A stretch of 64,000 nt of DNA from a virus. Taxonomy: Duplodnaviria; Caudoviricetes. The translations under genes were made by a program, and so were the position numbers. Below the pieces are notes generated by a model. That model worked only from the letters and a program-made list of their open reading frames with translations, did no database searches and had not been told where the DNA came from. The stretch lies in the IMG/VR virus record IMGVR_UViG_2700989005_000001, positions 32,001 through 96,000 of that record; one strand, written 5' to 3'. Below are positions 1-64,000 of this stretch, one piece after another; within the stretch, counting starts at the first letter, position 1; each line of letters opens with the position of its first letter.

Positions 1-31
1 GCTGCGAAATTCACGTCAAGAGAGCTTAATC

Positions 32-391
32 ATGAAAGAACTACTTAAAACAATGAAAGAAACTGAAGAAGCCATCGCAGCGAAGTTTGGTCTAGACCAT
101 CTATGGCACGGACTAGTAGACTGCACCGATGTGCTATTCACATGCGATCTAGTAACTGACGACGTGAAAGACATGCATACCGTCATTAATCAAATACGTG
201 AGTTCCAATACGGCTTTGAAGACGCTAATGCATTAGAAGAAGGCGATTGCTATGCAGTAGAAGTTTACGGCACAAGCGTGTGGCTATCAACTGATAACAA
301 ATACATGTTGACTACTGCCGATGACGGTAGTGGCAATAGAGACTTCTATATCTTCGATATGAATAATCTCAGATCATATGAATTATATTAA
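32..391 (+). CDS. hypothetical protein (acidic)
   Basis: ORF with GAGAG RBS, ends at promoter/terminator stem-loop. Confidence 0.8.
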   Translation: MKELLKTMKETEEAIAAKFGLDHLWHGLVDCTDVLFTCDLVTDDVKDMHTVINQIREFQYGFEDANALEEGDCYAVEVYGTSVWLSTDNKYMLTTADDGSGNRDFYIFDMNNLRSYELY

Positions 392-394
392 AGA

Positions 395-430
395 AAAGGG
401 TTGACAGTTGTCAGCCCTTTCGCGTATCAT
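395..430 (+). promoter_or_regulatory. early promoter overlapping stem-loop (PeSL-like)
   Basis: TTGACA 401-406, TATCAT 425-430; -35 lies in 5' arm of AAAGGGTTGACA-GT-TGTCAGCCCTTT. Confidence 0.75.
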
Positions 431-460
431 ACACATATCAAATCAAGAAAGGAAAACATT

Positions 461-634
461 ATGATTGGACTATCTATTATCATCGCAGTATTCAGCGTCG
501 TGCTAATGATAGACTCACACGAGCAAATCATGTCTAAAGAATACAGAAACTTTGTCTTGATATTCAATGCCATTTGCTGTATAGTCAATCTAGCTAACAT
601 GATTGTGATTCACAAATACGGAGTAACACTATGA
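461..634 (+). CDS. small membrane protein
   Basis: ATG 461 after AGGAAAACATT; two hydrophobic segments. Confidence 0.7.
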   Translation: MIGLSIIIAVFSVVLMIDSHEQIMSKEYRNFVLIFNAICCIVNLANMIVIHKYGVTL

Positions 635-795
635 GCTTGACAATACTACTAATGACACTTCTATGCTGTGCAATACTCACTGGCATGAGTATCTTCAGCT
701 TCATTAACAAACCTAGATTCGTGAAACTAGTAATCACTGCTGTTCTAGGCTTTGTCTCGTATGTTCTACTACACGTAACGGCAGGCGCAATATGA
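631..795 (+). CDS. small membrane protein (54 aa)
   Basis: Translated by hand (MSLTILLMTLLCC...); ATGA overlaps with both neighbours. Confidence 0.65.
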   Translation: MSLTILLMTLLCCAILTGMSIFSFINKPRFVKLVITAVLGFVSYVLLHVTAGAI

Positions 796-1007
796 ATCAA
801 ACTATCAAAGCAATATGCATAGACAATACTTCAACTCGTATCGATAAACCAGAACCACCAAGCGGCATTACTCTAGGCAAAGAATATGTCGTTCACATGT
901 ATAACGTAAACGAACATACAAATAAACCACCTATGATTCGTATTACTAATGACAACAACCAACGAGCAAGCTATGTCGCTGCACGCTTTAATCTATCAAT
1001 AGGATAA
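792..1007 (+). CDS. hypothetical protein
   Basis: ATGA overlap; AICIDN...ITLGKEY...ND...RF pattern typical of small phage SH3-like proteins. Confidence 0.7.
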   Translation: MNQTIKAICIDNTSTRIDKPEPPSGITLGKEYVVHMYNVNEHTNKPPMIRITNDNNQRASYVAARFNLSIG

Positions 1008-1011
1008 ACTC

Positions 1012-1179
1012 ATGTTCGCACTATCAATCTTAATTCTGATTCTCACTACATATCTGTTTGTAACCGATAAATCAAAACGAACAGTTCCATTCGTGGCTCT
1101 GCTAATAACAACTGCGTTTAACTGTATCATTCAGTATTACCTAATTGATATTCTATCATTGAGCTTTAAACTATCGTAA
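1012..1179 (+). CDS. small membrane protein (55 aa)
   Basis: Translated by hand; AGGA RBS; hydrophobic. Confidence 0.6.
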   Translation: MFALSILILILTTYLFVTDKSKRTVPFVALLITTAFNCIIQYYLIDILSLSFKLS

Positions 1180-1295
1180 TGCAAACACTAATCAATCTAC
1201 TAAACGATATACCTATCGGCTACCTCATGCTTGTTCTATGTGCTCTAGCAGCTATAGCCGGTTGGTGCCTGAGCGATATATCAAACGATGACTAA
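1179..1295 (+). CDS. small membrane peptide (38 aa)
   Basis: TAATG overlap; one hydrophobic helix. Confidence 0.5.
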   Translation: MQTLINLLNDIPIGYLMLVLCALAAIAGWCLSDISNDD

Positions 1296-1386
1296 AAACG
1301 CTTAGAATCGCTCTCACAGCGTCTCAGAGCATGGTACAGATACGATTGTTTTTAATATATCGCACCATGCCTCGTTTAAATGCACA

Positions 1387-1495
1387 TGTGTATAAATCTG
1401 TGGATAATATGTGTATGAGATTGTGCATAAGTGTCTGAAATCTGTGTATAAAAACATGATTTAGCTGTGCATAAGTCTGTGGATAATGTGGATAA
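1387..1495 (-). repeat. array of DnaA boxes (candidate origin or DnaA-titration locus)
   Basis: TGTGNATAA (rc TTATNCACA) at 1387, 1399, 1422, 1443, 1466, 1478, 1487, plus one-mismatch TGTGTATGA at 1410; all same orientation, intergenic. Confidence 0.85.
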
Positions 1496-1602
1496 CTTTT
1501 TAGTGAAAAAATGGTGAAAGACTCATCGGCTCCTGTGTGGTACGCGGCAGTCTAAAACCTTACACCATTTATGAAAATCTAATTCGCTTCGCATCTTCTT
1601 GC

Positions 1603-1632
1603 TTGACAGCCAGCGGCATTATGTGAGAGAAT
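1603..1632 (+). promoter_or_regulatory. possible sigma70 promoter
   Basis: TTGACA 1603-1608, TG-n-GAGAAT ending 1632. Confidence 0.4.
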
Positions 1633-1665
1633 GCAAAGAGATTTGAACTGCCTACGGAGGTAATT

Positions 1666-1812
1666 GTGATTACATTGGCGTTATTTTATATGAGTCGCGA
1701 CATGCAATACAGCGAGCGACCAAGTGACTTGTACCTTGGTACATGTATTTTAGACTTTGCATTAATCGCCACGATGTTCTGTGGTGTAATGATGTTCACT
1801 GGTAATTGGTAA
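1666..1812 (+). CDS. small membrane protein (48 aa)
   Basis: GGAGGT RBS, GTG start, TAATG overlap with next gene. Confidence 0.55.
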   Translation: MITLALFYMSRDMQYSERPSDLYLGTCILDFALIATMFCGVMMFTGNW

Positions 1813-2135
1813 TGTTGTTTAAGAATTACAGAGTGAATCGCCATGTTCGTGCTCGTGCTATAGAGTTATTGAATTGTGGTGAGTTGCATCGCGTGTATAC
1901 TTGTTTAGAGTTACATCGTGGTGTGAGTGACGAGATGGTTAGTTTGATTAAGCTTAAACTAAAGCATTTGCAGCGTATGTACGTACGGCAGAGTGATTTG
2001 CCGAATGATTTAGAAGATTGTTATTCTTTTATCTGTGCGTATCACCCGCCTTGTGAACATCGTAAGTTGCGTGAATATGAGCGTAAGTCGTGGTTGAAAT
2101 ACATCATAGAGAACATTAATAAGGTAAAGATATGA
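1812..2135 (+). CDS. hypothetical protein, RKxWLK paralog family
   Basis: YTC motif and C-terminal RKSWLKYI shared with ORFs at 4444-6664. Confidence 0.75.
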   Translation: MLFKNYRVNRHVRARAIELLNCGELHRVYTCLELHRGVSDEMVSLIKLKLKHLQRMYVRQSDLPNDLEDCYSFICAYHPPCEHRKLREYERKSWLKYIIENINKVKI

Positions 2136-2440
2136 AGAAGTACCGATTGGGTAATTTGTTGCGTGGTGGTTGGTCTGGTGAGTTTGCCAGTTTAGAAGAG
2201 GCGTGGGTTCAGTTAGGTTCGCGTTTTCTACTATCATTTCCGTGTGAGAAATGGGAGAAAGACATTGGTATGTCTATCAATGAAGATGGTGGTCGTACTG
2301 TGTATATGTATGTTCAAGAAGAGAACAAGTATGGTCAATTAGATTGGGCTTGTTGTAAGAACGGTGTGTTCTATATGAACGAACGAGTGCCAGTAACGGC
2401 AGACGATTACAAGCGTTGCAGTGATGTAGAATTTTTCTAA
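2132..2440 (+). CDS. hypothetical protein
   Basis: ATGA overlap with upstream gene. Confidence 0.75.
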   Translation: MKKYRLGNLLRGGWSGEFASLEEAWVQLGSRFLLSFPCEKWEKDIGMSINEDGGRTVYMYVQEENKYGQLDWACCKNGVFYMNERVPVTADDYKRCSDVEFF

Positions 2441-2450
2441 GGGTTATAAG

Positions 2451-3059
2451 ATGAAACGAATTGAAAGACATAAGAAAGTAGTAGACAAGAAAGCGATTAT
2501 GCCGAGCGGTAGTATGGTACGAGTTGAGACGTACTACAACACATGGTCTGGTTATTTGAATTGCCTTGACTCGGGTGATGGTATACGTGGTATAGAGCAA
2601 CCGACTTATATGCTAGTATCTGACAATGGTGCTTTTTACTCAGTTGAAGAAGATAAAGTAAATGGTAACAAGCAGACACAGACAAAATACGATGGTCAGT
2701 TGGTACTTGTACATGCTCGATTGAAGTTGTCAGCGAAAGATTGGGATTGGTACCCTTGTAAGTGGAAGAGTGGTCGTCTTGTATATGCGTATAAAGAAAC
2801 TGATTTTGTCGATGAAGAGCACGAGCTAGTTGTCGGTGAGATACTAGACATTTATGCCGCAAGCGATAGTACATCGTCATATGCACATGACGCGACAGTT
2901 GTTGTATCACGTCCGACACAAATTGCTGTTGAGACGTATGGTAAACTAGTAGTGTTTACGGTTGGTTCTGATACAGATGAACTCGTATCTGATTGTGGTG
3001 ATTATCGTATTGATGGTCGATATGCTGCTAGTCAGTACGATGAAGAGCTTCATTCGTAA
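2451..3059 (+). CDS. hypothetical protein
   Basis: 202-aa ORF in co-oriented run, ends at stem-loop. Confidence 0.8.
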   Translation: MKRIERHKKVVDKKAIMPSGSMVRVETYYNTWSGYLNCLDSGDGIRGIEQPTYMLVSDNGAFYSVEEDKVNGNKQTQTKYDGQLVLVHARLKLSAKDWDWYPCKWKSGRLVYAYKETDFVDEEHELVVGEILDIYAASDSTSSYAHDATVVVSRPTQIAVETYGKLVVFTVGSDTDELVSDCGDYRIDGRYAASQYDEELHS

Positions 3060-3068
3060 AAGTTAAAG

Positions 3069-3104
3069 AAAAGGGTTGCGCTATGCAGCCCTTTTTTATA
3101 TTCT
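3069..3104 (+). promoter_or_regulatory. early promoter/terminator stem-loop (PeSL-like)
   Basis: TTGCGC 3076-3081, 17 bp, TATTCT 3099-3104; stem GGGTTGC/GCAGCCC then T-run. Confidence 0.75.
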
Positions 3105-3128
3105 ACAGTTTTTGAATTGGAGGATAAT

Positions 3129-4043
3129 ATGACTAGAATTAAATGGACACCTGAACGTCTTAAAGAAGATGCATTGAAATACAAGACTCGTACTGAATGG
3201 TGTAAAAACTCAAGTGGAGCGTACAATGCTGCTCGAAACCGTGGTTTATTAGATGAGTGTTGTGCTCATATGAAGTCAAGTCAGAGACCAAACGGATTTT
3301 GGAATTTAGAAACACTTCAAGAAGATGCATCCAAGTATAATTCTCGTTCTGAATGGGAGAAACGGTCTAGAAGTGCATATTATGCTGCTCAAAGGCGTGG
3401 TTTATTAGATGAGTGTTGTGCTCATATGAAGCCATCGACTAAAACGTTGATTAATCGTTGTATATACCGAATCTATGCTGGCAACGAGATTTACATTGGT
3501 CTAACTTATGATGTTGATGTTCGTTTCCGTGAACATAAAACAAAAACAAAGAAAATTATCAAGTTGATTGAGCGTCATGGTATTGATAATGTGAAGTTCG
3601 AGCAAATAACTGATTACATGGACCAAGAACTCGCTCAGATTGCTGAGGCAGAACACATAGAGAGTTATAGAAACAATGATTGGGTTATTTTAAACCGTGC
3701 AAAAGCTGGGGCGTTAGGGAAAGCTAGATTGAAATGGAATTTAGAAACACTTCAAGAAGATGCATCCAAGTATAATTCTCGTTCTGAATGGGAGAAACGG
3801 TCTAGAAGTGCATATTACATCGCTCAGAAAAGAGGTCTCCTTGATGAGTGCTGTGCTCATATGACACGATTGAAAAGACCAAACGGATTTTGGAATTTAG
3901 AAACACTTAAAGAAGATGCATCCGTTTACAAGACTCGTAATGAATGGCGAACAAAATCAAGTAATGCTTATAGCGCAGCTAAGCGACTGGGATTAATTGA
4001 TGAGTGCTGCGGTCATATGCCGAAAAGAGCCAAGCGAAAATAA
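3129..4043 (+). CDS. GIY-YIG homing endonuclease (Seg-like) with four repeated flanking modules
   Basis: CIYRIYAGNEIYIGLT...RFREH GIY-YIG core; four W..E.L.EDA..Y..R.EW...S..AY..A...GL.DECC.HM repeats; GGAGG RBS before ATG 3129. Confidence 0.85.
   Translation: MTRIKWTPERLKEDALKYKTRTEWCKNSSGAYNAARNRGLLDECCAHMKSSQRPNGFWNLETLQEDASKYNSRSEWEKRSRSAYYAAQRRGLLDECCAHMKPSTKTLINRCIYRIYAGNEIYIGLTYDVDVRFREHKTKTKKIIKLIERHGIDNVKFEQITDYMDQELAQIAEAEHIESYRNNDWVILNRAKAGALGKARLKWNLETLQEDASKYNSRSEWEKRSRSAYYIAQKRGLLDECCAHMTRLKRPNGFWNLETLKEDASVYKTRNEWRTKSSNAYSAAKRLGLIDECCGHMPKRAKRK
3300..3817 (+). repeat. identical 83-bp direct repeat inside endonuclease gene
   Basis: 3300-3382 equals 3735-3817. Confidence 0.9.
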
Positions 4044-4049
4044 TTTAAT

Positions 4050-4121
4050 AAAAGGGTTGCGCTATGCAGCCCTTTTTAGTATTATAGCTTTATCGAAACG
4101 ACAACGACTAGAGAGAATATT
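4050..4121 (+). promoter_or_regulatory. early promoter/terminator stem-loop with conserved leader
   Basis: TTGCGC 4057-4062, TATTAT 4080-4085, ATCGAAACGA 4092-4101, GAGAG RBS; 4050-4077 identical to 3069-3096. Confidence 0.8.
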
Positions 4122-4439
4122 ATGCAAATCATCAACGAAACTAAGTCATTTACTGTTTCACGTCACCCGCGTGGTGGTATGCGCCATGAGCTTGATAAAA
4201 GCATGTACGCGAAGAACGGTAATGCTTTGTCTTCAGTTCGCATTTATCTAGCTGCTGAGTACGGTATGATTGAAGGTCAAGACTACACAATTGACAGTGG
4301 TATGACTTATACTCTGCTACGTATTGAGCGCATTAACGATATTAATGCCAAGAATAATTTCTTTCAAGTCGGCGAATACTACGATTTAGACATCGATTTT
4401 GCTTCTAACACTGTACGTATGTACCAAGATAAGGGATAA
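4122..4439 (+). CDS. hypothetical protein
   Basis: First ORF after early promoter cassette. Confidence 0.8.
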   Translation: MQIINETKSFTVSRHPRGGMRHELDKSMYAKNGNALSSVRIYLAAEYGMIEGQDYTIDSGMTYTLLRIERINDINAKNNFFQVGEYYDLDIDFASNTVRMYQDKG

Positions 4440-4443
4440 AACT

Positions 4444-4851
4444 ATGAAAATTCTACCAGATTTCCTTGATAACACTGAAATTCGCCGTGTAATTAGCGAA
4501 AAAGCACTGGAATTACGTCAAAATACCGCGATTTTAAGCGATGAAGACGCTTACACGTGTCATATTTTAGATGATCACGTCGAAATCAAGCTTGGCGTTC
4601 TTGCTCAACAAAAAGCTATGCGTATCATTAAAGATAAAGGCGAAGCTTTCTGTGACCATCTACAAGCTAATCCTGAAGCTGTATTTGGTCGTGAATTGAC
4701 TTCAACTGAAGCTGAATATCTCAACGAGATTTTTCAAAACAAGCTTAGTGCATTTGTACATAGCGTATCGCGTGTATTTGAAGATGCCGATGATATTGAT
4801 TTTGTATTTGTGCGTAAAGCATGGTTAAAATTCTTGATTAATTCACTATAA
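4444..4851 (+). CDS. hypothetical protein, RKxWLK paralog family
   Basis: AYTC...SAFVH...VRKAWLKFL. Confidence 0.8.
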   Translation: MKILPDFLDNTEIRRVISEKALELRQNTAILSDEDAYTCHILDDHVEIKLGVLAQQKAMRIIKDKGEAFCDHLQANPEAVFGRELTSTEAEYLNEIFQNKLSAFVHSVSRVFEDADDIDFVFVRKAWLKFLINSL

Positions 4852-4870
4852 AAGCAAAAAAAAGTACAAA

Positions 4871-4938
4871 AAGTGGTTGCGTGATGTAGCCACTTACTGT
4901 ATTATTCTCTTATCGAAACGAGATACAGAGAGAACATT
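4871..4938 (+). promoter_or_regulatory. early promoter stem-loop with conserved leader
   Basis: TTGCGT 4877-4882, TATTAT 4900-4905, ATCGAAACGAGATACAGAGAGAACATT. Confidence 0.8.
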
Positions 4939-5112
4939 ATGACTTACGCAAACGCTACTAAAATCGACGCAATTGAACTTGTTATGTCAATGACAGAAGA
5001 CCAGTTCTACGACCTTATTGCTGAATCAAATGCAAATGATGATTACGCGTTTTCTGCAAAAGTCATGAAAGCTCAATCTGACTTACGTCGCGCTGGTAAA
5101 ATTAACTACTAA
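4939..5112 (+). CDS. hypothetical protein (57 aa)
   Basis: Translated by hand (MTYANATKIDAIEL...); canonical leader. Confidence 0.75.
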   Translation: MTYANATKIDAIELVMSMTEDQFYDLIAESNANDDYAFSAKVMKAQSDLRRAGKINY

Positions 5113-5116
5113 GTGC

Positions 5117-5173
5117 TTGACACTTCCACCAGCAATAGCCGATAATAGCTTTATTGAAACGAGAGAGAACATT
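5117..5173 (+). promoter_or_regulatory. early promoter
   Basis: TTGACA 5117-5122, GATAAT 5141-5146, GAAACGAGAGAGAACATT leader. Confidence 0.65.
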
Positions 5174-5425
5174 ATGAACTTAATCACACGCAGCAAAATC
5201 AATCACGATTCACTTTGGCTTAAAATCTTGACTGCTGATAAGAGCGAAGTAAAGCTATTCATCGGTCGTACTGGTGTTAAAATCAGTCACAAAACGACTG
5301 CTGCTTCAGCTAATGTTATGCGTGAAGTCGCGAACAACGTAAACAAAATGTTCAATGAGCTATACAAGAGCGGTTTGCCTTACGGTCAAATCATCGAGAA
5401 AATTGAAGCAGCTTACAAGGGATAA
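5174..5425 (+). CDS. hypothetical protein
   Basis: ATG after GAGAGAACATT leader. Confidence 0.75.
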   Translation: MNLITRSKINHDSLWLKILTADKSEVKLFIGRTGVKISHKTTAASANVMREVANNVNKMFNELYKSGLPYGQIIEKIEAAYKG

Positions 5426-5428
5426 GAT

Positions 5429-5863
5429 ATGAGAGCAATTGAGAAATCAGAAATCATCAAAGAAATTCGCGCAATGGCTACTGAAATGTCTAATGACAAT
5501 GCTTTGCTTGCAGATTCTTACGAGTATAGCTGTTGTACTGTCGTGAATCGTGTTTCAGATTTGTTTGAAGCTCGATATGACTTGTCGAAAAGAGAAAAAG
5601 CAAGACTTTATGCACCATGTAATGAACATGTAGAAGAAGCAGGTCTTGAGTTTGTTAAAACTGTCATTGCAGACTCTTACGGTGTACTTGGTTTTATTCT
5701 ACCAGAAGATACAATCGATGAACTACAAGACGATTTTGATTGGGGTCTAGCAGGTGCTTTTGTACACGCGATTGCTCGTGCATACGGGCCGTTGAATAAA
5801 GAACATTTCGTAGCAGCACGTAAAGCATGGTTGAAATTCTTGTCACAGTACGAGGGAAAGTAA
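5429..5863 (+). CDS. hypothetical protein, RKxWLK paralog family
   Basis: YSCC...GAFVH...AARKAWLKFL. Confidence 0.8.
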   Translation: MRAIEKSEIIKEIRAMATEMSNDNALLADSYEYSCCTVVNRVSDLFEARYDLSKREKARLYAPCNEHVEEAGLEFVKTVIADSYGVLGFILPEDTIDELQDDFDWGLAGAFVHAIARAYGPLNKEHFVAARKAWLKFLSQYEGK

Positions 5864-5864
5864 A

Positions 5865-6242
5865 ATGAATCTACACGAACTCATTCGCCAAGCCGCGTCT
5901 GATTTACTTGAAGATGACATCACTTCAAACATCAATAGCTATACGTGCAATCGCATTGTTGATCTTATCGACGATAGCAGTGATTACACTTATAGCGAAG
6001 TTAAAGCAGTTATTCGTGAACTCGCTAAGTCGTTCTTATATGCAGTATTGCGCAATCCCGTCGAAACACTTGGCTTTGAGCTAGAAGAGGCATCACGCTC
6101 TGAACTCAAGTGGATCATGGCTGATTCTTTCTTCTCATCTGCGTTCATTCACGTGATTTCTATGCGCGGTAAAGAAATTGATTTTGAATGTTTCGTAGCG
6201 GCTCGTAAAGCATGGCTGAAACATATCGTGGAGAATGTGTAA
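5865..6242 (+). CDS. hypothetical protein, RKxWLK paralog family
   Basis: SYTCN...SAFIH...AARKAWLKHI. Confidence 0.8.
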   Translation: MNLHELIRQAASDLLEDDITSNINSYTCNRIVDLIDDSSDYTYSEVKAVIRELAKSFLYAVLRNPVETLGFELEEASRSELKWIMADSFFSSAFIHVISMRGKEIDFECFVAARKAWLKHIVENV

Positions 6243-6664
6243 TGAAACATCTAAGTGAAATCAAAGTAGCTGCTGCTGAACTGCTAGAAGATGGTGATAT
6301 TTTAACGGATATGTACGGCTATACGTGTAATGAAATTGCGTTTCTTGTACGTTCTACAAAAGATGTAATGGAAAAATATTCGTCTTACGTTGACGTGAAA
6401 AACACGTTATCCGAGATTGCAGCGCCTTTTGTTAAGCGAGTTTATGACAATGCATTACAAGGCAAAATCGACTTGTCTGAAGCAGCACTGTCTAAGCTTA
6501 AAGCCTGTCTAAACGTCGATTATTACCGCGGTACGTTTATTCACGATATTGCTATTCAAGACAATGGCAAAGTAGATTTAGAGCTATTTACTGAATATCG
6601 TCGCCAATGGCTAGAGTTTATCTTGACTCAGCCGAGTGAACATGAAAATCAAAGAAAGGTATAA
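6242..6664 (+). CDS. hypothetical protein, RKxWLK paralog family
   Basis: GYTCN...GTFIH...YRRQWLEFI; TAATG overlap. Confidence 0.8.
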   Translation: MKHLSEIKVAAAELLEDGDILTDMYGYTCNEIAFLVRSTKDVMEKYSSYVDVKNTLSEIAAPFVKRVYDNALQGKIDLSEAALSKLKACLNVDYYRGTFIHDIAIQDNGKVDLELFTEYRRQWLEFILTQPSEHENQRKV

Positions 6665-6666
6665 TC

Positions 6667-7017
6667 ATGACTTTAGCTGAACTAGCAGTAGAACATCCGT
6701 ATTACTGTGCTGATAGTAATTACCATAGTAACGAGTCGGGTGGTGTATTTGAGACAATGACAGAGTTTTTAGACGAGTTCGAAGACGCTGACGTTGATTA
6801 TAATCTAGTATTCCGTTGGGATGTCAAGCCGAACTTGTCTGAAGACTGCGAAACACCGCTTGATACGTACTACGCCGAGATCTTTATGATGCATCAACGT
6901 AAAGGTATTTTCGCGCCGTTCTTCATTCGTTCTATTACTGAAGACGAAGTACCGCGTTTTATCGAGTACTTGAAAGTACATCATCAAACAATGCAACAAC
7001 TATGGAAGCCACTATGA
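6667..7017 (+). CDS. hypothetical protein
   Basis: AAGG RBS; HPYYC...FRWDV...QRKG. Confidence 0.8.
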   Translation: MTLAELAVEHPYYCADSNYHSNESGGVFETMTEFLDEFEDADVDYNLVFRWDVKPNLSEDCETPLDTYYAEIFMMHQRKGIFAPFFIRSITEDEVPRFIEYLKVHHQTMQQLWKPL

Positions 7018-7256
7018 TCATTAATATTCTAGCGTTTTATCTACTTGTCGCACTTGGTGCTTATCTGTATATTGCTGGTGGTGATTATGCCATGTACAAG
7101 CTCAAAGGCAAGTTAGACAACAAGTTCCCGATTACATCAATCGAAACGCATAAGTGCATTGCTTTCTTTAGTTTAATCTGGTTCGCACTTGTGCTATTCT
7201 TTATCAGAGACCGTATGCTTGATATGGTCAACTATTTCACGGGAAATAAAAAATGA
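7014..7256 (+). CDS. membrane protein
   Basis: Two hydrophobic segments; ATGA overlaps. Confidence 0.75.
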   Translation: MIINILAFYLLVALGAYLYIAGGDYAMYKLKGKLDNKFPITSIETHKCIAFFSLIWFALVLFFIRDRMLDMVNYFTGNKK

Positions 7257-7474
7257 AAGATTTAATTGTAGGTATTGCGACTGTTTTCGTAGTCGCGTTT
7301 ATGGCGATTGTTGGGGTTATCTGGTCGATAATTGAATTCCTCGTCGGGCTGGTGGTACTATTAGGTGCTGTCATCATCGGTATTGTTGCGACTGTACTCG
7401 GGGCGTTTCTCGCAGCAATTACATGGCCATTTGTAGAAGCTCATAAAGCTTACAAACGTAAGAAAAATGATTAA
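7253..7474 (+). CDS. membrane protein
   Basis: Long hydrophobic stretch, basic C-terminus. Confidence 0.75.
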   Translation: MKDLIVGIATVFVVAFMAIVGVIWSIIEFLVGLVVLLGAVIIGIVATVLGAFLAAITWPFVEAHKAYKRKKND

Positions 7475-7802
7475 TCTAAGATCATTGCTCGCCAGAGTCA
7501 AACAAGAGCGTGATGGTCCTGTATTCGATGAATGTCGATGTACTGTATGTCATAAAGACTTTGCAGTTGCAGATTGTATTCATGATTACGGGCATCACGA
7601 CGGTTGGGAAATGCCACCTTATACTGAAATTCAATGCCCTGAGTGTGAATGTGGTGGTTGTATTGAAGATTTCTGGTCGAGTGAAAAAGCAATTATTGAA
7701 CATGGTGAATATCTACGCGAACATAAACCATGTCAATTTGAAGAATACAAGACGTACTTCCCAGACGTGTATGGGGTTGATAATGAAACTCAAAAAAGGT
7801 AG
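7467..7802 (+). CDS. putative zinc-ribbon protein
   Basis: CTVC...CPEC. Confidence 0.7.
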   Translation: MINLRSLLARVKQERDGPVFDECRCTVCHKDFAVADCIHDYGHHDGWEMPPYTEIQCPECECGGCIEDFWSSEKAIIEHGEYLREHKPCQFEEYKTYFPDVYGVDNETQKR

Positions 7803-7989
7803 TGTTTTAGAAGAGACTTTGCTCGGCGATGCGTTCAACTATGAAATTGTCTCGCCAGTGACGGTTCGGAAAGACAAGTATTCATTTGTAATGCAAGTTA
7901 TAAGTGTAGCTGGTAAGAAGATCGTTAATGGTTATCGTGCAAACATGACCATTAACAAAACGTCTAGTCGATTTAAAGTCATAAAGTGA
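7783..7989 (+). CDS. hypothetical protein
   Basis: GGGG RBS, MKLKKGS start. Confidence 0.65.
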   Translation: MKLKKGSVLEETLLGDAFNYEIVSPVTVRKDKYSFVMQVISVAGKKIVNGYRANMTINKTSSRFKVIK

Positions 7990-7997
7990 GAAGCAAA

Positions 7998-8153
7998 ATG
8001 TATAATGGTAATATGAACACTCCCGCGGGAATAGACTTAGACAAGCGTTCAGAATCGTACGAGGATTTCCTACTGAAGAGTAATGACAACTCTGAATATT
8101 CCCGTCGTGTAAAGCGCGCCATTAAAGCGAAACGAGCAAAGCGAGGTTATTAA
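7998..8153 (+). CDS. small basic hypothetical protein
   Basis: Translated by hand, 51 aa, fills gap. Confidence 0.55.
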   Translation: MYNGNMNTPAGIDLDKRSESYEDFLLKSNDNSEYSRRVKRAIKAKRAKRGY

Positions 8154-8154
8154 C

Positions 8155-8589
8155 ATGATTTACCGTTTCTGGAAAACATCAAATGATATCTGTCTTATTG
8201 AAATGACAGACGACCATGCCAACGAAGGCAAACGAGCGTATATGACTGACATGAATGATCTATACAAAGAAGAACATGGTCGTTATATTCTGCTCGGTCA
8301 TATTCATGCTTGGGGTACTATTGACTTTAGTACTTACGATATTCGCGAGTTACGTTGTCTCGGCTCTATTGAAACACAAGATCTTACTTTATCAGCTCAA
8401 GATAAATCTATCTTACAGCGTTGTATTGATAAAGAGGGGTTTGATTACGCCATGTTCCATTACAGTGATTATCACACAGTCGAGCGCAATCGAGTTCACT
8501 CTAAAGATTTTCATGCACTGAGAAACAATCTAGTCTCTGCTAAACGTGAGCTTGAAACATGGTTATCTATGCAAGGGGTTGAGTTATGA
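8155..8589 (+). CDS. hypothetical protein
   Basis: GAGG RBS. Confidence 0.8.
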   Translation: MIYRFWKTSNDICLIEMTDDHANEGKRAYMTDMNDLYKEEHGRYILLGHIHAWGTIDFSTYDIRELRCLGSIETQDLTLSAQDKSILQRCIDKEGFDYAMFHYSDYHTVERNRVHSKDFHALRNNLVSAKRELETWLSMQGVEL

Positions 8590-8771
8590 AAGTAGGTGAC
8601 GTTGTTAAAGTCTCTGCTGCGCCAGCTAGTCGTTATCACAATATCGACGGTCAACCAGTGACTATAATTGCTATTACTGAACATGATAACAAGCCGTTAT
8701 ACGTGTTCTTTCATGGCGGTCAGAACGGTACTGGTTATGGGGCAATGTTAGAGCACGGGTTTAAACGATGA
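8586..8771 (+). CDS. small SH3/KOW-like protein
   Basis: MKVGDVVKV start; ATGA overlap. Confidence 0.7.
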   Translation: MKVGDVVKVSAAPASRYHNIDGQPVTIIAITEHDNKPLYVFFHGGQNGTGYGAMLEHGFKR

Positions 8772-8923
8772 ACAAGATGTATGCCATTCGTTCTTCTCTA
8801 TACGGGTTGTTATGGAAAGTCGTTATATTCTCAGACAACTACGACCGAAGAACTGTTTCATATCATTTCACTTACAACGGGGCTTATGAGTTATGTCGTA
8901 AGCTAAACGAGGAAAGACAATGA
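8768..8923 (+). CDS. hypothetical protein (51 aa)
   Basis: Translated by hand; ATGA overlaps both sides. Confidence 0.6.
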   Translation: MNKMYAIRSSLYGLLWKVVIFSDNYDRRTVSYHFTYNGAYELCRKLNEERQ

Positions 8924-9387
8924 TACAGGTACAACAAGTTTCACTAGATATTGACCAATGGCTTGAGTATTCTTTGCAGAAATTCGAAGACGCGAAATCG
9001 CAATATCTCAAAGCCGTTGCTACAGCGAATGCATTCTCATGGAAGAAAGAAGAACCAGTTCTGGTGAAAACGTTCTTCATGGAATACGGTGGTGAAAGTG
9101 ATCCTCGTTATCTGCTTGAGTTCTGGTCTGAAGTCAATGCATATATTGACGAGCACACGAGCGACGACTGGCAGTTTTGTTGTATTGAAGAAAACGAGTA
9201 TGACGCCAACGATGACCCGTATGAAGATTACGAAATGCTATCGACTTCTATTGCAGTATATGCAACGGTCAAAGGCGATGATTACACGCAGTCTGAAGAA
9301 TATCGAGCGTTGAAAGATGACGTTGATCGTTGTCTAGATCATCTATTAGAATGCAAGGAAAATTTCAAGCGGGAGTTTAACAAATGA
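8920..9387 (+). CDS. hypothetical protein (acidic)
   Basis: GAGG RBS. Confidence 0.8.
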   Translation: MIQVQQVSLDIDQWLEYSLQKFEDAKSQYLKAVATANAFSWKKEEPVLVKTFFMEYGGESDPRYLLEFWSEVNAYIDEHTSDDWQFCCIEENEYDANDDPYEDYEMLSTSIAVYATVKGDDYTQSEEYRALKDDVDRCLDHLLECKENFKREFNK

Positions 9388-9704
9388 GCCAAATGGAATA
9401 TAATAAAGGGGTATTGCATCCCACTAGAAAGTCGATTGAAGAACTAGCTGAAGAACTCGTAACAGATTTACCAAGCTATTACGATTCTAAAGTCGAATAT
9501 CTCTTGGATAATCACGTCGATTATGGGCTAGTTTTGGTTTGTGACAAACCTTACACTGTCACTTTTGAAGCCGAGCGCGAAGACCTATATCATATTGCAC
9601 GCGCTGACGTGCAAGAAAACGGTGATATTCATTTCGAGACGTATCACTATAACGGTGGTGCTCACTGGACTGAAGTAGTAGAAGGTGCATTGCGTGAAAG
9701 TTGA
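9384..9704 (+). CDS. hypothetical protein
   Basis: GGAG RBS; C-terminal YNGG. Confidence 0.8.
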   Translation: MSQMEYNKGVLHPTRKSIEELAEELVTDLPSYYDSKVEYLLDNHVDYGLVLVCDKPYTVTFEAEREDLYHIARADVQENGDIHFETYHYNGGAHWTEVVEGALRES

Positions 9705-10608
9705 TTCAGTAGACAAGATTGCCATGTACATGTCGATGGTGAGTAAAACCCCTTTTCGATACAAGGGTAATTTGTACGTCCCTAAGACGATGCGCATTCA
9801 AGAGAACATACGCAAGGGATTTTTATGTCCAGCGTCTTGTGGTTCATGTTGTGGTCGTTGGAGTTTAGATTATCTACCAAATGACTATCTCGATGAACAT
9901 GACACGCATGGTGTAGAGACACGCGCTCCGTTAGAAGCTCAATCTGACTTATACGAAAAGCGTGTAATCAATGTCAACGGGAAAGACGTAGTTTTACTTT
10001 CTGACACTCAAGAAAAAGATTACACGAATAGAACATTAAAGCCGAATGCATGTCGTAATGTCAGTATGACAGGTCGTTGTGATATTCACAATTTCGTATT
10101 ACAAGGTGATTATGGTCAACCGTTCTCATGTGATTTCGAAATCATACGTTTCATCTCACCTGCTGGTCATGCTCAAGGTCATGTAACAGAGAAGCAATTC
10201 AAAGAGGGTATTAGATACTCGATTGGTCGTATTACAACTGATCTGTATGCCAATGACCGTCATATGCGCGACGTACATGGTAAATGGCGTGAAATGAAGA
10301 GCTTGTCACACCCTGATTTTATCGATGTTAAACATGTTGATTTACCTGGCCCTAAGTGTAAACTAACTGACGTAGATGAAGACAGCGTTGCCGATGCGAT
10401 TCGTAAGTTTCGTCGTCTACAAGTATGGAGTGATTACTTCGGTATTGAGACGTGGTTAGATGAGATCATCGACTGGCTTGAAACGAAGAAGTTCGGTTCA
10501 TTTGTTGTTAATGCACAGCCACAGACGAAATTCAAAGAATCAGATACAGGTTATACGAACATGAAGCCGTATGAACTAAGTGATTATGAGAAAAATGAAG
10601 ATAATTGA
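9694..10608 (+). CDS. CxxxCxxCC (YkgJ-like) cysteine-cluster protein
   Basis: FLCPASCGSCC...ACRNV...GRCDIH...QPFSCDF; GTG start. Confidence 0.65.
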   Translation: MKVDSVDKIAMYMSMVSKTPFRYKGNLYVPKTMRIQENIRKGFLCPASCGSCCGRWSLDYLPNDYLDEHDTHGVETRAPLEAQSDLYEKRVINVNGKDVVLLSDTQEKDYTNRTLKPNACRNVSMTGRCDIHNFVLQGDYGQPFSCDFEIIRFISPAGHAQGHVTEKQFKEGIRYSIGRITTDLYANDRHMRDVHGKWREMKSLSHPDFIDVKHVDLPGPKCKLTDVDEDSVADAIRKFRRLQVWSDYFGIETWLDEIIDWLETKKFGSFVVNAQPQTKFKESDTGYTNMKPYELSDYEKNEDN

Positions 10609-10937
10609 TGGTTGTCAATGGTGATTATCTAATGAGAATAGTTGAATTAGAAGCGCAAATGAAAGCTCTTCAGAAAGAGATTGACGAAGAGCGTGATAAA
10701 TGTCGTCATACAAGAGTCACGTATACTATTGGTTCAAATGACAGTGGTGATTGGCGTGATGTTCGTTGTATTGACTGCAAGACCGTACATCGTTTCTACT
10801 CTCATGTTGATATATTAAACTATCATATGCAACGTGAGATTGGTAGTGATTTGAGTATTGAAGAAGAGAAGTACAAAATCTACTTGCAAGTTAAAGCAGC
10901 GATTGACGGTGAGCCAGTTCCACCATATCCATATTAA
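10608..10937 (+). CDS. coiled-coil plus Zn-ribbon protein, paralog of 11516-11818
   Basis: ELEAQ...CRHTRV...CIDC. Confidence 0.75.
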   Translation: MVVNGDYLMRIVELEAQMKALQKEIDEERDKCRHTRVTYTIGSNDSGDWRDVRCIDCKTVHRFYSHVDILNYHMQREIGSDLSIEEEKYKIYLQVKAAIDGEPVPPYPY

Positions 10938-10945
10938 GGACTAAC

Positions 10946-11515
10946 ATGGCAAAACTTTACTACAATTATTCCGCTATGAACGCGGGCAAATCTGCACAGT
11001 TGTTACAAGCTGCTCATAACTATGAACAGACTGGTTCTACTGTGTGGTATTTTAACTACTACCAAGACAATCGTTTTGGTGGAACTGGTAAGATCTCAAG
11101 TCGTATTGGGCTTGAGCATGATGCAGTATTGTACTCTGAGGACTTCGACTTCATTGACTATGCGTTATTTGAACTAGTTCCTGCTGCGATTTTCGTTGAC
11201 GAATGTCAGTTTCTAACTGAGAAACAAGTACTTCAGCTTGCTACTCTTGTTGATCAGTACAACATACCAGTGCTTTGTTATGGCATACGTAATGATTACA
11301 TGGGTAATTTGTTTGCGGGTTCTGCTGCATTGATGTGCCATGCCGATGAGATTCGCGAAATCAAAGCAATGTGTTCAGTTGATGGTTGTCATAAGAAAGC
11401 AACACATATCGGCTTGTACATCGATGGTGAGCGCGTAACAGAAGGCGAGCAGACACATATCGGTGATACTGATTACCGTAGTATGTGTCGTAAGCATTTT
11501 CTAAAGGGGATTTAG
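10946..11515 (+). CDS. tk: thymidine kinase
   Basis: AKLYYNYSAMNAGKS P-loop, ISSRIG, VDECQF, CYG.R.D, C-terminal Zn site. Confidence 0.97.
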   Translation: MAKLYYNYSAMNAGKSAQLLQAAHNYEQTGSTVWYFNYYQDNRFGGTGKISSRIGLEHDAVLYSEDFDFIDYALFELVPAAIFVDECQFLTEKQVLQLATLVDQYNIPVLCYGIRNDYMGNLFAGSAALMCHADEIREIKAMCSVDGCHKKATHIGLYIDGERVTEGEQTHIGDTDYRSMCRKHFLKGI

Positions 11516-11818
11516 ATGGACAGCGTATTTGAATTAGAAGCGCAGATTGCCGAGCTTCAACATAAGTTAGAACAAGAGCGCAGTCGTTGCCAACATACTC
11601 GTGTGGCTTATGAACTCAAGTCTAACACGGGCAATTACGACCCGACGTGTGATTGTTATTGGAATGAAGTGAAATGCATTGACTGTGGTACTCGTATGCA
11701 TTTTGATTCAGACGATGACAATATAAATTATCGTCTTAAAGGTGTAATCGGTTCTGAAGCGCAAATTCAGAAGACCGATTACGAAACATATTTGAAAGTG
11801 AAAAGGGTGTTGGGATGA
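11516..11818 (+). CDS. coiled-coil plus Zn-ribbon protein, paralog of 10608-10937
   Basis: ELEAQ...CQHTRV...CIDC. Confidence 0.75.
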   Translation: MDSVFELEAQIAELQHKLEQERSRCQHTRVAYELKSNTGNYDPTCDCYWNEVKCIDCGTRMHFDSDDDNINYRLKGVIGSEAQIQKTDYETYLKVKRVLG

Positions 11819-12162
11819 AATACGTACGTTATACAGAATATAACGATCACGAAGGTGAAACATGGCATCGTTTTATACCGATGACAGACCCGTGTTTAGA
11901 CAAGTTTCTAGATGTCATGAAGCTAGTTGAAGATGATCCCGAAGAATCGTATTCGATTGAAGTCGATGCCGACGGTAAAGTTGTTCAATACGACGAATCA
12001 TACGTGAAAGTTCTTGAAGAAGAAAGTACGTATATGAGCGGTTACATGGACGTGTATGCCGTATGTAATATTAACGAAAAGCTATTCGAATGGGTTGCCG
12101 ATGTCGAAAATGACGTTGAAGCAACTTGCGAACTACTATACAAAATGGGGTGGGCAAAATGA
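11815..12162 (+). CDS. hypothetical protein
   Basis: ATGA overlap; E.ND.EGETW. Confidence 0.8.
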   Translation: MKYVRYTEYNDHEGETWHRFIPMTDPCLDKFLDVMKLVEDDPEESYSIEVDADGKVVQYDESYVKVLEEESTYMSGYMDVYAVCNINEKLFEWVADVENDVEATCELLYKMGWAK

Positions 12163-12482
12163 GCCAAGCACTATATGACGCAGTAAAAGCGTACAACGAC
12201 GAACATGGTTATTCAAACGAGCCAGATTCGATGTATGAAACATTTGTAGAATGTTTGAGCAAGCGAGTCGTCCAAGAAGAAACCGATTCTGAGCATCGTT
12301 GGTATGACGTTCGTTCTGTCGTACATGCTGTTGACATCGACGGTGTAGAGCGTTACTTCGCTACGTTTGATTATCACATTACTGGTGATAACTGTGCCAG
12401 TGACATGTGTTTAGACATGCCGACGCTTGATGATGTAGCAGAAGTTCATCCGCATCAAGTGACAATGACTGTTTACAAGTAA
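12159..12482 (+). CDS. hypothetical protein
   Basis: ATGA overlap; EHRWY motif. Confidence 0.8.
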   Translation: MSQALYDAVKAYNDEHGYSNEPDSMYETFVECLSKRVVQEETDSEHRWYDVRSVVHAVDIDGVERYFATFDYHITGDNCASDMCLDMPTLDDVAEVHPHQVTMTVYK

Positions 12483-12766
12483 TGGACAAATGTACATTAA
12501 CTGCGTTATGTGAGCGGGCGGCTTTGTTGTCTGTTCACTTACCAGTTGAGAAGCGTGACCGTTGTCTATCTATGATTGATGTGCTACTAGCTAATTCACA
12601 TTGGCCCGATCTAAAGATTGGTGGTTGGTTAGAGCACATTATCACAGTGTGTATTGAAAACGATATAACGACTATCGACGCAGAGCGTGAATTCAGTCGT
12701 CCGATAAAACATGCGTATTACAGAAGTATAGGTCTTGAACCGCCAGTGACAATTGATCTATCATAA
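12482..12766 (+). CDS. hypothetical protein
   Basis: TAATG overlap. Confidence 0.75.
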   Translation: MDKCTLTALCERAALLSVHLPVEKRDRCLSMIDVLLANSHWPDLKIGGWLEHIITVCIENDITTIDAEREFSRPIKHAYYRSIGLEPPVTIDLS

Positions 12767-12798
12767 GTAATACGTAAGTCATCAAATAAGGAACAACA

Positions 12799-13092
12799 AT
12801 GAAAAGCTTTAAAGAATTCAACGAGTCGGTCATGCGCGTATCGAAAAATTTCATATACAACACGCCGAATCGAAACATCGATCTAGTTGTGTTAGATGTA
12901 ACTGATGATTCTGGTAATTGGAATGTATCAGGTGATACAGTTCATTATGTTGAGTATACAGGTGTGAGTGTAAGTGAAGTGAAAACAGCAAGCGTAGCGC
13001 AGTTTACTTCTCTTGTAACTAAACGCGGTTCTCGATTAGATCGTGGTCAGATTGAAAAGATAAAAAGCGGTGAAGATTTAATTAGCCGTTAA
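12799..13092 (+). CDS. putative internal head protein (IP-like)
   Basis: N-terminus MKSFKEFNE resembles T4 IP capsid-targeting sequence (MKTFKEF/MKTYQEFIAE); own RBS and terminator. Confidence 0.55.
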   Translation: MKSFKEFNESVMRVSKNFIYNTPNRNIDLVVLDVTDDSGNWNVSGDTVHYVEYTGVSVSEVKTASVAQFTSLVTKRGSRLDRGQIEKIKSGEDLISR

Positions 13093-13104
13093 TTAGCCGT
13101 TAAT

Positions 13105-13129
13105 AAAGCCCCTTAATTGGGGCTTTTTT
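13105..13129 (+). terminator. rho-independent terminator (repeated GCCCC-TTAAT-GGGGC type)
   Basis: AAAGCCCCTTAATTGGGGCTTTTTT. Confidence 0.85.
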
Positions 13130-13180
13130 AGGTCTGAAGAAAAATAAAAGAAAAAAGTTTAAGTTTTTTGCAAAAAGTGG

Positions 13181-13264
13181 TTGCGTGGTGAATGGTGATT
13201 TAGTATTATATCTACATCGAAACGAGATACACAATCTTAAACGACTTAACTAAGAGAGAACATT
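13181..13264 (+). promoter_or_regulatory. early promoter with conserved leader
   Basis: A-tract upstream, TTGCGT 13181-13186, TATTAT 13204-13209, ATCGAAACGAGATAC, GAGAGAACATT. Confidence 0.8.
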
Positions 13265-13831
13265 ATGCCAAGCAATCTAAACAACATCAAAATCAAAGAC
13301 ATTCGCGAATTCGGTATCAGCACTATTTTATACAAAGATTTCACTATCTTTGCTACTGAAGAAGCAGATGAGATTGTACTACGCGCTGCTGTATGTTACG
13401 ACGAAAACTCAGACGCACACGTATCAGTGACTGAAGTATGCGGTGACACTCTTAAAGAAGCGAAAGCTTACTTGCAAGCTGAGTTGAACGACATCGAGCA
13501 CACTGCTGGTCAAATCGCTGAAATGGCAATTGCACAAGATGACTTCACTGGTCAATACGAAGACCTAGTTGCGAAATGCACTGCTCCGAAAGTTGAAAAA
13601 CCAGTAGAAGTTAAAGCCGAAGCGCCTAAGAAAACTAACGTACGTGGTCAAGCAGCACGTGAATTAGTAGCTGAGAAAGCAACAGAGATTCTTGGTATGA
13701 CTGACATCACTTTTGAGCAGCGTGGCAAGTACAAAGATTGGTACATCATGAGCAACGACGCTGAAGGCAATGCATTTGAGCAACGTCTAGACGTATTCAA
13801 GAAGAAACTAGTAGTAATGGGAGCACTGTAA
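13265..13831 (+). CDS. hypothetical early protein
   Basis: Canonical leader, 188 aa. Confidence 0.85.
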   Translation: MPSNLNNIKIKDIREFGISTILYKDFTIFATEEADEIVLRAAVCYDENSDAHVSVTEVCGDTLKEAKAYLQAELNDIEHTAGQIAEMAIAQDDFTGQYEDLVAKCTAPKVEKPVEVKAEAPKKTNVRGQAARELVAEKATEILGMTDITFEQRGKYKDWYIMSNDAEGNAFEQRLDVFKKKLVVMGAL

Positions 13832-14133
13832 TGCAAAAGATTTATGTTGTACGCTATCAAACTGACATGACTGAAGGGCGCGGTATGATGAAACCAACCG
13901 CGTATTTCACAAACGAAGATGATGCATGGGCTTGTACTAAAGGTAAGACTGGTGTCATGGGTCGCAAGCCTGCAAAAGGCGACTGGCGAAATGAATCGTA
14001 CCCTGATTGGGATGTTAAAGAAATTACAGTGTACGAGTCACTTGACGAAAGCACAGCCGCGCATAGAGAGAGTCTAAAGCAAGCTGCGTTAGCGAAACTA
14101 AGCAAAGAAGAGCGATGGGCGTTGGGACTATGA
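13831..14133 (+). CDS. hypothetical protein
   Basis: GGAG RBS; TEGRG...GVMG...ALAKLS.EER.ALGL. Confidence 0.8.
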   Translation: MQKIYVVRYQTDMTEGRGMMKPTAYFTNEDDAWACTKGKTGVMGRKPAKGDWRNESYPDWDVKEITVYESLDESTAAHRESLKQAALAKLSKEERWALGL

Positions 14134-14366
14134 CAAGACAACAAGAGCGTATTCTAGAAGGTCTACGCAACGGCACGATGATCGCATACGCTTACACTAG
14201 CAATAACAAGCTATGCTTTCATGAGCAGCAAAACAGACCGTGTGTATTGCCGATGACGATTACGTGTCGTGCTTTACTCAAGAAAGGTTTAATTTCGCTT
14301 GCAGATCATACGAGCGTATCATTAGAGCATTATCAAGGTGAGGCACAGCATGTTAGCGTTAATTAA
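14130..14366 (+). CDS. hypothetical protein
   Basis: ATGA overlap. Confidence 0.7.
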   Translation: MTRQQERILEGLRNGTMIAYAYTSNNKLCFHEQQNRPCVLPMTITCRALLKKGLISLADHTSVSLEHYQGEAQHVSVN

Positions 14367-14610
14367 ATCGCGAGTTGTATACGACAGAATCCCTATTAAC
14401 ACTGCTGAAGAGCTTCGCGATAACATTACTGATGTTCGCATGTTCAATGACGAATTAGACTTGTTCTACCCGTGCGGTAAGCCGGGTATGGTCAAGCGTC
14501 TGTGTTTTGTCAAAGCGGCAGATGTTGATTTCGACGGTGAGACATACGATGATGCACTGACACACTTTCAAGAGAATTACAAGAAGTATTGGGAGGTGAT
14601 AAATGTCTGA
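14350..14610 (+). CDS. hypothetical protein
   Basis: GAGG RBS. Confidence 0.7.
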   Translation: MLALIKSRVVYDRIPINTAEELRDNITDVRMFNDELDLFYPCGKPGMVKRLCFVKAADVDFDGETYDDALTHFQENYKKYWEVINV

Positions 14611-14848
14611 TATTACAGCTATCGTATACTTCGGTTCGTACTTCGGTGTTATGTTGTTGATTATCGCGTATTACATTTACTACGAAGTTAAAAACAACAA
14701 AGAGAAGACAACGAGTGATTTTGCTCAACGTGTTCTAGTGATTGGTATGTTATGGCCCTTTATTTCAATCTTTATAATTGTGATTGGGTCGGCAATTGCT
14801 GTAGAAAAGTTATTCATAATGGTTGTAAACAAGCTAAAAGGCAGATAA
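14603..14848 (+). CDS. membrane protein
   Basis: GGAGG RBS; two TM segments with LWP. Confidence 0.75.
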   Translation: MSDITAIVYFGSYFGVMLLIIAYYIYYEVKNNKEKTTSDFAQRVLVIGMLWPFISIFIIVIGSAIAVEKLFIMVVNKLKGR

Positions 14849-14849
14849 A

Positions 14850-15020
14850 ATGGTAAATCAAATCAGACGTATTAACGGTGAAGATTTTATTGTGAAATCT
14901 CATCGAGATAACAAGTGTGAAGTACAAAAACTTTCACATGCTGAATTAGTTCTTGACACGTACGAAGTTCATGAGCTAGAATCTTTCGAACTGATTACAA
15001 CACTATATGATACATTTTAA
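14850..15020 (+). CDS. hypothetical protein (56 aa)
   Basis: Translated by hand, fills gap. Confidence 0.6.
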   Translation: MVNQIRRINGEDFIVKSHRDNKCEVQKLSHAELVLDTYEVHELESFELITTLYDTF

Positions 15021-15029
15021 GGACATATT

Positions 15030-15650
15030 ATGAACATCAAAGATTTGAGATTTTTCTTTCGCGGCGATGACGCATACGTTGCAATTCACACTACGAATTC
15101 AAATTATTTTCTACACAGCATGCCTGCTACAGAGAACGGTTTTGTTGTTGTGCCAAAAAATCAGATGCACAAATATGAAAGCTTTACGTATGATGAATAT
15201 AGAAATGCATTCAGTAATTGGGACGACGAAGATTTCATCAACGAAGTTGAATGGGTTTATAAGCTTGGTAGTGATATTCTCGAATCTCGTAAAGAAAAGC
15301 AACGTGCAAGGTCTGCTGAAAACTACCAAAAACGAAAGCAGAAAAAATCTATGGGGAATGACGAGAATAGTTCTCAACCCTCATTGAATACGCCGATGGG
15401 ATACGCTGTTGCGTTGATGCGCAATGATTTATCGGCTCGTGAGCTACTATCGATGCATGACGGTCTTGCTTCTTCTGAGCAAATGTATTTGAAACACGTC
15501 GAGAATGTTACAGGTGAACCGAGAGGTTCGGCAACAATTTTCAATGCAAAACGATTGTTAAAAACGACTCTACGTTCACAAGAAATCAGTGAAATCAATG
15601 CAGAGATTCAACGTCTTGAGCAACTAAAAGCACAACTTGCAAACAAATAA
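15030..15650 (+). CDS. hypothetical protein
   Basis: AAGGA RBS; coiled-coil C-terminus. Confidence 0.8.
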   Translation: MNIKDLRFFFRGDDAYVAIHTTNSNYFLHSMPATENGFVVVPKNQMHKYESFTYDEYRNAFSNWDDEDFINEVEWVYKLGSDILESRKEKQRARSAENYQKRKQKKSMGNDENSSQPSLNTPMGYAVALMRNDLSARELLSMHDGLASSEQMYLKHVENVTGEPRGSATIFNAKRLLKTTLRSQEISEINAEIQRLEQLKAQLANK

Positions 15651-15681
15651 AACTTTATCCAAAACTTGAGAGAAAAACATT

Positions 15682-16236
15682 ATGAACAAATCAGTACAAC
15701 TAGTAATCGCATTCGCTGGAACTTACATGCCAACTGCATACGAGCTTGGTCAGAATTTCTACGACGAAAGCAAAAGCGATACATATATCGACTCAGTGCG
15801 TCGTCAATGTGCTAAAGAGCTTGAAGAAGGTGTGAAAGCGGGATTGCTAACTCGCGTCAAAGGTAAGAAATACGCAGGTTCTACTAAGTTTGCACACCGT
15901 TACACATGTCGTAAGTACGCTGACAAGATTGGTCTGAAGAACGTACAGTACCGTGACGGTCGCAATGCTCCACCACGCACTGGTATTATTGCACTGATTG
16001 AAAAATGTATTGCCGAAATGATTGTCGATAAGTCGTACCGTCATAAGAAATTCACTTCGAACGAAGTTGGTATCGAGACTGTTATTCAATACATTCGAGA
16101 AGGCAAAACACCTGCTGCACGCAAGATCTTGCGCAGCCACGCGAACACATATGAAAAGAACGTAAAATACGTTGTTCGCAATCATCGCGGTGTGCTTGAT
16201 GACCAAGCTGTTAATTTGCAAGACTTGGTGAAATAA
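15682..16236 (+). CDS. basic hypothetical protein, possible winged helix
   Basis: GAGAG RBS; TAYELG...VRRQCAKELE..V..GLL.RV. Confidence 0.75.
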   Translation: MNKSVQLVIAFAGTYMPTAYELGQNFYDESKSDTYIDSVRRQCAKELEEGVKAGLLTRVKGKKYAGSTKFAHRYTCRKYADKIGLKNVQYRDGRNAPPRTGIIALIEKCIAEMIVDKSYRHKKFTSNEVGIETVIQYIREGKTPAARKILRSHANTYEKNVKYVVRNHRGVLDDQAVNLQDLVK

Positions 16237-16628
16237 TGCAACCAATAGACGTAAGAGAAAGATTGCCGCATGAAAGCGGCACTTATCTCTGTATCAGATA
16301 CGGTATGCCGTATAAACCAGAGCCAATTGAATTCGATGCGGGCGATGAGCAACTAGATGAAGAGCCAAGATGGTTTGATTCTCTAAGTCACATGCATGGT
16401 GGTGGCGGTGGTGTTAAACGTTACTGTGAACTGACTAACGCAGAGAAATACTGGCGAACCAACTTCGGTAAAGTGATTTATTGGTTCGAATCACCTGAGA
16501 ATCACATGAGTGGTCACGATTTCAAAGATTACATGATTGCAGAACTTAGTAGTCGCGGTATTGACCCAGATGAAATCACTGGCGGCTGGGAAAAAATTGA
16601 ACACGGAGATATCAAATGCATCAAATGA
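16236..16628 (+). CDS. DUF551-like protein
   Basis: VRERLP...YL...VIYW. Confidence 0.65.
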   Translation: MQPIDVRERLPHESGTYLCIRYGMPYKPEPIEFDAGDEQLDEEPRWFDSLSHMHGGGGGVKRYCELTNAEKYWRTNFGKVIYWFESPENHMSGHDFKDYMIAELSSRGIDPDEITGGWEKIEHGDIKCIK

Positions 16629-17209
16629 CAGTACACGTATGCGACTACTGCGATTTTCAAAGCATATTACAAGGTGAAGTTGCAGCTCATGAAAAGCGTT
16701 GCGCACAGCACGACACGTTTTTAAAAGTCAAAGCAATTCAGCAAGCACAAGCAAGCGCATATCTTGATACGATTCGTTTACGTGCATGTTCGTTCAAGCA
16801 CTTGTTTGAAATCATTCAAGATGAAGAAGACATGATCATCGAAGCGGTTCACGTGTTACACTACTACGGTGAAGAGCGTAAAACACCGCGAATGATGAAT
16901 GTCAGATGGGAATATTGTCTTTTCAGTACTCAACACAAGCCATTTATCGAAGCGCGTATGACACACAGTGCGCCAGTTGGTGAGAATACTTGCTCGATGT
17001 GGTCAGAAAACAACGAAGATATTAAGCGCGGTCTAGCTTGCAATATTCGTTGTCATTGGGAACAACAAGGTAGTAGAAAATCGTTTGATTTGTATCGCAA
17101 GTATCTAGGACACATACCAGGTGTTAACTGTGGTTCGGGCGGTGGGGTTGGACAATGCAATTCTTATCTAACACTATGGAAAGATGACTTTCCGTTAATT
17201 CGAGGTTAA
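16616..17209 (+). CDS. hypothetical protein with N-terminal Zn finger
   Basis: CDYC...HEKRC. Confidence 0.75.
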   Translation: MHQMTVHVCDYCDFQSILQGEVAAHEKRCAQHDTFLKVKAIQQAQASAYLDTIRLRACSFKHLFEIIQDEEDMIIEAVHVLHYYGEERKTPRMMNVRWEYCLFSTQHKPFIEARMTHSAPVGENTCSMWSENNEDIKRGLACNIRCHWEQQGSRKSFDLYRKYLGHIPGVNCGSGGGVGQCNSYLTLWKDDFPLIRG

Positions 17210-17210
17210 C

Positions 17211-17612
17211 ATGAATTTAGAAGAATACCGAGCAAAGTGCGAAGAAATTTTAGAAAACGCTGAACGTTACGCGAACGCGATTCACCCTTATTTGAGTGAT
17301 TATGAAAATCGAGAGATTCATGGTTCTATGCGATTTGTCAGTGCTACAATCGACGAAGAAGGTGATATCTGTATTCTATTTGAAGATCGTTTCCGCGGTG
17401 AAGTGTTTGACGACAGCGTTTACACGTACGACATTGGTGATTTCTTTACCACTGAATCGACAGACGCAGAGATTGCTTCATATATCGAACAAGCAGAAAA
17501 AAGAAAGCTTGAACGCGAAGCGCGAATCGAAAAGAAAAAAGAAGACGAGAAAGCCGCAATTGAAGCGCGAGAACGCGCTGAGTTGAAACGTCTTTCTGAA
17601 AAATACCAATAG
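17211..17612 (+). CDS. hypothetical protein, paralog of C-terminal part of 17621-18274
   Basis: IDEEGDICILF...ELKRLSEKY. Confidence 0.8.
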   Translation: MNLEEYRAKCEEILENAERYANAIHPYLSDYENREIHGSMRFVSATIDEEGDICILFEDRFRGEVFDDSVYTYDIGDFFTTESTDAEIASYIEQAEKRKLEREARIEKKKEDEKAAIEARERAELKRLSEKYQ

Positions 17613-17620
17613 AGGTTAAC

Positions 17621-18274
17621 ATGAAATACGTATTGAAAGAAGAAGGTCGCAACTCAAGTCACATCCCTACTGGCGACATTGGTTTACTCGCACACGAAGA
17701 TGAAGAAAATTACGTCTACGTGTATTGGTTTAGTGTTGATGAGTTGCATCATTATCATAAGTCCGATAATGCAATCTCAATTCAAACCAACGACTGTCCT
17801 GACAAGAAAGCTATTGCGCGTGCTAAACATCTACTTGAAATGGGTCAGACAACTGACGAAGAACGCGAAGAAACGATGACGTTCTTCCAAAATAAAGTTC
17901 AAAATGTTCTTCACAACGCGACTGAGTTTGCAAATCGCATCAAATACAATTTGTCGGAATTTGAACAATTCGACTGCTCTGAATTCACGCTGACAAGCGT
18001 AGTGTTAGACGAAGATGGTGATGTCTGTATTCGCTTTGATGAAATGTACGCGGGTGGTGATGAGGGTGTGATTACGTACTCTCATAACATTCAAGACTTC
18101 TGGGACGCTGAAAGCACTGTAAAAACGATTCAAGGTTACATTGACGAGGCGACGCAACGAGACAAGAAAATGAAACTTGAACAAGAGCGCGAACAGAAAG
18201 AAAACGAAACTCAAGAGAAAAAAGAGCTTAAACGTCTCATGCAGAAATACATTTTCAGTGAATTACAAATTTAA
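17621..18274 (+). CDS. hypothetical protein
   Basis: LDEDGDVCIRF...ELKRLMQKY; same GAGGTTAACATG RBS as upstream paralog. Confidence 0.8.
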   Translation: MKYVLKEEGRNSSHIPTGDIGLLAHEDEENYVYVYWFSVDELHHYHKSDNAISIQTNDCPDKKAIARAKHLLEMGQTTDEEREETMTFFQNKVQNVLHNATEFANRIKYNLSEFEQFDCSEFTLTSVVLDEDGDVCIRFDEMYAGGDEGVITYSHNIQDFWDAESTVKTIQGYIDEATQRDKKMKLEQEREQKENETQEKKELKRLMQKYIFSELQI

Positions 18275-18280
18275 CTAAAA

Positions 18281-18348
18281 AAAGGGTTGCTTCGGCGACC
18301 CTTTTTGCGTATTATAGCTACATCGAAACGAGATACAGAGAGAACATT
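18281..18348 (+). promoter_or_regulatory. early promoter/terminator stem-loop with conserved leader
   Basis: GGGTTGC-TTCG-GCGACCC-TTTTT; TTGCTT 18287-18292, TATTAT 18310-18315. Confidence 0.8.
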
Positions 18349-18639
18349 ATGAACTACACAACTGAAACAATCAAAGCTTGCATGAATCTAGTTGCTACAT
18401 TGAAATCAGACAAGATTACAAAAGGTAATGTTGAGAAGCTTCGCGCTGCATATCGCGCACAGCAAGATCAAGAAGTGTCTATTGCTATGTCTTCTATCTG
18501 TTCGATTGCAGAGCGTCATTTAGACCGAAAAGCAGCGAATCGTCCTGCAATGAGCAAGTGTGCTGAATCTTACTTGAACTTTGATTGGCGTGATATCCCG
18601 GGTTGTGTTGGTTTTTCACGTGAAGTACTAGAGGTGTAA
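18349..18639 (+). CDS. hypothetical early protein
   Basis: Canonical leader. Confidence 0.8.
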   Translation: MNYTTETIKACMNLVATLKSDKITKGNVEKLRAAYRAQQDQEVSIAMSSICSIAERHLDRKAANRPAMSKCAESYLNFDWRDIPGCVGFSREVLEV

Positions 18640-18640
18640 C

Positions 18641-18922
18641 ATGGTTAGTCTTTTAAAAGCAGTTAATAGTGAGTTCACGAGCTATACAGATCGCGTACTG
18701 CCATCTGTAATCGCAGAGAAAGTCGCTAGTGCGTGTGAGCAAGAATATTGGGCAACGTTTTACACACACGATTGCAAGTCACTTGACACCGCTGATCGTG
18801 ATGTCGTATTCGATCTTATTGCAAACGAGCTTGGTCTTGAAAATGGGTGGCCTATGTATGGTTCTTCTGACGAGTACAAGCAACAGTTCAAACAAGAACT
18901 TGAGAAATTGGAGACAGCATGA
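18641..18922 (+). CDS. hypothetical protein
   Basis: GAGGT RBS; WPMYG. Confidence 0.8.
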   Translation: MVSLLKAVNSEFTSYTDRVLPSVIAEKVASACEQEYWATFYTHDCKSLDTADRDVVFDLIANELGLENGWPMYGSSDEYKQQFKQELEKLETA

Positions 18923-19188
18923 AACTACTAGTTAAAATCAAAGAATTTCTTTTCCCGACGATTACACCACCTGAAATAGGTGAAAGATATCTTCAAATTG
19001 ACAAAGATTGGGTTGACACGAGCGTCGGAGCGAATATAATCGAAGTCGTGAATGTATCGAAAGACGGTAAGCACATACAATATGATTGGGTGTGCATCGA
19101 GGGCAAAGACCATTCGATATCGTCTAGAACTACATACGAAATGTCAACACATCACCTTTATAACTATTTCGAGAAACATAATGACTAG
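18919..19188 (+). CDS. hypothetical protein, paralog of 19614 and 20048 ORFs
   Basis: IGERY...IEVVNVSKDGKHIQY. Confidence 0.75.
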   Translation: MKLLVKIKEFLFPTITPPEIGERYLQIDKDWVDTSVGANIIEVVNVSKDGKHIQYDWVCIEGKDHSISSRTTYEMSTHHLYNYFEKHND

Positions 19189-19603
19189 AATCAATTGTAT
19201 GCCGGTTGAAACGCTCTCAGACAAGCATTTACTTGCAGAGTACAAAGAGATAACTCGTCCCTTCAACAAGGTGGAGAAGCGCATACAAGCGCATACAATG
19301 GGTAATGTGGTCATTCCTGAGCATTATGTGCTTGGTACAGGTCACGAAACGTTCTTTTTTGATAAGTTGCATTATCTTTACGTTCGTTATCGTGACCTTT
19401 GCGAAGAGTTATTACATCGTGGTGTGAATATCAACGTTGAACAGTTCGATGATATATGCGAATGGATTGAACGTACGTTCGTTGACACGCCGTATTGGAA
19501 TTATTGGACACCGCGACCAGAAGACATGTATTTGAATATGGCGCGATTAGTCAAGCGCAGCAACTTTGACACCGCGAAATCTGAAGCATTAACATTAAAC
19601 TGA
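19181..19603 (+). CDS. denV: pyrimidine-dimer DNA glycosylase / endonuclease V
   Basis: MTRIN....LSDKHLLAEYKEITR, LGTGH..FF.DKL..L..RY..L..E...RG as in T4 DenV. Confidence 0.93.
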   Translation: MTRINCMPVETLSDKHLLAEYKEITRPFNKVEKRIQAHTMGNVVIPEHYVLGTGHETFFFDKLHYLYVRYRDLCEELLHRGVNINVEQFDDICEWIERTFVDTPYWNYWTPRPEDMYLNMARLVKRSNFDTAKSEALTLN

Positions 19604-19613
19604 GGAAAGTATC

Positions 19614-20051
19614 ATGACAATAGCACAGTTTCAACAAGATGAATTATACGAGCGTTCTGATTTTAAAGTGCCAGAAAAGCCACCGATTCGTAAGACACGC
19701 TGTAAAGTAACTGAAGAAAAAGAAGATAAGAAAATACTCAAAATCATTATGATTTGGTTCTTCGTGACTATAGCAGGTATCGCATTGTCAGCTTGCTTCG
19801 GGCTACTGTCAAACAAGATTGAAATCGGTGACCGTTATTATCTTCTAAACGATGTGGGATGGGAGCGAAGTCAGAGTGTTGATTTTGGCATTGTTGTAAC
19901 TGACGTGAATTACAATGCTGAGAGAATACGTTACAAGTACATTGGATTGGATGCGCTACCCGAGAAAGAAATGTCGTTTACGGCGCTAAAGTATTCTTAT
20001 GTCCATGAAGACAGCGTTGACATCAATACTACAACGGAGAAAACAAAATGA
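19614..20051 (+). CDS. membrane-anchored hypothetical protein
   Basis: TM segment then IEIGDRY...IVVTDV...IRYKY. Confidence 0.75.
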   Translation: MTIAQFQQDELYERSDFKVPEKPPIRKTRCKVTEEKEDKKILKIIMIWFFVTIAGIALSACFGLLSNKIEIGDRYYLLNDVGWERSQSVDFGIVVTDVNYNAERIRYKYIGLDALPEKEMSFTALKYSYVHEDSVDINTTTEKTK

Positions 20052-20404
20052 CCGCCCCGAGATTCGTAGGTTTAATTGTAACTACATGGATTGGCATTCT
20101 TATTTTCTTCATGATCCACATGTCGGGATATTCGATGCTCAAACCTGATATTAAAGTCGGTGATGTTTATCAAACTGTCAAGGTATCAGAATTCGCAAGC
20201 GACCCCGACGAAGTAACGATGATCGAAATCACTGAAATCAGCAAAGACGGCGACGACGTTCGTTACATTTACAAAATGATAGACAATAAGGCGTATAACG
20301 ACGACGGCGAGCAATATCAGTGGAAGATGAAAAAGCGTCATATCTATCGCAACTACGAGAAAATCAATCATGAAAGCAACCGACAAGCAGATCGAACTAT
20401 GTAA
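20048..20404 (+). CDS. membrane-anchored hypothetical protein
   Basis: N-terminal TM then IKVGDVY...IEITEISKDGDDVRY. Confidence 0.75.
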   Translation: MTAPRFVGLIVTTWIGILIFFMIHMSGYSMLKPDIKVGDVYQTVKVSEFASDPDEVTMIEITEISKDGDDVRYIYKMIDNKAYNDDGEQYQWKMKKRHIYRNYEKINHESNRQADRTM

Positions 20405-20594
20405 CTTGCTTATTGACAACGGTGCGCCGTTTGAACTCAAACACCCGCATGAAGACAGCATAGAAGCTGCCGACCAGTTCATCAAAGCGAATCGTCATTA
20501 TCTACAGCGTGGTATTGTCAAGCACGAGAACTATTATCACAAAGCAGTCGAGAACGGATTGATGCCTGAAGATATTGGTGTGTGGAATATGTAA
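20370..20594 (+). CDS. hypothetical protein
   Basis: ATDKQI...A..FI motif. Confidence 0.7.
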   Translation: MKATDKQIELCNLLIDNGAPFELKHPHEDSIEAADQFIKANRHYLQRGIVKHENYYHKAVENGLMPEDIGVWNM

Positions 20595-20601
20595 AAAGTG
20601 G

Positions 20602-20657
20602 TTGCATTGTCGAATCAGATACGTATAATGAACTCATCAACTGAAGAGAGAATCATT
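20602..20657 (+). promoter_or_regulatory. early promoter
   Basis: TTGCAT 20602-20607, TATAAT 20624-20629, GAGAG RBS. Confidence 0.65.
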
Positions 20658-21071
20658 ATGAAAAACACAAGCATCGACAACGATTTGAAATGGGTTTTGT
20701 ATTTATTAATTGCAGCGTGCGTAATCGGGATTGCATTTATCGCGTGTCTGACTTACTCTTCGTTATCGAAGTCTGACACAGTTCTAAGAACGCTGACTAC
20801 AGATTACGGTAAAGTCGTGTCAGTATCATCATGTGATAGTCGAAAGCATTCAATAGATTGTTTAGTTAGAACTGACAAATACAATCTTGGTAGAATTCGC
20901 GTGACAGATTACCCAGGTGATGATATGATATACGTCGGCGACAAAATCTTTCTAGAGCGTCGCGTATACGAAGATCGTGTTGAAACACGCAAAGGTCGTA
21001 ACGGTTATACTGTAAGGTCTTCTGTATGTTACTCATGGATGCCATGTTTTGACAAATATGATAACAATTAA
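20658..21071 (+). CDS. membrane-anchored hypothetical protein
   Basis: N-terminal TM, paired Cys. Confidence 0.75.
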   Translation: MKNTSIDNDLKWVLYLLIAACVIGIAFIACLTYSSLSKSDTVLRTLTTDYGKVVSVSSCDSRKHSIDCLVRTDKYNLGRIRVTDYPGDDMIYVGDKIFLERRVYEDRVETRKGRNGYTVRSSVCYSWMPCFDKYDNN

Positions 21072-21296
21072 TCGAGGGAATAGATATGAGCTTTAAAACA
21101 CGAGTGCAAATCTGGCGAGTTTCACGTTCAATCGTGATGTTCACTTACAATCTATTAGTTGCGGTCTCGCGTAGCTTCTAGAAAACGAGGGATGGTATGC
21201 AGTTCACGCTATCCCTTAACGACTTATCACCAATGGGATTCGACGAATTTAGTAAAACAGTCGATAAAGTCAGGGAAGAATTAGAGGAAGAGAATT

Positions 21297-21521
21297 ATGA
21301 AAGTAGTGTACGAAAATGCGACAAAACACGAGAAAGGTTTATTAGTTTACTTGCATTTCAATGAAGAAACTGAATATTGTGTTGGTAAGAACGGTTCTGT
21401 TCAGCGTGGCAAGTCGTTTCACGGCAAAGTGAAGCGCGGTGAAAAGGTATACGCAAACGAACATGTAGTTGGTCACAAAAGCAACACAGTTGAAGAAGCG
21501 AACAAGCGAGTATTCAAATGA
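21297..21521 (+). CDS. hypothetical protein
   Basis: ORF in co-oriented run. Confidence 0.65.
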   Translation: MKVVYENATKHEKGLLVYLHFNEETEYCVGKNGSVQRGKSFHGKVKRGEKVYANEHVVGHKSNTVEEANKRVFK

Positions 21522-21901
21522 ACGATAACGAACTAAAAGGCTTGCCGACGGACATCGACTTGCTAGAAACAGCAATTCAGTTACTCAAAGCAAAACCGTA
21601 TGAACAGCGCCGTTTAGAACATTTAGCAAATGTTATGACTCGCGTTCAGTCTCAAGTGCTCAAGCGAAAAGCTGAACTTGACTGTTGGGCAGTGAAGCCA
21701 TTCACCAGAATGGACATGAAAAAGCTACAAATCGTACCAACGAATGGCGTGTTTTATCAAGATCAGTTGATTCACACGTACGACAAAGACGCTCAAGCGT
21801 TTCATATGCTTGATTATTTCAAAGAGAACGACATCAAATCATACGGTGAGTTTCTTGACCATCTTAGCGAATTGGAGAATAAAGTATGCACGCAGGTGTA
21901 A
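21518..21901 (+). CDS. hypothetical protein
   Basis: ATGA overlap. Confidence 0.75.
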   Translation: MNDNELKGLPTDIDLLETAIQLLKAKPYEQRRLEHLANVMTRVQSQVLKRKAELDCWAVKPFTRMDMKKLQIVPTNGVFYQDQLIHTYDKDAQAFHMLDYFKENDIKSYGEFLDHLSELENKVCTQV

Positions 21902-22866
21902 TTGGTAAATTTAACAACTACCATCAAGGTCATTTCAAGCTGATTAAGTTCGCGCTATCGCTTGCAGACAAAGTAACTGTTTTGCTTTGCACTGAAAACA
22001 CAGACCCGATTGATGTCGAAACACGCATGAAATGGATGCATCAAGATTTCGGTAATCGTATCTGCATCAAAGTGATCTGCCCGAGCGATGAAGGTCTATC
22101 TAATAAATCTGAATCAGATCGCGAAGTATCAAAGCAATGGGCTGAGTACATCGACGAGCATTTCCCAGAGATTGATGCATTCGTTGGTTCTGAGCAATAC
22201 ATCAATTACTGTGCTGAGTACGGTAACTTCGATGGAATCATCTACGATGAAGCGCGTGAAATCACACCTTGCTCAAGTACTTCGGTTCGCGAGAACGATT
22301 CACACGAGTTCTACAGCCCGAGCGCACAGCAAGATCGTGTAAAGAGAATTGCATTCATCGGTCCCGAGTCTTGTGGTAAGTCTTGGAACGCAGCATCAAT
22401 CGCAGCCGCTAACGGTTATGAACTTGTACTTGAAGCAGCACGCGATATCATGAGTGACAATCACTACACTGAACACGACGTACTAGAGTTCGCGATTGCA
22501 CAAACTGCACGAATTGAAGCGACTGGTAAAGAAAGTGACACTGTAATCGTTGATTCTTCAGCCGTTACATCGGCTGTTTACAGTCAGTTTCAATTCAATC
22601 AATCATCGGTTCTTCTTAATGCATTAGCTGCATTTGAAAGCATTGATGCTTACGTACTGTTTCGACCAAACTGCGAATTTGTTCAAGACGGGACTCGTAC
22701 ACAGTCACAAGAAGATCGCGAACGTTGGTTTGAACTTGCTAAATCTATGCTTCTTCGATTGAACAAACCATTCTTGATTGTTCAGAAAGGTAACAATTGG
22801 GAAGAACGTTTACACGAAACAGCAAGTCATGTTTCATTACTGAGAGATAAAGTAAAATGGGTATAA
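21886..22866 (+). CDS. nadR: NadR-like bifunctional NMN adenylyltransferase / nicotinamide riboside kinase
   Basis: GKF..YHQGH (HxGH) nucleotidyltransferase domain plus GPESCGKS P-loop kinase, FVQDGTR; no N-terminal HTH. Confidence 0.88.
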   Translation: MHAGVIGKFNNYHQGHFKLIKFALSLADKVTVLLCTENTDPIDVETRMKWMHQDFGNRICIKVICPSDEGLSNKSESDREVSKQWAEYIDEHFPEIDAFVGSEQYINYCAEYGNFDGIIYDEAREITPCSSTSVRENDSHEFYSPSAQQDRVKRIAFIGPESCGKSWNAASIAAANGYELVLEAARDIMSDNHYTEHDVLEFAIAQTARIEATGKESDTVIVDSSAVTSAVYSQFQFNQSSVLLNALAAFESIDAYVLFRPNCEFVQDGTRTQSQEDRERWFELAKSMLLRLNKPFLIVQKGNNWEERLHETASHVSLLRDKVKWV

Positions 22867-23192
22867 TCTGGATTTCTAATATCGCTATTGTTGTTGCAAC
22901 TTTGTTAGTTACAATAATCATGAAGTGTGTGTTTATGATGGACATCGAGTTTAATCGATATCTTGATAAGCTGCAACTTTTCAAATATCGTCACATATTC
23001 ACCAATAAAATGATGCATGAAATTACTAAAGATAAAGACGATATGGCGTTCTGGGCGTTTACATTCATGGTGTTTGACGTTGTTATATTGGGCTTGTTAT
23101 GGTTACTGAGCGTTGCGTTTCCTGTAATCGCATTTATCATACTCATTCTGATTCTAATTCGAATCATCGTTATTAAGGTGAAAAAATGTTAA
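22857..23192 (+). CDS. membrane protein
   Basis: Multiple TM segments; F..FD motif like next ORF. Confidence 0.7.
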   Translation: MGIIWISNIAIVVATLLVTIIMKCVFMMDIEFNRYLDKLQLFKYRHIFTNKMMHEITKDKDDMAFWAFTFMVFDVVILGLLWLLSVAFPVIAFIILILILIRIIVIKVKKC

Positions 23193-23530
23193 TAAAAACG
23201 GTCGGCGCAATACTGATCCTGATGTGGCTGATTAACTTAGCCACCCCTATTGTACTTTCTGTGGGCGGGACATTGATAAACTACATGTTTCGCAGTGAAA
23301 TTCCGTTCGTAGATTGGGCTAGAGCTTATCAAGAATTCAAGTATGAATGGGCCACAAATGGGTTTATGCACAATGATGATCACGTCGTCGCGTACTTAAT
23401 GTTTGACTTGATTGTGGGATTCATAGTAACATTAATCAGCTTGTGGCTGTTAGAGCAAAGCGCCGTCATATGGTTTATGATTGCCATCCCATTCATTGTC
23501 CGATTTATTACAGGGTTTATTAAAAAATGA
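23186..23530 (+). CDS. membrane protein
   Basis: Multiple TM segments; LMFD. Confidence 0.7.
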   Translation: MLIKTVGAILILMWLINLATPIVLSVGGTLINYMFRSEIPFVDWARAYQEFKYEWATNGFMHNDDHVVAYLMFDLIVGFIVTLISLWLLEQSAVIWFMIAIPFIVRFITGFIKK

Positions 23531-23793
23531 GTTTAACAGATTACAGCGAGAACGAACTGCGTGAAGAACTGCAACGTCGCGAAGCTGAACGAGAACTACG
23601 TGATAGTATTCAAGTAGTTCTTGGCAATACACCAGTTCAAGATGTAGAAGCACGACTTACTAGCCTAGCTCAATCTTACCTCGAAGATGAATTAAAAGAT
23701 CGAGAAATAGACACGCAATGGGCGTATGAAGAAATAATGCAGCTCGTGTTTGGGCAAGATATCTTCAGCAAAATAAATCGCCTACGTCGCTAA
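23527..23793 (+). CDS. hypothetical protein
   Basis: L.DYS..EL.EEL.RR start. Confidence 0.8.
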   Translation: MSLTDYSENELREELQRREAERELRDSIQVVLGNTPVQDVEARLTSLAQSYLEDELKDREIDTQWAYEEIMQLVFGQDIFSKINRLRR

Positions 23794-23817
23794 CAACTAC
23801 TTTGAGAGAAATATATT

Positions 23818-24492
23818 ATGTTTGATTTATTGTTTAACATTAACCACACTGTGTTTTCTATCGGTGATTATGCAGTGTCTGGTCTAGAACTATGGGCGAC
23901 ACTTACAGGTTTAATCTGTGTTATCATGGCGAGAATGAACATGAAGCACAACTTCACAGTCGGTATTGTCAACTGCATCGGGTTTGCAATTCTGTTCTTC
24001 CAGATTCAGTTGTATAGCGACGTGCTCTTACAAGGATTCTTCATTGCGATGTCGATTTTCGGCTTCTATCAGTGGAATAAGCAAGGTGAGAGCGAAGTCA
24101 AGATCAGATATTTAAAAATGCGCAAGTTCGTTGCTTCGATTGTCGCGACATTAGTCGGTACTGCTGCACTAGCTTACTTCATCGACCCGATTATGTACTT
24201 CAGTGGTTCACTACTCGTTACCGATTACGTACATATTCCTGCTGAACTTGCGGTACAAGACGCTTTCACGACAGTAGCAAGTATCATGGCGTTCATGTTA
24301 ATGATTCAGCGTAAAGTCGAAGCATGGTGGTACTGGGTTGCAGTTAACGTGGTATGCATTGTGAACTACAGCACACAAGGTGTAATTGTAGTTGCCGCTG
24401 AGTACTGCATTTTCTTGGCAAACGCTGCGTATGCTATCGCAATCTGGCATAAAGAAGGCATGAAAAACGAATACATTGAGGTGAATTCATGA
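23818..24492 (+). CDS. pnuC: PnuC nicotinamide riboside transporter
   Basis: LE..A...G..CV, LYSD..LQ.FF...S.FG.YQW, DAFTT..S..A..LM..RK.E.W.YW. Confidence 0.93.
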   Translation: MFDLLFNINHTVFSIGDYAVSGLELWATLTGLICVIMARMNMKHNFTVGIVNCIGFAILFFQIQLYSDVLLQGFFIAMSIFGFYQWNKQGESEVKIRYLKMRKFVASIVATLVGTAALAYFIDPIMYFSGSLLVTDYVHIPAELAVQDAFTTVASIMAFMLMIQRKVEAWWYWVAVNVVCIVNYSTQGVIVVAAEYCIFLANAAYAIAIWHKEGMKNEYIEVNS

Positions 24493-24902
24493 GACAAATC
24501 ATATTCAACGGCTACAACGGCAAAGAAGTTGAAGAATTTCACAACGGGCTTGAATATATCCCACAAGAAGGTGAAATCAAATTCAACGGCAAGTACTACA
24601 AAGCAAATACCACGTTCTTGGTTGATGCAGATAATTGCCTTGGTGTTATCGACGATAGCACATGGGACGAAGTGAAAGACGCTGTAAACGGCGTTTTTAA
24701 GGCAACTGGTGAATTCACGAAGCGTTTTCCAGACACTGACGTTGTAGCAGTTGTCTTTGATAACGCACTACCGCAAGCATTAGACAAAGCGTTGCAGCTT
24801 GCATTCATTCACAATCTCGACCGTAACAGCGTTGATTGTCAAGTCATGCTAAACGGTTACGAGCAACTAAAAACAAAAGGTTGGATTGGCGATGGTTGTT
24901 AA
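24489..24902 (+). CDS. hypothetical protein
   Basis: GAGGT RBS; ATGA overlap. Confidence 0.8.
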   Translation: MRQIIFNGYNGKEVEEFHNGLEYIPQEGEIKFNGKYYKANTTFLVDADNCLGVIDDSTWDEVKDAVNGVFKATGEFTKRFPDTDVVAVVFDNALPQALDKALQLAFIHNLDRNSVDCQVMLNGYEQLKTKGWIGDGC

Positions 24903-25182
24903 AGGGTTACCAGTTTATCTAGTTGGCTCACCGTGCATCATGATCGATGCGCAAACTAAAGCTCCACTAAATGGCACTGTTCAAGAAGATGTCGAAAAGC
25001 AAGTATTGGAAATGCGAAGCTTCTTGAGCAAACCGAATTTGTGGCTTGAGAAAGTACTTGAAGAACTAGCGGACGGCGCGATTCAAGAAGGTGCAACTGC
25101 ACTATACTTGTACGACGTTGACCATTATGCAGAAATCCCGAACACGGGTACCATTTACAAGATTCGAGGGGCGTGGGCATGA
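24892..25182 (+). CDS. hypothetical protein
   Basis: Overlapping co-oriented ORF. Confidence 0.7.
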   Translation: MVVKGLPVYLVGSPCIMIDAQTKAPLNGTVQEDVEKQVLEMRSFLSKPNLWLEKVLEELADGAIQEGATALYLYDVDHYAEIPNTGTIYKIRGAWA

Positions 25183-25676
25183 CATATCGAAAGTTCGACT
25201 TACGTGAGAACTTCGAGCACTGCACTGACGAGCAAATGACGAATTTGCATTTCGTATTTGATAAAGTCGAACCTTATTGGCGTGATTGCAAGATGCTAAC
25301 CGAAGAACAGCGTTATCGGTTAGCTCAGTGTCATACAATGGCGGTTGCTCAGACGTTAAGAAACGCTATCATTGATCGTGAACGCCATCAAATCATGGAA
25401 CGATTACGTCAAGAAGAAGCAGATCGTATTTACGATGGTGATGTATCGAAGTTATATTTGTACTACCCACACCATCTTGTAGATGACGAATACAAAGTCA
25501 AAGCACTATGGTGGGTTGAGTATTGTGATGAAGATATCGAAAATATCGAAGCTGCTCTTGTGAAAAGTCGCTATAGTGAAGGTCGCTTTATGACCCGTGA
25601 TCGTTATCACCTCGAAACGATGATGAATGTTTTTGATGTAGTACGTGAAAAACTTGAAAGAAGATACTTGATGTAG
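25179..25676 (+). CDS. hypothetical protein
   Basis: ATGA overlap. Confidence 0.8.
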   Translation: MTYRKFDLRENFEHCTDEQMTNLHFVFDKVEPYWRDCKMLTEEQRYRLAQCHTMAVAQTLRNAIIDRERHQIMERLRQEEADRIYDGDVSKLYLYYPHHLVDDEYKVKALWWVEYCDEDIENIEAALVKSRYSEGRFMTRDRYHLETMMNVFDVVREKLERRYLM

Positions 25677-25715
25677 TGTTTTGATTCGTGTATACTCTTA
25701 AAAAAGGAGTATCAC

Positions 25716-25907
25716 ATGAACCAAGTACCAGATTTAATCTTCCATCTAATGAACGACAATGAAATCATCACAATGTGTTTCATTGTTGCTCTAACACTCG
25801 TGATAATGCACGCAATTACGTTTAGAAATTGCGTTGTGTTATTCTTTTCATCATTTATTCACGGCATCATGACATTCATTGCCTTGTTCTATACGCCAAT
25901 GGGGTAA
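25716..25907 (+). CDS. small membrane protein
   Basis: AGGAG RBS; hydrophobic. Confidence 0.7.
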   Translation: MNQVPDLIFHLMNDNEIITMCFIVALTLVIMHAITFRNCVVLFFSSFIHGIMTFIALFYTPMG

Positions 25908-25910
25908 ACA

Positions 25911-26120
25911 ATGCAAATCGATCATCTAAAACTCGATGAAATTCGAGATAAACTGAGATTCTTGAATAATCGCGAGAAAACATTACTCATGGAAGAGATA
26001 ATGCGCGATCTTAGCTTCTTTCATGGAAACAAAGACAAACGTCGTGCTGCTCATTCGTATATGAAGATAGCACATGGTGGAAACTTTCATTTTAAGGATT
26101 TGAAAAATGAGCGCACCTAG
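25911..26120 (+). CDS. hypothetical protein
   Basis: GGGG RBS. Confidence 0.7.
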   Translation: MQIDHLKLDEIRDKLRFLNNREKTLLMEEIMRDLSFFHGNKDKRRAAHSYMKIAHGGNFHFKDLKNERT

Positions 26121-26376
26121 TACTGCACATTTCTTCGCTGTTCATGAAGACGGCGAGCGAGAACATTTAGGTTATATTTTCTGCAACTGTGGTTGGGTCT
26201 TCCATGAAGAACACTTCTTGGCTGATCTTGCAGACGACATCGAACACAGCGCGATTCTAAACGGCACTATGAAGAAAGGTGTTGAGTGGGATTATGTCGA
26301 GGCATATGGCATGGTATGGTCAAAAGAAACTGTAATGAGCCATTTACCAGATCTCGCACCAACAAGAGGTGAGTGA
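26107..26376 (+). CDS. hypothetical protein
   Basis: AAGGA RBS. Confidence 0.75.
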   Translation: MSAPSTAHFFAVHEDGEREHLGYIFCNCGWVFHEEHFLADLADDIEHSAILNGTMKKGVEWDYVEAYGMVWSKETVMSHLPDLAPTRGE

Positions 26377-26591
26377 TGTTAGATGCGATTCACTTCACTA
26401 TCATCAAGTCGCCTATCTTGTTCACTGTGTTAGAATCATTTCTTATTCTATTCACAGCGGGAGCAATGGAGTGGATACCTGAGTCAGATGAATCAGAAAT
26501 CGGAATCGCCGTATGTCTGTTTTTGTTCTTCATGTCAATGATGATATTCATACCGTACATGTGGGTTTTCTATGAACCATCATACTTCTAA
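26376..26591 (+). CDS. membrane protein
   Basis: Two TM segments. Confidence 0.7.
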   Translation: MLDAIHFTIIKSPILFTVLESFLILFTAGAMEWIPESDESEIGIAVCLFLFFMSMMIFIPYMWVFYEPSYF

Positions 26592-26612
26592 GACGCTTCG
26601 GCGTCTTTTTTT
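26590..26612 (+). terminator. rho-independent terminator
   Basis: AAGACGC-TTCG-GCGTCTT plus T-run. Confidence 0.85.
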
Positions 26613-26642
26613 CGGTTTGAATAAAATAATTTGAAAAAGTGG

Positions 26643-26702
26643 TTGCATTAAATGACGAATACCCCTAATATAGCTATATCGAAACGAGATACAGAGAACA
26701 TT
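26643..26702 (+). promoter_or_regulatory. early promoter with conserved leader
   Basis: TTGCAT 26643-26648, TAATAT 26666-26671, ATCGAAACGAGATACAGAGAACATT. Confidence 0.75.
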
Positions 26703-27065
26703 ATGAAAACTCATCTACGCGACAATGCAGTAACAAGCACGACTCACATTGAACTTGAAATCACGACACCTGTTCTTGGTTGGTTCAATAATGAATTCAA
26801 TCAAGCTGACGGCTGGGTGATTGTTGCACTAGATGAGTTCGAAAAAGCGTTTCTTGAAAATGCATCAATCGACCACTCAAATGTGTATCGCGTTATGAAC
26901 GATGATCGCACTAGCTTGTGTCGAATCGACGTTGAAAATGAAACATATGCGTTTCTCGACAACGGTGAGTTAATGGAAACTGGCATGTACAAATTCGAGC
27001 GACCTGCTAAGTATCGTTCACTGTACATTGACAGCAAAAATGAACTATTCAATCAAGGGAAATAA
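26703..27065 (+). CDS. hypothetical early protein
   Basis: Canonical leader. Confidence 0.8.
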   Translation: MKTHLRDNAVTSTTHIELEITTPVLGWFNNEFNQADGWVIVALDEFEKAFLENASIDHSNVYRVMNDDRTSLCRIDVENETYAFLDNGELMETGMYKFERPAKYRSLYIDSKNELFNQGK

Positions 27066-27066
27066 T

Positions 27067-27297
27067 ATGTTGAAACTAACTGTGTTTGATATTGAACAAG
27101 TCGTTCAAGTAGGCATGGCGATTCGCGTACAGAACATTCGCACTGAAGAAGTCTTTACAACTCATGTCGGTTTGATTCGCGGTCACTACGTTGCAGTGTA
27201 TGACGATGACAGCATTTACACGTTTACTGACGGGACTCGATTAGATGACTCTGAGCTGTTTCGTCTAGCAGACAACGCAACACTAACACACATTTAA
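27067..27297 (+). CDS. hypothetical protein
   Basis: AAGGGA RBS. Confidence 0.7.
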   Translation: MLKLTVFDIEQVVQVGMAIRVQNIRTEEVFTTHVGLIRGHYVAVYDDDSIYTFTDGTRLDDSELFRLADNATLTHI

Positions 27298-27308
27298 AGG
27301 AAAACATC

Positions 27309-27548
27309 ATGTTTGGTTTTGTAGAAGATATTTTCGATAGCGCAGTTAACACAGTTGATGATTTCATCAACGACCCGATTGGTCAGACTGTGCATCACGC
27401 AACGTCACCGATTCGCGACGCAGTTGAGATCATCGACGGTCTAACTGAAGGCGAAATCAGAGGTATGGCTGTTGCTCGTCTAGGCGCAGATGTTGCGGCT
27501 GGCATGGCAATTTCAGAAATCATCGAAGAACTTGAGCTTGGAGAATAG
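27309..27548 (+). CDS. hypothetical protein (acidic, amphipathic)
   Basis: AAGGA RBS. Confidence 0.75.
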   Translation: MFGFVEDIFDSAVNTVDDFINDPIGQTVHHATSPIRDAVEIIDGLTEGEIRGMAVARLGADVAAGMAISEIIEELELGE

Positions 27549-27550
27549 TA

Positions 27551-27829
27551 GTGACAGTACAAAAAGAAATTGTCTGGAAACGTCACGTATGTTTAACGTA
27601 CTATCATGCGTTTATAATCACGTTCAATGTATTCATTGCATCGTCAATGTATGAACATGCAGTACCGACAATCATCGGGTTGCTACCTGGGATGGCGATT
27701 GGTGTCAGTTCATGGCTAATTTTTGAAATGTGGTTCGATAATAGAAAAACATTCGTTAAAGATGTGCAGGCGCCAGTAAAACATCTGATTACGTACCTCA
27801 TTGAAAAAATGAGTAAGAAAAATGCCTAA
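27551..27829 (+). CDS. membrane protein
   Basis: GGAG RBS, GTG start, two TM segments. Confidence 0.7.
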   Translation: MTVQKEIVWKRHVCLTYYHAFIITFNVFIASSMYEHAVPTIIGLLPGMAIGVSSWLIFEMWFDNRKTFVKDVQAPVKHLITYLIEKMSKKNA

Positions 27830-27978
27830 AGCAATATTCACGCTATTTCGAATAGTCGCAATCTATGCAGTTGGTGTAATGACACCGACTCTATACTCAC
27901 ACAACCCAATGATGCTCATCGCACCCGCGATGGTTGTAATCGGGTTCGGTGTTTCACTAATCACGGATATAGCATCTA

Positions 27979-28713
27979 ATGAAAAAAGCTAAAATCGAAG
28001 CAAAAATCGGTATGTCGTCTCTTTGTGGTGTATCAGGTTCATTCCCGTTCGCACACGGCAATTACTGTAGCAACTCACAAGGCTATTACTTTGTCAACTT
28101 ATGGGCAGAGAATCTTAAACATCTAGTAGCTAACGATTACTTGCCTGACGGGCAAATCGAAGTGCTGTTGTTTAGAGACAATATGCAACAAAACTATCGT
28201 TATGCCTACGTTATTGACGAACGTGTGCCGAAAGAAGCAATTCACGCGCCATACTTCTGCGGCATTGCGACCTCAGTTGAGATCATGCGCTATCACTACC
28301 AAACACCAGACGATAAATGTCTATGTCATACTGAAGATCACAGATTGCTTAGTGTGCGTTCGCAAGACATGAAAGGTCGTACAGTACGTCATTGCCCTGA
28401 GTGCGACACTCGCTACACTATTCAGATGCCAAGGCGCGACGCTATCTTTCGTGTTCAGACGTTTACCGAGGACGGCTGGGGCAAGTGGAAGCTTCTGTAT
28501 CACACGGGTGGTGTTTTCTACACGATTCCTGAAAATGAGCCGGTAGCTGCCGAAGACATCATCAAGGTTGACGTGAAACCGGTGAATGAATTCGGTACTG
28601 GCGACGATCAGCAAGCGGCAATCTCGCTTGAGCAATTTAACTTCAGTGGCGTTGTTGAGAAAGCAATCCCACAAGAAGTAGACGGCAAGATTGAATATTT
28701 TGTACAAAAATAG
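27979..28713 (+). CDS. hypothetical protein with Zn ribbon
   Basis: CLCH...CPEC; VN.WAEN. Confidence 0.8.
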   Translation: MKKAKIEAKIGMSSLCGVSGSFPFAHGNYCSNSQGYYFVNLWAENLKHLVANDYLPDGQIEVLLFRDNMQQNYRYAYVIDERVPKEAIHAPYFCGIATSVEIMRYHYQTPDDKCLCHTEDHRLLSVRSQDMKGRTVRHCPECDTRYTIQMPRRDAIFRVQTFTEDGWGKWKLLYHTGGVFYTIPENEPVAAEDIIKVDVKPVNEFGTGDDQQAAISLEQFNFSGVVEKAIPQEVDGKIEYFVQK

Positions 28714-28734
28714 TACAAAAATCGGCGTTCCTGC

Positions 28735-28768
28735 GGAGCTGAGTGTCTGACGACACTGTTTCAGCTCC
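28735..28768 (+). other. GC-rich intergenic hairpin
   Basis: GGAGCTGA-GTGTC-TGAC-GACAC-(TGTT)-TCAGCTCC. Confidence 0.6.
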
Positions 28769-28787
28769 TTGGTTTATTGAGGTACTT

Positions 28788-29105
28788 ATGGTATTCACTG
28801 AAGAGCAGCTTGATCAAGTCGAGCACAACTACTCGCATATTGATACTGTCAATCTTGCAGATAGAAAGGGCGTGCCACAAGCGAAGTATGTCATAGAGAT
28901 ACGACAAGGCACGTATACTAAATTCAAAACATCTTGGTTAAGTCAAGATTCATGCGAAGAGCGAGATATTGACCCAGAGCTAGTCGGTTATTGGATCTTA
29001 TCAGACGCAATCGACCCTTATTGGTACTCAGTTCAAGAATGCTTAGAGCAGTATGAATGGGAACCAGCACGCGAAGTAACAATCACAACATGGGAAGCAA
29101 TTTAA
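28788..29105 (+). CDS. hypothetical protein
   Basis: GAGGT RBS before ATG 28788. Confidence 0.75.
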   Translation: MVFTEEQLDQVEHNYSHIDTVNLADRKGVPQAKYVIEIRQGTYTKFKTSWLSQDSCEERDIDPELVGYWILSDAIDPYWYSVQECLEQYEWEPAREVTITTWEAI

Positions 29106-29479
29106 TGAGCACAAATTCAAGCATTAGCATTACACAAGAAAACGGTCAAGTTCGTTCAATCTACTGTCACTGGGATGGTGGTTTATGGGATGGTGGTGTT
29201 GCTGACAATCTACTTCAGTTCTACCGAACAGAAAACGAAATCAATGCACTTATCGATCAAGGTGAATGTAGCTCACTTAGTGGTACAATCGAAGATAGCG
29301 TTTTCTACGCTCGTGATCGTGGTGAAGACCTTACGATTTACATCGACAACATCCCCGAGCAAGAATACAACTACATGTTTAAAGACGGTAAATGGTTTGT
29401 ATGTTGTCCTGAAACAAATTGGGAAGATGTCGTTCTAACAAACGAGCTTCGAATTGAACTTGAAAACTGTGAAGACTAA
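29105..29479 (+). CDS. hypothetical protein (YCHWDG motif)
   Basis: MST.S.I...SIYCHWDG...EYNY.F..GKW. Confidence 0.8.
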   Translation: MSTNSSISITQENGQVRSIYCHWDGGLWDGGVADNLLQFYRTENEINALIDQGECSSLSGTIEDSVFYARDRGEDLTIYIDNIPEQEYNYMFKDGKWFVCCPETNWEDVVLTNELRIELENCED

Positions 29480-29481
29480 TC

Positions 29482-29841
29482 ATGTCAAATTATCAACCCG
29501 AAGAAATAATCAAAGACGCTTCTGGTAACGAATATCAGATCGGCGCGTATTATAAAGTCACTGAGACTGAACCCAATTGGGGATTTCGAGAATCTAGAAT
29601 CGTACAGATGGTTCCTAATTTCGATTTTGCATATCATACAGTCGAAGAAGTTCACGGTGTATTCGGTACAATTCGCAAGCCGCCTCCGAAATTAATCGAA
29701 GGCAAAGCATATATGTTCTGCATGTGTGATTCTAACGAGCGTAGCGTAGGCATATGGGGCGGAATAGACAAAGGCTTTGTATGCGGTCCCGTTAATCTTA
29801 AAATGTCTCAAATCGACGCACAGACGCTCTCAGAGGTATAG
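29482..29841 (+). CDS. hypothetical protein
   Basis: Co-oriented ORF. Confidence 0.75.
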   Translation: MSNYQPEEIIKDASGNEYQIGAYYKVTETEPNWGFRESRIVQMVPNFDFAYHTVEEVHGVFGTIRKPPPKLIEGKAYMFCMCDSNERSVGIWGGIDKGFVCGPVNLKMSQIDAQTLSEV

Positions 29842-30120
29842 ATGAAAACTACGTTCTTTAATGCATCGGGAAATGAAATGAGCTATCAATGGTTTCACGT
29901 ACCGTTTGCTTATACAAAAGTGAATCTCGGTAACAAGCAATTGGTGATTGCTGAGATTTCACGTAATGTAAAACGCATCGCGTATGCATTACGAAACAAC
30001 GATACAGGTCGTATTGGTATTGTTCGCTTTAAACCGATTCATGAAGATCGTAAGCGCGGAAAATACTTCGAATACAAAGGTAATAAAGTTTTCTTGAAAG
30101 ATGTCGGGGTTGTTCTATGA
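29842..30120 (+). CDS. hypothetical protein
   Basis: GAGGT RBS. Confidence 0.75.
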   Translation: MKTTFFNASGNEMSYQWFHVPFAYTKVNLGNKQLVIAEISRNVKRIAYALRNNDTGRIGIVRFKPIHEDRKRGKYFEYKGNKVFLKDVGVVL

Positions 30121-30296
30121 AGTGTGAAATCTGCGGACACCCTGACGGGTACAGTGATGGTGTTGGTATGATTCTGTGCAATGACTGCTACAGTTTAGCA
30201 CGCAGACCATTTATTGGCTACACTGAAGAAGAAAAGCCAGTTATCGTGCCTCCGTCACTTATAGACAAAATCAAAAAACTTTTCGAAAAGGGTTGA
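30117..30296 (+). CDS. small Zn-finger protein (59 aa)
   Basis: Translated by hand: MKCEICG...LCNDC; ATGA overlap. Confidence 0.6.
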   Translation: MKCEICGHPDGYSDGVGMILCNDCYSLARRPFIGYTEEEKPVIVPPSLIDKIKKLFEKG

Positions 30297-30358
30297 CAGA
30301 TGTCAGCCCTTTTTTGTATTATAGCTACATCGAAACGACAACGACTAAAGAGAACATT
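30286..30358 (+). promoter_or_regulatory. early promoter/terminator stem-loop with conserved leader
   Basis: GGGTTGACA-GA-TGTCAGCCC-TTTTTT; TATTAT 30317-30322; ATCGAAACGACAACGACTA as at 4092. Confidence 0.8.
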
Positions 30359-30667
30359 ATGATTACACTATCTACAAACAAAGAACAACTAGCTATCTTC
30401 TGCGTACTTGATTCAGCACTAAGTGCTCCAATCATGAACTTTGTTAAAACAAAGACAGTTCTCGACTCTACTGTGTATGAACTTGAGTTGTTGTACCATC
30501 TTGAGTTGTCACGCGAAGATGTTCTTGCATTAGCAAAAGCAGTTCAAGCAAGTGACTTCGATCACGTCGATGAAATCGGTCTTATCTTCAACGAATCAAT
30601 GTCAGAAATGCTTTTTGAAATCTACGAAGAAAACGACACAGAATCTGTTCACGGTATCGCACTATAA
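30359..30667 (+). CDS. hypothetical early protein
   Basis: Canonical leader. Confidence 0.8.
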   Translation: MITLSTNKEQLAIFCVLDSALSAPIMNFVKTKTVLDSTVYELELLYHLELSREDVLALAKAVQASDFDHVDEIGLIFNESMSEMLFEIYEENDTESVHGIAL

Positions 30668-30677
30668 GGAGCGCATT

Positions 30678-31130
30678 ATGATTTACTCATTATCACCTGT
30701 ACTTTGGTCTTTTCAAGATGTTGAGCGACAAACCGGTCTTCGAATTTGGGAAGAAATGATCTCTAACGTCGAAGGCACTGGCATTCGTTTGTTTGCTGCG
30801 AAGTACAATCAATTTGTTTTTGATGCAGTTCACTCTAGCATACCGCTATGTGATCACTTTAATGTACTCGAACCGCTAGATGCGACAATCAACTTTCATA
30901 AAAACAGCTACACGATTGTTATCATTACAGAAGATTCATTTGATGTGCTTTTCTCAGAGCGTGCAAGCGAACGTACAATCGCTGACGTTGAAGAACTTAT
31001 CAACAATTGTGCTGAAAGATGGAATGAAGATCGTCTATGCACGCACGAGCAGCGTTACACAATCGAGTGGTGCAGTGCTAGTCAAGACTACATCATCAAC
31101 ACAGTGTCATTTGACCGTAAGTGGGGTTAA
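30678..31130 (+). CDS. hypothetical protein
   Basis: AAGGAG RBS. Confidence 0.75.
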   Translation: MIYSLSPVLWSFQDVERQTGLRIWEEMISNVEGTGIRLFAAKYNQFVFDAVHSSIPLCDHFNVLEPLDATINFHKNSYTIVIITEDSFDVLFSERASERTIADVEELINNCAERWNEDRLCTHEQRYTIEWCSASQDYIINTVSFDRKWG

Positions 31131-31132
31131 TC

Positions 31133-31390
31133 ATGGAATGGCTTATTTTCTCGGGAGTATGTGCTTGTATTGCCATATATCTGACTTGCAAAAAAGACTG
31201 CAAGCATGACTGGATGATCGTCAAAGACGAAACAACGAAATCAAGTGGTGAAGTATACGGCGAAATGACAGGCAACGTCCCAACACCTCGTAACTCATAT
31301 CACATGCAAGAACTCACGTCACGCAAGCGTATTATCATTATGACGTGCGTGAAATGTGGTAAGATAGACAAAACAGTGGAGACTATCTAA
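31133..31390 (+). CDS. membrane-anchored Zn-binding protein
   Basis: N-terminal TM, CKHDW...CVKCG. Confidence 0.7.
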   Translation: MEWLIFSGVCACIAIYLTCKKDCKHDWMIVKDETTKSSGEVYGEMTGNVPTPRNSYHMQELTSRKRIIIMTCVKCGKIDKTVETI

Positions 31391-31677
31391 TGCAGTACAC
31401 GTTAGAATTACTAAATGAAAAGCTCGAATCTCTGAAGAAAAAACAATTTGGGTGGGTTGTAGCATTGCCTCACAAACAAGGTGGTGAAATTGCAGTTGTT
31501 CAGAAAATCATTTCTGACATTGCAGTACAGATTACATCAATCGAGCACGATATTAAACTTATCGAAGCTTCACGCGGGTTAAACGCAACGACTGTTAAGC
31601 AATTAGTTGATGAGCACTACCGTGTACATCACGGACTTGATGAAAACGACAACTTTATTACACGAGCGGCAGACTAA
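31390..31677 (+). CDS. hypothetical protein
   Basis: TAATG overlaps. Confidence 0.75.
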   Translation: MQYTLELLNEKLESLKKKQFGWVVALPHKQGGEIAVVQKIISDIAVQITSIEHDIKLIEASRGLNATTVKQLVDEHYRVHHGLDENDNFITRAAD

Positions 31678-32501
31678 TGGAAATTGAAATCGAACGTAAA
31701 TGGCTAGTTACTGGCGAACAATATCGCGAATTTGTAAACTGGCTGAGCTATCGTGACAGCGACACCACGGGAATGAACATATATCAACGTTATTTCAAGA
31801 AAAATGAAATCGCTTTTATTGATGGTTCGTTTTACATCAACAGTCGAGTGAAAGCACATCGCGGTTATCTAATCAAAGCACCGAAAGATTGCCCTGACTT
31901 AACTGGCGTGAATCTACGTAAGCTCGGTGCTCGTATGCGTCGAACTGTGCATGAAGATTCATCTGAAAGTCTTGAATTCACTATCAAGTTACCTCACGGT
32001 GACGGAATTTCAAAGCGTGAAATCAACATTCCACTAGAGTATGGTTATACAGATTTGATCGTTGATGCGATTGAGAAAGATGACAAGCTCAATCACAATA
32101 CAACTGAAGTGACACCAACTGGTTTGATTAAAAAAGTTCGTTGGTCTGGTGAAGTTGATGACGTGCATTATGACGCTGATCGATTCACCAATCGCCCGTT
32201 TTACATCATCGAAGCTGAATTCAATAACGAAGAAGATGCAGATGCATTCGTCGCTCCGTTCGAGTTCATTCGTGAAGTGACAGAAGATAAGCGATTTAGC
32301 AATAAGCGAATGGCATGGAATCACGATGTTGCAGATGGGTTGGTTAATAACATTCGCATGTACATCGAGCAGCTTGAGAAAGAAGCGAATGCATTGCGAG
32401 GTGACACGCTTGTTTCAATGCGCGAAAGCGTAACGAACGAAATCATGGCAGAACGTTACGAGAAAATTGCTCGTGACTTAAAACACATTGTAGGTGCGTA
32501 A
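31677..32501 (+). CDS. CYTH-domain (triphosphate tunnel metalloenzyme / class IV adenylate cyclase-like) protein
   Basis: EIERKW (ExExK), Q.Y, RMR, TIK, RE, KVR, D.F, EAE, EVT.D.RFSN. Confidence 0.85.
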   Translation: MEIEIERKWLVTGEQYREFVNWLSYRDSDTTGMNIYQRYFKKNEIAFIDGSFYINSRVKAHRGYLIKAPKDCPDLTGVNLRKLGARMRRTVHEDSSESLEFTIKLPHGDGISKREINIPLEYGYTDLIVDAIEKDDKLNHNTTEVTPTGLIKKVRWSGEVDDVHYDADRFTNRPFYIIEAEFNNEEDADAFVAPFEFIREVTEDKRFSNKRMAWNHDVADGLVNNIRMYIEQLEKEANALRGDTLVSMRESVTNEIMAERYEKIARDLKHIVGA

Positions 32502-32983
32502 TGAAAGTATATGCAATTCACATTAACAATTTAACAACTGGTATGATGTGCGGTTCATCAATCGCACAAGGTAGTTTCAATCTAATTGTAGATCGACTTC
32601 CAGCCGAAGCAGTATATGAACGCCACGGTCGTTTTCTGATCAGTAACACAGACGGTGTTTGGCGTCACTTTACAATCGGCGAGCAAGGTGGGTTTGCGGG
32701 GCGCACATTCAAGCTCCGAATGAAAGGTGGTACTGTATTCAAGAACAAAGGTTATCACTATGAAGAATTCAAAGGTAATCTTTGGGATACCGCTGCGGGT
32801 TTACAAAAGTGCATGGAACTTGCAGGTGGGCCGTTGATGAGCGTTTCACTACGACCAGATCATGAAAACGGCTGTTTCATTGGCGGGTATTACTTTAGTC
32901 AAGAGGAAATCTTACTGAAGTTCAGCCACTTGATTCGTTTCGCATCGCCGACACAAAACAAAGCAATTACATTTGGTGAGTAA
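32501..32983 (+). CDS. hypothetical protein
   Basis: GFAGR.F...G.LWD. Confidence 0.8.
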   Translation: MKVYAIHINNLTTGMMCGSSIAQGSFNLIVDRLPAEAVYERHGRFLISNTDGVWRHFTIGEQGGFAGRTFKLRMKGGTVFKNKGYHYEEFKGNLWDTAAGLQKCMELAGGPLMSVSLRPDHENGCFIGGYYFSQEEILLKFSHLIRFASPTQNKAITFGE

Positions 32984-33517
32984 ATGAATAGTCATAGAGC
33001 AGAAATCATCGCGTTGAAAAGGCGAGTATCCAAGCTTGAAGATTTGGTGAAAACTCTCATGCAACGTGACGTTACACCCCGTAACGTTTCAGAACTAGAC
33101 GAAGATGAAGAGTTTATTTCTCTTCATCCCGTCGATGACATGTTCGATATGTTCCGAATCAAACGCGAGTTGTTGCAAAAGATGACACAGCCATCAGAGC
33201 GTTATCTAAAAATCACATTTGATAACTACCCTGACGTAGCGAGACACAAAGTGTATCAGAATCATCTAATGGTAGATGTTGGTATGTCATACGCGGAACG
33301 TAAGAAACTTGCAAAGACTCGTTACATGATTGCAGATGAAATGTCAATTGGTGATGAGTTTGAATGCCCTGGGTGTGGTGAGAAAGTTATCAAGAAATCT
33401 TATCAACATCGTTTCTGTGGCGTGAAGAAGCAAGGTCAGAGCAATTGCAAAGACTTTATCAACAATTGGTTTAACCCGAAGCGTTTAGAACGCACGCTAA
33501 AATGGTTGGAGTCATGA
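32984..33517 (+). CDS. hypothetical protein with C-terminal Zn finger
   Basis: CPGCG....K.SYQ..FC...CKD. Confidence 0.8.
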   Translation: MNSHRAEIIALKRRVSKLEDLVKTLMQRDVTPRNVSELDEDEEFISLHPVDDMFDMFRIKRELLQKMTQPSERYLKITFDNYPDVARHKVYQNHLMVDVGMSYAERKKLAKTRYMIADEMSIGDEFECPGCGEKVIKKSYQHRFCGVKKQGQSNCKDFINNWFNPKRLERTLKWLES

Positions 33518-33753
33518 TGAAAATCAGATTTATTGAACTAGAAAATGGCTACGGTAAAAAAGTATATCAAATTCAAGAAAAGGTTTGGTATTGGCCATTC
33601 TGGACAACCGTAACTAAACCAAATGGTTACGGCGGTAGTTATGTCGTTGAGAGAGATAATGTCGAAGCACTTGTTGAGTTCTTGCAACTAGAAGAGCGAA
33701 AAGAACGCAGAAAAGCGCGAAAGTTTAGAAAGGTAGTAGGGACTTATGATTAA
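33514..33753 (+). CDS. hypothetical protein
   Basis: GGAG RBS. Confidence 0.7.
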   Translation: MMKIRFIELENGYGKKVYQIQEKVWYWPFWTTVTKPNGYGGSYVVERDNVEALVEFLQLEERKERRKARKFRKVVGTYD

Positions 33754-34096
33754 TTTGATAACACAATTATTTTCTAAGAAGCACTGGAAAGTCATAGGTC
33801 GTTCTGAAAACATAGATCTGTGGACAGTAACAGATCGCAAACCACAAGTGAAGTGTCGCTTGCTATTAAAAGAAGACCAATTCGGTAATCGAGATTACGA
33901 GCTAGACATGCTCGACGATACAAAATCAAATTACAACTCTCATACTCGATACTTGATGATTGACCAAATCATCCCGCGTGAGTATGTTCAAAAGTTCTTG
34001 AAAGGTTGGTCTGTAGACAAAATCAATCGCATTTACGGTAAAACTGTCTTTACTATAGAGAAAACACCATACGAGTCTTTCAAAGACTGGCGTTAA
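33746..34096 (+). CDS. hypothetical protein, likely paralog of 36953-37381
   Basis: WKV...KCR...D...R. Confidence 0.75.
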   Translation: MINLITQLFSKKHWKVIGRSENIDLWTVTDRKPQVKCRLLLKEDQFGNRDYELDMLDDTKSNYNSHTRYLMIDQIIPREYVQKFLKGWSVDKINRIYGKTVFTIEKTPYESFKDWR

Positions 34097-34097
34097 T

Positions 34098-34123
34098 AAA
34101 AGCCCCTTAATCGGGGCTTTTTT
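34098..34123 (+). terminator. rho-independent terminator (repeated type)
   Basis: AAAAGCCCCTTAATCGGGGCTTTTTT. Confidence 0.85.
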
Positions 34124-34152
34124 AGGTCTGAAGAAAATATTTGAAAAAGTTC

Positions 34153-34216
34153 TTGACGAGTGTTTAGAATTTACCTATTATGTGTATATCGAAACGAAAC
34201 ACAGAAAGAGAAAATT
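34153..34216 (+). promoter_or_regulatory. early promoter with conserved leader
   Basis: TTGACG 34153-34158, TATTAT 34176-34181, ATCGAAACGA. Confidence 0.75.
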
Positions 34217-34546
34217 ATGACAAAAATTACTATGACAAGCGATATTCACTTCGGTCACGCTTCTGTATCATCAAATGATTTAGTGACTAAGCTGTTCAAA
34301 GAAGTACTGCGTAGTAACAACGTTGGTTATGGCAAGCTTTACCGCGAGAAACGCACGTCAACGCATCGTAGCAACATTTCTGGTAAGAGCGTACGATTTG
34401 TCGGGATACGTCTTTCTGTCCCTGAGAAGACGATACAGAAGGTTCTACGCGAGTTTAACGACATGCTTCCAAATGACTATGTTGTCGAGTACAACAAACC
34501 GTGGTGTCGTTATGCACATGCATCATTTCAAATTTTTAAGAAGTAG
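34217..34546 (+). CDS. hypothetical early protein
   Basis: ATG after leader. Confidence 0.75.
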   Translation: MTKITMTSDIHFGHASVSSNDLVTKLFKEVLRSNNVGYGKLYREKRTSTHRSNISGKSVRFVGIRLSVPEKTIQKVLREFNDMLPNDYVVEYNKPWCRYAHASFQIFKK

Positions 34547-34549
34547 ATT

Positions 34550-34897
34550 ATGATTAAAAAAGACGTTAGTCGCCTCACTGTAGGCGACATCACAGAAGAT
34601 ACATTCTGGAATAGCACTGAATGTCTTAAAGAAGGCAAGTACTTACTGACTGGCGTTCAGAAAAACGGCGAAAAGCTACCTGAGTACGAGCACGATGAAC
34701 TAGAACACATTGTCGCAGTCGTCGAACAGTCGATTTTAGATCGAAGCAGTGGCTCTTACATGCGACAGTTCAATCGTCACATTGTACTTGAGTCGTCTGA
34801 AAACGTGTTGCACGTTCGTCTTGGTTACGGTTCAAAAGATAATCGTTCACCTGGTAATTATCTTCACGAGATAAAAATAGAGGTTAAAAATGACTAA
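34550..34897 (+). CDS. hypothetical protein
   Basis: Co-oriented ORF. Confidence 0.75.
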   Translation: MIKKDVSRLTVGDITEDTFWNSTECLKEGKYLLTGVQKNGEKLPEYEHDELEHIVAVVEQSILDRSSGSYMRQFNRHIVLESSENVLHVRLGYGSKDNRSPGNYLHEIKIEVKND

Positions 34898-35357
34898 AGG
34901 TTGGTCTGATTACGAGCTTGAAGGTCGCTCAAAACAAGAACCTAAACGACACAAAATGCAAGACACCGTTGATGAAATGTGTCGTGTTATGCGAGAGACA
35001 CCTGATAAATTCGAAACAACCACATATCGAGTTGATTTTGACAATGGTGTTTGCTTATGGCGCAGTGACTTTCGTGATATTTGGAACGGGAACACAACAG
35101 AGCGCGTATTCACAACTGAGCAATCTCGTCAATTACGTGCTGCATATACAGAAGCAATGGAATTCAAGAAGTCTCGAACGCAAGAAACTATTGCTAAAAA
35201 GTTCAAGCCGAAAAAGAAAGCGACGAAAATTCAACATGTCGAGCAATCTAAAACAGATTCACTTCGTTCTCAAACAGAGCGTGATCGCGGTATTGGTGTA
35301 GTAGTCCTAGGTGAGACTCAGAAAAAAGAAAAGAAATGGTGGGAGTTTTGGAAATGA
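34890..35357 (+). CDS. hypothetical protein with KKWWEFWK tail
   Basis: GAGGT RBS; amphipathic C-terminal motif. Confidence 0.8.
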   Translation: MTKGWSDYELEGRSKQEPKRHKMQDTVDEMCRVMRETPDKFETTTYRVDFDNGVCLWRSDFRDIWNGNTTERVFTTEQSRQLRAAYTEAMEFKKSRTQETIAKKFKPKKKATKIQHVEQSKTDSLRSQTERDRGIGVVVLGETQKKEKKWWEFWK

Positions 35358-35818
35358 AATCACAAGAAGAATTTGCACGTCAAGCAATGCGCGTAAGAGC
35401 AGCAGTTAGATTGTTTGATCCAGTCATTAGCTTCCAAGAAGCATTAAACGATGATTTGTCTCATCGTGGTCAGCGTGTCATGTCTGCTTTACCAGACAAC
35501 ATTCAGTACATGTGGCAGAAACGCGACGAAATGAACGAAAAGATTTTAGCTGAAATTAGTTGTATCGAAAAGCGCATTGACAAAACTCTATGCGAAATCA
35601 ACGACCCGTTACATGCAATCGGCAAAGACGTAGTGAAGAAATCAGGCAAACCGTTTAAAGGCGGTCAAGATATTGTTCGCGTGACTGGTATTACAAAGCA
35701 CCCGTATACTGAAGGTTATGCGTTCACGTACAATTACTCAGAAGACAACGGTCAGCTTGCACAGTCGTACATTCACACATCGATGGTAATTATCAACTAT
35801 TCTAGCTTGAAATTATGA
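35354..35818 (+). CDS. hypothetical protein
   Basis: IG..V.KKSGKPFK. Confidence 0.8.
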   Translation: MKSQEEFARQAMRVRAAVRLFDPVISFQEALNDDLSHRGQRVMSALPDNIQYMWQKRDEMNEKILAEISCIEKRIDKTLCEINDPLHAIGKDVVKKSGKPFKGGQDIVRVTGITKHPYTEGYAFTYNYSEDNGQLAQSYIHTSMVIINYSSLKL

Positions 35819-36285
35819 TCATTTATGAAAACGGGATGCCAGTCAACACCCATGAACCACAACAAGAGAGTAAAACAATGTTAGAAAAAGTAAACGAATT
35901 TGTAAAAGCAAAGCCACTTGTATCAATTTTAATCGCAGTTGCACTAGGTGTAGTCGGTACTAAAGTGATTCAATCAGACCCTTTAGCTGAAAAACCGCTA
36001 CTGAAATATCGTGTTGTGTATGAATACAACAAAGATTACGGTCGCGATTGTGGTGAATTAGGTAACGGCTACTACTGGTACACTCAAGAACTCAACGAAG
36101 GTATTATCTTCGATCATTGGGAGCCGAGTGGTTGGTGTGATGAAACCGAATCTGGTGCACGCGCTTTAGCTGAATCAGCCATCAAAAATCGCATCGAAAC
36201 AGAGAACTCAAAGAAACGAGTTTACCAAGCATGGGCAACTAAGGAAGACTCGGTACGATTCGAGCCTCTAAAGGTGATTGAATGA
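35815..36285 (+). CDS. membrane-anchored hypothetical protein
   Basis: One TM; start may be the later ATG at 35878. Confidence 0.75.
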   Translation: MIIYENGMPVNTHEPQQESKTMLEKVNEFVKAKPLVSILIAVALGVVGTKVIQSDPLAEKPLLKYRVVYEYNKDYGRDCGELGNGYYWYTQELNEGIIFDHWEPSGWCDETESGARALAESAIKNRIETENSKKRVYQAWATKEDSVRFEPLKVIE

Positions 36286-36611
36286 TCTCATTAACAACTT
36301 TACTTGCACTGTTCGCAGTGCATTTCATTGCTGATTTCTTCGTACAGACAGAACATCAAGCGTTAAACAAAAGCAAAAACATGTGGCCATTAGCAAGACA
36401 CTGTATCACGTATGCAATCTGCTTCTTGCCATTCGGTATCGTGTTTGCAATATTAACTGGTATGTTGCACATGGTCGTTGACTATGCGACTTCGAGAATG
36501 ACAAGCTCACTTTGGGCGAAAGGTGAAACTCGTAAGTTCTTCCAAGTCATTGGCTTTGACCAGTTCTTACATGCAGCTAGTTTGGTAACGATGTACGTTA
36601 TTTTAAATTAA
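36282..36611 (+). CDS. DUF3307-like membrane protein
   Basis: HF.ADF..Q...K...L..HC..Y...H..VD...G.DQ.LH. Confidence 0.8.
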   Translation: MISLTTLLALFAVHFIADFFVQTEHQALNKSKNMWPLARHCITYAICFLPFGIVFAILTGMLHMVVDYATSRMTSSLWAKGETRKFFQVIGFDQFLHAASLVTMYVILN

Positions 36612-36618
36612 TTGAAAA

Positions 36619-36694
36619 AAGTGGTTGCGCTATGCAGCCACTTTTATTATTATAGTCACAACAGCTAACGAGTTAAACAAAAAGAGAGAACATT
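36619..36694 (+). promoter_or_regulatory. early promoter/terminator stem-loop
   Basis: AAGTGGTTGC-GCTAT-GCAGCCACTT; TTGCGC 36625-36630, TATTAT 36648-36653; GAGAGAACATT. Confidence 0.8.
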
Positions 36695-36943
36695 ATGAAA
36701 ATCAATCTTCGCAAACTTCTAATGTGGTGGGACGAGAACGAGAAAGCAGCAGACGAGTTCACAAACTTCGTTCTTGAGTATGCAATGAAAGCAGGTAGCG
36801 ATAACTTCATTTCAGATTACGCAACATACTTACGTGATTCTGGCAAGTACACTGTCCCAAATCTAGCAGACTTAGAATCTCTTCTTCGCCATGCAGGTTT
36901 GCAAGCTGAATTCGACGGTCGTCACACTCGCATCGTTCTATAA
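36695..36943 (+). CDS. hypothetical early protein
   Basis: Canonical RBS. Confidence 0.8.
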   Translation: MKINLRKLLMWWDENEKAADEFTNFVLEYAMKAGSDNFISDYATYLRDSGKYTVPNLADLESLLRHAGLQAEFDGRHTRIVL

Positions 36944-36952
36944 GAGGTCAAC

Positions 36953-37381
36953 ATGTTAAAGAAACTTTTCAAAAAAATATTCCCAGACCGTGAATGGAAA
37001 GTAGCAGCTTACACAGAACAGAAATCATTCGATGTGTCTAGTTCATTTACATTTAAAGGAACGATCAAGTGTCGTGCAGTTATTCTAGTAGACAAGCATG
37101 ATCGCCGACAAGTTAGAGTCGTATTCGATGAGTACGATTATGGTCGAGATATCTCAGAGTACAACGAGAATTTGATTAGCAAGATTTTAAAGAACAGCAG
37201 CCTTGAATTGATTCGAAGCTCTATTAGTACTCGCAAGCTGAATAGCTATGAAGGGTTTGATTTGTGCGAACATCACGAAGCATTCTATGATTGGGAAACA
37301 TTCAAAAACGACTTTATCTATGGTGAAGTTGACTTAGAAGGCAATCTAATCGAGAAGAGCGAAGCGACAGAAACCGATTAG
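36953..37381 (+). CDS. hypothetical protein
   Basis: GAGGT RBS. Confidence 0.8.
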   Translation: MLKKLFKKIFPDREWKVAAYTEQKSFDVSSSFTFKGTIKCRAVILVDKHDRRQVRVVFDEYDYGRDISEYNENLISKILKNSSLELIRSSISTRKLNSYEGFDLCEHHEAFYDWETFKNDFIYGEVDLEGNLIEKSEATETD

Positions 37382-37402
37382 GCGGAAAAATTCCGTCTCA
37401 TC

Positions 37403-37451
37403 TTAGTAGTATTAGTGGTTTTAGTGAAGTTAGAGATATTAGGAGTATTAG
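37403..37451 (+). repeat. six TTAG units at exact 9-nt spacing
   Basis: TTAG at 37403, 37412, 37421, 37430, 37439, 37448; overlaps AGGAG RBS. Confidence 0.85.
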
Positions 37452-37452
37452 A

Positions 37453-38154
37453 GTGAAGAAATCAATTCTCGTGGCAGTTACAGTCGCAGTACTGGCAGGT
37501 TGTGGTGAAAGACCACAACTTGAAACCAAGACTGGTAAAAAATTCACAACTGTAAATGCAGTTGTGAATAAAAAAGAGCGTGAAATGATCAACTACTGGC
37601 TGGCAGATGCTGACGCTAGTAACTATTTGTATAACCCATTGTGGACTGCTCTTGCCACTCGTAACAAATACGGTTCTAATGCAGTGCGACGTTCAGACGA
37701 TGAAATCCCTTTCTGTGATGTGATTGCATCACTTGTCGAAGCCGAAGACGACATTCGCAGTACATACGAACGCACGATGAGTAACCAGTGGCGAACGCAG
37801 TATGGTATTAGTTTGAGTGAGCAATGTAATTACGATGCTCCTGAATCTCTAGAAGAGAAAGCACAGCGCGTTGAAAAACTTGAAATGCAAGCTGAGTTAA
37901 ATCAGCGTGAACAAAACGCATTGTCTGGTAATATCAACAATATGGATGATGTTCAAGACGCGACAATCGAGCTGTTAGACCCGCATGAGTATGACTATCT
38001 CATTGAATCTGCACGCGACTGCAATCGAGCTAAAACAAAGTTACTTGAGCTAACGCAAGCAGGTAAACCATTAACACAAGCTGACGGGTCTGAAGCGCGT
38101 AAGTTGATAATCGAATGCAAAATGCATAAACTTGAAGTTGAATTGAATAAGTGA
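37453..38154 (+). CDS. lipoprotein, paralog of 43678-44397
   Basis: Lipobox LAGC; RSD.E.PFCDVI...SNQW...YGI.L.EQCN. Confidence 0.85.
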   Translation: MKKSILVAVTVAVLAGCGERPQLETKTGKKFTTVNAVVNKKEREMINYWLADADASNYLYNPLWTALATRNKYGSNAVRRSDDEIPFCDVIASLVEAEDDIRSTYERTMSNQWRTQYGISLSEQCNYDAPESLEEKAQRVEKLEMQAELNQREQNALSGNINNMDDVQDATIELLDPHEYDYLIESARDCNRAKTKLLELTQAGKPLTQADGSEARKLIIECKMHKLEVELNK

Positions 38155-38161
38155 GAAAAAC

Positions 38162-38932
38162 ATGTTAAGAACGAATATCGCAATTGAAGATCTAAAGATC
38201 AAAATGCACCCATTCGACCGAGTGGCAAATTCAGCGAATGATGAAAGTTCAGTTCGTGAATGGCGTCAATGTCCTGAAGTTATGAACGAAAATATCTTGA
38301 AGAACTCAGTACTACCGTCATGGGTTATTCGTGAATTTCACTGGCGTGATTATGCATTCAATCAACCGTCAATTAGCAATCTACCAGTCGAATATAAAAC
38401 TGAAAGTGGTGAAGTTGGTCGATGTCAATCACACTATCTCGGCGAGCTTGATTCGTGTAAGTCATGGCGCCCTGATCTATCTTCGTTAAACGCTCAGTAC
38501 ATTGACGCAACAGACGTAGATAAAGCATTGTGCGAGTTACAAGCCATTGATGTATTTTCACCGTCTGAGGGGTTTGAAGAAGGTCGAACTGAACCTATTA
38601 ACAACACTCATCATGGCATTACCGATCTTGAGCTTGAAGAAGCACTTGTCGAAGCTGAACTAGAATCAGCCATTGAAACAAGTCAGCAAATTTCTGACGT
38701 AGAACATGTTTATTACATGGACGAAAAGTATTATATTATAGGTGATGATCCGTTCGATGATGATTACTGTTATGCATTGTCTAATAGTAAGCATCCGCAG
38801 AGAATTGCAAAATCACAGATTGTAACAGCAGAACAGTACAAAGAAGCTGAAGTGTTGTCACATCAATTCCCTAGAATGTTTAAACCACAAGACTACGCCA
38901 AGCTTGTAAAATACATTCGTGAAAACGGTTAA
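38162..38932 (+). CDS. hypothetical protein
   Basis: 256-aa co-oriented ORF. Confidence 0.8.
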   Translation: MLRTNIAIEDLKIKMHPFDRVANSANDESSVREWRQCPEVMNENILKNSVLPSWVIREFHWRDYAFNQPSISNLPVEYKTESGEVGRCQSHYLGELDSCKSWRPDLSSLNAQYIDATDVDKALCELQAIDVFSPSEGFEEGRTEPINNTHHGITDLELEEALVEAELESAIETSQQISDVEHVYYMDEKYYIIGDDPFDDDYCYALSNSKHPQRIAKSQIVTAEQYKEAEVLSHQFPRMFKPQDYAKLVKYIRENG

Positions 38933-38937
38933 TCATG

Positions 38938-38945
38938 TATAAATA
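38938..38945 (+). promoter_or_regulatory. T4-type late promoter
   Basis: TATAAATA in intergenic gap. Confidence 0.75.
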
Positions 38946-38972
38946 CGATTTTAACATGAAAGGAATAACATA

Positions 38973-39506
38973 ATGGGATTACCATCAACTGGTCCAATAT
39001 CACTTAATGATGTTCGAATCGAGTTGGACAGACCTAGCGGGGCTATCTCGCTAGGTGATGCAGATGTGCGCGACCTAGCAGAGAGACCTAGCGGGTCGAT
39101 ATCAATGGGAGATCTTAGAGGTAAATCTGCATTCTCGCATACTATAGTTCGAGGGTTGTTATATCGTTTTGGTGAACCTCGTTCTTCTGGTTGGGGTTAT
39201 GCGAAAAATAGTCCGAACTTCGAAAACGCAGGTTCGTTGACTCCTACTACTATTGGTGGTAGAAGTGTAACTGACATAGCATATAGCGAAGACCAAATAT
39301 CGACTGAATCGTTCATTGCATTGTCTTCTGATCTAACACAATCAACACTACGAGTTACAACTGAAAGTGGTACTGTGTTTATATTCAGTCATCGCTCGCC
39401 GTCAAAGCGTTTTTACGAGTTGACATCTAACAATGAATCACAATGGAAGAGTTTCTTATCGACTGCGGTAGGGTCTTCGGCTAAAATTAACATCGAATAT
39501 TATTAA
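38973..39506 (+). CDS. putative virion/tail-fibre-associated protein
   Basis: Late promoter; LPSTGPISLNDVRIEL...ISLGD...ISMGDLRGKS N-terminus typical of phage fibre-associated proteins. Confidence 0.6.
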   Translation: MGLPSTGPISLNDVRIELDRPSGAISLGDADVRDLAERPSGSISMGDLRGKSAFSHTIVRGLLYRFGEPRSSGWGYAKNSPNFENAGSLTPTTIGGRSVTDIAYSEDQISTESFIALSSDLTQSTLRVTTESGTVFIFSHRSPSKRFYELTSNNESQWKSFLSTAVGSSAKINIEYY

Positions 39507-39514
39507 AAAAAAGC

Positions 39515-39543
39515 TTGCAATGTGAGAAAAAGAATAATATAAT
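39515..39543 (+). promoter_or_regulatory. early promoter
   Basis: TTGCAA 39515-39520, 17 bp, TATAAT 39538-39543. Confidence 0.75.
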
Positions 39544-39570
39544 GTATTCATTCAATAAGAGGAAGACATT

Positions 39571-40074
39571 ATGAAAAAACTTACTGCACTATCACTATTG
39601 CTTTTATCTAGCGTTGCAAGCGCAAATGCATCTACTAACGAACAGACTACGTTCATTGACGATGTTCAGGTTCGATTAGGTGGATGGTCTTATCACCTTT
39701 CAGGTGACGGATATTGTCCTGATTTAGCAGATAAATGTAAAACGTCTGTTTTTAAAGAGTACAATGAAACAAACAATGCAATTGGTGTTAGATATAAAAA
39801 TTGGGAAGTTATGACTTTAGAAAACAGCTTCTATGAGCGTAGTTTTGTTGCAGGTTATCACTTCACATACACACCAAGTAAAGAAATTGACTATGATTTA
39901 TTTCTTGGTCTAGCGACTGGTTATACTGAAGTTTATGATCTCGGTATTCTACCTGCGATTCAGCCATCAGTTACTTATTGGGCTACTGATAACTTAGGTG
40001 CAGAGCTTGGGTTGTTGATGGGTTCTGATATCTGGGTGCCAGTCGTAACTATGTCATTTAAAGCTCGTTTTTAA
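39571..40074 (+). CDS. outer-membrane beta-barrel protein, PagP-like
   Basis: Signal peptide (ANA), alternating beta-strands, terminal Phe; WSYH...YNE.N...ENS...AGY. Confidence 0.6.
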   Translation: MKKLTALSLLLLSSVASANASTNEQTTFIDDVQVRLGGWSYHLSGDGYCPDLADKCKTSVFKEYNETNNAIGVRYKNWEVMTLENSFYERSFVAGYHFTYTPSKEIDYDLFLGLATGYTEVYDLGILPAIQPSVTYWATDNLGAELGLLMGSDIWVPVVTMSFKARF

Positions 40075-40131
40075 TGGCACTTACACTCGAACATTCGAGA
40101 AACTTTAACAGCATAAAATGGGAGCCATACA

Positions 40132-41625
40132 ATGCTTAATCTTAATCAAAATATCGCAATCGCAACAGACAGCTACAAAGTTTCACACTGGTCTCAATTC
40201 CCTCGTGGTTTAGAGTACAGTCAATATTACGTTGAAAGCCGGGGCGGCAAGTTCGACAAAATTATGATCGATGGTATGGCATACATGTGTCGTATTCTCG
40301 AAAAAGGTGTTGCAATGAACGATGTCAAGCGTGCGAAACGTCTGTTCAAAAAGCACTTCGGTTCTGAAGTCTTCAATGACAAGGGTTGGGAAATCATCGT
40401 TAACGAACTGAACGGCAAACTGCCTATTAAGATTCGTGCGGTAAAAGAAGGTACTGTAGTACCAGTTAAGCACCCTATCTTGACGATTGAGAACACAGAT
40501 CCACGTTTCGGTTGGCTACCTGGTTATCTTGAAACGTTTATCTTACGTGCGATTTGGTACCCGACAACTGTAGCAACGATCTCGTTCGAAGTGAAGAAAA
40601 TCATTCGTGAATTCATGAAGAAAACGGTTGATGATGAACGCATTGCAGAACAAGAGCCGTTTAAACTTCACGACTTCGGTTCTCGTGGTGTGTCAAGTGG
40701 CGAATCAGCAGCTATTGGCGGCGCAGCTCACTTGAAAAACTTCTTGGGAACTGACAATGTAGAAGCACTTGTTGCAGTTGAAGAGCTTTACGCTGAAGAT
40801 GTTGAAGACTTCATTGCGGGATTCTCTATCCCTGCACGTGAACATTCAACAACTACAATCTACAAAGAATTTGGCGAAGATCAAGCATTCTTGAACTCTA
40901 TCGAGCAATGGGGCGCAGCTCTATACGCTTGTGTAATGGACAGCTACGACTACGAAGCAGCAATGAATCGTGTCTCAACTGGTCGTTTCAAAGAGCTAAT
41001 CATCAGTAAAGGCGGTACGTTTGTTGCTCGTCCTGACTCTGGTGTACCAGTAGATGTAGTAATGAAAGGTCTTGAGATTCTTGGTAAGAACGTTGGTTAC
41101 ACAATCAACAGCAAGGGTTACAAAGTTCTACACCCTAGTTACCGTATCATTCAAGGCGACGGCGTGAACATCGAAGAAATTCGTCGAATTCTATCTTACA
41201 TGGAAAGTAAAGGTTGGTCGGCAGAAAACATTGCATTCGGTATGGGTGGTGGTTTGCTTCAGCAACTTGACCGTGATACTCAACGTTTTGCAATGAAAAT
41301 GTCAGCGGCGATCATCAACGGCGAATACGTTAGTGTGTTCAAAATGCCGAAGACTGACCCAACAAAAGCATCAAAAGCAGGTTTCTTAGATTTGATTGCA
41401 GTCGATGCAGAAAATCCGAACCCAGCAGCTCGTGGTTACGTGACGTTCTCTACTGAAGATTACGACAATCGCGTACACCCTCAGAGCGTGATGCAGACAA
41501 TCTTCGAAAACGGTGTAACAGTTGCTGACTTCTCACTTGAAGAAGCTCGTAAACTGTCTGACGTGCAAGCTGATTTTATCAACGAAGGTGAATGGAAAAT
41601 CGCCAAGAAGATTCGAACAGCGTAA
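40132..41625 (+). CDS. nadV: nicotinamide phosphoribosyltransferase
   Basis: TDSYKVSH, LHDFGSRG, IPA.EHS, DSYD, RPDSG, IIQGDG, FGMGGGLLQ. Confidence 0.97.
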   Translation: MLNLNQNIAIATDSYKVSHWSQFPRGLEYSQYYVESRGGKFDKIMIDGMAYMCRILEKGVAMNDVKRAKRLFKKHFGSEVFNDKGWEIIVNELNGKLPIKIRAVKEGTVVPVKHPILTIENTDPRFGWLPGYLETFILRAIWYPTTVATISFEVKKIIREFMKKTVDDERIAEQEPFKLHDFGSRGVSSGESAAIGGAAHLKNFLGTDNVEALVAVEELYAEDVEDFIAGFSIPAREHSTTTIYKEFGEDQAFLNSIEQWGAALYACVMDSYDYEAAMNRVSTGRFKELIISKGGTFVARPDSGVPVDVVMKGLEILGKNVGYTINSKGYKVLHPSYRIIQGDGVNIEEIRRILSYMESKGWSAENIAFGMGGGLLQQLDRDTQRFAMKMSAAIINGEYVSVFKMPKTDPTKASKAGFLDLIAVDAENPNPAARGYVTFSTEDYDNRVHPQSVMQTIFENGVTVADFSLEEARKLSDVQADFINEGEWKIAKKIRTA

Positions 41626-41627
41626 AA

Positions 41628-41643
41628 CGTGACATTGATCACT
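41628..41643. promoter_or_regulatory. CRP-like binding site
   Basis: CGTGA-CATTGA-TCACT, centred about -62 of downstream promoter. Confidence 0.5.
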
Positions 41644-41658
41644 AAAAATCGTAAATTT

Positions 41659-41732
41659 AGGGTTGCTTCGGCAACCCTTTTTTTGTATTATATCTACATC
41701 GAAACGAGATACGAAAACAAAGAGAGAACATT
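41659..41732 (+). promoter_or_regulatory. early promoter/terminator stem-loop with conserved leader
   Basis: AGGGTTGC-TTCG-GCAACCCT-TTTT; TATTAT 41686-41691; ATCGAAACGAGATAC. Confidence 0.8.
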
Positions 41733-42059
41733 ATGCAACTAACTACTAACATGACTAAAGCTCAAAAAACTAAAGTTGTTGAAGGTTTCAACTTCGAGCG
41801 CGAAACAAATCAAGGTCAATATAAGTTTCGTAACGGTTCTTATGCTATGGAAGGTTCAGATGTCGCTCGTCGATTCAATCTAATTTCAACTATCGTGACT
41901 GGTAAGCCAGCTATTATCGCTGAAGCGACAGTTGCTGATTTCGACCGCATTATTCTTATGCAAACAATGACAGATCAATTCTTAACAATGAGTGCAGGTG
42001 CTGCTTCTCTTGAAGAATCTAACGAATTTGGTAAAAAGGTGCTTGCACACTTCGCTTAA
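41733..42059 (+). CDS. hypothetical early protein
   Basis: Canonical leader. Confidence 0.8.
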   Translation: MQLTTNMTKAQKTKVVEGFNFERETNQGQYKFRNGSYAMEGSDVARRFNLISTIVTGKPAIIAEATVADFDRIILMQTMTDQFLTMSAGAASLEESNEFGKKVLAHFA

Positions 42060-42111
42060 TTCAATTAGAATACTTACATCAACTTAAAATCGCTCAAATG
42101 GAGACAAAATA

Positions 42112-43341
42112 ATGGGTTCATTCAACACAACTTGCGCAATCTCACGTACACCTATTCTAGAAGGTCAGAAAGCGCGTGTGTTCTTCTTAGTCATGGACAC
42201 GTTTGATCAACATTACAACTTGCGCTCGAAATCGCTCTACAGCAATGTTCTAATGGGAAGTAAGTGTTACCCGTGGGATACGTTTAAAGTCATTGGTTAC
42301 CCGCTTCTAGCTAAGTATGCTGATTACAACAATTACGAATTCGAAGACGCTGATATGGAATCGTTGACGCTCAAGGCGATTAACAACATTTATATGCCGA
42401 ATCGTGTTCCAGAAGGGAAGTCGCTTGACGACTACAACGAATATCACGATTACATGGAAATTGATGAAATCGAAGATATGAATCAACTTCAAGACATGGA
42501 ACATAGCGGTGCGTTGCGTGTGAAAACGTGTCACGGCGTTAGTCTGATTGCGAAAATGGCAATTCACGAAGAGATTTATCAGCAAATGATTCTCGATGGT
42601 ACGTATACTACGGGTTGGGGTGAAGACGCGAAGACATACACGTTTACAGAAGAAGTTGACGAATTTGTAGCGAAATATTCAAAATCTACATCTAATCTTG
42701 AAATGATTTCAGCTCGTGGTAGACTTCAAATCGAACGTGCGCGTATTGAACTTGAAAAAGACGATACGAAAACAGAAGAAGAGAAGAAAGAAATCATTGA
42801 TAGTTTAATCGAACTGCAAGTTGACATGGTTAAATTTGATACGCAGTTCGAACGCTCGGAATGGTTGACTGAAACTCACCCGATTGTTGACATGAAAGAA
42901 AACGATTTCGGTCAAAAGATTGCTGAAGCATATATCGGTGGTAAATGGACGTCTCGCTTCTTCTTGGCGAATAACCTTGAATTTATGCCTGCTATGACTT
43001 CTGGTCAATGTCACGACATGTGTGCAGACGCTGAACGTCTTCGTAAAATGGCAGACATCATCGAAGATCTACAACCAGATTGGTATTTTGAAGAATCAGT
43101 TCAACTCAAAGTCGAGCGTACAACTCGCCTGACTCTACGCCGCGAAGATCTGCACGAGAAGTTCAGCGATTGGTATGACGAAGATGACCAAGAATATCAA
43201 GATTATCTTGCTGCCGTTGAATATATGAATGAACAAAGCAGTTTCACAGTCGGTGATAAGAACTGTAAAATGGCTCAATTCATCGAAGAATACGATGTGC
43301 TACGTGATGTAGACGACGGTCAAGTAATTAATTTCAACTAA
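42112..43341 (+). CDS. hypothetical protein (MGSFNxTC family)
   Basis: GGAG RBS; 409 aa, acidic. Confidence 0.85.
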   Translation: MGSFNTTCAISRTPILEGQKARVFFLVMDTFDQHYNLRSKSLYSNVLMGSKCYPWDTFKVIGYPLLAKYADYNNYEFEDADMESLTLKAINNIYMPNRVPEGKSLDDYNEYHDYMEIDEIEDMNQLQDMEHSGALRVKTCHGVSLIAKMAIHEEIYQQMILDGTYTTGWGEDAKTYTFTEEVDEFVAKYSKSTSNLEMISARGRLQIERARIELEKDDTKTEEEKKEIIDSLIELQVDMVKFDTQFERSEWLTETHPIVDMKENDFGQKIAEAYIGGKWTSRFFLANNLEFMPAMTSGQCHDMCADAERLRKMADIIEDLQPDWYFEESVQLKVERTTRLTLRREDLHEKFSDWYDEDDQEYQDYLAAVEYMNEQSSFTVGDKNCKMAQFIEEYDVLRDVDDGQVINFN

Positions 43342-43405
43342 ATAGTTGACAACAACGTTGAGTGGCTGTAATATGTCACTCAACAACTAACGAGAGAACA
43401 ATATC

Positions 43406-43666
43406 ATGAAAGATGAAGTAACTCTTCACATTAAAAATCATTGGCTACATCGCCGCGCATATGTAGTGCTTCACCAAAAGCCAATGAAATTCAGAAAGAA
43501 AGCATTAGCAGAGTGGGAAGAAAAACGCAGTGAATTCTGGTACGTTATTCAACGTCTTAACCCTGAATTTTTTGCTCAGTGCCCCGAAGGCATGCAACCG
43601 TACTTGACTTGCGTACCAACAGGGAACAATAACACACAATACTTCTACATCAAATTTGACAAATAA
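43406..43666 (+). CDS. hypothetical protein
   Basis: Preceded by TTGACA..TAATAT and GAGAG RBS. Confidence 0.75.
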   Translation: MKDEVTLHIKNHWLHRRAYVVLHQKPMKFRKKALAEWEEKRSEFWYVIQRLNPEFFAQCPEGMQPYLTCVPTGNNNTQYFYIKFDK

Positions 43667-43677
43667 GAGAGAACATC

Positions 43678-44397
43678 ATGAAAAAACTAATCGCAATCGC
43701 AGCACTAGCAGCATCAGTGGTAATGACTGGTTGTACTGACACTATTGACACTGCATCAACAGATCGTTTAGACGCGGCAAAACCCGTGCTATCTCAAACT
43801 GAAAAAGACATGCTGAACGTGTTTGCTGCGCCGAGTTTTCTAAGTCGTTATGATAACGTGTACGTTGAAATCGTTAAGAATCGAGTACATTTCGGTCAAG
43901 ATCCAACGCCTCGTTCAGATGCTGAAGTACCGTTCTGTGATGTCATTGACTCTGTAATTGCAGCAGAGCGTGAGCATGGTATGCTCGAACGAGACTACAC
44001 GTTGAGCAATCAATGGAAACTGAAGTACGGCATCCCGTTGGTTGAGCAATGTAATAAATCTGACCGCGCTCGAATTGCAATGCAAATCAAACTTGCGAAA
44101 GAAGAAGCCGAAGAAATCAAAGATCGCGTCGTAATCGAAGAACAAGAATTCAGCAAGAAAGAAATCAAAGCTGAAAAAGTAATTGAAGAGTCTGTAGTGA
44201 TTAATGACGATGTGCTTCTATCACCTGAGCTTGTTCGTGACCTACGTGGTTCAGTTAAAGACTGTAATCGAGCTAAGGTGAAACTAATGAGCGTAGTCGA
44301 TGCTGGTGAACCACTAACAACCAAGCATTATGATGAAGTCAAAGGTCTAGTTCTACAGTGTGAAATGCTCAAGTTAGAAGTTGAAATCAACAAATAA
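43678..44397 (+). CDS. lipoprotein, paralog of 37453-38154
   Basis: Lipobox MTGC; shared PFCDVI, SNQW, DCNRAK, KLEVE.NK. Confidence 0.85.
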   Translation: MKKLIAIAALAASVVMTGCTDTIDTASTDRLDAAKPVLSQTEKDMLNVFAAPSFLSRYDNVYVEIVKNRVHFGQDPTPRSDAEVPFCDVIDSVIAAEREHGMLERDYTLSNQWKLKYGIPLVEQCNKSDRARIAMQIKLAKEEAEEIKDRVVIEEQEFSKKEIKAEKVIEESVVINDDVLLSPELVRDLRGSVKDCNRAKVKLMSVVDAGEPLTTKHYDEVKGLVLQCEMLKLEVEINK

Positions 44398-44413
44398 TGT
44401 GACTTGAATCACA
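44398..44413. promoter_or_regulatory. CRP binding site (perfect core)
   Basis: TGTGA-CTTGAA-TCACA with AT-rich flanks, centred about -81 of downstream promoter. Confidence 0.6.
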
Positions 44414-44439
44414 AAAAGCCCCTTAATTGGGGCTTTTTT
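44413..44439 (+). terminator. rho-independent terminator (repeated type)
   Basis: AAAAAGCCCCTTAATTGGGGCTTTTTT. Confidence 0.85.
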
Positions 44440-44450
44440 CGTTTTAGTGG

Positions 44451-44525
44451 TTGCATGATAATCAATAAAACCCTATTATTACTACATCGAAACGAGATTA
44501 CATTTTAATAATTGGAGATTATATT
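44451..44525 (+). promoter_or_regulatory. early promoter with conserved leader
   Basis: TTGCAT 44451-44456, TATTAT 44474-44479, ATCGAAACGAGAT. Confidence 0.75.
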
Positions 44526-45032
44526 ATGTTTTACAAATTTACTAACGAAAAGAAAGTAGTCACTAAAACTCGCCCACTACGTGTAAATGATAAAGTTTCA
44601 ATCGTTTTTGAATCAGGTCGTGTAGACGAAAATATGATTAAAGTTCATAGTGACTCAACTTTAAATTCAGCCACGTTTGTCTCGACAGATACAGGTCATG
44701 CATTGTCTGTAGTTGACGGTCTTACTACTACAGGAGCAGAAGTCTCACATTATCTAACTGAGTGGGGTGGTCGTGAGTGCATTGTTGATAAAAACACGCT
44801 TACGTTCGAATACGAAACTACTAAAAACACGCGAGTTAAAGTTCCCTTTCAATCAGGTGAATTTATCAAAGCATGGGTTAATGATGAATACGTTGATGTG
44901 CAAGTTCTGTATGCGTCAGATCGAAAGCTGGTAATCATTGATTTTGAATCTGAAGATGAAGATGTATATGAAATCGAACCAGATCATATGCCAAGCGGTT
45001 TTGAATTTGAATTTGAAGTAACGTATGAATAA
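44526..45032 (+). CDS. hypothetical early protein
   Basis: GGAG RBS. Confidence 0.8.
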   Translation: MFYKFTNEKKVVTKTRPLRVNDKVSIVFESGRVDENMIKVHSDSTLNSATFVSTDTGHALSVVDGLTTTGAEVSHYLTEWGGRECIVDKNTLTFEYETTKNTRVKVPFQSGEFIKAWVNDEYVDVQVLYASDRKLVIIDFESEDEDVYEIEPDHMPSGFEFEFEVTYE

Positions 45033-45059
45033 AAAAAGGGAGCGATTAGCTCCCCTTTT
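45031..45059. terminator. bidirectional terminator
   Basis: A-run GGGAGC-GATTA-GCTCCC T-run between convergent genes. Confidence 0.75.
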
Positions 45060-45276
45060 CGTTCTTTTGCATTAAAGCATTCAGTGATTTTAATGATTTG
45101 ATTTCAGGTGCTTGAGGTCGTAAGTCTTCAAGAATATGAATAACTGACTCAAGTGGTAATTCGTGTTCGACTATTTCACGCGGTAATACGTGCTTATACA
45201 CGCAATCATCACCCCAATCAATGACAACAACCTGTTCCCATTTATCAATTGCGAGAATATTGAAATTTGCTTTCAT
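45046..45276 (-). CDS. hypothetical protein (lone minus-strand gene)
   Basis: GAGAG RBS on - strand, fills gap, convergent terminator. Confidence 0.7.
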   Translation of the reverse strand: MKANFNILAIDKWEQVVVIDWGDDCVYKHVLPREIVEHELPLESVIHILEDLRPQAPEIKSLKSLNALMQKNEKGS

Positions 45277-45344
45277 AAAATGTTGACTCTCATTGTGTTA
45301 TTGTGTAAAATGTATTTTATCGCAAGTAAGAAAGGTATTAAACA

Positions 45345-45548
45345 ATGCGTCTACTTTCACAAGACTTAGTGCGCTTGCGTGTTGAAGAACTTCCCTTTGT
45401 TAAATTAAGTGTTGAACAGCAGATTAAAATATGCGATTATCTCAACACGCTCGATGACGAGACTATCTATACTTTAGAGAAGCACACTGAAACATCAGCA
45501 GGTGCTCGTAAACTATTAAAATTTCTTTTAAAGAAAATTGGAGATTAA
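45345..45548 (+). CDS. hypothetical protein
   Basis: AAGG RBS; TTGACT..TAAAAT promoter upstream. Confidence 0.75.
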   Translation: MRLLSQDLVRLRVEELPFVKLSVEQQIKICDYLNTLDDETIYTLEKHTETSAGARKLLKFLLKKIGD

Positions 45549-45551
45549 ATT

Positions 45552-46028
45552 ATGCCATATGAATCAGTTTTTAACGGTACGAATCGTTACAAAGTTCTAC
45601 GTGAAGGTCGTGAATACATCAACAAAGTTGCTCATCGACATGGTGCAGTAGACAAAGGTATTTACGTCACGATGGACTATCATGTGATTGATCGAATCAT
45701 GGATCACTCTTTCCCTGCACGTGTGTTTGAAATTATCGTAGGTCGATTGATTAAAAATCACCAAGATGAAATCTTAAAAATTGCTAACATGCCTGCAAGC
45801 GAAAGACCGAAGCATATCAACGTATACGGTAATAAGCCTGATTCACCGTACATGATTGGCATTACAATCAATAAAGCTCAGACAGGTAAAGTTTATGTAA
45901 ACTTGAGAACGTGTTATAAAGAACGTAACAGCAAATACCGTCAACGAATCATCGAAGCATACAAGATTCGAGTGAAATCATCTGAAGATCTTGAACAAGC
46001 TGAAAGTGAGGTTGATTCAGATCAATAA
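45552..46028 (+). CDS. regB: RegB-like site-specific endoribonuclease
   Basis: H..DR.....VFE....IK.H..E....MP...RP....IG.T..K aligns by eye to T4 RegB (HLLDR...IKDH..E...MP...RP...LGFTVCK). Confidence 0.6.
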   Translation: MPYESVFNGTNRYKVLREGREYINKVAHRHGAVDKGIYVTMDYHVIDRIMDHSFPARVFEIIVGRLIKNHQDEILKIANMPASERPKHINVYGNKPDSPYMIGITINKAQTGKVYVNLRTCYKERNSKYRQRIIEAYKIRVKSSEDLEQAESEVDSDQ

Positions 46029-46060
46029 ATAGAAAACAATTAACAAACGAGGGAATTTTG

Positions 46061-48286
46061 ATGCTTGTAGTGAAGTCTTCTGGCATTACAGAAGAATTTG
46101 AAGAAAGTAAATTGATGCGTGTTTTATCAGATGCATGTGAAAACACCAAAATAAATCCACATCAATTACTTGACCGCGTTATAGCTCAACTTAGCGACGG
46201 TATGACGAGCAAAGACATTCAAAAGGCAGCGATTAAGATCGCTGCCGATAGCATTTCAGTAGACGAGCCAGACTATCAATATGTCGCGGCTCGTCTTGCT
46301 ATGTATGGTCTTCGCAAAGATGTATATGGTCAGTTCGACCCTATCCCATTCAAACAATTAATCGAACGAAACACTGCGATTGAAGTTTACGACTCTGAGA
46401 TTCTTCAGAAATGGTCAGATGATGAACTTGAATATCTAGAATCGCAAGTGAAACACGAGCGCGACTTTGAATTTGCATACGCTGGCGTAATGCAGTTGAA
46501 AGAAAAGTACCTATGTAAAAACCGCGGTACTGGCGCAATCTATGAAACACCTCAGTATGCTTACATGCTCATTGCAATGTGTCTTCATCAAGAAGAGAAA
46601 TATGACCGCATTAAGCACGTCGTTGACTTCTACAATGCAGTTTCGACTCACAAACTTTCATTACCGACACCGATTATGGCAGGCGTTCGTACCCCGACAC
46701 GCCAGTTTAGTTCGTGTGTTAAGATTGAATCAGGCGACTCTTTGCATTCAATCAATGAAGTGGCTAAATCAATTGTAAGTTACATTAGTAAGCGTGCAGG
46801 TATCGGTGTTAACGGCGGTGCGATTCGTGCTGAAGGGGCAGTCGTTCGTTCAGGTGAGATTCGTCACACTGGTGTAATTCCATTCTGGAAACACTTTCAA
46901 ACTGCGGTTAAATCGTGTTCTCAAGGTGGTGTACGTGGGGGTGCTGCGACTCTAACTTACCCGATTTGGCACTTAGAAGTTGAAAAACTGTTAGTTCTGA
47001 AGAACAACAAAGGTGTTGAAGAAAACCGTATTCGTCATCTTGACTACAGTGTATCAATCAGTCGATTGATGCTTGAGCGTCTTGTGAATAACGATTACAT
47101 CACGCTATTCAGTCCTGACGAACGTCATGGTGCTCTATATGGTGAATATCACACAAACCCAGAGCAATTCGAAAAACTTTACCTAGAACTTGAAGCTGAC
47201 CCGAATGTGCGTAAAAAGCGCATCAAAGCAACTGAGCTATTCAGTATGTTTGGTCAAGAGCGTAACGGCACTGGTCGTATCTACCCGATCTTTGTTGATA
47301 ACTTGAATGCTCAATCACCGTACATCGAAGCAATCAAGCAATCAAACTTGTGTATGGAAATCGCTCTTCCTACGTACCCGTTAGGTTCAGCAGATGAAGA
47401 GATTGCACTGTGTACGCTTGCTGCATACAACTTAGGTGCTATCGAATCGCCTAGTGAGTTTGCTCATCTTGCACCGATCATCATTCGTGCGCTTGATAAT
47501 CTACTAGATTACCAAGATTACCCTGTGAAAGCAGCGGAAAAGGCGAAATATCGTCGTGCTCTAGGTGTTGGTATAACTAACTTTGCTTATTTCTTAGCGA
47601 AGAACTTTGTTGGTTACGATGATTCAGCTAAGTATCTCGTGCATGAGTGGATGGAAGCAATGTCTTACTACAACATTCAAGCATCGATGATGTTAGCGAA
47701 AGAACGAGGGCCGAACAAGTGGCATCGTAAGACTCGATGGGCTCAAGGTAAATTACCGATTGACTGGTACAATAAAAATGTTGATAAGCTTGTCAAGCCG
47801 AATTATAATTTAGATTGGGAAGCACTTCGCGCTGACGTAATTCGTTACGGTATGCGAAATGACACCACTTCAGCTTTCATGCCTTGTGAAAGTAGCTCTC
47901 AGATTAGCAACAGCACAAACGGCATTGAACCGCCGCGTGCTCTAGTCTCGACTAAGCAATCAAAAGACGGTGTATTCAACCAAGTTGTACCTGAAGTTGA
48001 TTTACTGAAAGATGAATACGGTCTAGCATGGAAAGCATGTGGTAAAGACAACTTCGGTTATTTGACTCTTGTAGCAATCATGCAGAAGTTTGTAGACCAG
48101 AGTATTTCAGCGAATGAATACTACGACCCGTCCCAAGTTGCTAACGGTAAGATCGCAATGGAACGAATCTTCGAAGAGCTTGCGTTCTGTAGTCACTACG
48201 GTATCAAAACGCTTTATTATTCTAACACTCGCGACGGTGCTGACGGCAACGAAGGCGATGAAGACTGTGATGGTTGTAAAGTTTAA
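46061..48286 (+). CDS. nrdA: class Ia ribonucleotide reductase alpha subunit
   Basis: ATP cone, TPIMAGVRTPTRQFSSC, CSQGGVRGG, SNLCMEI, TLYY, CDGCKV. Confidence 0.98.
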   Translation: MLVVKSSGITEEFEESKLMRVLSDACENTKINPHQLLDRVIAQLSDGMTSKDIQKAAIKIAADSISVDEPDYQYVAARLAMYGLRKDVYGQFDPIPFKQLIERNTAIEVYDSEILQKWSDDELEYLESQVKHERDFEFAYAGVMQLKEKYLCKNRGTGAIYETPQYAYMLIAMCLHQEEKYDRIKHVVDFYNAVSTHKLSLPTPIMAGVRTPTRQFSSCVKIESGDSLHSINEVAKSIVSYISKRAGIGVNGGAIRAEGAVVRSGEIRHTGVIPFWKHFQTAVKSCSQGGVRGGAATLTYPIWHLEVEKLLVLKNNKGVEENRIRHLDYSVSISRLMLERLVNNDYITLFSPDERHGALYGEYHTNPEQFEKLYLELEADPNVRKKRIKATELFSMFGQERNGTGRIYPIFVDNLNAQSPYIEAIKQSNLCMEIALPTYPLGSADEEIALCTLAAYNLGAIESPSEFAHLAPIIIRALDNLLDYQDYPVKAAEKAKYRRALGVGITNFAYFLAKNFVGYDDSAKYLVHEWMEAMSYYNIQASMMLAKERGPNKWHRKTRWAQGKLPIDWYNKNVDKLVKPNYNLDWEALRADVIRYGMRNDTTSAFMPCESSSQISNSTNGIEPPRALVSTKQSKDGVFNQVVPEVDLLKDEYGLAWKACGKDNFGYLTLVAIMQKFVDQSISANEYYDPSQVANGKIAMERIFEELAFCSHYGIKTLYYSNTRDGADGNEGDEDCDGCKV

Positions 48287-48295
48287 AGGTAGATA

Positions 48296-49420
48296 ATGTC
48301 TAAAACGATTTTTAATAAAAACCAGGTTGCTCATCTTGAGCAACCTCTTTTCTTGGGCGATGACCCGAATATTTCTCGTTTCGAAACTGTAAAACATGCA
48401 GTATTCGATCAACTCACTGAAAAACAACTTAGTTTCTTTTGGCGACCAGAAGAAGTTGACTTGACTCGTGACTCACAAGATTTTGACCGTATGCCCGAGC
48501 ATTGGAAGTTTGTCTTCACTCAAAATCTAAAATATCAATCTCTGCTTGACTCAGTTCAAGGTCGCGCACCTAATATCGCATTCTTGCCTATCTGTAGCGA
48601 CAATGCTTTTGAAAACTGGGTAACGACATGGGATTTCAGTGAAACGATTCATAGTCGCTCTTACACGCATATTATGCGTAACTTGTATGCAAACCCAAGC
48701 GCGGTGTTTGACGAGATTGTTCTCGACGAATCTATCATGGCTCGTGCTAGTGCAGTTACAGAGCATTATGATAAACTCATCGCTGAAACGCAGAAATTGC
48801 AACAGCTCAAAGCAATGAATTGTACTTCGTACATCTTGAGTATTCAAGAAACCGCAGTAAAAGAAGCACTATATCTGTGTATGCACGCAGTAAACGCACT
48901 TGAAGCAATTCGTTTCTATGTATCATTCGCATGTACTTTCAACTTTGCAGAGCAAGGTATCATGGAAGGCAACGCGAAAGTGATGAAACTCATTGCTCGT
49001 GATGAACAACTTCACTTGAAAGGTACACAAGCATTACTCAACATCTGGCATGCAGGTAAAGATGACCCTGAAATGCTTGAGATTGCTCGTCGTCTTCAAC
49101 CTGAAGCTGAAAAAATCTTCATGCAAGTTGTTGAGCAAGAGAAAGAATGGGCACATTCTTTGTTCTCTAAAGGCACAGTTCCTGGTCTAAATGCTCAGAT
49201 TCTATGTGAATACGTTGAATATCTTGCTGACAGTCGTATGCGTTCAGTTGGTTTAAACAGCCCATACCCTCGCCGTAAGCACCCATTACCGTGGATTCGC
49301 AAATGGCTAAATAGTGATTCAGTACAAGTAGCAGCACAAGAAGCTGAACTGAGTTCGTATCTTGTTGGTCAGATTGATTCAACTGTACGCGCTGAATTCC
49401 TGAAAACGTTAGAGGTGTAA
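48296..49420 (+). CDS. nrdB: class Ia ribonucleotide reductase beta subunit
   Basis: FFWRPEEV, DSVQGR, ETIHSRSY, EAIRFY, RDEQLH. Confidence 0.98.
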   Translation: MSKTIFNKNQVAHLEQPLFLGDDPNISRFETVKHAVFDQLTEKQLSFFWRPEEVDLTRDSQDFDRMPEHWKFVFTQNLKYQSLLDSVQGRAPNIAFLPICSDNAFENWVTTWDFSETIHSRSYTHIMRNLYANPSAVFDEIVLDESIMARASAVTEHYDKLIAETQKLQQLKAMNCTSYILSIQETAVKEALYLCMHAVNALEAIRFYVSFACTFNFAEQGIMEGNAKVMKLIARDEQLHLKGTQALLNIWHAGKDDPEMLEIARRLQPEAEKIFMQVVEQEKEWAHSLFSKGTVPGLNAQILCEYVEYLADSRMRSVGLNSPYPRRKHPLPWIRKWLNSDSVQVAAQEAELSSYLVGQIDSTVRAEFLKTLEV

Positions 49421-49421
49421 A

Positions 49422-49721
49422 TTGTTAGAAATATTTGGTTGGGACGAAAGCGATTTTCGCTGCGTTCCTTGCTTGAAAGCAAAACGACTAGCTGAAACAC
49501 GTGGTTTGATTTTCGATTTCATTCCGCTTGCAAAAGAAAAGGTTACAGACGCACATAAACATAACCGTGAAGAACTTGAAAGACGAATGCACGAACTTGG
49601 TCAAGAGTTAAAGACTCTACCTCAAGTGTTCTTTGATGGTGTTCATGTTGGTGGGTTTGATGACTTCAAGGCAAAAATTCATGCACTTGAAGAAGCGCGA
49701 TGGGAAGCGCGTGCAAAATAA
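49422..49721 (+). CDS. nrdC: glutaredoxin
   Basis: CVPC, TLPQVF.DG.HVGGFDD; follows nrdB. Confidence 0.9.
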   Translation: MLEIFGWDESDFRCVPCLKAKRLAETRGLIFDFIPLAKEKVTDAHKHNREELERRMHELGQELKTLPQVFFDGVHVGGFDDFKAKIHALEEARWEARAK

Positions 49722-49728
49722 TTAAAAA

Positions 49729-49765
49729 AAAGGGTTGACAGATGTCAGCCCTTTTTTGTATCATT
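49729..49765 (+). promoter_or_regulatory. promoter/terminator stem-loop (PeSL-like)
   Basis: GGGTTGACA-GA-TGTCAGCCC-TTTTTT-GTATCAT, same stem as at 30286. Confidence 0.75.
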
Positions 49766-49794
49766 CGTGTGCTAAATCGACAAAGAGATCAAAT

Positions 49795-50367
49795 ATGAAG
49801 AAGTTATTTACGCTGCTTTTAGCAGTGTGTGCATTTAATGCAACTGCAAGCAATCAGTGTCACGTGAAATTTAAAGGTCAAGAACTGTCTGAAAAGCAAT
49901 GGCATAATGTACGTGCAGTGTTTGTGAACGGTTGGTTTAATGATTTGAGCTGGTCTCTAGCAGCAATCGCAATTGTCGAATCAAGTGCGGGTGAGCAGAT
50001 GATAAACCATAGAACGAAAGACTATGGTTTGATGCAAAACAACATCAAAACCGCAACAACGCGCTTGAAGCGATGGGAGAAAGCAGGTCGAGATTTCGGT
50101 CCGTATGACCTCAATAACCCTGAAGACGTGAAAACGATATTGCTTACTGATCGTACTGTATCAGTGCAGCTTGCAATAGAAGAGCTTGAATATTGGAAAA
50201 AGATTCGAGGTCATCACAATTGGCGTGAAGTGTATGCAAGCTACAACGGTGGTTTCTACAAAGGTAAACGTTGGGAACCTCGTGCTGAGAAGTATGCAAG
50301 TAAGATAATCAACACAATGCGCAAGTTAAAAGCTTGCAAACCACAATTAATGAGAGGTCTATACTAA
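49795..50367 (+). CDS. secreted lytic transglycosylase (SLT family)
   Basis: Signal peptide; AIAIVESS, YGLMQ, ASYNGG. Confidence 0.85.
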   Translation: MKKLFTLLLAVCAFNATASNQCHVKFKGQELSEKQWHNVRAVFVNGWFNDLSWSLAAIAIVESSAGEQMINHRTKDYGLMQNNIKTATTRLKRWEKAGRDFGPYDLNNPEDVKTILLTDRTVSVQLAIEELEYWKKIRGHHNWREVYASYNGGFYKGKRWEPRAEKYASKIINTMRKLKACKPQLMRGLY

Positions 50368-50552
50368 TGAACATGATTATATTTCTGGCAGCAGTTCTAT
50401 TTTTTGTACTGCAAAACCCATGGCTGAAGAAAATCTTTTGTATGTTTGGTTGGCATACGTGGGAATACAAGAAAGGTAGCAAGCGAGCGTGTACACATTG
50501 CAACAAGCGCCAAAGTTTAATTCGCGTCGGTAATGACACTGATTGGAAATAA
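50367..50552 (+). CDS. small membrane-anchored Zn-binding protein (DUF1660-like)
   Basis: TM then FC.FG.H.W...CTHC. Confidence 0.65.
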   Translation: MNMIIFLAAVLFFVLQNPWLKKIFCMFGWHTWEYKKGSKRACTHCNKRQSLIRVGNDTDWK

Positions 50553-50654
50553 ATTTAAAAAAAAATGCAAAAAGTGGTTGCGTTGGTCTCAAAAATCATT
50601 AATATAGACGGTGTTGAAGAGAACAACGCAACTAACTAAAAGAGAGAACATTAT

Positions 50655-51659
50655 ATGCAAGCTATCATCACAAACGGTCTTTTTCGTAAAACTGAAATCA
50701 ACGGCACTTACACTCTTATCGAACGAGTTTGGAATAGTTCAGATGCCGGTGAGAAAAACGGTCGTATGAAGATTATGCTTGATGGTGCAGTACGTACTAT
50801 TCGCGTAAACAAAGAAGACGTACAGTACGTAGACGAAGCTGACGCATCACAAACAGCAGTACCTGCACTTGCACCAGTCGTTGAAGCTGAAACTGAAGAA
50901 CAAATTGCAGAGCGTATCACTGAAGCGTTCGAAGCGATGGACATCTTTACTGTCGGTGCAATCGCTGGTCACGTTAAATCGCTACTTATCTCAGGTGCAG
51001 CGGGTGTTGGTAAGACGTTCACACTTGAACGCGAGTTAAATCAAGCTCAAGAACGCGGTGATATCACATTCAAGAAAGTTGCAGGTACATGTTCTGGTAT
51101 CGGTCTGTTCACAAAACTATGGGAATGCCGTCACCCTGATTCAGTTCTTCTTCTAGATGACGTAGACGTTTTCAAAGATGAAGATCAAATGAACGTTCTA
51201 AAAGCAGCACTAGACACTGGTGAAGAGCGTTGGGTTTCATGGGCGAAAGCAAGTTCTTACTTAGAAGAGCAAGGCATCGAACAAGAATTCTTGTTTGAAG
51301 GTACAGTAATCTTTATCTCAAACAAAGACTTTGACCGTGAACTTGAAGCGAATACTAAACTTTCACCGCACTTCAGCGCACTGATTTCACGTAGCATCTA
51401 CCTTGACTTAGGTGTACATACAAAAGAAGAAATCATGGTTCGCATCAAGCAAGTTGTAGCAGCAACTACAATGCTAGAAGATCTAGGTCTAAACGCAGCA
51501 CAAATCGCTGACATGATAGCTTGGATTGAGAAACACATGCTTGAACTACGTGCTCTATCGCTTCGTACATGTTTACACATTGCTGATATGATGCTAACAT
51601 CACCGACTAAATGGGAAATGCTTGCTAAGATGACTATGCTATCTAAGAAGCGTAAATAA
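50655..51659 (+). CDS. AAA-type P-loop ATPase
   Basis: GAAGVGKT, LLLDDVD, LKAALD, FISN, A..SRS. Confidence 0.85.
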   Translation: MQAIITNGLFRKTEINGTYTLIERVWNSSDAGEKNGRMKIMLDGAVRTIRVNKEDVQYVDEADASQTAVPALAPVVEAETEEQIAERITEAFEAMDIFTVGAIAGHVKSLLISGAAGVGKTFTLERELNQAQERGDITFKKVAGTCSGIGLFTKLWECRHPDSVLLLDDVDVFKDEDQMNVLKAALDTGEERWVSWAKASSYLEEQGIEQEFLFEGTVIFISNKDFDRELEANTKLSPHFSALISRSIYLDLGVHTKEEIMVRIKQVVAATTMLEDLGLNAAQIADMIAWIEKHMLELRALSLRTCLHIADMMLTSPTKWEMLAKMTMLSKKRK

Positions 51660-51668
51660 ACTCTTTGA

Positions 51669-51690
51669 GGGGCTGTAAAGCCCCGTTTTT
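51669..51690 (+). terminator. rho-independent terminator
   Basis: GGGGCT-GTAA-AGCCCC-GTTTTT. Confidence 0.7.
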
Positions 51691-51704
51691 CATACGAGGG
51701 AAAA

Positions 51705-52991
51705 ATGCAACGTACATTATCAAGTATTACAAATGATGAAGCGTTAGAATACGCAATGTATACAATCGAGAATCGAGCACTGGCTAATGGGATTGATGGT
51801 CTCAAGCCAGTGCATCGTTTTGTATTGTATAACGTCATCAAAGACGCTAGTACGTCTTTTGACAAGGTCGCAGCGTTGGGAAGCTCAGTATCAAAGATTG
51901 GTTACAATCACGGCGAGACAGCAGCACAAGACGCTCTAGCGCGTATGGCAGCAGAGTGGACAAACAACGTACCGATTGTACAAGGGCGCGGTAACTTTGG
52001 TTCTCGCATGGTTAAAGTGTCTGCGTCTGCTCGTTACGTTTATGCAAAGCTACATGAAAACTTTGACAAATATTTCAAAGATATTCATCTATCACCTGAA
52101 CATAAAGACGTTGAGCATGTACCACCTCAGTTCTATGTGCCTGTTGTCCCGATGGTTCTACTGAATGGTATTGAGGGTATTGCAACTGGTTTTGCGTGTA
52201 ACATTCTACCGCATGACCCAGAATGGGTTAAGAAAGCAGTTGTTGAATATCTTTCGGGTAAAGAGATTAGCGAACCCGTTCTGAAGTTCCCTGAATTTCA
52301 CGGCAAGATCGTTAAACTCGAACACAACAAATACGCTCAGATCGGCAACTTTGAAGTTAGCGGTTTGACGGTAGTTGTTACTGAAATCCCGACTGGTTTC
52401 GACCACACGAAATATATCAAAGAACTTGACAAGCTCGTAGAACAAGGTAAAATCAGTAGCTACGTTGATGAAACAGGTGAAACATTTCAGTTTCGTGTTC
52501 GATTCAAGCGCGGTGCAAAAATGACCGAAGACTTCGTAATCAAAACTCTGAAACTGCAAAGTACATTTACACAGAACATCAACGTCATCGACGAGAATTA
52601 TCAGATTCGTCATTTTGACGACGCACGAGAACTTGTGAAGTGGTTCGTTGACTTTCGTCTATCATTCTTACCTAAACGAATTAAAGACTCTTCAGAGCGC
52701 ACAGAGAAGCGTTCATCACTAGCGATTGCTAAAGTTGAGTTCATCAAGCGTGTTGTGTCTGGTAAAATTGTTCTATTCGGTAAGAAGCGTGCTGAAGTAG
52801 CAGCAGAGCTTAAAGCAGAAGACGCATTTAAAGATCATGTCAACGATCTTCTAAATATGTCGGTTGATAAAATGACCGACGACGAGATTGCACGTCTTGA
52901 AAAAGATGCAGCAGCAGCACAAAAAGAACTCTTATATTGGAAGAAAACAACTCCACATAAAGAGTTTATCAAAGACTTAAAGGCAATATAA
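51705..52991 (+). CDS. 52: DNA topoisomerase II medium subunit (gp52)
   Basis: RAL...DGLKPVHR, YNHGE, GNFGSR, ASARY, LLNG.EGIATGF. Confidence 0.96.
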   Translation: MQRTLSSITNDEALEYAMYTIENRALANGIDGLKPVHRFVLYNVIKDASTSFDKVAALGSSVSKIGYNHGETAAQDALARMAAEWTNNVPIVQGRGNFGSRMVKVSASARYVYAKLHENFDKYFKDIHLSPEHKDVEHVPPQFYVPVVPMVLLNGIEGIATGFACNILPHDPEWVKKAVVEYLSGKEISEPVLKFPEFHGKIVKLEHNKYAQIGNFEVSGLTVVVTEIPTGFDHTKYIKELDKLVEQGKISSYVDETGETFQFRVRFKRGAKMTEDFVIKTLKLQSTFTQNINVIDENYQIRHFDDARELVKWFVDFRLSFLPKRIKDSSERTEKRSSLAIAKVEFIKRVVSGKIVLFGKKRAEVAAELKAEDAFKDHVNDLLNMSVDKMTDDEIARLEKDAAAAQKELLYWKKTTPHKEFIKDLKAI

Positions 52992-53233
52992 TGAACATTA
53001 TAGTCGAAAACGGCAACATTCAGCCGAACGACCAAGCGACATTATTTGCGGACGAAGAAGTTGTGAGAGTGCCTAGCACTTTCACACTTACTGACTTAGT
53101 TTGTCATCTTGGTCTATACAAATCAAAATCACAAGCCAGACAAGCGAAACGTGTTGGTGAAATCCCTCACGGTTACAATGAATTCAAAGGCAATAAGAAA
53201 ACGCCTTTGTACGTCTGGAACCCAACAGAGTAA
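52991..53233 (+). CDS. small S4-like RNA-binding protein
   Basis: LTDLV..LGL.KSKSQARQ resembles TyrRS C-terminal S4 domain. Confidence 0.55.
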   Translation: MNIIVENGNIQPNDQATLFADEEVVRVPSTFTLTDLVCHLGLYKSKSQARQAKRVGEIPHGYNEFKGNKKTPLYVWNPTE

Positions 53234-53241
53234 GGTAATAT

Positions 53242-54126
53242 ATGCAGGTACGATGGACAGAAATGTTTTACAGCGTTCAAGGTGAAGGCAAATACACTGG
53301 TCAAGCTAGTTTATTCTTTCGCTTCTGGGGTTGTAATTTAGAATGTCACGGCTTCGGTCAAGAAGACCCGACGAACAAAGACACATGGGTTTTAGATTTC
53401 AAAGATTACGACCCGAAAGCAAACAACGTGACTTCAGTTGAAGATCTACCTGTATGGACTCGTGGTTGTGACTCTTCATACACGTGGGCTAAAAAGTATG
53501 CTCATCTTGCTTCTAAGTCTGAAGTACCAGACGTTTGCGAAGCAATGCTTGACAAACTGCCTAATCGAGAATGGGGAGAAATTCATTGGGTAATTACGGG
53601 CGGTGAGCCTATGATGAACCAATCACAGATCATCGAAATGATGAATTACTTCATCGAAATCGACAATTACCCAAAACATATCACGATTGAAACAAACGGT
53701 ACGCGAGATCTCAAGCCCGAATTTTCAGAACGTTGGGCATTGATTCAATGGAAAGCTCGTTCTGAGAAACCACAGTTGAGCTTCAGTGTATCGTTTAAGT
53801 TATTCAACGTAACAGGTGAAGTTGCAGAAAAAGCAATTAAGCCTAAAGTTGTTAACAAATATGCACGCATCGCAGACGTTTGGTTGAAACCAGTTGTCGT
53901 AGACAAGGAAGCGTGTTGGGACGAGCTTGATACAACAATTGCGTTGTATAAAGTAGAAAACAACTTACACAATGTTCCAGTGTATATCATGCCATGTGGT
54001 GCTACTCAAGAAGAGCAAGAGCAAGATGGTTATATGGCTTCAATTGCAGGGAAAGCATTGGAGCGTGGTTACAACGTTTCTGTTCGTGTACACGTATGGA
54101 TTTGGGGTAACGCGGTGGGCACATAA
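53242..54126 (+). CDS. queE: 7-carboxy-7-deazaguanine synthase (radical SAM)
   Basis: E.F.SVQGEG..TG....F.R..GCNL.C...CDS, ITGGEP, IETNGT, S.R.H..IWG. Confidence 0.88.
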   Translation: MQVRWTEMFYSVQGEGKYTGQASLFFRFWGCNLECHGFGQEDPTNKDTWVLDFKDYDPKANNVTSVEDLPVWTRGCDSSYTWAKKYAHLASKSEVPDVCEAMLDKLPNREWGEIHWVITGGEPMMNQSQIIEMMNYFIEIDNYPKHITIETNGTRDLKPEFSERWALIQWKARSEKPQLSFSVSFKLFNVTGEVAEKAIKPKVVNKYARIADVWLKPVVVDKEACWDELDTTIALYKVENNLHNVPVYIMPCGATQEEQEQDGYMASIAGKALERGYNVSVRVHVWIWGNAVGT

Positions 54127-54137
54127 GTGCCCTTTTT
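54117..54137 (+). terminator. rho-independent terminator
   Basis: GGGCAC-ATAA-GTGCCC-TTTTT. Confidence 0.7.
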
Positions 54138-54163
54138 ATTCCCCTTTAAAGTGAGAAATTAAT

Positions 54164-54418
54164 ATGATTCTTTTTGGTCACGTAGTTGGTACTATCGGTA
54201 TGATTCTAATCTGTCTGGCATTCTGGATGGTGACGAGTGAGAAATATAAGCCTACTGATAATAAGTACTTGTGGACTAATATGTCGGGTGCTATACTACT
54301 TACGATTAGTTTACTAATCAACTTCAACCTAGGTAGCTTCATGATTGAGCTATTCTGGATTTACATCAGTGGTACCGCACTGTATAAGAACTACAAAAAG
54401 ACGAAAACAGCTAAATAG
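54164..54418 (+). CDS. CBU_0592-like small membrane protein
   Basis: G.IG..LI..A...Y...N..GAILL..SL...FNL.SF.IE.FW..IS. Confidence 0.75.
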   Translation: MILFGHVVGTIGMILICLAFWMVTSEKYKPTDNKYLWTNMSGAILLTISLLINFNLGSFMIELFWIYISGTALYKNYKKTKTAK

Positions 54419-54483
54419 TAGTTGATAAAAATGTCGATTCGTGTATAATTAATTGCGAATCGACATATAAAATGGAGAATCTA

Positions 54484-54639
54484 ATGTCTAAAAATAAAGA
54501 GAACAACAAACCTCAAAACTTTGTTGCGAAGCACATGAACACTTTCAATCACGCTTCTGTTGAAGAAGATCGAAAGAAAAAATCGAAACGTTTGACTAAG
54601 CGCAAGATGAAACATAAAGGGAAAGCCTATGATGAATAA
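54484..54639 (+). CDS. small basic protein (51 aa)
   Basis: Translated by hand: NFVAKH...N...DRKK...KHKG; GGAG RBS, promoter upstream. Confidence 0.7.
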   Translation: MSKNKENNKPQNFVAKHMNTFNHASVEEDRKKKSKRLTKRKMKHKGKAYDE

Positions 54640-54928
54640 TGTTTTAGCTGGTATACCCATGCCACCCCAAAAGCCCAAGTTCATACCCGAGTCCGACGAT
54701 CATCAATTCTTTCATGATTGTGAAGGGTTCGATTGGTATCATGAATTCAGTGATTCTCACTCGAAGTGGGAACAGGGACGAAAGAATTTGCGAATATTGA
54801 AATCTAGAATTTGCAATGAACGTCGTAATGAAATCTTTGATGCGTGGTGTAAGTACATGTTCAGTGGACCGAATTTCGGTACTGAGCAACTACCTCGACC
54901 AACTTGGGATGACTTTAAAGATGCATAA
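54629..54928 (+). CDS. hypothetical protein
   Basis: DWY.EFSD....W..G. Confidence 0.75.
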   Translation: MMNNVLAGIPMPPQKPKFIPESDDHQFFHDCEGFDWYHEFSDSHSKWEQGRKNLRILKSRICNERRNEIFDAWCKYMFSGPNFGTEQLPRPTWDDFKDA

Positions 54929-55190
54929 AGATGTGCTCGGCAACGTTATTGAAATGAAAGATATTGTGTTTCGTCTTTCAAAAGAACGATTGTGCGTCGA
55001 GCCATGCATAGTCACGGGTTTTACGCAGTACAAAGTGCTGTTAAATGATGGTCTACAATGCGACCCAAATCGCGTCGTTGTTGTGACTGAACAGATTCAA
55101 AATAACGGTATCGACTTGTGGTCAAACACGCTCGAATACAAATATCGTGAATACATTATCAAAGGCTATAAACGCCTACAACAGAAGTGA
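54921..55190 (+). CDS. hypothetical protein
   Basis: KD.LG..I...D.V...V.GFT. Confidence 0.7.
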   Translation: MHKDVLGNVIEMKDIVFRLSKERLCVEPCIVTGFTQYKVLLNDGLQCDPNRVVVVTEQIQNNGIDLWSNTLEYKYREYIIKGYKRLQQK

Positions 55191-55196
55191 GAAAAC

Positions 55197-55469
55197 ATGA
55201 CATTCTTTCAAAAACTAGTAGCAATCTTTACAAATACTCCACGTCCAACTGAAGACATTCTTGACGACATGAATCAAAAAGCAAATGAGCTTCGCGCACG
55301 TGCTCAGTTCGATCAAGAACAGATTGAAGCAAACGAAGCGGAAGAGCGTCGTGCCCGTGAAGAAGTTGAGCGCCGCGCACAAGAGCTTGCAGCACAGAAC
55401 AACGTACATGCACAGTCTAAAGAACGCGCCGAACGAGTTGCGAAGCGAGTTGAAGAATTCACCTCGTAA
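55197..55469 (+). CDS. coiled-coil hypothetical protein
   Basis: E/R/A-rich helix. Confidence 0.8.
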   Translation: MTFFQKLVAIFTNTPRPTEDILDDMNQKANELRARAQFDQEQIEANEAEERRAREEVERRAQELAAQNNVHAQSKERAERVAKRVEEFTS

Positions 55470-55485
55470 ACGATGACAGTTTCAT

Positions 55486-55510
55486 AAAGCCCCTTAATTG
55501 GGGCTTTTTT
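55486..55510 (+). terminator. rho-independent terminator (repeated type)
   Basis: AAAGCCCCTTAATTGGGGCTTTTTT. Confidence 0.85.
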
Positions 55511-55518
55511 GTGTCTGA

Positions 55519-55526
55519 CATAAATA
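55519..55526 (+). promoter_or_regulatory. probable late promoter variant
   Basis: CATAAATA just after terminator. Confidence 0.55.
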
Positions 55527-55546
55527 CAAGTAAAATGAGGTATTGT

Positions 55547-56656
55547 ATGAAAAATCTAAAATCTTTTATGGAAGAACTTCAGTTAGTCACTGAGGTTTTT
55601 ATTCGCGGCGGGCGACCACGAAACGGCTCAAAAGTACTTGCTAACGGTAAGAATATTTGGGTATGGAATAACGATAGAGAGTTTGAACGTCTAGTGCCAT
55701 TCATCAATCGCGAGTTGGGAACTGACTTCGAGGAAGAATACGATCTAGACGATTGGTATAGAGAAGGCGCACAAGCGGTATACGCGACGATTGAGAACGG
55801 CAGACTAGATATGTTCGGGGATTCTGCTTACCGACCGTCTGTAACGTCTGACACGCTTCGTAAGACGATCAAAGCACTTAATCTAAACGGTGTAACTCGT
55901 CGCACGCAATCATTTAACCCTGATTACGATGAAGTTGAGCACGATTTCGAAACAGATCGATATGAATTCAACAAGAAACTGTCACAAAAGACGTTTTATC
56001 ATGGCACATCGACAGCATACATCGAATCAATGTTGAAGTTTGGTCTGAAGCCGAACCCAGGCGAAACTCAATTTGATAATATTGAACATGCTGATAAAGT
56101 ATTCATTACGACTGAACTTGATAAAGCAATGTTTCATGCGACACACTCAGCGAACCGAAACAACTCGTTCCCTGTGATAATCGAGATTCGTATACCAGAC
56201 GAAAGCAAGCTTGTGTCTGATTATGACGTTGTAATTGATGTACTAGGTGCAAATTCAGAAGAAGCAAGCGAACTCGGTTATGCTGACATATTCTATCAAT
56301 TACCACATCAACGCGGAGACGGGACGAAGTATCACAAAGATGATATTGAAAGTCGATTCGGCAAACGTCTGGGTGGGTTGAGTACTCGCATAGGTGTATT
56401 CGGGTACAAAGGTCGAATTCCTGCAAGTCATTTCAATTTCATCTACGCTGACGGTGACGTAATTGAAGAATCAATGCCAGAAATGTATTGGGAAATGGAC
56501 GGCGAATTTGATATGGCAGAAATGCGCACTGAAACGGTAAACCATCGTTCGTTCGATTACTGGGACCAGTACAAGCCAGAGAAATTCATTGCTCACTTTG
56601 AAGAACTGTGGGATGACCTCGCAGATGAATTCGAAGACGAAGATGACGACTACTAA
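55547..56656 (+). CDS. putative ADP-ribosyltransferase-fold protein (Tpt1/KptA-like NAD-binding lobe), possibly virion-packaged
   Basis: FYHGTS...I..ML..GL.P...VF.T.....A..HA......PVIIEI; N-terminus MKNLKSFMEE..LVTE. Confidence 0.6.
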   Translation: MKNLKSFMEELQLVTEVFIRGGRPRNGSKVLANGKNIWVWNNDREFERLVPFINRELGTDFEEEYDLDDWYREGAQAVYATIENGRLDMFGDSAYRPSVTSDTLRKTIKALNLNGVTRRTQSFNPDYDEVEHDFETDRYEFNKKLSQKTFYHGTSTAYIESMLKFGLKPNPGETQFDNIEHADKVFITTELDKAMFHATHSANRNNSFPVIIEIRIPDESKLVSDYDVVIDVLGANSEEASELGYADIFYQLPHQRGDGTKYHKDDIESRFGKRLGGLSTRIGVFGYKGRIPASHFNFIYADGDVIEESMPEMYWEMDGEFDMAEMRTETVNHRSFDYWDQYKPEKFIAHFEELWDDLADEFEDEDDDY

Positions 56657-56661
56657 ATACT

Positions 56662-56686
56662 AGGGAGCAATAACGCTCCCTTTTTT
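56662..56686 (+). terminator. rho-independent terminator overlapped by late-promoter-like ACTAAATA
   Basis: AGGGAGC-AATAAC-GCTCCCT-TTTTT; ACTAAATA 56652-56659. Confidence 0.75.
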
Positions 56687-56697
56687 AGGACTGAATC

Positions 56698-57183
56698 ATG
56701 TATAAATGTAAACACTTTAAAATTCAAGAACTCGTGACACCTCAAATGTATAGAAATTGGGGTGAAAAATGTTGGACACTTTTTGATGACCGTCTATTAC
56801 GCACGCTAGACGCTCTCAGAGAACGATTCGGTCCCTGCACCATAAACGATTGGAGTTGGGGCGGTTCGTTTGATGACAGCGGTATGAGAGACGAGAACTT
56901 CTATGGTTCTGCTCAAAAATATCTTGCTAGTCGTTCTCAGCACAAATACGGTCGTGCGGCTGATTGTAAATTCAGAGATATTGCTGCTCATGAAGTGCGT
57001 AAATACATCTTAGAGAACCCAGATGAATTCCCATACGTGAAATTCATTGAATGTGGGCCGTTGAAGAGTGGTAATGCGATGACGTGGGTTCACATCGACG
57101 TTCGAAACGGCACAGATGTATATTGTTGGTCACCGAAAGAAGGTGTGATTAGTCACAGCGAAGTCATTCGCCGTCAACTTTAG
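56698..57183 (+). CDS. peptidase M15A-family endolysin candidate
   Basis: HF.IQEL, LD.LRE.FG, SG.R, SQH.YG.AAD, WVHID.R. Confidence 0.85.
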   Translation: MYKCKHFKIQELVTPQMYRNWGEKCWTLFDDRLLRTLDALRERFGPCTINDWSWGGSFDDSGMRDENFYGSAQKYLASRSQHKYGRAADCKFRDIAAHEVRKYILENPDEFPYVKFIECGPLKSGNAMTWVHIDVRNGTDVYCWSPKEGVISHSEVIRRQL

Positions 57184-57245
57184 TTTAACATCTAGGTTAT
57201 TGAAGTTACTATAAAATTGTCAACACACAACAAAAGGTCTACTAC

Positions 57246-57950
57246 ATGGGCAAAAAGAAAAAAGAAGAGCGCATTCAAGAACGTGTTACACTGAAATCTT
57301 TCAATCAAGAGCAATATGCAGATGCGATTTGGGAAGAAGTCGGTGAAGACGGTTCGGGTGCGTTTGTATTTGCGATTGGGTCTGCGGGTACCGGTAAGAC
57401 ATGGCTTGCTACTACATTAGGCGCAGACATGTATTCAGCATTCGAATACGCTCAATTCGTTATCTTGAAACCGACACTCTCATGCGGTGAAGAACTTGGT
57501 TACCTCCCGGGTACGCTCGAAGAGAAAATGGAACCATGGATTCAAACAGTAACACAGCCTTTGAAAGACCGCCTAGGTGATGATAAGTTCAAGTGTGATT
57601 GGGGTAAACGCATTCACGCAGAGCCGATTCAATTCGTGCGCGGTAAGACATTTGACAATTGTTTTATCATCGTTGATGAAGCTCAGAACTTAACAAAGAC
57701 TGAAATTCAGACTATTATGACTCGTATCGGTGAGAATACGAAAATGATTTTCTGTGGCGACTTGAAACAAGACGATCACAAGATGATTTATCGCACCGGT
57801 CAGAAAGAACTCAGTGGTCTAGCGTGGATGGTTAATGAAATTCGTAACCAACAACGTTCAGGCATTGAAATCATCGAATTTACTAATAAAGACGTAGTAC
57901 GTTCTGGCGCTTGTAAAATGGCACTAGATATTATCGACAAGGCTCAGTAA
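57246..57950 (+). CDS. phoH: PhoH-like ATPase
   Basis: GSAGTGKT, LGYLPG...EKM.PW, RGKTF, DEAQN, TRIG, GD.KQ. Confidence 0.95.
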   Translation: MGKKKKEERIQERVTLKSFNQEQYADAIWEEVGEDGSGAFVFAIGSAGTGKTWLATTLGADMYSAFEYAQFVILKPTLSCGEELGYLPGTLEEKMEPWIQTVTQPLKDRLGDDKFKCDWGKRIHAEPIQFVRGKTFDNCFIIVDEAQNLTKTEIQTIMTRIGENTKMIFCGDLKQDDHKMIYRTGQKELSGLAWMVNEIRNQQRSGIEIIEFTNKDVVRSGACKMALDIIDKAQ

Positions 57951-58258
57951 TGGCAAAACTTATCGACAACCAAACGGTTAAAATAATCGATGTCGGTAAC
58001 TTCAACATTCTAGTCAAGCAATGGTATGAACTTGAGACTAAAGAAATAACCGAAAGTCTTCAGCTCGAAGAAGGTGAGATTGTGAACATCAAGATCTATG
58101 ATGACGCAACAGTACCTGGTGGCGTGTATTCATTAGTCACTAAGACCTCAAAGCATTACACAACTGCTTTGGGTTCTATCATTCATGACCGCAACTCGCC
58201 TGACTATGATATGAAGAAAGACCGACATAGAGTTCAGATTACATCGAAACTCAATTAA
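57950..58258 (+). CDS. hypothetical protein
   Basis: TAATG overlap. Confidence 0.75.
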   Translation: MAKLIDNQTVKIIDVGNFNILVKQWYELETKEITESLQLEEGEIVNIKIYDDATVPGGVYSLVTKTSKHYTTALGSIIHDRNSPDYDMKKDRHRVQITSKLN

Positions 58259-58259
58259 C

Positions 58260-58283
58260 AAAGCGCCTTCGGGCGCTTTTTTT
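58260..58283 (+). terminator. rho-independent terminator
   Basis: AAAGCGCC-TTCG-GGCGCTTT plus T-run. Confidence 0.85.
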
Positions 58284-58331
58284 GTTTAGAACTCAGAGGT
58301 TTTGACATAAAATAGTTAGACGGAGGTGACG

Positions 58332-58532
58332 ATGAAAGAAAATCAACAATTGAAAGTTCGATGTTCAATTCAAATCGCAGAGCAGTTACAACAGTTGCCC
58401 GAATTTCGTGACATGTCAGTTACGAAAATTTTCCACACACTATCTACAAATTATCTCAACAAGAGTGCGTTTCAGCACATCGGGGCGATTAATGGAAAGA
58501 ACAGAAATCATCATTCCTACGAAGAACGTTAG
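58332..58532 (+). CDS. hypothetical protein
   Basis: GGAGG RBS. Confidence 0.6.
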   Translation: MKENQQLKVRCSIQIAEQLQQLPEFRDMSVTKIFHTLSTNYLNKSAFQHIGAINGKNRNHHSYEER

Positions 58533-59223
58533 GAATGCGGGGTATGAGTTCGAAGTGATCGACACTAGCAAACTTGATCACTATCACGTACGCTGTGTAA
58601 CAAACACATTGTACGACAATAGAATCAAAGGGTCGAAATTAGACGGGTTTCGCGCAGAGATAACATTAATGGACGCTGAATCACTCATCTTTTTAAACTC
58701 GATGAATCTATATGCTAATTTCACTGAATCAAACAGAGCCAATAACGGCATGAAACGTATCAAATCAGCAAGATACGAGCATCATCATTATTATCAACAG
58801 CAAGAAGATTGGTTTAAATCAATATTGCGACAGAACAAAATCAAAGTAAAGTACCCGAACGGAGATACACGTGATAAATTACCGACGTTTTACACGTGCG
58901 GTTTGCGTCTTTCTAATGTTCGACGTTCAGCCGATAGAGCATGTGCAATGCTAGTTCTCGACGAGAATCAAAAACCCAAGCTGTACGCATTTGCAATCGG
59001 TAAGTTACGGTATGTAGTAGATGCCTATGACAAAACTCAAAACATCAACTGTCCTGCTCAGATCGGGAAGAAAACGGTTGACGTTATTGAGTGTTTAGAC
59101 TATAATGATGAAGACGATTGGAATGACGAGAATGAACTCGAAGAAGTTCATAAAAAATGTGTTATTCCAGATGTATCTGATTTAGATAAAGTATTAATGT
59201 CGCTAGACGAAGAAGAGTTTTAA
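58492..59223 (+). CDS. hypothetical protein
   Basis: GGGG RBS; acidic C-terminus. Confidence 0.75.
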   Translation: MERTEIIIPTKNVRNAGYEFEVIDTSKLDHYHVRCVTNTLYDNRIKGSKLDGFRAEITLMDAESLIFLNSMNLYANFTESNRANNGMKRIKSARYEHHHYYQQQEDWFKSILRQNKIKVKYPNGDTRDKLPTFYTCGLRLSNVRRSADRACAMLVLDENQKPKLYAFAIGKLRYVVDAYDKTQNINCPAQIGKKTVDVIECLDYNDEDDWNDENELEEVHKKCVIPDVSDLDKVLMSLDEEEF

Positions 59224-59228
59224 TTATT

Positions 59229-59528
59229 ATGAATGAAGTATCAACAACAACTTACAAAAGCACAACACAACTAGCTCTTGACATTGCAGCATATGCATCA
59301 CTGTTAGTCAAGATGGGATTTGATGAGTGCGTCACAAATCAAAAACTCTTTGTAGAAATGTGTAACGAAGCTGGGTTTAGAACTACAACTGGTAAAGAAT
59401 TCACACAGATGTCATTCAGACAGATGTTTGCTCGATTACCGCACGGTACTAAACGCGAAGTTCGCGAAACATTTTCATGGGGGAATATCCCTCAAGGTGA
59501 ATCAATTTTAGAAAGTATCTACGTATAA
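59229..59528 (+). CDS. asiA: anti-sigma70 factor AsiA
   Basis: DI..YAS.LVK......V.N...F....NE.G.....G....Q.SFR.....L matches T4 AsiA; syntenic with tail-fibre locus. Confidence 0.82.
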   Translation: MNEVSTTTYKSTTQLALDIAAYASLLVKMGFDECVTNQKLFVEMCNEAGFRTTTGKEFTQMSFRQMFARLPHGTKREVRETFSWGNIPQGESILESIYV

Positions 59529-59537
59529 GGTAAAAAT

Positions 59538-59834
59538 ATGGATTTCGGAAATGCACTAATTTCTTTAAAAGCAGGTCGCAAGATTTCTCGCGAAGGTTGG
59601 AATGGTCAAGGTATGTTTATTGTGTTAATGCCAGCACTTTACTTACCGCCGTTTAACACTCAAGATACAATGCGAAAAGTCAATGATCGCACTGCGAAAC
59701 ATATCGGTGAAGATACACCGCTAGATAGTCAACCATATATCGCAATGTTTACGGCTGAACAGAAATGGCAACCAGGGTGGGTAGCATCTCAAGCAGACAT
59801 TTTAGCTGAAGATTGGGTCGTCCACGACGAATAA
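59538..59834 (+). CDS. DUF2829 protein, Tad2-like anti-defence nucleotide sponge
   Basis: MDFG.AL..LKAG.K..R.GWNG..MF...PYI...T......GW..SQ.D.LAEDW. Confidence 0.8.
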   Translation: MDFGNALISLKAGRKISREGWNGQGMFIVLMPALYLPPFNTQDTMRKVNDRTAKHIGEDTPLDSQPYIAMFTAEQKWQPGWVASQADILAEDWVVHDE

Positions 59835-59837
59835 ACG

Positions 59838-59866
59838 AAAGGAGAGCAAATGCTCTCCTTTTTTTT
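59838..59866. terminator. bidirectional terminator
   Basis: AAAGGAGAGCA-AA-TGCTCTCCTTT T-run between convergent genes. Confidence 0.8.
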
Positions 59867-59868
59867 GG

Positions 59869-60444
59869 TCACTGTACTTTCTTAGTTCGTTTGTCAATCT
59901 CGTCAACTTTAGTTTCAAGATTATCAATACGAGTGTTAAGCATATCACCGTCTTTACCAGTAAAGCGGTCAGACGAATCAATGTTTATTAATGTCTCGAC
60001 TCTGGCTAAATCAGTCTCAATCTTGGAATAACGTGAATGGGTACCTTCTATCTTAGATAAAATATCAGTTTGTGAGTTTTTTAAACTGTTAACTGAATTC
60101 ACTAGATTTTTGTCGCCCAATTCAGACGTATTCCTCAATGCTCTTACTTCGCTCTCAAGCCTACCATAGTTCACAAGCACTTCATCTTGTTTCTTAACCA
60201 AAAGAGCTTGTGACCCTTCTAAGCTAATCAACTGTTGCGCTTGTGTCGCGTTTGTTAGTTTGATGTCAGTTATTTCTTGCATGATCATCGCGTTTTGAGC
60301 TACAGCGGTTTTTCCTTGCTCTTGTACAACTTGTAATGCTTCCTGCATTCCGCCGTAGTTTGTCGCCACGCTCATTGAGGTGATAGCCAGAGGGATAAGA
60401 ATAGTACCGATAATAGCCAATAAAACTTGTGCTATCTTGCTCAT
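59869..60444 (-). CDS. membrane-anchored coiled-coil late protein (lysis candidate at T4 gene t position)
   Basis: N-terminal TM, long heptad repeats; between tail fibre and asiA. Confidence 0.6.
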   Translation of the reverse strand: MSKIAQVLLAIIGTILIPLAITSMSVATNYGGMQEALQVVQEQGKTAVAQNAMIMQEITDIKLTNATQAQQLISLEGSQALLVKKQDEVLVNYGRLESEVRALRNTSELGDKNLVNSVNSLKNSQTDILSKIEGTHSRYSKIETDLARVETLINIDSSDRFTGKDGDMLNTRIDNLETKVDEIDKRTKKVQ

Positions 60445-60490
60445 AGTATTGGTTCCTATGTTGGTTGTCTTATTCTCTGACTGTCAGGTG

Positions 60491-60498
60491 TATTTATA
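60491..60498 (-). promoter_or_regulatory. T4-type late promoter
   Basis: TATAAATA on - strand overlapping tail-fibre stop codon. Confidence 0.75.
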
Positions 60499-63400
60499 AA
60501 CGAAGCAACTTCTTCCACCACGGGCGTTTAAGTTCTTGTACTTCGTTCTGAAGTGAATCGACTTTCTCATTAAGCTCTTTAATAGCTTCAATCAAAAGAC
60601 CGTTCATGTTACCATACGCTACTGATAGAATATGATCTTCGTCACTTTCCATCACAGCTTCTGGCAGCACTTTTTGCACTTCTTGCGCGATTACACCAGT
60701 TTCACGAGTAAACTCATCTGAGTCTAATGATTTGCGCTTATCATATGTATACCCGCTTAATTCACCTACTTTATTGAGTGCATTGTCAATAACCTTGACA
60801 TTCTCTTTCAAACGTGCATCTGAGTAAGCTGTAACGTTACCCTGAGCAGTCAAGCTACCACTACTCACTTCAACGTAATTCGCACGACGGTTAGTATAGA
60901 ATCGCATACGACCATCAGAGTTCGATAGAATCTGAATACCCGAACGAATGTTACTACCGTTGTAGAAAGAAGCAAATGCCCAGTGAGCACCAGCCGTATC
61001 TGGGTTGTTTACACTGAATGCAGCAGTACCGTTACCCGCCCACGTAGAGTCGTAAAAGTTACTAGCAACTCTAGCTGATTTATTCGAGCCAGACCACGAA
61101 CCTGAAGTGATTTGACCATCTGTACGTAGCAATGAACTACCACAATAAATACCAGAGCTGAAATCAGCATATGGGTTCAATCTCAACCACGCGCCTTCAT
61201 TGTTCCTGAAAGCCCTCTTTCCACCTAATCGAAGGTCTTTGTTTAATAATACATCAACATCCGAGCCGAAGTTGAATTTACTGTATGAATAGAACCCATT
61301 AGTTGCATTAGTCTCCATGTGAGCATATGACGAATTACGACAACCGAACCATGCAGATTTACTATTATTACCGTTGTAAACAGTTAACACTCTAGTCGAA
61401 TCATAAGTCAAGTTAATCTTCGATGCCAACTGAACTGTACCACCGTTAGCATACAGATTCCCGCCAACGAACACATTAGAAGTACCACGAGGGATTGTCA
61501 GTGCAGTAGTATCTACATCACTCTGACGTGTACCAATTTTAAATTCATTGGTCGTAGCCCCTAGATAGTGAATAAACCCACCATGAGCAGCCCCATCTTC
61601 TGACATTCGAATTATAGAATCGTAGTTCGCATCAGTTTCAATTTTAAACAAACCGTGATTTGAACCAGACGCTAAATTCATCTCCCCTGTATTCAGCTTG
61701 TAACGAGTCGCTGAACTTGATGTATATCTACCAGACTGTGAGAAGTACGCAAACATAGTAGCATTAGTTGCAGCACCCAATGGATTTGAAATCCCCGCAG
61801 GGAAAACCGACCCACCGAATGAGTAGTCTGAAGTATACACTTGAGCGCGAGAGTTACTACGCAGATTTATACTCTGACCACCGCGAACGTAGATAACAAC
61901 ACCCGTGAATCCCTGAGTCCCTTCCCATATTGAATGTATGTTTGTTTCTGAATCAACATACTTCTGCACAATCAAGTCATAATATGCATTGTGATCTGAC
62001 CAACCGCCGCCACGTGCAACACCAGTTATAGTGTTGTTGTTATATGGTGAGCTGCCTTGTCCTGAACCAACAGACAGTGTAAATTCACACGTATAACCAG
62101 CAGTATTGTTTGCATCAAAAACAACTGGATAGAACTTAGTAGCATCTAAACCATCTAGACTGATTACGTTATTGACTACATCATTCGCAGTTGGTTTATT
62201 CGATTCATGGTAAATACTGCGTCTTGTAGAATCGTCCGGGGTACGAACATAAAGCGAATCAGCACCCGAGCCGTCCATCCCAATGTAACCATATTTACCA
62301 ACATCTGTTTGGTCAAACACCAAGAACGGGTCAGTACCTTCAACTGTCAGACTCGTTGCACCAGAACCTTCTCTGCGAACAACTGCTCCCGCGCTACCAA
62401 CTTCGAACAATCGATTCGATGCTGTGGATAAGTCTGCATTTGTACCAATACCAAACCCGGCCCCGTTAGTGAACGAACCTGCATACCACGCCTCACCTAG
62501 TGCATTTCCGTCAGTACTCTTTCCTTGGAATCGAATATTAACGTTCGGGACTGAAGACTCTTCAACTCGATGTACAGAAAGCGGCGTCGATGATGATGCA
62601 TTCAATGACATTACACCAGACGTGTTGAGCGATGCTGCAAAATCACTCGACGCGTTTGAATTAACACCAAGCGGACAGAAATACATAGCACTTGCACCAC
62701 TACCACCCAAGCGAGTAGTACCGCCACTGAACATTAACAATCCTTGTTCAGTGTTTGCATCATTTAACAATGTACTTGTATGAATTTGATCAGTAAACAC
62801 TGTACGATCTGAGTACATTGATATTATGTTTTCAGCCGTAGTTCCATCAGATCCGTTTAGTCTGAATTGTAACGATCCATCAACGCGATTCCAGTAAATG
62901 TTACCACGAGTTTCCCCTGTATCATTGTTCAACAGAATAGACGGGTTAGATTCGCCAACGCGATTGATGTTCAATACGTTGTCGATATGGTCAACCGATG
63001 CGTTTAGAGTAACATTCGAACTACCATCAATAGACACCGAACCGCTCAATTCATTACCAAGAGATAATGAACGTGCAGTTGTCCATTTGTCTGCATATGG
63101 GTGGTAATCTGTATGGTACATGTATACCCAGTCTTCCCATACTTCACTATAACGAGTACGCATCGCCATTGTACCGGTATTTCCAGCTAGACCGTAAGGG
63201 TATGCAACTTGAGTAGTATTCGAAGTTGAACCATATGTCATGTTCTGAACATACCAGTAGCCAGTAAAGCCGCTTGGTCTATTTGTACCTTGTGATAACT
63301 TGTAGTAGAATCCAGCTTGTGTCAACGTATCCCAATCAACTGTAGTGTCAACGCCTGCAACTGTTCGACCAGTTGCTAAGTAATTCGGCTGAGCTACGTG

Positions 63401-64000
63401 TATACCAACTTCAGCAAACGTCGGGTAGTTTGATAGTGACGGAACAGATGCATTCAACGTGACGTTTGAAGTCCCATCAATTGAAACCGAACCTGTTAAA
63501 TCACCGCCTAGTGTGATTGTACGAGCAGTAGTCCACTTATCAGCATTTGGGTGATATGCATCGTGGAACACACGTTGGTTTACTTTGGCGAATATCTCAC
63601 CTTGTACTTCAAGACCTGCAACCGATGCAGTTGAACCATTATCACGAATGATCAACGCTTGACCGTTACCACCATCAGTGTTGATGTCAACATCACTAAT
63701 CTCATGAATTAATTCCAGATTCTGATTCGCACCCGTAATCCAGTTAATACCTGAGTTTTCGGTTGCATATAGAGTCTCGTTGAAGCTTAAACGCGCACCT
63801 GCTTTGCTGATCGCAACGTTTCCCGTAAATGTATCGCCTGTAACATTTGCAAATCGCGCATCAGATTCAGCTTCAGTGTAGTACCTACCGTCATGTGTGT
63901 GTGAATCGTTCGCTACAGTCGCTGTAACAGTCACAGTAGCATTAGCCGAACCATCAATAGTCATAGACGCAGAACCGCTTACATCGCCCGTTAGAGTCGT
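60494..64000 (-). CDS. long tail fibre distal subunit (gp37-like) with C-terminal intramolecular chaperone; 5' end outside window
   Basis: Repeats ADKWTTAR...GSVSIDG..NVTL; C-terminal YSDARLKENV...GVIAQEV...V.Y..M..LLIEAIKEL (peptidase S74 type). Confidence 0.9.
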   Translation of the reverse strand, partial: TTLTGDVSGSASMTIDGSANATVTVTATVANDSHTHDGRYYTEAESDARFANVTGDTFTGNVAISKAGARLSFNETLYATENSGINWITGANQNLELIHEISDVDINTDGGNGQALIIRDNGSTASVAGLEVQGEIFAKVNQRVFHDAYHPNADKWTTARTITLGGDLTGSVSIDGTSNVTLNASVPSLSNYPTFAEVGIHVAQPNYLATGRTVAGVDTTVDWDTLTQAGFYYKLSQGTNRPSGFTGYWYVQNMTYGSTSNTTQVAYPYGLAGNTGTMAMRTRYSEVWEDWVYMYHTDYHPYADKWTTARSLSLGNELSGSVSIDGSSNVTLNASVDHIDNVLNINRVGESNPSILLNNDTGETRGNIYWNRVDGSLQFRLNGSDGTTAENIISMYSDRTVFTDQIHTSTLLNDANTEQGLLMFSGGTTRLGGSGASAMYFCPLGVNSNASSDFAASLNTSGVMSLNASSSTPLSVHRVEESSVPNVNIRFQGKSTDGNALGEAWYAGSFTNGAGFGIGTNADLSTASNRLFEVGSAGAVVRREGSGATSLTVEGTDPFLVFDQTDVGKYGYIGMDGSGADSLYVRTPDDSTRRSIYHESNKPTANDVVNNVISLDGLDATKFYPVVFDANNTAGYTCEFTLSVGSGQGSSPYNNNTITGVARGGGWSDHNAYYDLIVQKYVDSETNIHSIWEGTQGFTGVVIYVRGGQSINLRSNSRAQVYTSDYSFGGSVFPAGISNPLGAATNATMFAYFSQSGRYTSSSATRYKLNTGEMNLASGSNHGLFKIETDANYDSIIRMSEDGAAHGGFIHYLGATTNEFKIGTRQSDVDTTALTIPRGTSNVFVGGNLYANGGTVQLASKINLTYDSTRVLTVYNGNNSKSAWFGCRNSSYAHMETNATNGFYSYSKFNFGSDVDVLLNKDLRLGGKRAFRNNEGAWLRLNPYADFSSGIYCGSSLLRTDGQITSGSWSGSNKSARVASNFYDSTWAGNGTAAFSVNNPDTAGAHWAFASFYNGSNIRSGIQILSNSDGRMRFYTNRRANYVEVSSGSLTAQGNVTAYSDARLKENVKVIDNALNKVGELSGYTYDKRKSLDSDEFTRETGVIAQEVQKVLPEAVMESDEDHILSVAYGNMNGLLIEAIKELNEKVDSLQNEVQELKRPWWKKLLRL

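Follow-up and report, generated by a model that had tools for sequence, protein, structure and literature searches.

Why should a phage that brings its own replication machinery carry, and keep, a dense array of binding sites for the replication initiator of its host? T4-type phages are the textbook case of replication independent of the host initiator, and to our knowledge the giant KVP40-like vibriophages, a group used in aquaculture phage work, have no known origin. A conserved DnaA array is unexpected in such a phage. The array considered here lies in a stretch of 64,000 nucleotides (hereafter "the window") that corresponds to bases 32,001-96,000 of a phage genome totalling 246,964 bp. The nearest isolated relatives of the window are the Vibrio phages phi-Grn1 (98% identity), ValKK3 and XZ1 (96%); the same T4-like vibriophage group (Straboviridae: Schizotequatrovirus, Mylasvirus) also includes KVP40 and nt-1, which are less closely related. 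A literature search returned no paper tying DnaA to KVP40, ValKK3, Schizotequatrovirus or nt-1 and, when broadened, none on T4-like phages, and a 2025 comparative study of Schizotequatrovirus makes no mention of an origin of replication, of GC skew or of the term intergenic.

The array sits within positions 1296-1665, a stretch that a first-pass annotation of this DNA had described as the only large non-coding gap of the early region. This description holds: in a scan of the first 60 kb of the window, the gap was the sole stretch of at least 200 bp without a plus-strand ORF of at least 38 aa. Across nine genomes no ORF on either strand is conserved over the array, and the 101-aa minus-strand CDS annotated over it in QD01 is therefore probably spurious. 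The interval 1000-2000 matched nothing in Rfam at E up to 1 and contained no terminator-like site in a terminator scan. There is no GATC between 373 and 3000 and no match in the locus to the IHF consensus WATCAANNNNTTR. The genes that flank the gap encode proteins without known function, with the exception of a GIY-YIG homing-endonuclease-like gene at 3117-4043, and none of the ten proteins flanking the array belongs to a Rep-like family.

Several elements of the gap are conserved beside the boxes themselves (Table 1). The columns of the left block are invariant in eight genomes, including KVP40, and the block is unique in the genome; it has neither an Rfam match nor a terminator-like site, and its predicted fold is not significant (z = -1.5). 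Next to it, positions 1340-1359 form the locally least stable 20-mer, with a duplex stability of -19.6 kcal/mol, which lies beyond the 99th percentile of the window (-20.2). This AT patch is only about 20 bp long. The distance from ATATATCGCACC to box 1 is exactly 20 bp, with 0 indels in nine array-bearing genomes. The right block contains an inverted repeat (1509-1520 / 1559-1570) and has indels between lineages, so that the spacing between array and promoter is not constant: it is 108 bp in this genome and about 94 bp in nt-1. The promoter elements TTGACA and TGTGAGA are invariant in eight genomes, again including KVP40; the first gene downstream begins at 1666, and the DNA immediately downstream of the promoter is not AT-rich.

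Table 1. Features of the non-coding gap and of the genes on either side of it (window coordinates).
Feature	Position	Strand	Sequence and remarks
Left flank, five small genes	401..1295	+	Reversed synonymous-site bias (C>G, A>T); third-position GC skew -0.38 vs background -0.06
Left conserved non-coding block	1296..1339		AAAA-CGCTTAGAAT ... TCAGAGCAT-G-AC; directly after the stop (1295) of the last upstream gene
T-rich AT patch and invariant ATATATCGCACC, candidate unwinding element	1340..1366	+	Proposed from stability and fixed spacing
DnaA box 1	1387..1395	-	TTATACACA; N position T/C/G across genomes; one mismatch in nt-1/CZ01
DnaA box 2	1399..1407	-	Perfect TTATCCACA; 3-bp gap from box 1; invariant in 9/9 array-bearing genomes
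DnaA box 3	1410..1418	-	TCATACACA, one mismatch; 2-bp gap from box 2; weakest and most variable box
DnaA box 4	1422..1430	-	TTATGCACA; 3-bp gap from box 3; invariant in 9/9
DnaA box 5	1443..1451	-	TTATACACA; 12-bp gap from box 4; N position alone varies
DnaA box 6	1466..1474	-	TTATGCACA; 14-bp gap from box 5; N position alone varies
DnaA box 7	1478..1486	-	Perfect TTATCCACA; 3-bp gap from box 6; one mismatch (position 8) in VS/QD01 and nt-1 lineages
DnaA box 8	1487..1495	-	Perfect TTATCCACA; abuts box 7 (0-bp gap); one mismatch (position 1) in other lineages
Right conserved non-coding block	1496..1602		Invariant CTCATCGG at 1522; A/T-rich stretch upstream of the promoter
Sigma-70-type early promoter	1603..1632	+	TTGACA, 18-nt spacer, GAGAAT, TG before the second hexamer; 10/12 matches
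Right flank, four genes	1666..3059	+	Exaggerated G>C, T>A bias; third-position GC skew +0.38; strongest positive GC skew of the genome

The array spans 109 bp and consists of eight boxes, all in the same orientation. The seven exact minus-strand matches to TTWTNCACA reported in the first-pass annotation were recovered at the same starts, as were the one-mismatch box at 1410 (plus strand TGTGTATGA), the three perfect boxes and the start-to-start spacings of 12, 11, 12, 21, 23, 12 and 9 bp. The motif is not enriched in the window overall (15 observed vs 11.6 expected), and the signal is therefore one of clustering. Genome-wide there are 37 matches, seven of them inside the array, and no second cluster exists elsewhere in the 246,964 bp. 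A genome-wide null, as suggested earlier for this locus, gave a mean of 39.9 matches in 60 first-order Markov genomes, whose largest 120-bp cluster held one or two; the analytic chance of at least seven clustered boxes is about 1e-12.

The boxes are embedded in longer repeat units of 22-30 nt, indicating that part of the array arose by duplication. Since duplication alone could make a cluster, the evolution of the sites is the better test of whether they are DnaA boxes. BLAST detected the array in 10 of 24 related records, which correspond to eight distinct phages from two genera (phi-Grn1, ValKK3, XZ1, VS1, VS2, QD01, CZ01 and nt-1). When these eight phages were aligned with the window (nine genomes), 5 of 64 columns at specified box positions were variable, compared with 21 of 37 columns in the array spacers (Fisher p = 1e-7), and the unspecified fifth (N) position varied in four of the eight boxes. 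In three additional public sequencing runs, the contigs show 10, 14 and 17 differences along the stretch compared. Of these 41 differences just 2 fall within the array: the N position of box 1 accounts for one, and a spacer for the other. We conclude that this is a real, selected and unusually dense putative host-DnaA binding array of a T4-like phage lineage.

At E up to 1, neither Bac_DnaA nor Bac_DnaA_C domains were found in the phage by a search that was positive in control genomes; a protein that binds the boxes would thus be the DnaA of the host. Vibrio DnaA recognises the same box as E. coli DnaA. Chromatin immunoprecipitation in E. coli, as described in part of one report, places in vivo DnaA binding almost exclusively at box pairs separated by 2 or 3 bp (PMC11317965), a rule that array gaps of 3, 2, 3 and 3 bp satisfy. 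Judged from the sequence pattern, we consider with high confidence that the array would act as a platform for host DnaA.

The first-pass annotation had proposed to look for the boxes at the syntenic locus of KVP40/nt-1-like genomes, and the outcome was mixed: the array is conserved in the ValKK3, VS1/VS2/QD01 and nt-1/CZ01 lineages and is missing from KVP40 and its clade. In KVP40 and phi-pp2, exact boxes are absent at the syntenic place, and the whole records hold 20 and 22 scattered matches with no cluster and no perfect TTATCCACA. Their central 130 bp can still be aligned to the array, with several spacer stretches kept and the boxes mutated, and both the flanks and the promoter are conserved. 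PVA8, TCU_VP02_YC and V05 have the identical box-less sequence; the remaining members of the clade, assessed by BLAST only, gave no match to the array. Because the homologous stretch is present without boxes, we conclude that a single loss removed the boxes from the KVP40 clade, which can do without them. The group therefore offers matched natural controls with the same flanks, namely array-bearing ValKK3, VS1/VS2, QD01 and nt-1 against the box-less KVP40 clade, and some of these phages can be grown on one and the same laboratory host, Vibrio natriegens.

Seven ORFs of at least 70 aa are common to this genome, nt-1 and QD01 and have no tblastn match in KVP40, and one of these candidate partners of the array is a shadow ORF. 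Of the remaining six, one lies outside the window and the other five were scanned against Pfam: at E up to 0.01 four of them match no family, and the fifth has below-cut-off matches only (ATG22, DUF981). Perfect box pairs also occur elsewhere in QD01/VS2, where the pair encodes LVDKFVDK in QD01_190, and in nt-1, where it is part of pnuC; both lie inside coding genes and were taken as coding coincidences. A scan of IMG/VR with the invariant left-flank motif returned the KVP40 record (L033), and the other matches listed, many of which sit on contigs far too small for this phage type, were taken as chance.

The locus is also the place where strand composition flips. The sharpest upward GC-skew step of the genome is at base 33,400 (window 1400), inside the array, at scales of 500, 1000 and 2000 bp. 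At 1 kb the step D is 0.47; the second-largest step, where transcription truly changes strand, reaches 0.27. The top step falls at this locus at all three scales in four of four whole genomes (our own, nt-1, QD01 and box-less KVP40), with values at the 1-kb scale of 0.44 vs a next-best 0.25 in nt-1, 0.40 vs 0.23 in QD01 and 0.42 vs 0.23 in KVP40; these genomes are related, and the four results are thus not independent. The skew is negative for about 1 kb leftward and strongly positive for 1.25-2.5 kb rightward, where the adjoining 1 kb ranks in the top 0.16% of 1-kb windows. Since KVP40 has the same step without the boxes, the boxes are not needed for whatever creates it.

The flanking genes on both sides lie on the plus strand, as their plus-frame translations are 40-85% identical between genomes whose DNA cannot be aligned. 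At four-fold sites of this genome, the counts are G13 C20 A66 T32 on the left and G32 C9 A51 T83 on the right, against background skews of +0.18 (GC4) and -0.14 (AT4). Third positions give the same picture in five genomes: on the left GC3 is -0.26 to -0.50 and AT3 +0.10 to +0.18, and on the right GC3 is +0.25 to +0.42 and AT3 -0.28 to -0.32 (background GC3 -0.06). Paralogs on opposite sides differ accordingly in GC3 (pp2_168 on the left, -0.40, vs pp2_171 on the right, +0.31; phiGrn1_0284 on the left, -0.26, vs 0288 on the right, +0.39), and lineage-specific inserts on the right have a GC3 of +0.48 in nt-1 and +0.54 in CZ01. Thus, the switch tracks position and not gene family.

There are at least two possibilities for the origin of this step. 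Its polarity, with an excess of G and T on the right and of C and A on the left of the plus strand, is the one expected of diverging leading strands. Alternatively, a step as local as this one could be a product of codon choice, or of transcription that is divergent or antisense. We considered a leftward promoter as the cause of the left-flank bias and rejected it, as the region offers only a weak candidate (1647-1618) that is not conserved in the alignment. Used as a positive control, T4 oriE has no step (D at 1 kb = 0.01), and the top step near it marks a switch of transcription strand; a GC-skew step therefore does not count as a validated sign of T4-type origins. In other systems, R-loops are favoured where the non-template strand has a strong excess of G beyond a strong promoter, and the G excess past the promoter in this locus would fit an R-loop origin of the T4 kind. 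The phi-Grn1 paper places a putative origin at 51,089 of its record from the global cumulative GC-skew minimum (PMC5107563), away from the array locus, which is at about 208,200 of that record.

From the boxes, their conservation, their geometry and the compositional switch, all of which are observed, we infer DnaA binding, unwinding, R-loop formation and origin activity at this locus. Our favoured reading, to which we assign a probability of roughly 0.4, is that the conserved 370-bp non-coding region is an early bidirectional origin of KVP40-like phages, with the DnaA array as a loading platform that assists it. In this model, the five boxes that stand in runs with 2-3 bp gaps would allow cooperative DnaA oligomers to form. 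DnaA-ATP occupying the array would build a head-to-tail filament whose box-1 end points toward the T-rich AT patch 20-47 bp away, and the filament would help to open this patch or keep it open. The early promoter, 108 bp to the right of the array, would drive transcription through the genome's most G-rich stretch, which is prone to R-loops, and would so provide an R-loop in the manner of T4-type origins, after which the phage helicase loader and replisome would take over replication. The array would be an accessory of the origin and not its core, because the KVP40 clade retains the flanks, the promoter and the skew switch without boxes. T4 itself tolerates the loss of single origins.

An origin assisted by DnaA would account for the fixed distance between AT patch and array, the variable distance between array and promoter, and the oriC-like polarity. 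It would also explain why the skew switches here, why this non-coding gap is the only one of its kind and why one clade has lost the array. Such an origin was one of two readings put forward in the first-pass annotation. The support it has gained is circumstantial and consists of the sharpest strand-asymmetry switch of the genome together with the oriC-like polarity toward the AT patch, and the absence of boxes in the KVP40 clade counts against it. Even so, a consensus-grade DnaA platform at the point where strand composition flips is a concrete place to seek an origin.

How far does the locus resemble origins that are already understood? Like the left half of E. coli oriC, it has co-oriented 9-mers with 2-3 bp gaps. 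In oriC (MG1655) a T-rich DUE is followed by R1 (TGTGGATAA), and the phage AT patch has a matching placement with respect to the boxes, in both side and strand; the array also coincides with an upward GC-skew switch of origin polarity, as in oriC. Unlike oriC, the phage array has no IHF consensus site, no GATC cluster and no opposed right-half array, its AT patch is about 20 bp long instead of three 13-mers, and it belongs to a phage that has its own replisome and no DnaA and that can, in one clade, dispense with the array.

The T4 origins belong to the same phage family, and oriE likewise has an early-type promoter adjoining direct repeats. A G-rich non-template strand past a phage promoter would favour an R-loop, as at the T4 R-loop origins. 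There are also differences: (i) the oriE repeats have a 24-nt period and lie inside coding repeats of gene 5, (ii) there is no DnaA box in the 10.5 kb around the oriE repeats and no skew step, and (iii) oriF and oriG have unwinding elements downstream of the promoter, where the phage DNA is not AT-rich. A DnaA box in a ColE1-type origin can help load the helicase. The ColE1/pBR322 origin combines a promoter-driven R-loop with DnaA boxes in a similar way; it differs in having few boxes instead of eight, in using the host replisome and in the order of promoter and boxes. The review of T4 origins by Kreuzer and Brister (PMC3016281) presents oriE as the combination of an early promoter with direct repeats at even spacing (12-nt "iterons"), and the word DnaA has 0 occurrences in it. 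A passage on KVP40 and nt-1 reports asiA as present and a recognisable motA as absent (PMC2988021), and MotA-dependent origin promoters are for this reason not expected in these phages.

The array could instead act on transcription. A DnaA filament might halt read-through from the upstream early operon, as a roadblock or insulator, or might tune the adjacent early promoter to the level of host DnaA-ATP. The array falls exactly between two early gene clusters that run in the same direction, the upstream operon has no intrinsic terminator in 1000-2000, a strong conserved promoter follows 108 bp downstream and every box has the same orientation. Earlier work cited in the introduction of the E. 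coli study mentioned above (PMC11317965) describes DnaA as a block to elongating polymerase. A phage could also do without a role of this sort, in keeping with the missing boxes of the KVP40 clade. We nevertheless find this doubtful: eight boxes are many for the purpose, the array-promoter distance differs between lineages by non-integral helical turns, which argues against direct contact with polymerase, and both the reversed synonymous bias of the left flank and the fixed spacing of the AT patch would be left unexplained.

The other reading in the first-pass annotation was a cis-acting sponge, in which hundreds of amplified array copies would bind or inactivate DnaA and so block host initiation without any phage protein. 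A dense array of predicted high affinity, with three perfect boxes and 2-3 bp gaps, would suit this, and a titrating function, being dispensable, could have been lost as in KVP40. The datA and DARS loci are comparable in that they are non-origin clusters of consensus and one-mismatch boxes that act on the DnaA pool, according to the portion of PMC5835720 that deals with them; the same portion relates that plasmid-borne DnaA boxes and datA titrate E. coli DnaA and that the ColE1 origin yielded the first known DARS. On the other hand, it gives an IHF site between the boxes as essential for datA-type hydrolysis (PMC5835720), and by consensus there is none here. With one array per genome, titration would become large only late, when the host is already doomed, and a sponge requires no fixed AT-patch geometry, promoter or skew switch. 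We therefore regard it as unlikely. A takeover free of phage protein, with a sink dosed by copy number that halts host initiation and perhaps lends the captured DnaA to the phage origin, seems to us similarly improbable. If a sink of this kind were to exist, the box-less KVP40 clade would be its natural loss-of-function control.

It is less probable still that DnaA does not use the repeats at all, and that they are iterons for another phage protein of similar specificity or a duplication kept for some other reason. The placement of the boxes inside 22-30 nt repeat units, and hence their partial derivation by duplication, would be compatible with this, as would the fact that all neighbouring genes are of unknown function. 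However, the conservation footprint agrees with the DnaA consensus at each position, down to the unconstrained fifth base, three of the boxes are perfect 9-mers, and the phage has neither a DnaA-like DNA-binding domain nor an adjacent Rep-like gene.

A positional tether, by which membrane-associated DnaA would hold this point of the incoming or replicating phage genome at the membrane as suggested for T5, is very unlikely. T4-type genomes are circularly permuted, so that the distance between a given site and the entering end is not constant. The array occurs once, at an internal position outside a terminal repeat, and lacks the inverted-repeat frame of the T5 boxes, and the T5 model is itself a hypothesis. 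The precedent comes from T5-like phages, whose eight boxes lie outside their origin; part of a preprint proposes an injection stop through membrane-bound DnaA (bioRxiv 10.1101/866236).

The T5-like iss region resembles the locus in several respects: a lytic phage with its own replication genes, about eight consensus or near-consensus boxes, and a large conserved non-coding region. As the preprint describes them in the part concerned, the T5-like boxes form pairs 3 bp apart in the injection-stop region, away from the origins, and their role is hypothetical (bioRxiv 10.1101/866236). They also differ in layout, in that the T5 boxes are arranged in inverted repeats with a 52-bp spacer within the terminal repeat, whereas the array studied here is one head-to-tail run. 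A premise that no phage equipped with its own replisome is known to carry arrays of this kind would be too strong, given the eight conserved boxes of T5-like phages and the triple-box arrays of uncultivated viruses described below. DnaA-box arrays in lytic phages are thus not unprecedented; the skew switch at this locus is what is new here.

Three co-oriented boxes 2-3 bp apart were found on at least 120 IMG/VR contigs, in arrays of 3-11 boxes; among the 120 matches counted, 45 contigs have three boxes, 33 have four, 12 have five, 14 have six, nine have seven, four have eight, two have nine and one has eleven. Among the 80 IMG/VR matches listed, 24 are contigs of at most 7 kb. The two largest array-bearing contigs among those matched have no match among isolated phages. 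Together with the T5 arrays, these uncultivated viral contigs suggest that recruitment or capture of host DnaA is common, and understudied, in lytic phages. The same triple-box pattern is present on at least 120 bacterial contigs from many phyla, with no Vibrio among the 80 matches listed. Separately, the BLAST search with the array also touched gokushovirus records.

Strand composition changes abruptly at the non-coding gap (window positions 1296-1665) that carries the predicted array of eight DnaA boxes. In a scan of the whole genome, the sharpest upward step in GC skew fell at this gap, between co-directional genes (window 400-4000), and the step was visible at synonymous sites as well. The steepest rise in GC skew across each of the nt-1, QD01 and KVP40 genomes likewise lies at the same intergenic locus, again between co-directional genes. 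KVP40 shows the step although it has no boxes there. The locus also sits within a stretch of ~2.6 kb (window 373-3000) from which GATC is absent, while the genome averages one GATC site per 400 bp (615 sites).

Three independent assemblies from the KVP40 clade break within the 370-bp locus, each at a different position: TCU_VP02_YC (locus L294 in our numbering), V05 (L295) and PVA8 (L008, L298). The break is a record end, a junction with unrelated DNA or a linearisation point, and the break zone is equivalent to window ~1327-1560. Two further records terminate ~1 kb from the locus. Coverage, heterogeneity or a recombination hotspot may account for these breaks.

Between the array and the early promoter, the right conserved block contains an inverted repeat (see the table below). 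A related hairpin appears to be present in nt-1, judging from a reading of its sequence, and to be lacking in KVP40.

The gap is adjoined by lineage-specific gene inserts in four relatives, and the 202-aa gene on the right flank is a paralog of the phi-pp2 left-flank insert (~32% identity). Further downstream, a GIY-YIG domain was identified in a 308-aa protein, which also gave weak matches to homing-endonuclease PHROGs. QD01_174, a CDS annotated across the array, keeps neither its frame nor its length among relatives and is likely a spurious gene call.

Features at the locus and in relatives (coordinates after an L-number count within that locus)
Feature	Location	Details
12-nt inverted repeat	window 1509-1520 / 1559-1570	right conserved block; 92% complementary, 38-nt loop
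308-aa protein	window 3117-4043	1.5 kb downstream of locus; GIY-YIG, Pfam E = 4.6e-5
Lineage-specific insert	phi-Grn1, L002 2312-2857	
Lineage-specific insert	phi-pp2, L006 2464-3003	left flank
Lineage-specific insert	nt-1, L003 3363-3893	
Lineage-specific insert	CZ01, L009 3362-3886	
QD01_174, annotated CDS	L005 3124-3429	minus strand; spans array
TTATCCACA pair	QD01_190, L010 1009-1029	same in VS2
TTATCCACA pair	nt-1 pnuC, L011 1018-1048	

Co-oriented DnaA-box arrays also occur on gokushovirus records and on contigs the size of small circular phages (BLAST matches H35, H36 and H39-H41; IMG/VR loci L130-L249), with at least 120 IMG/VR contigs carrying at least three boxes that recur every 11-12 bp. 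Coding genes of QD01, VS2 and nt-1 contain paired perfect TTATCCACA boxes at a spacing of 12 or 22 bp. The QD01 pair encodes a repeated VDK peptide, and the pairs in all three phages are probably coding coincidences.
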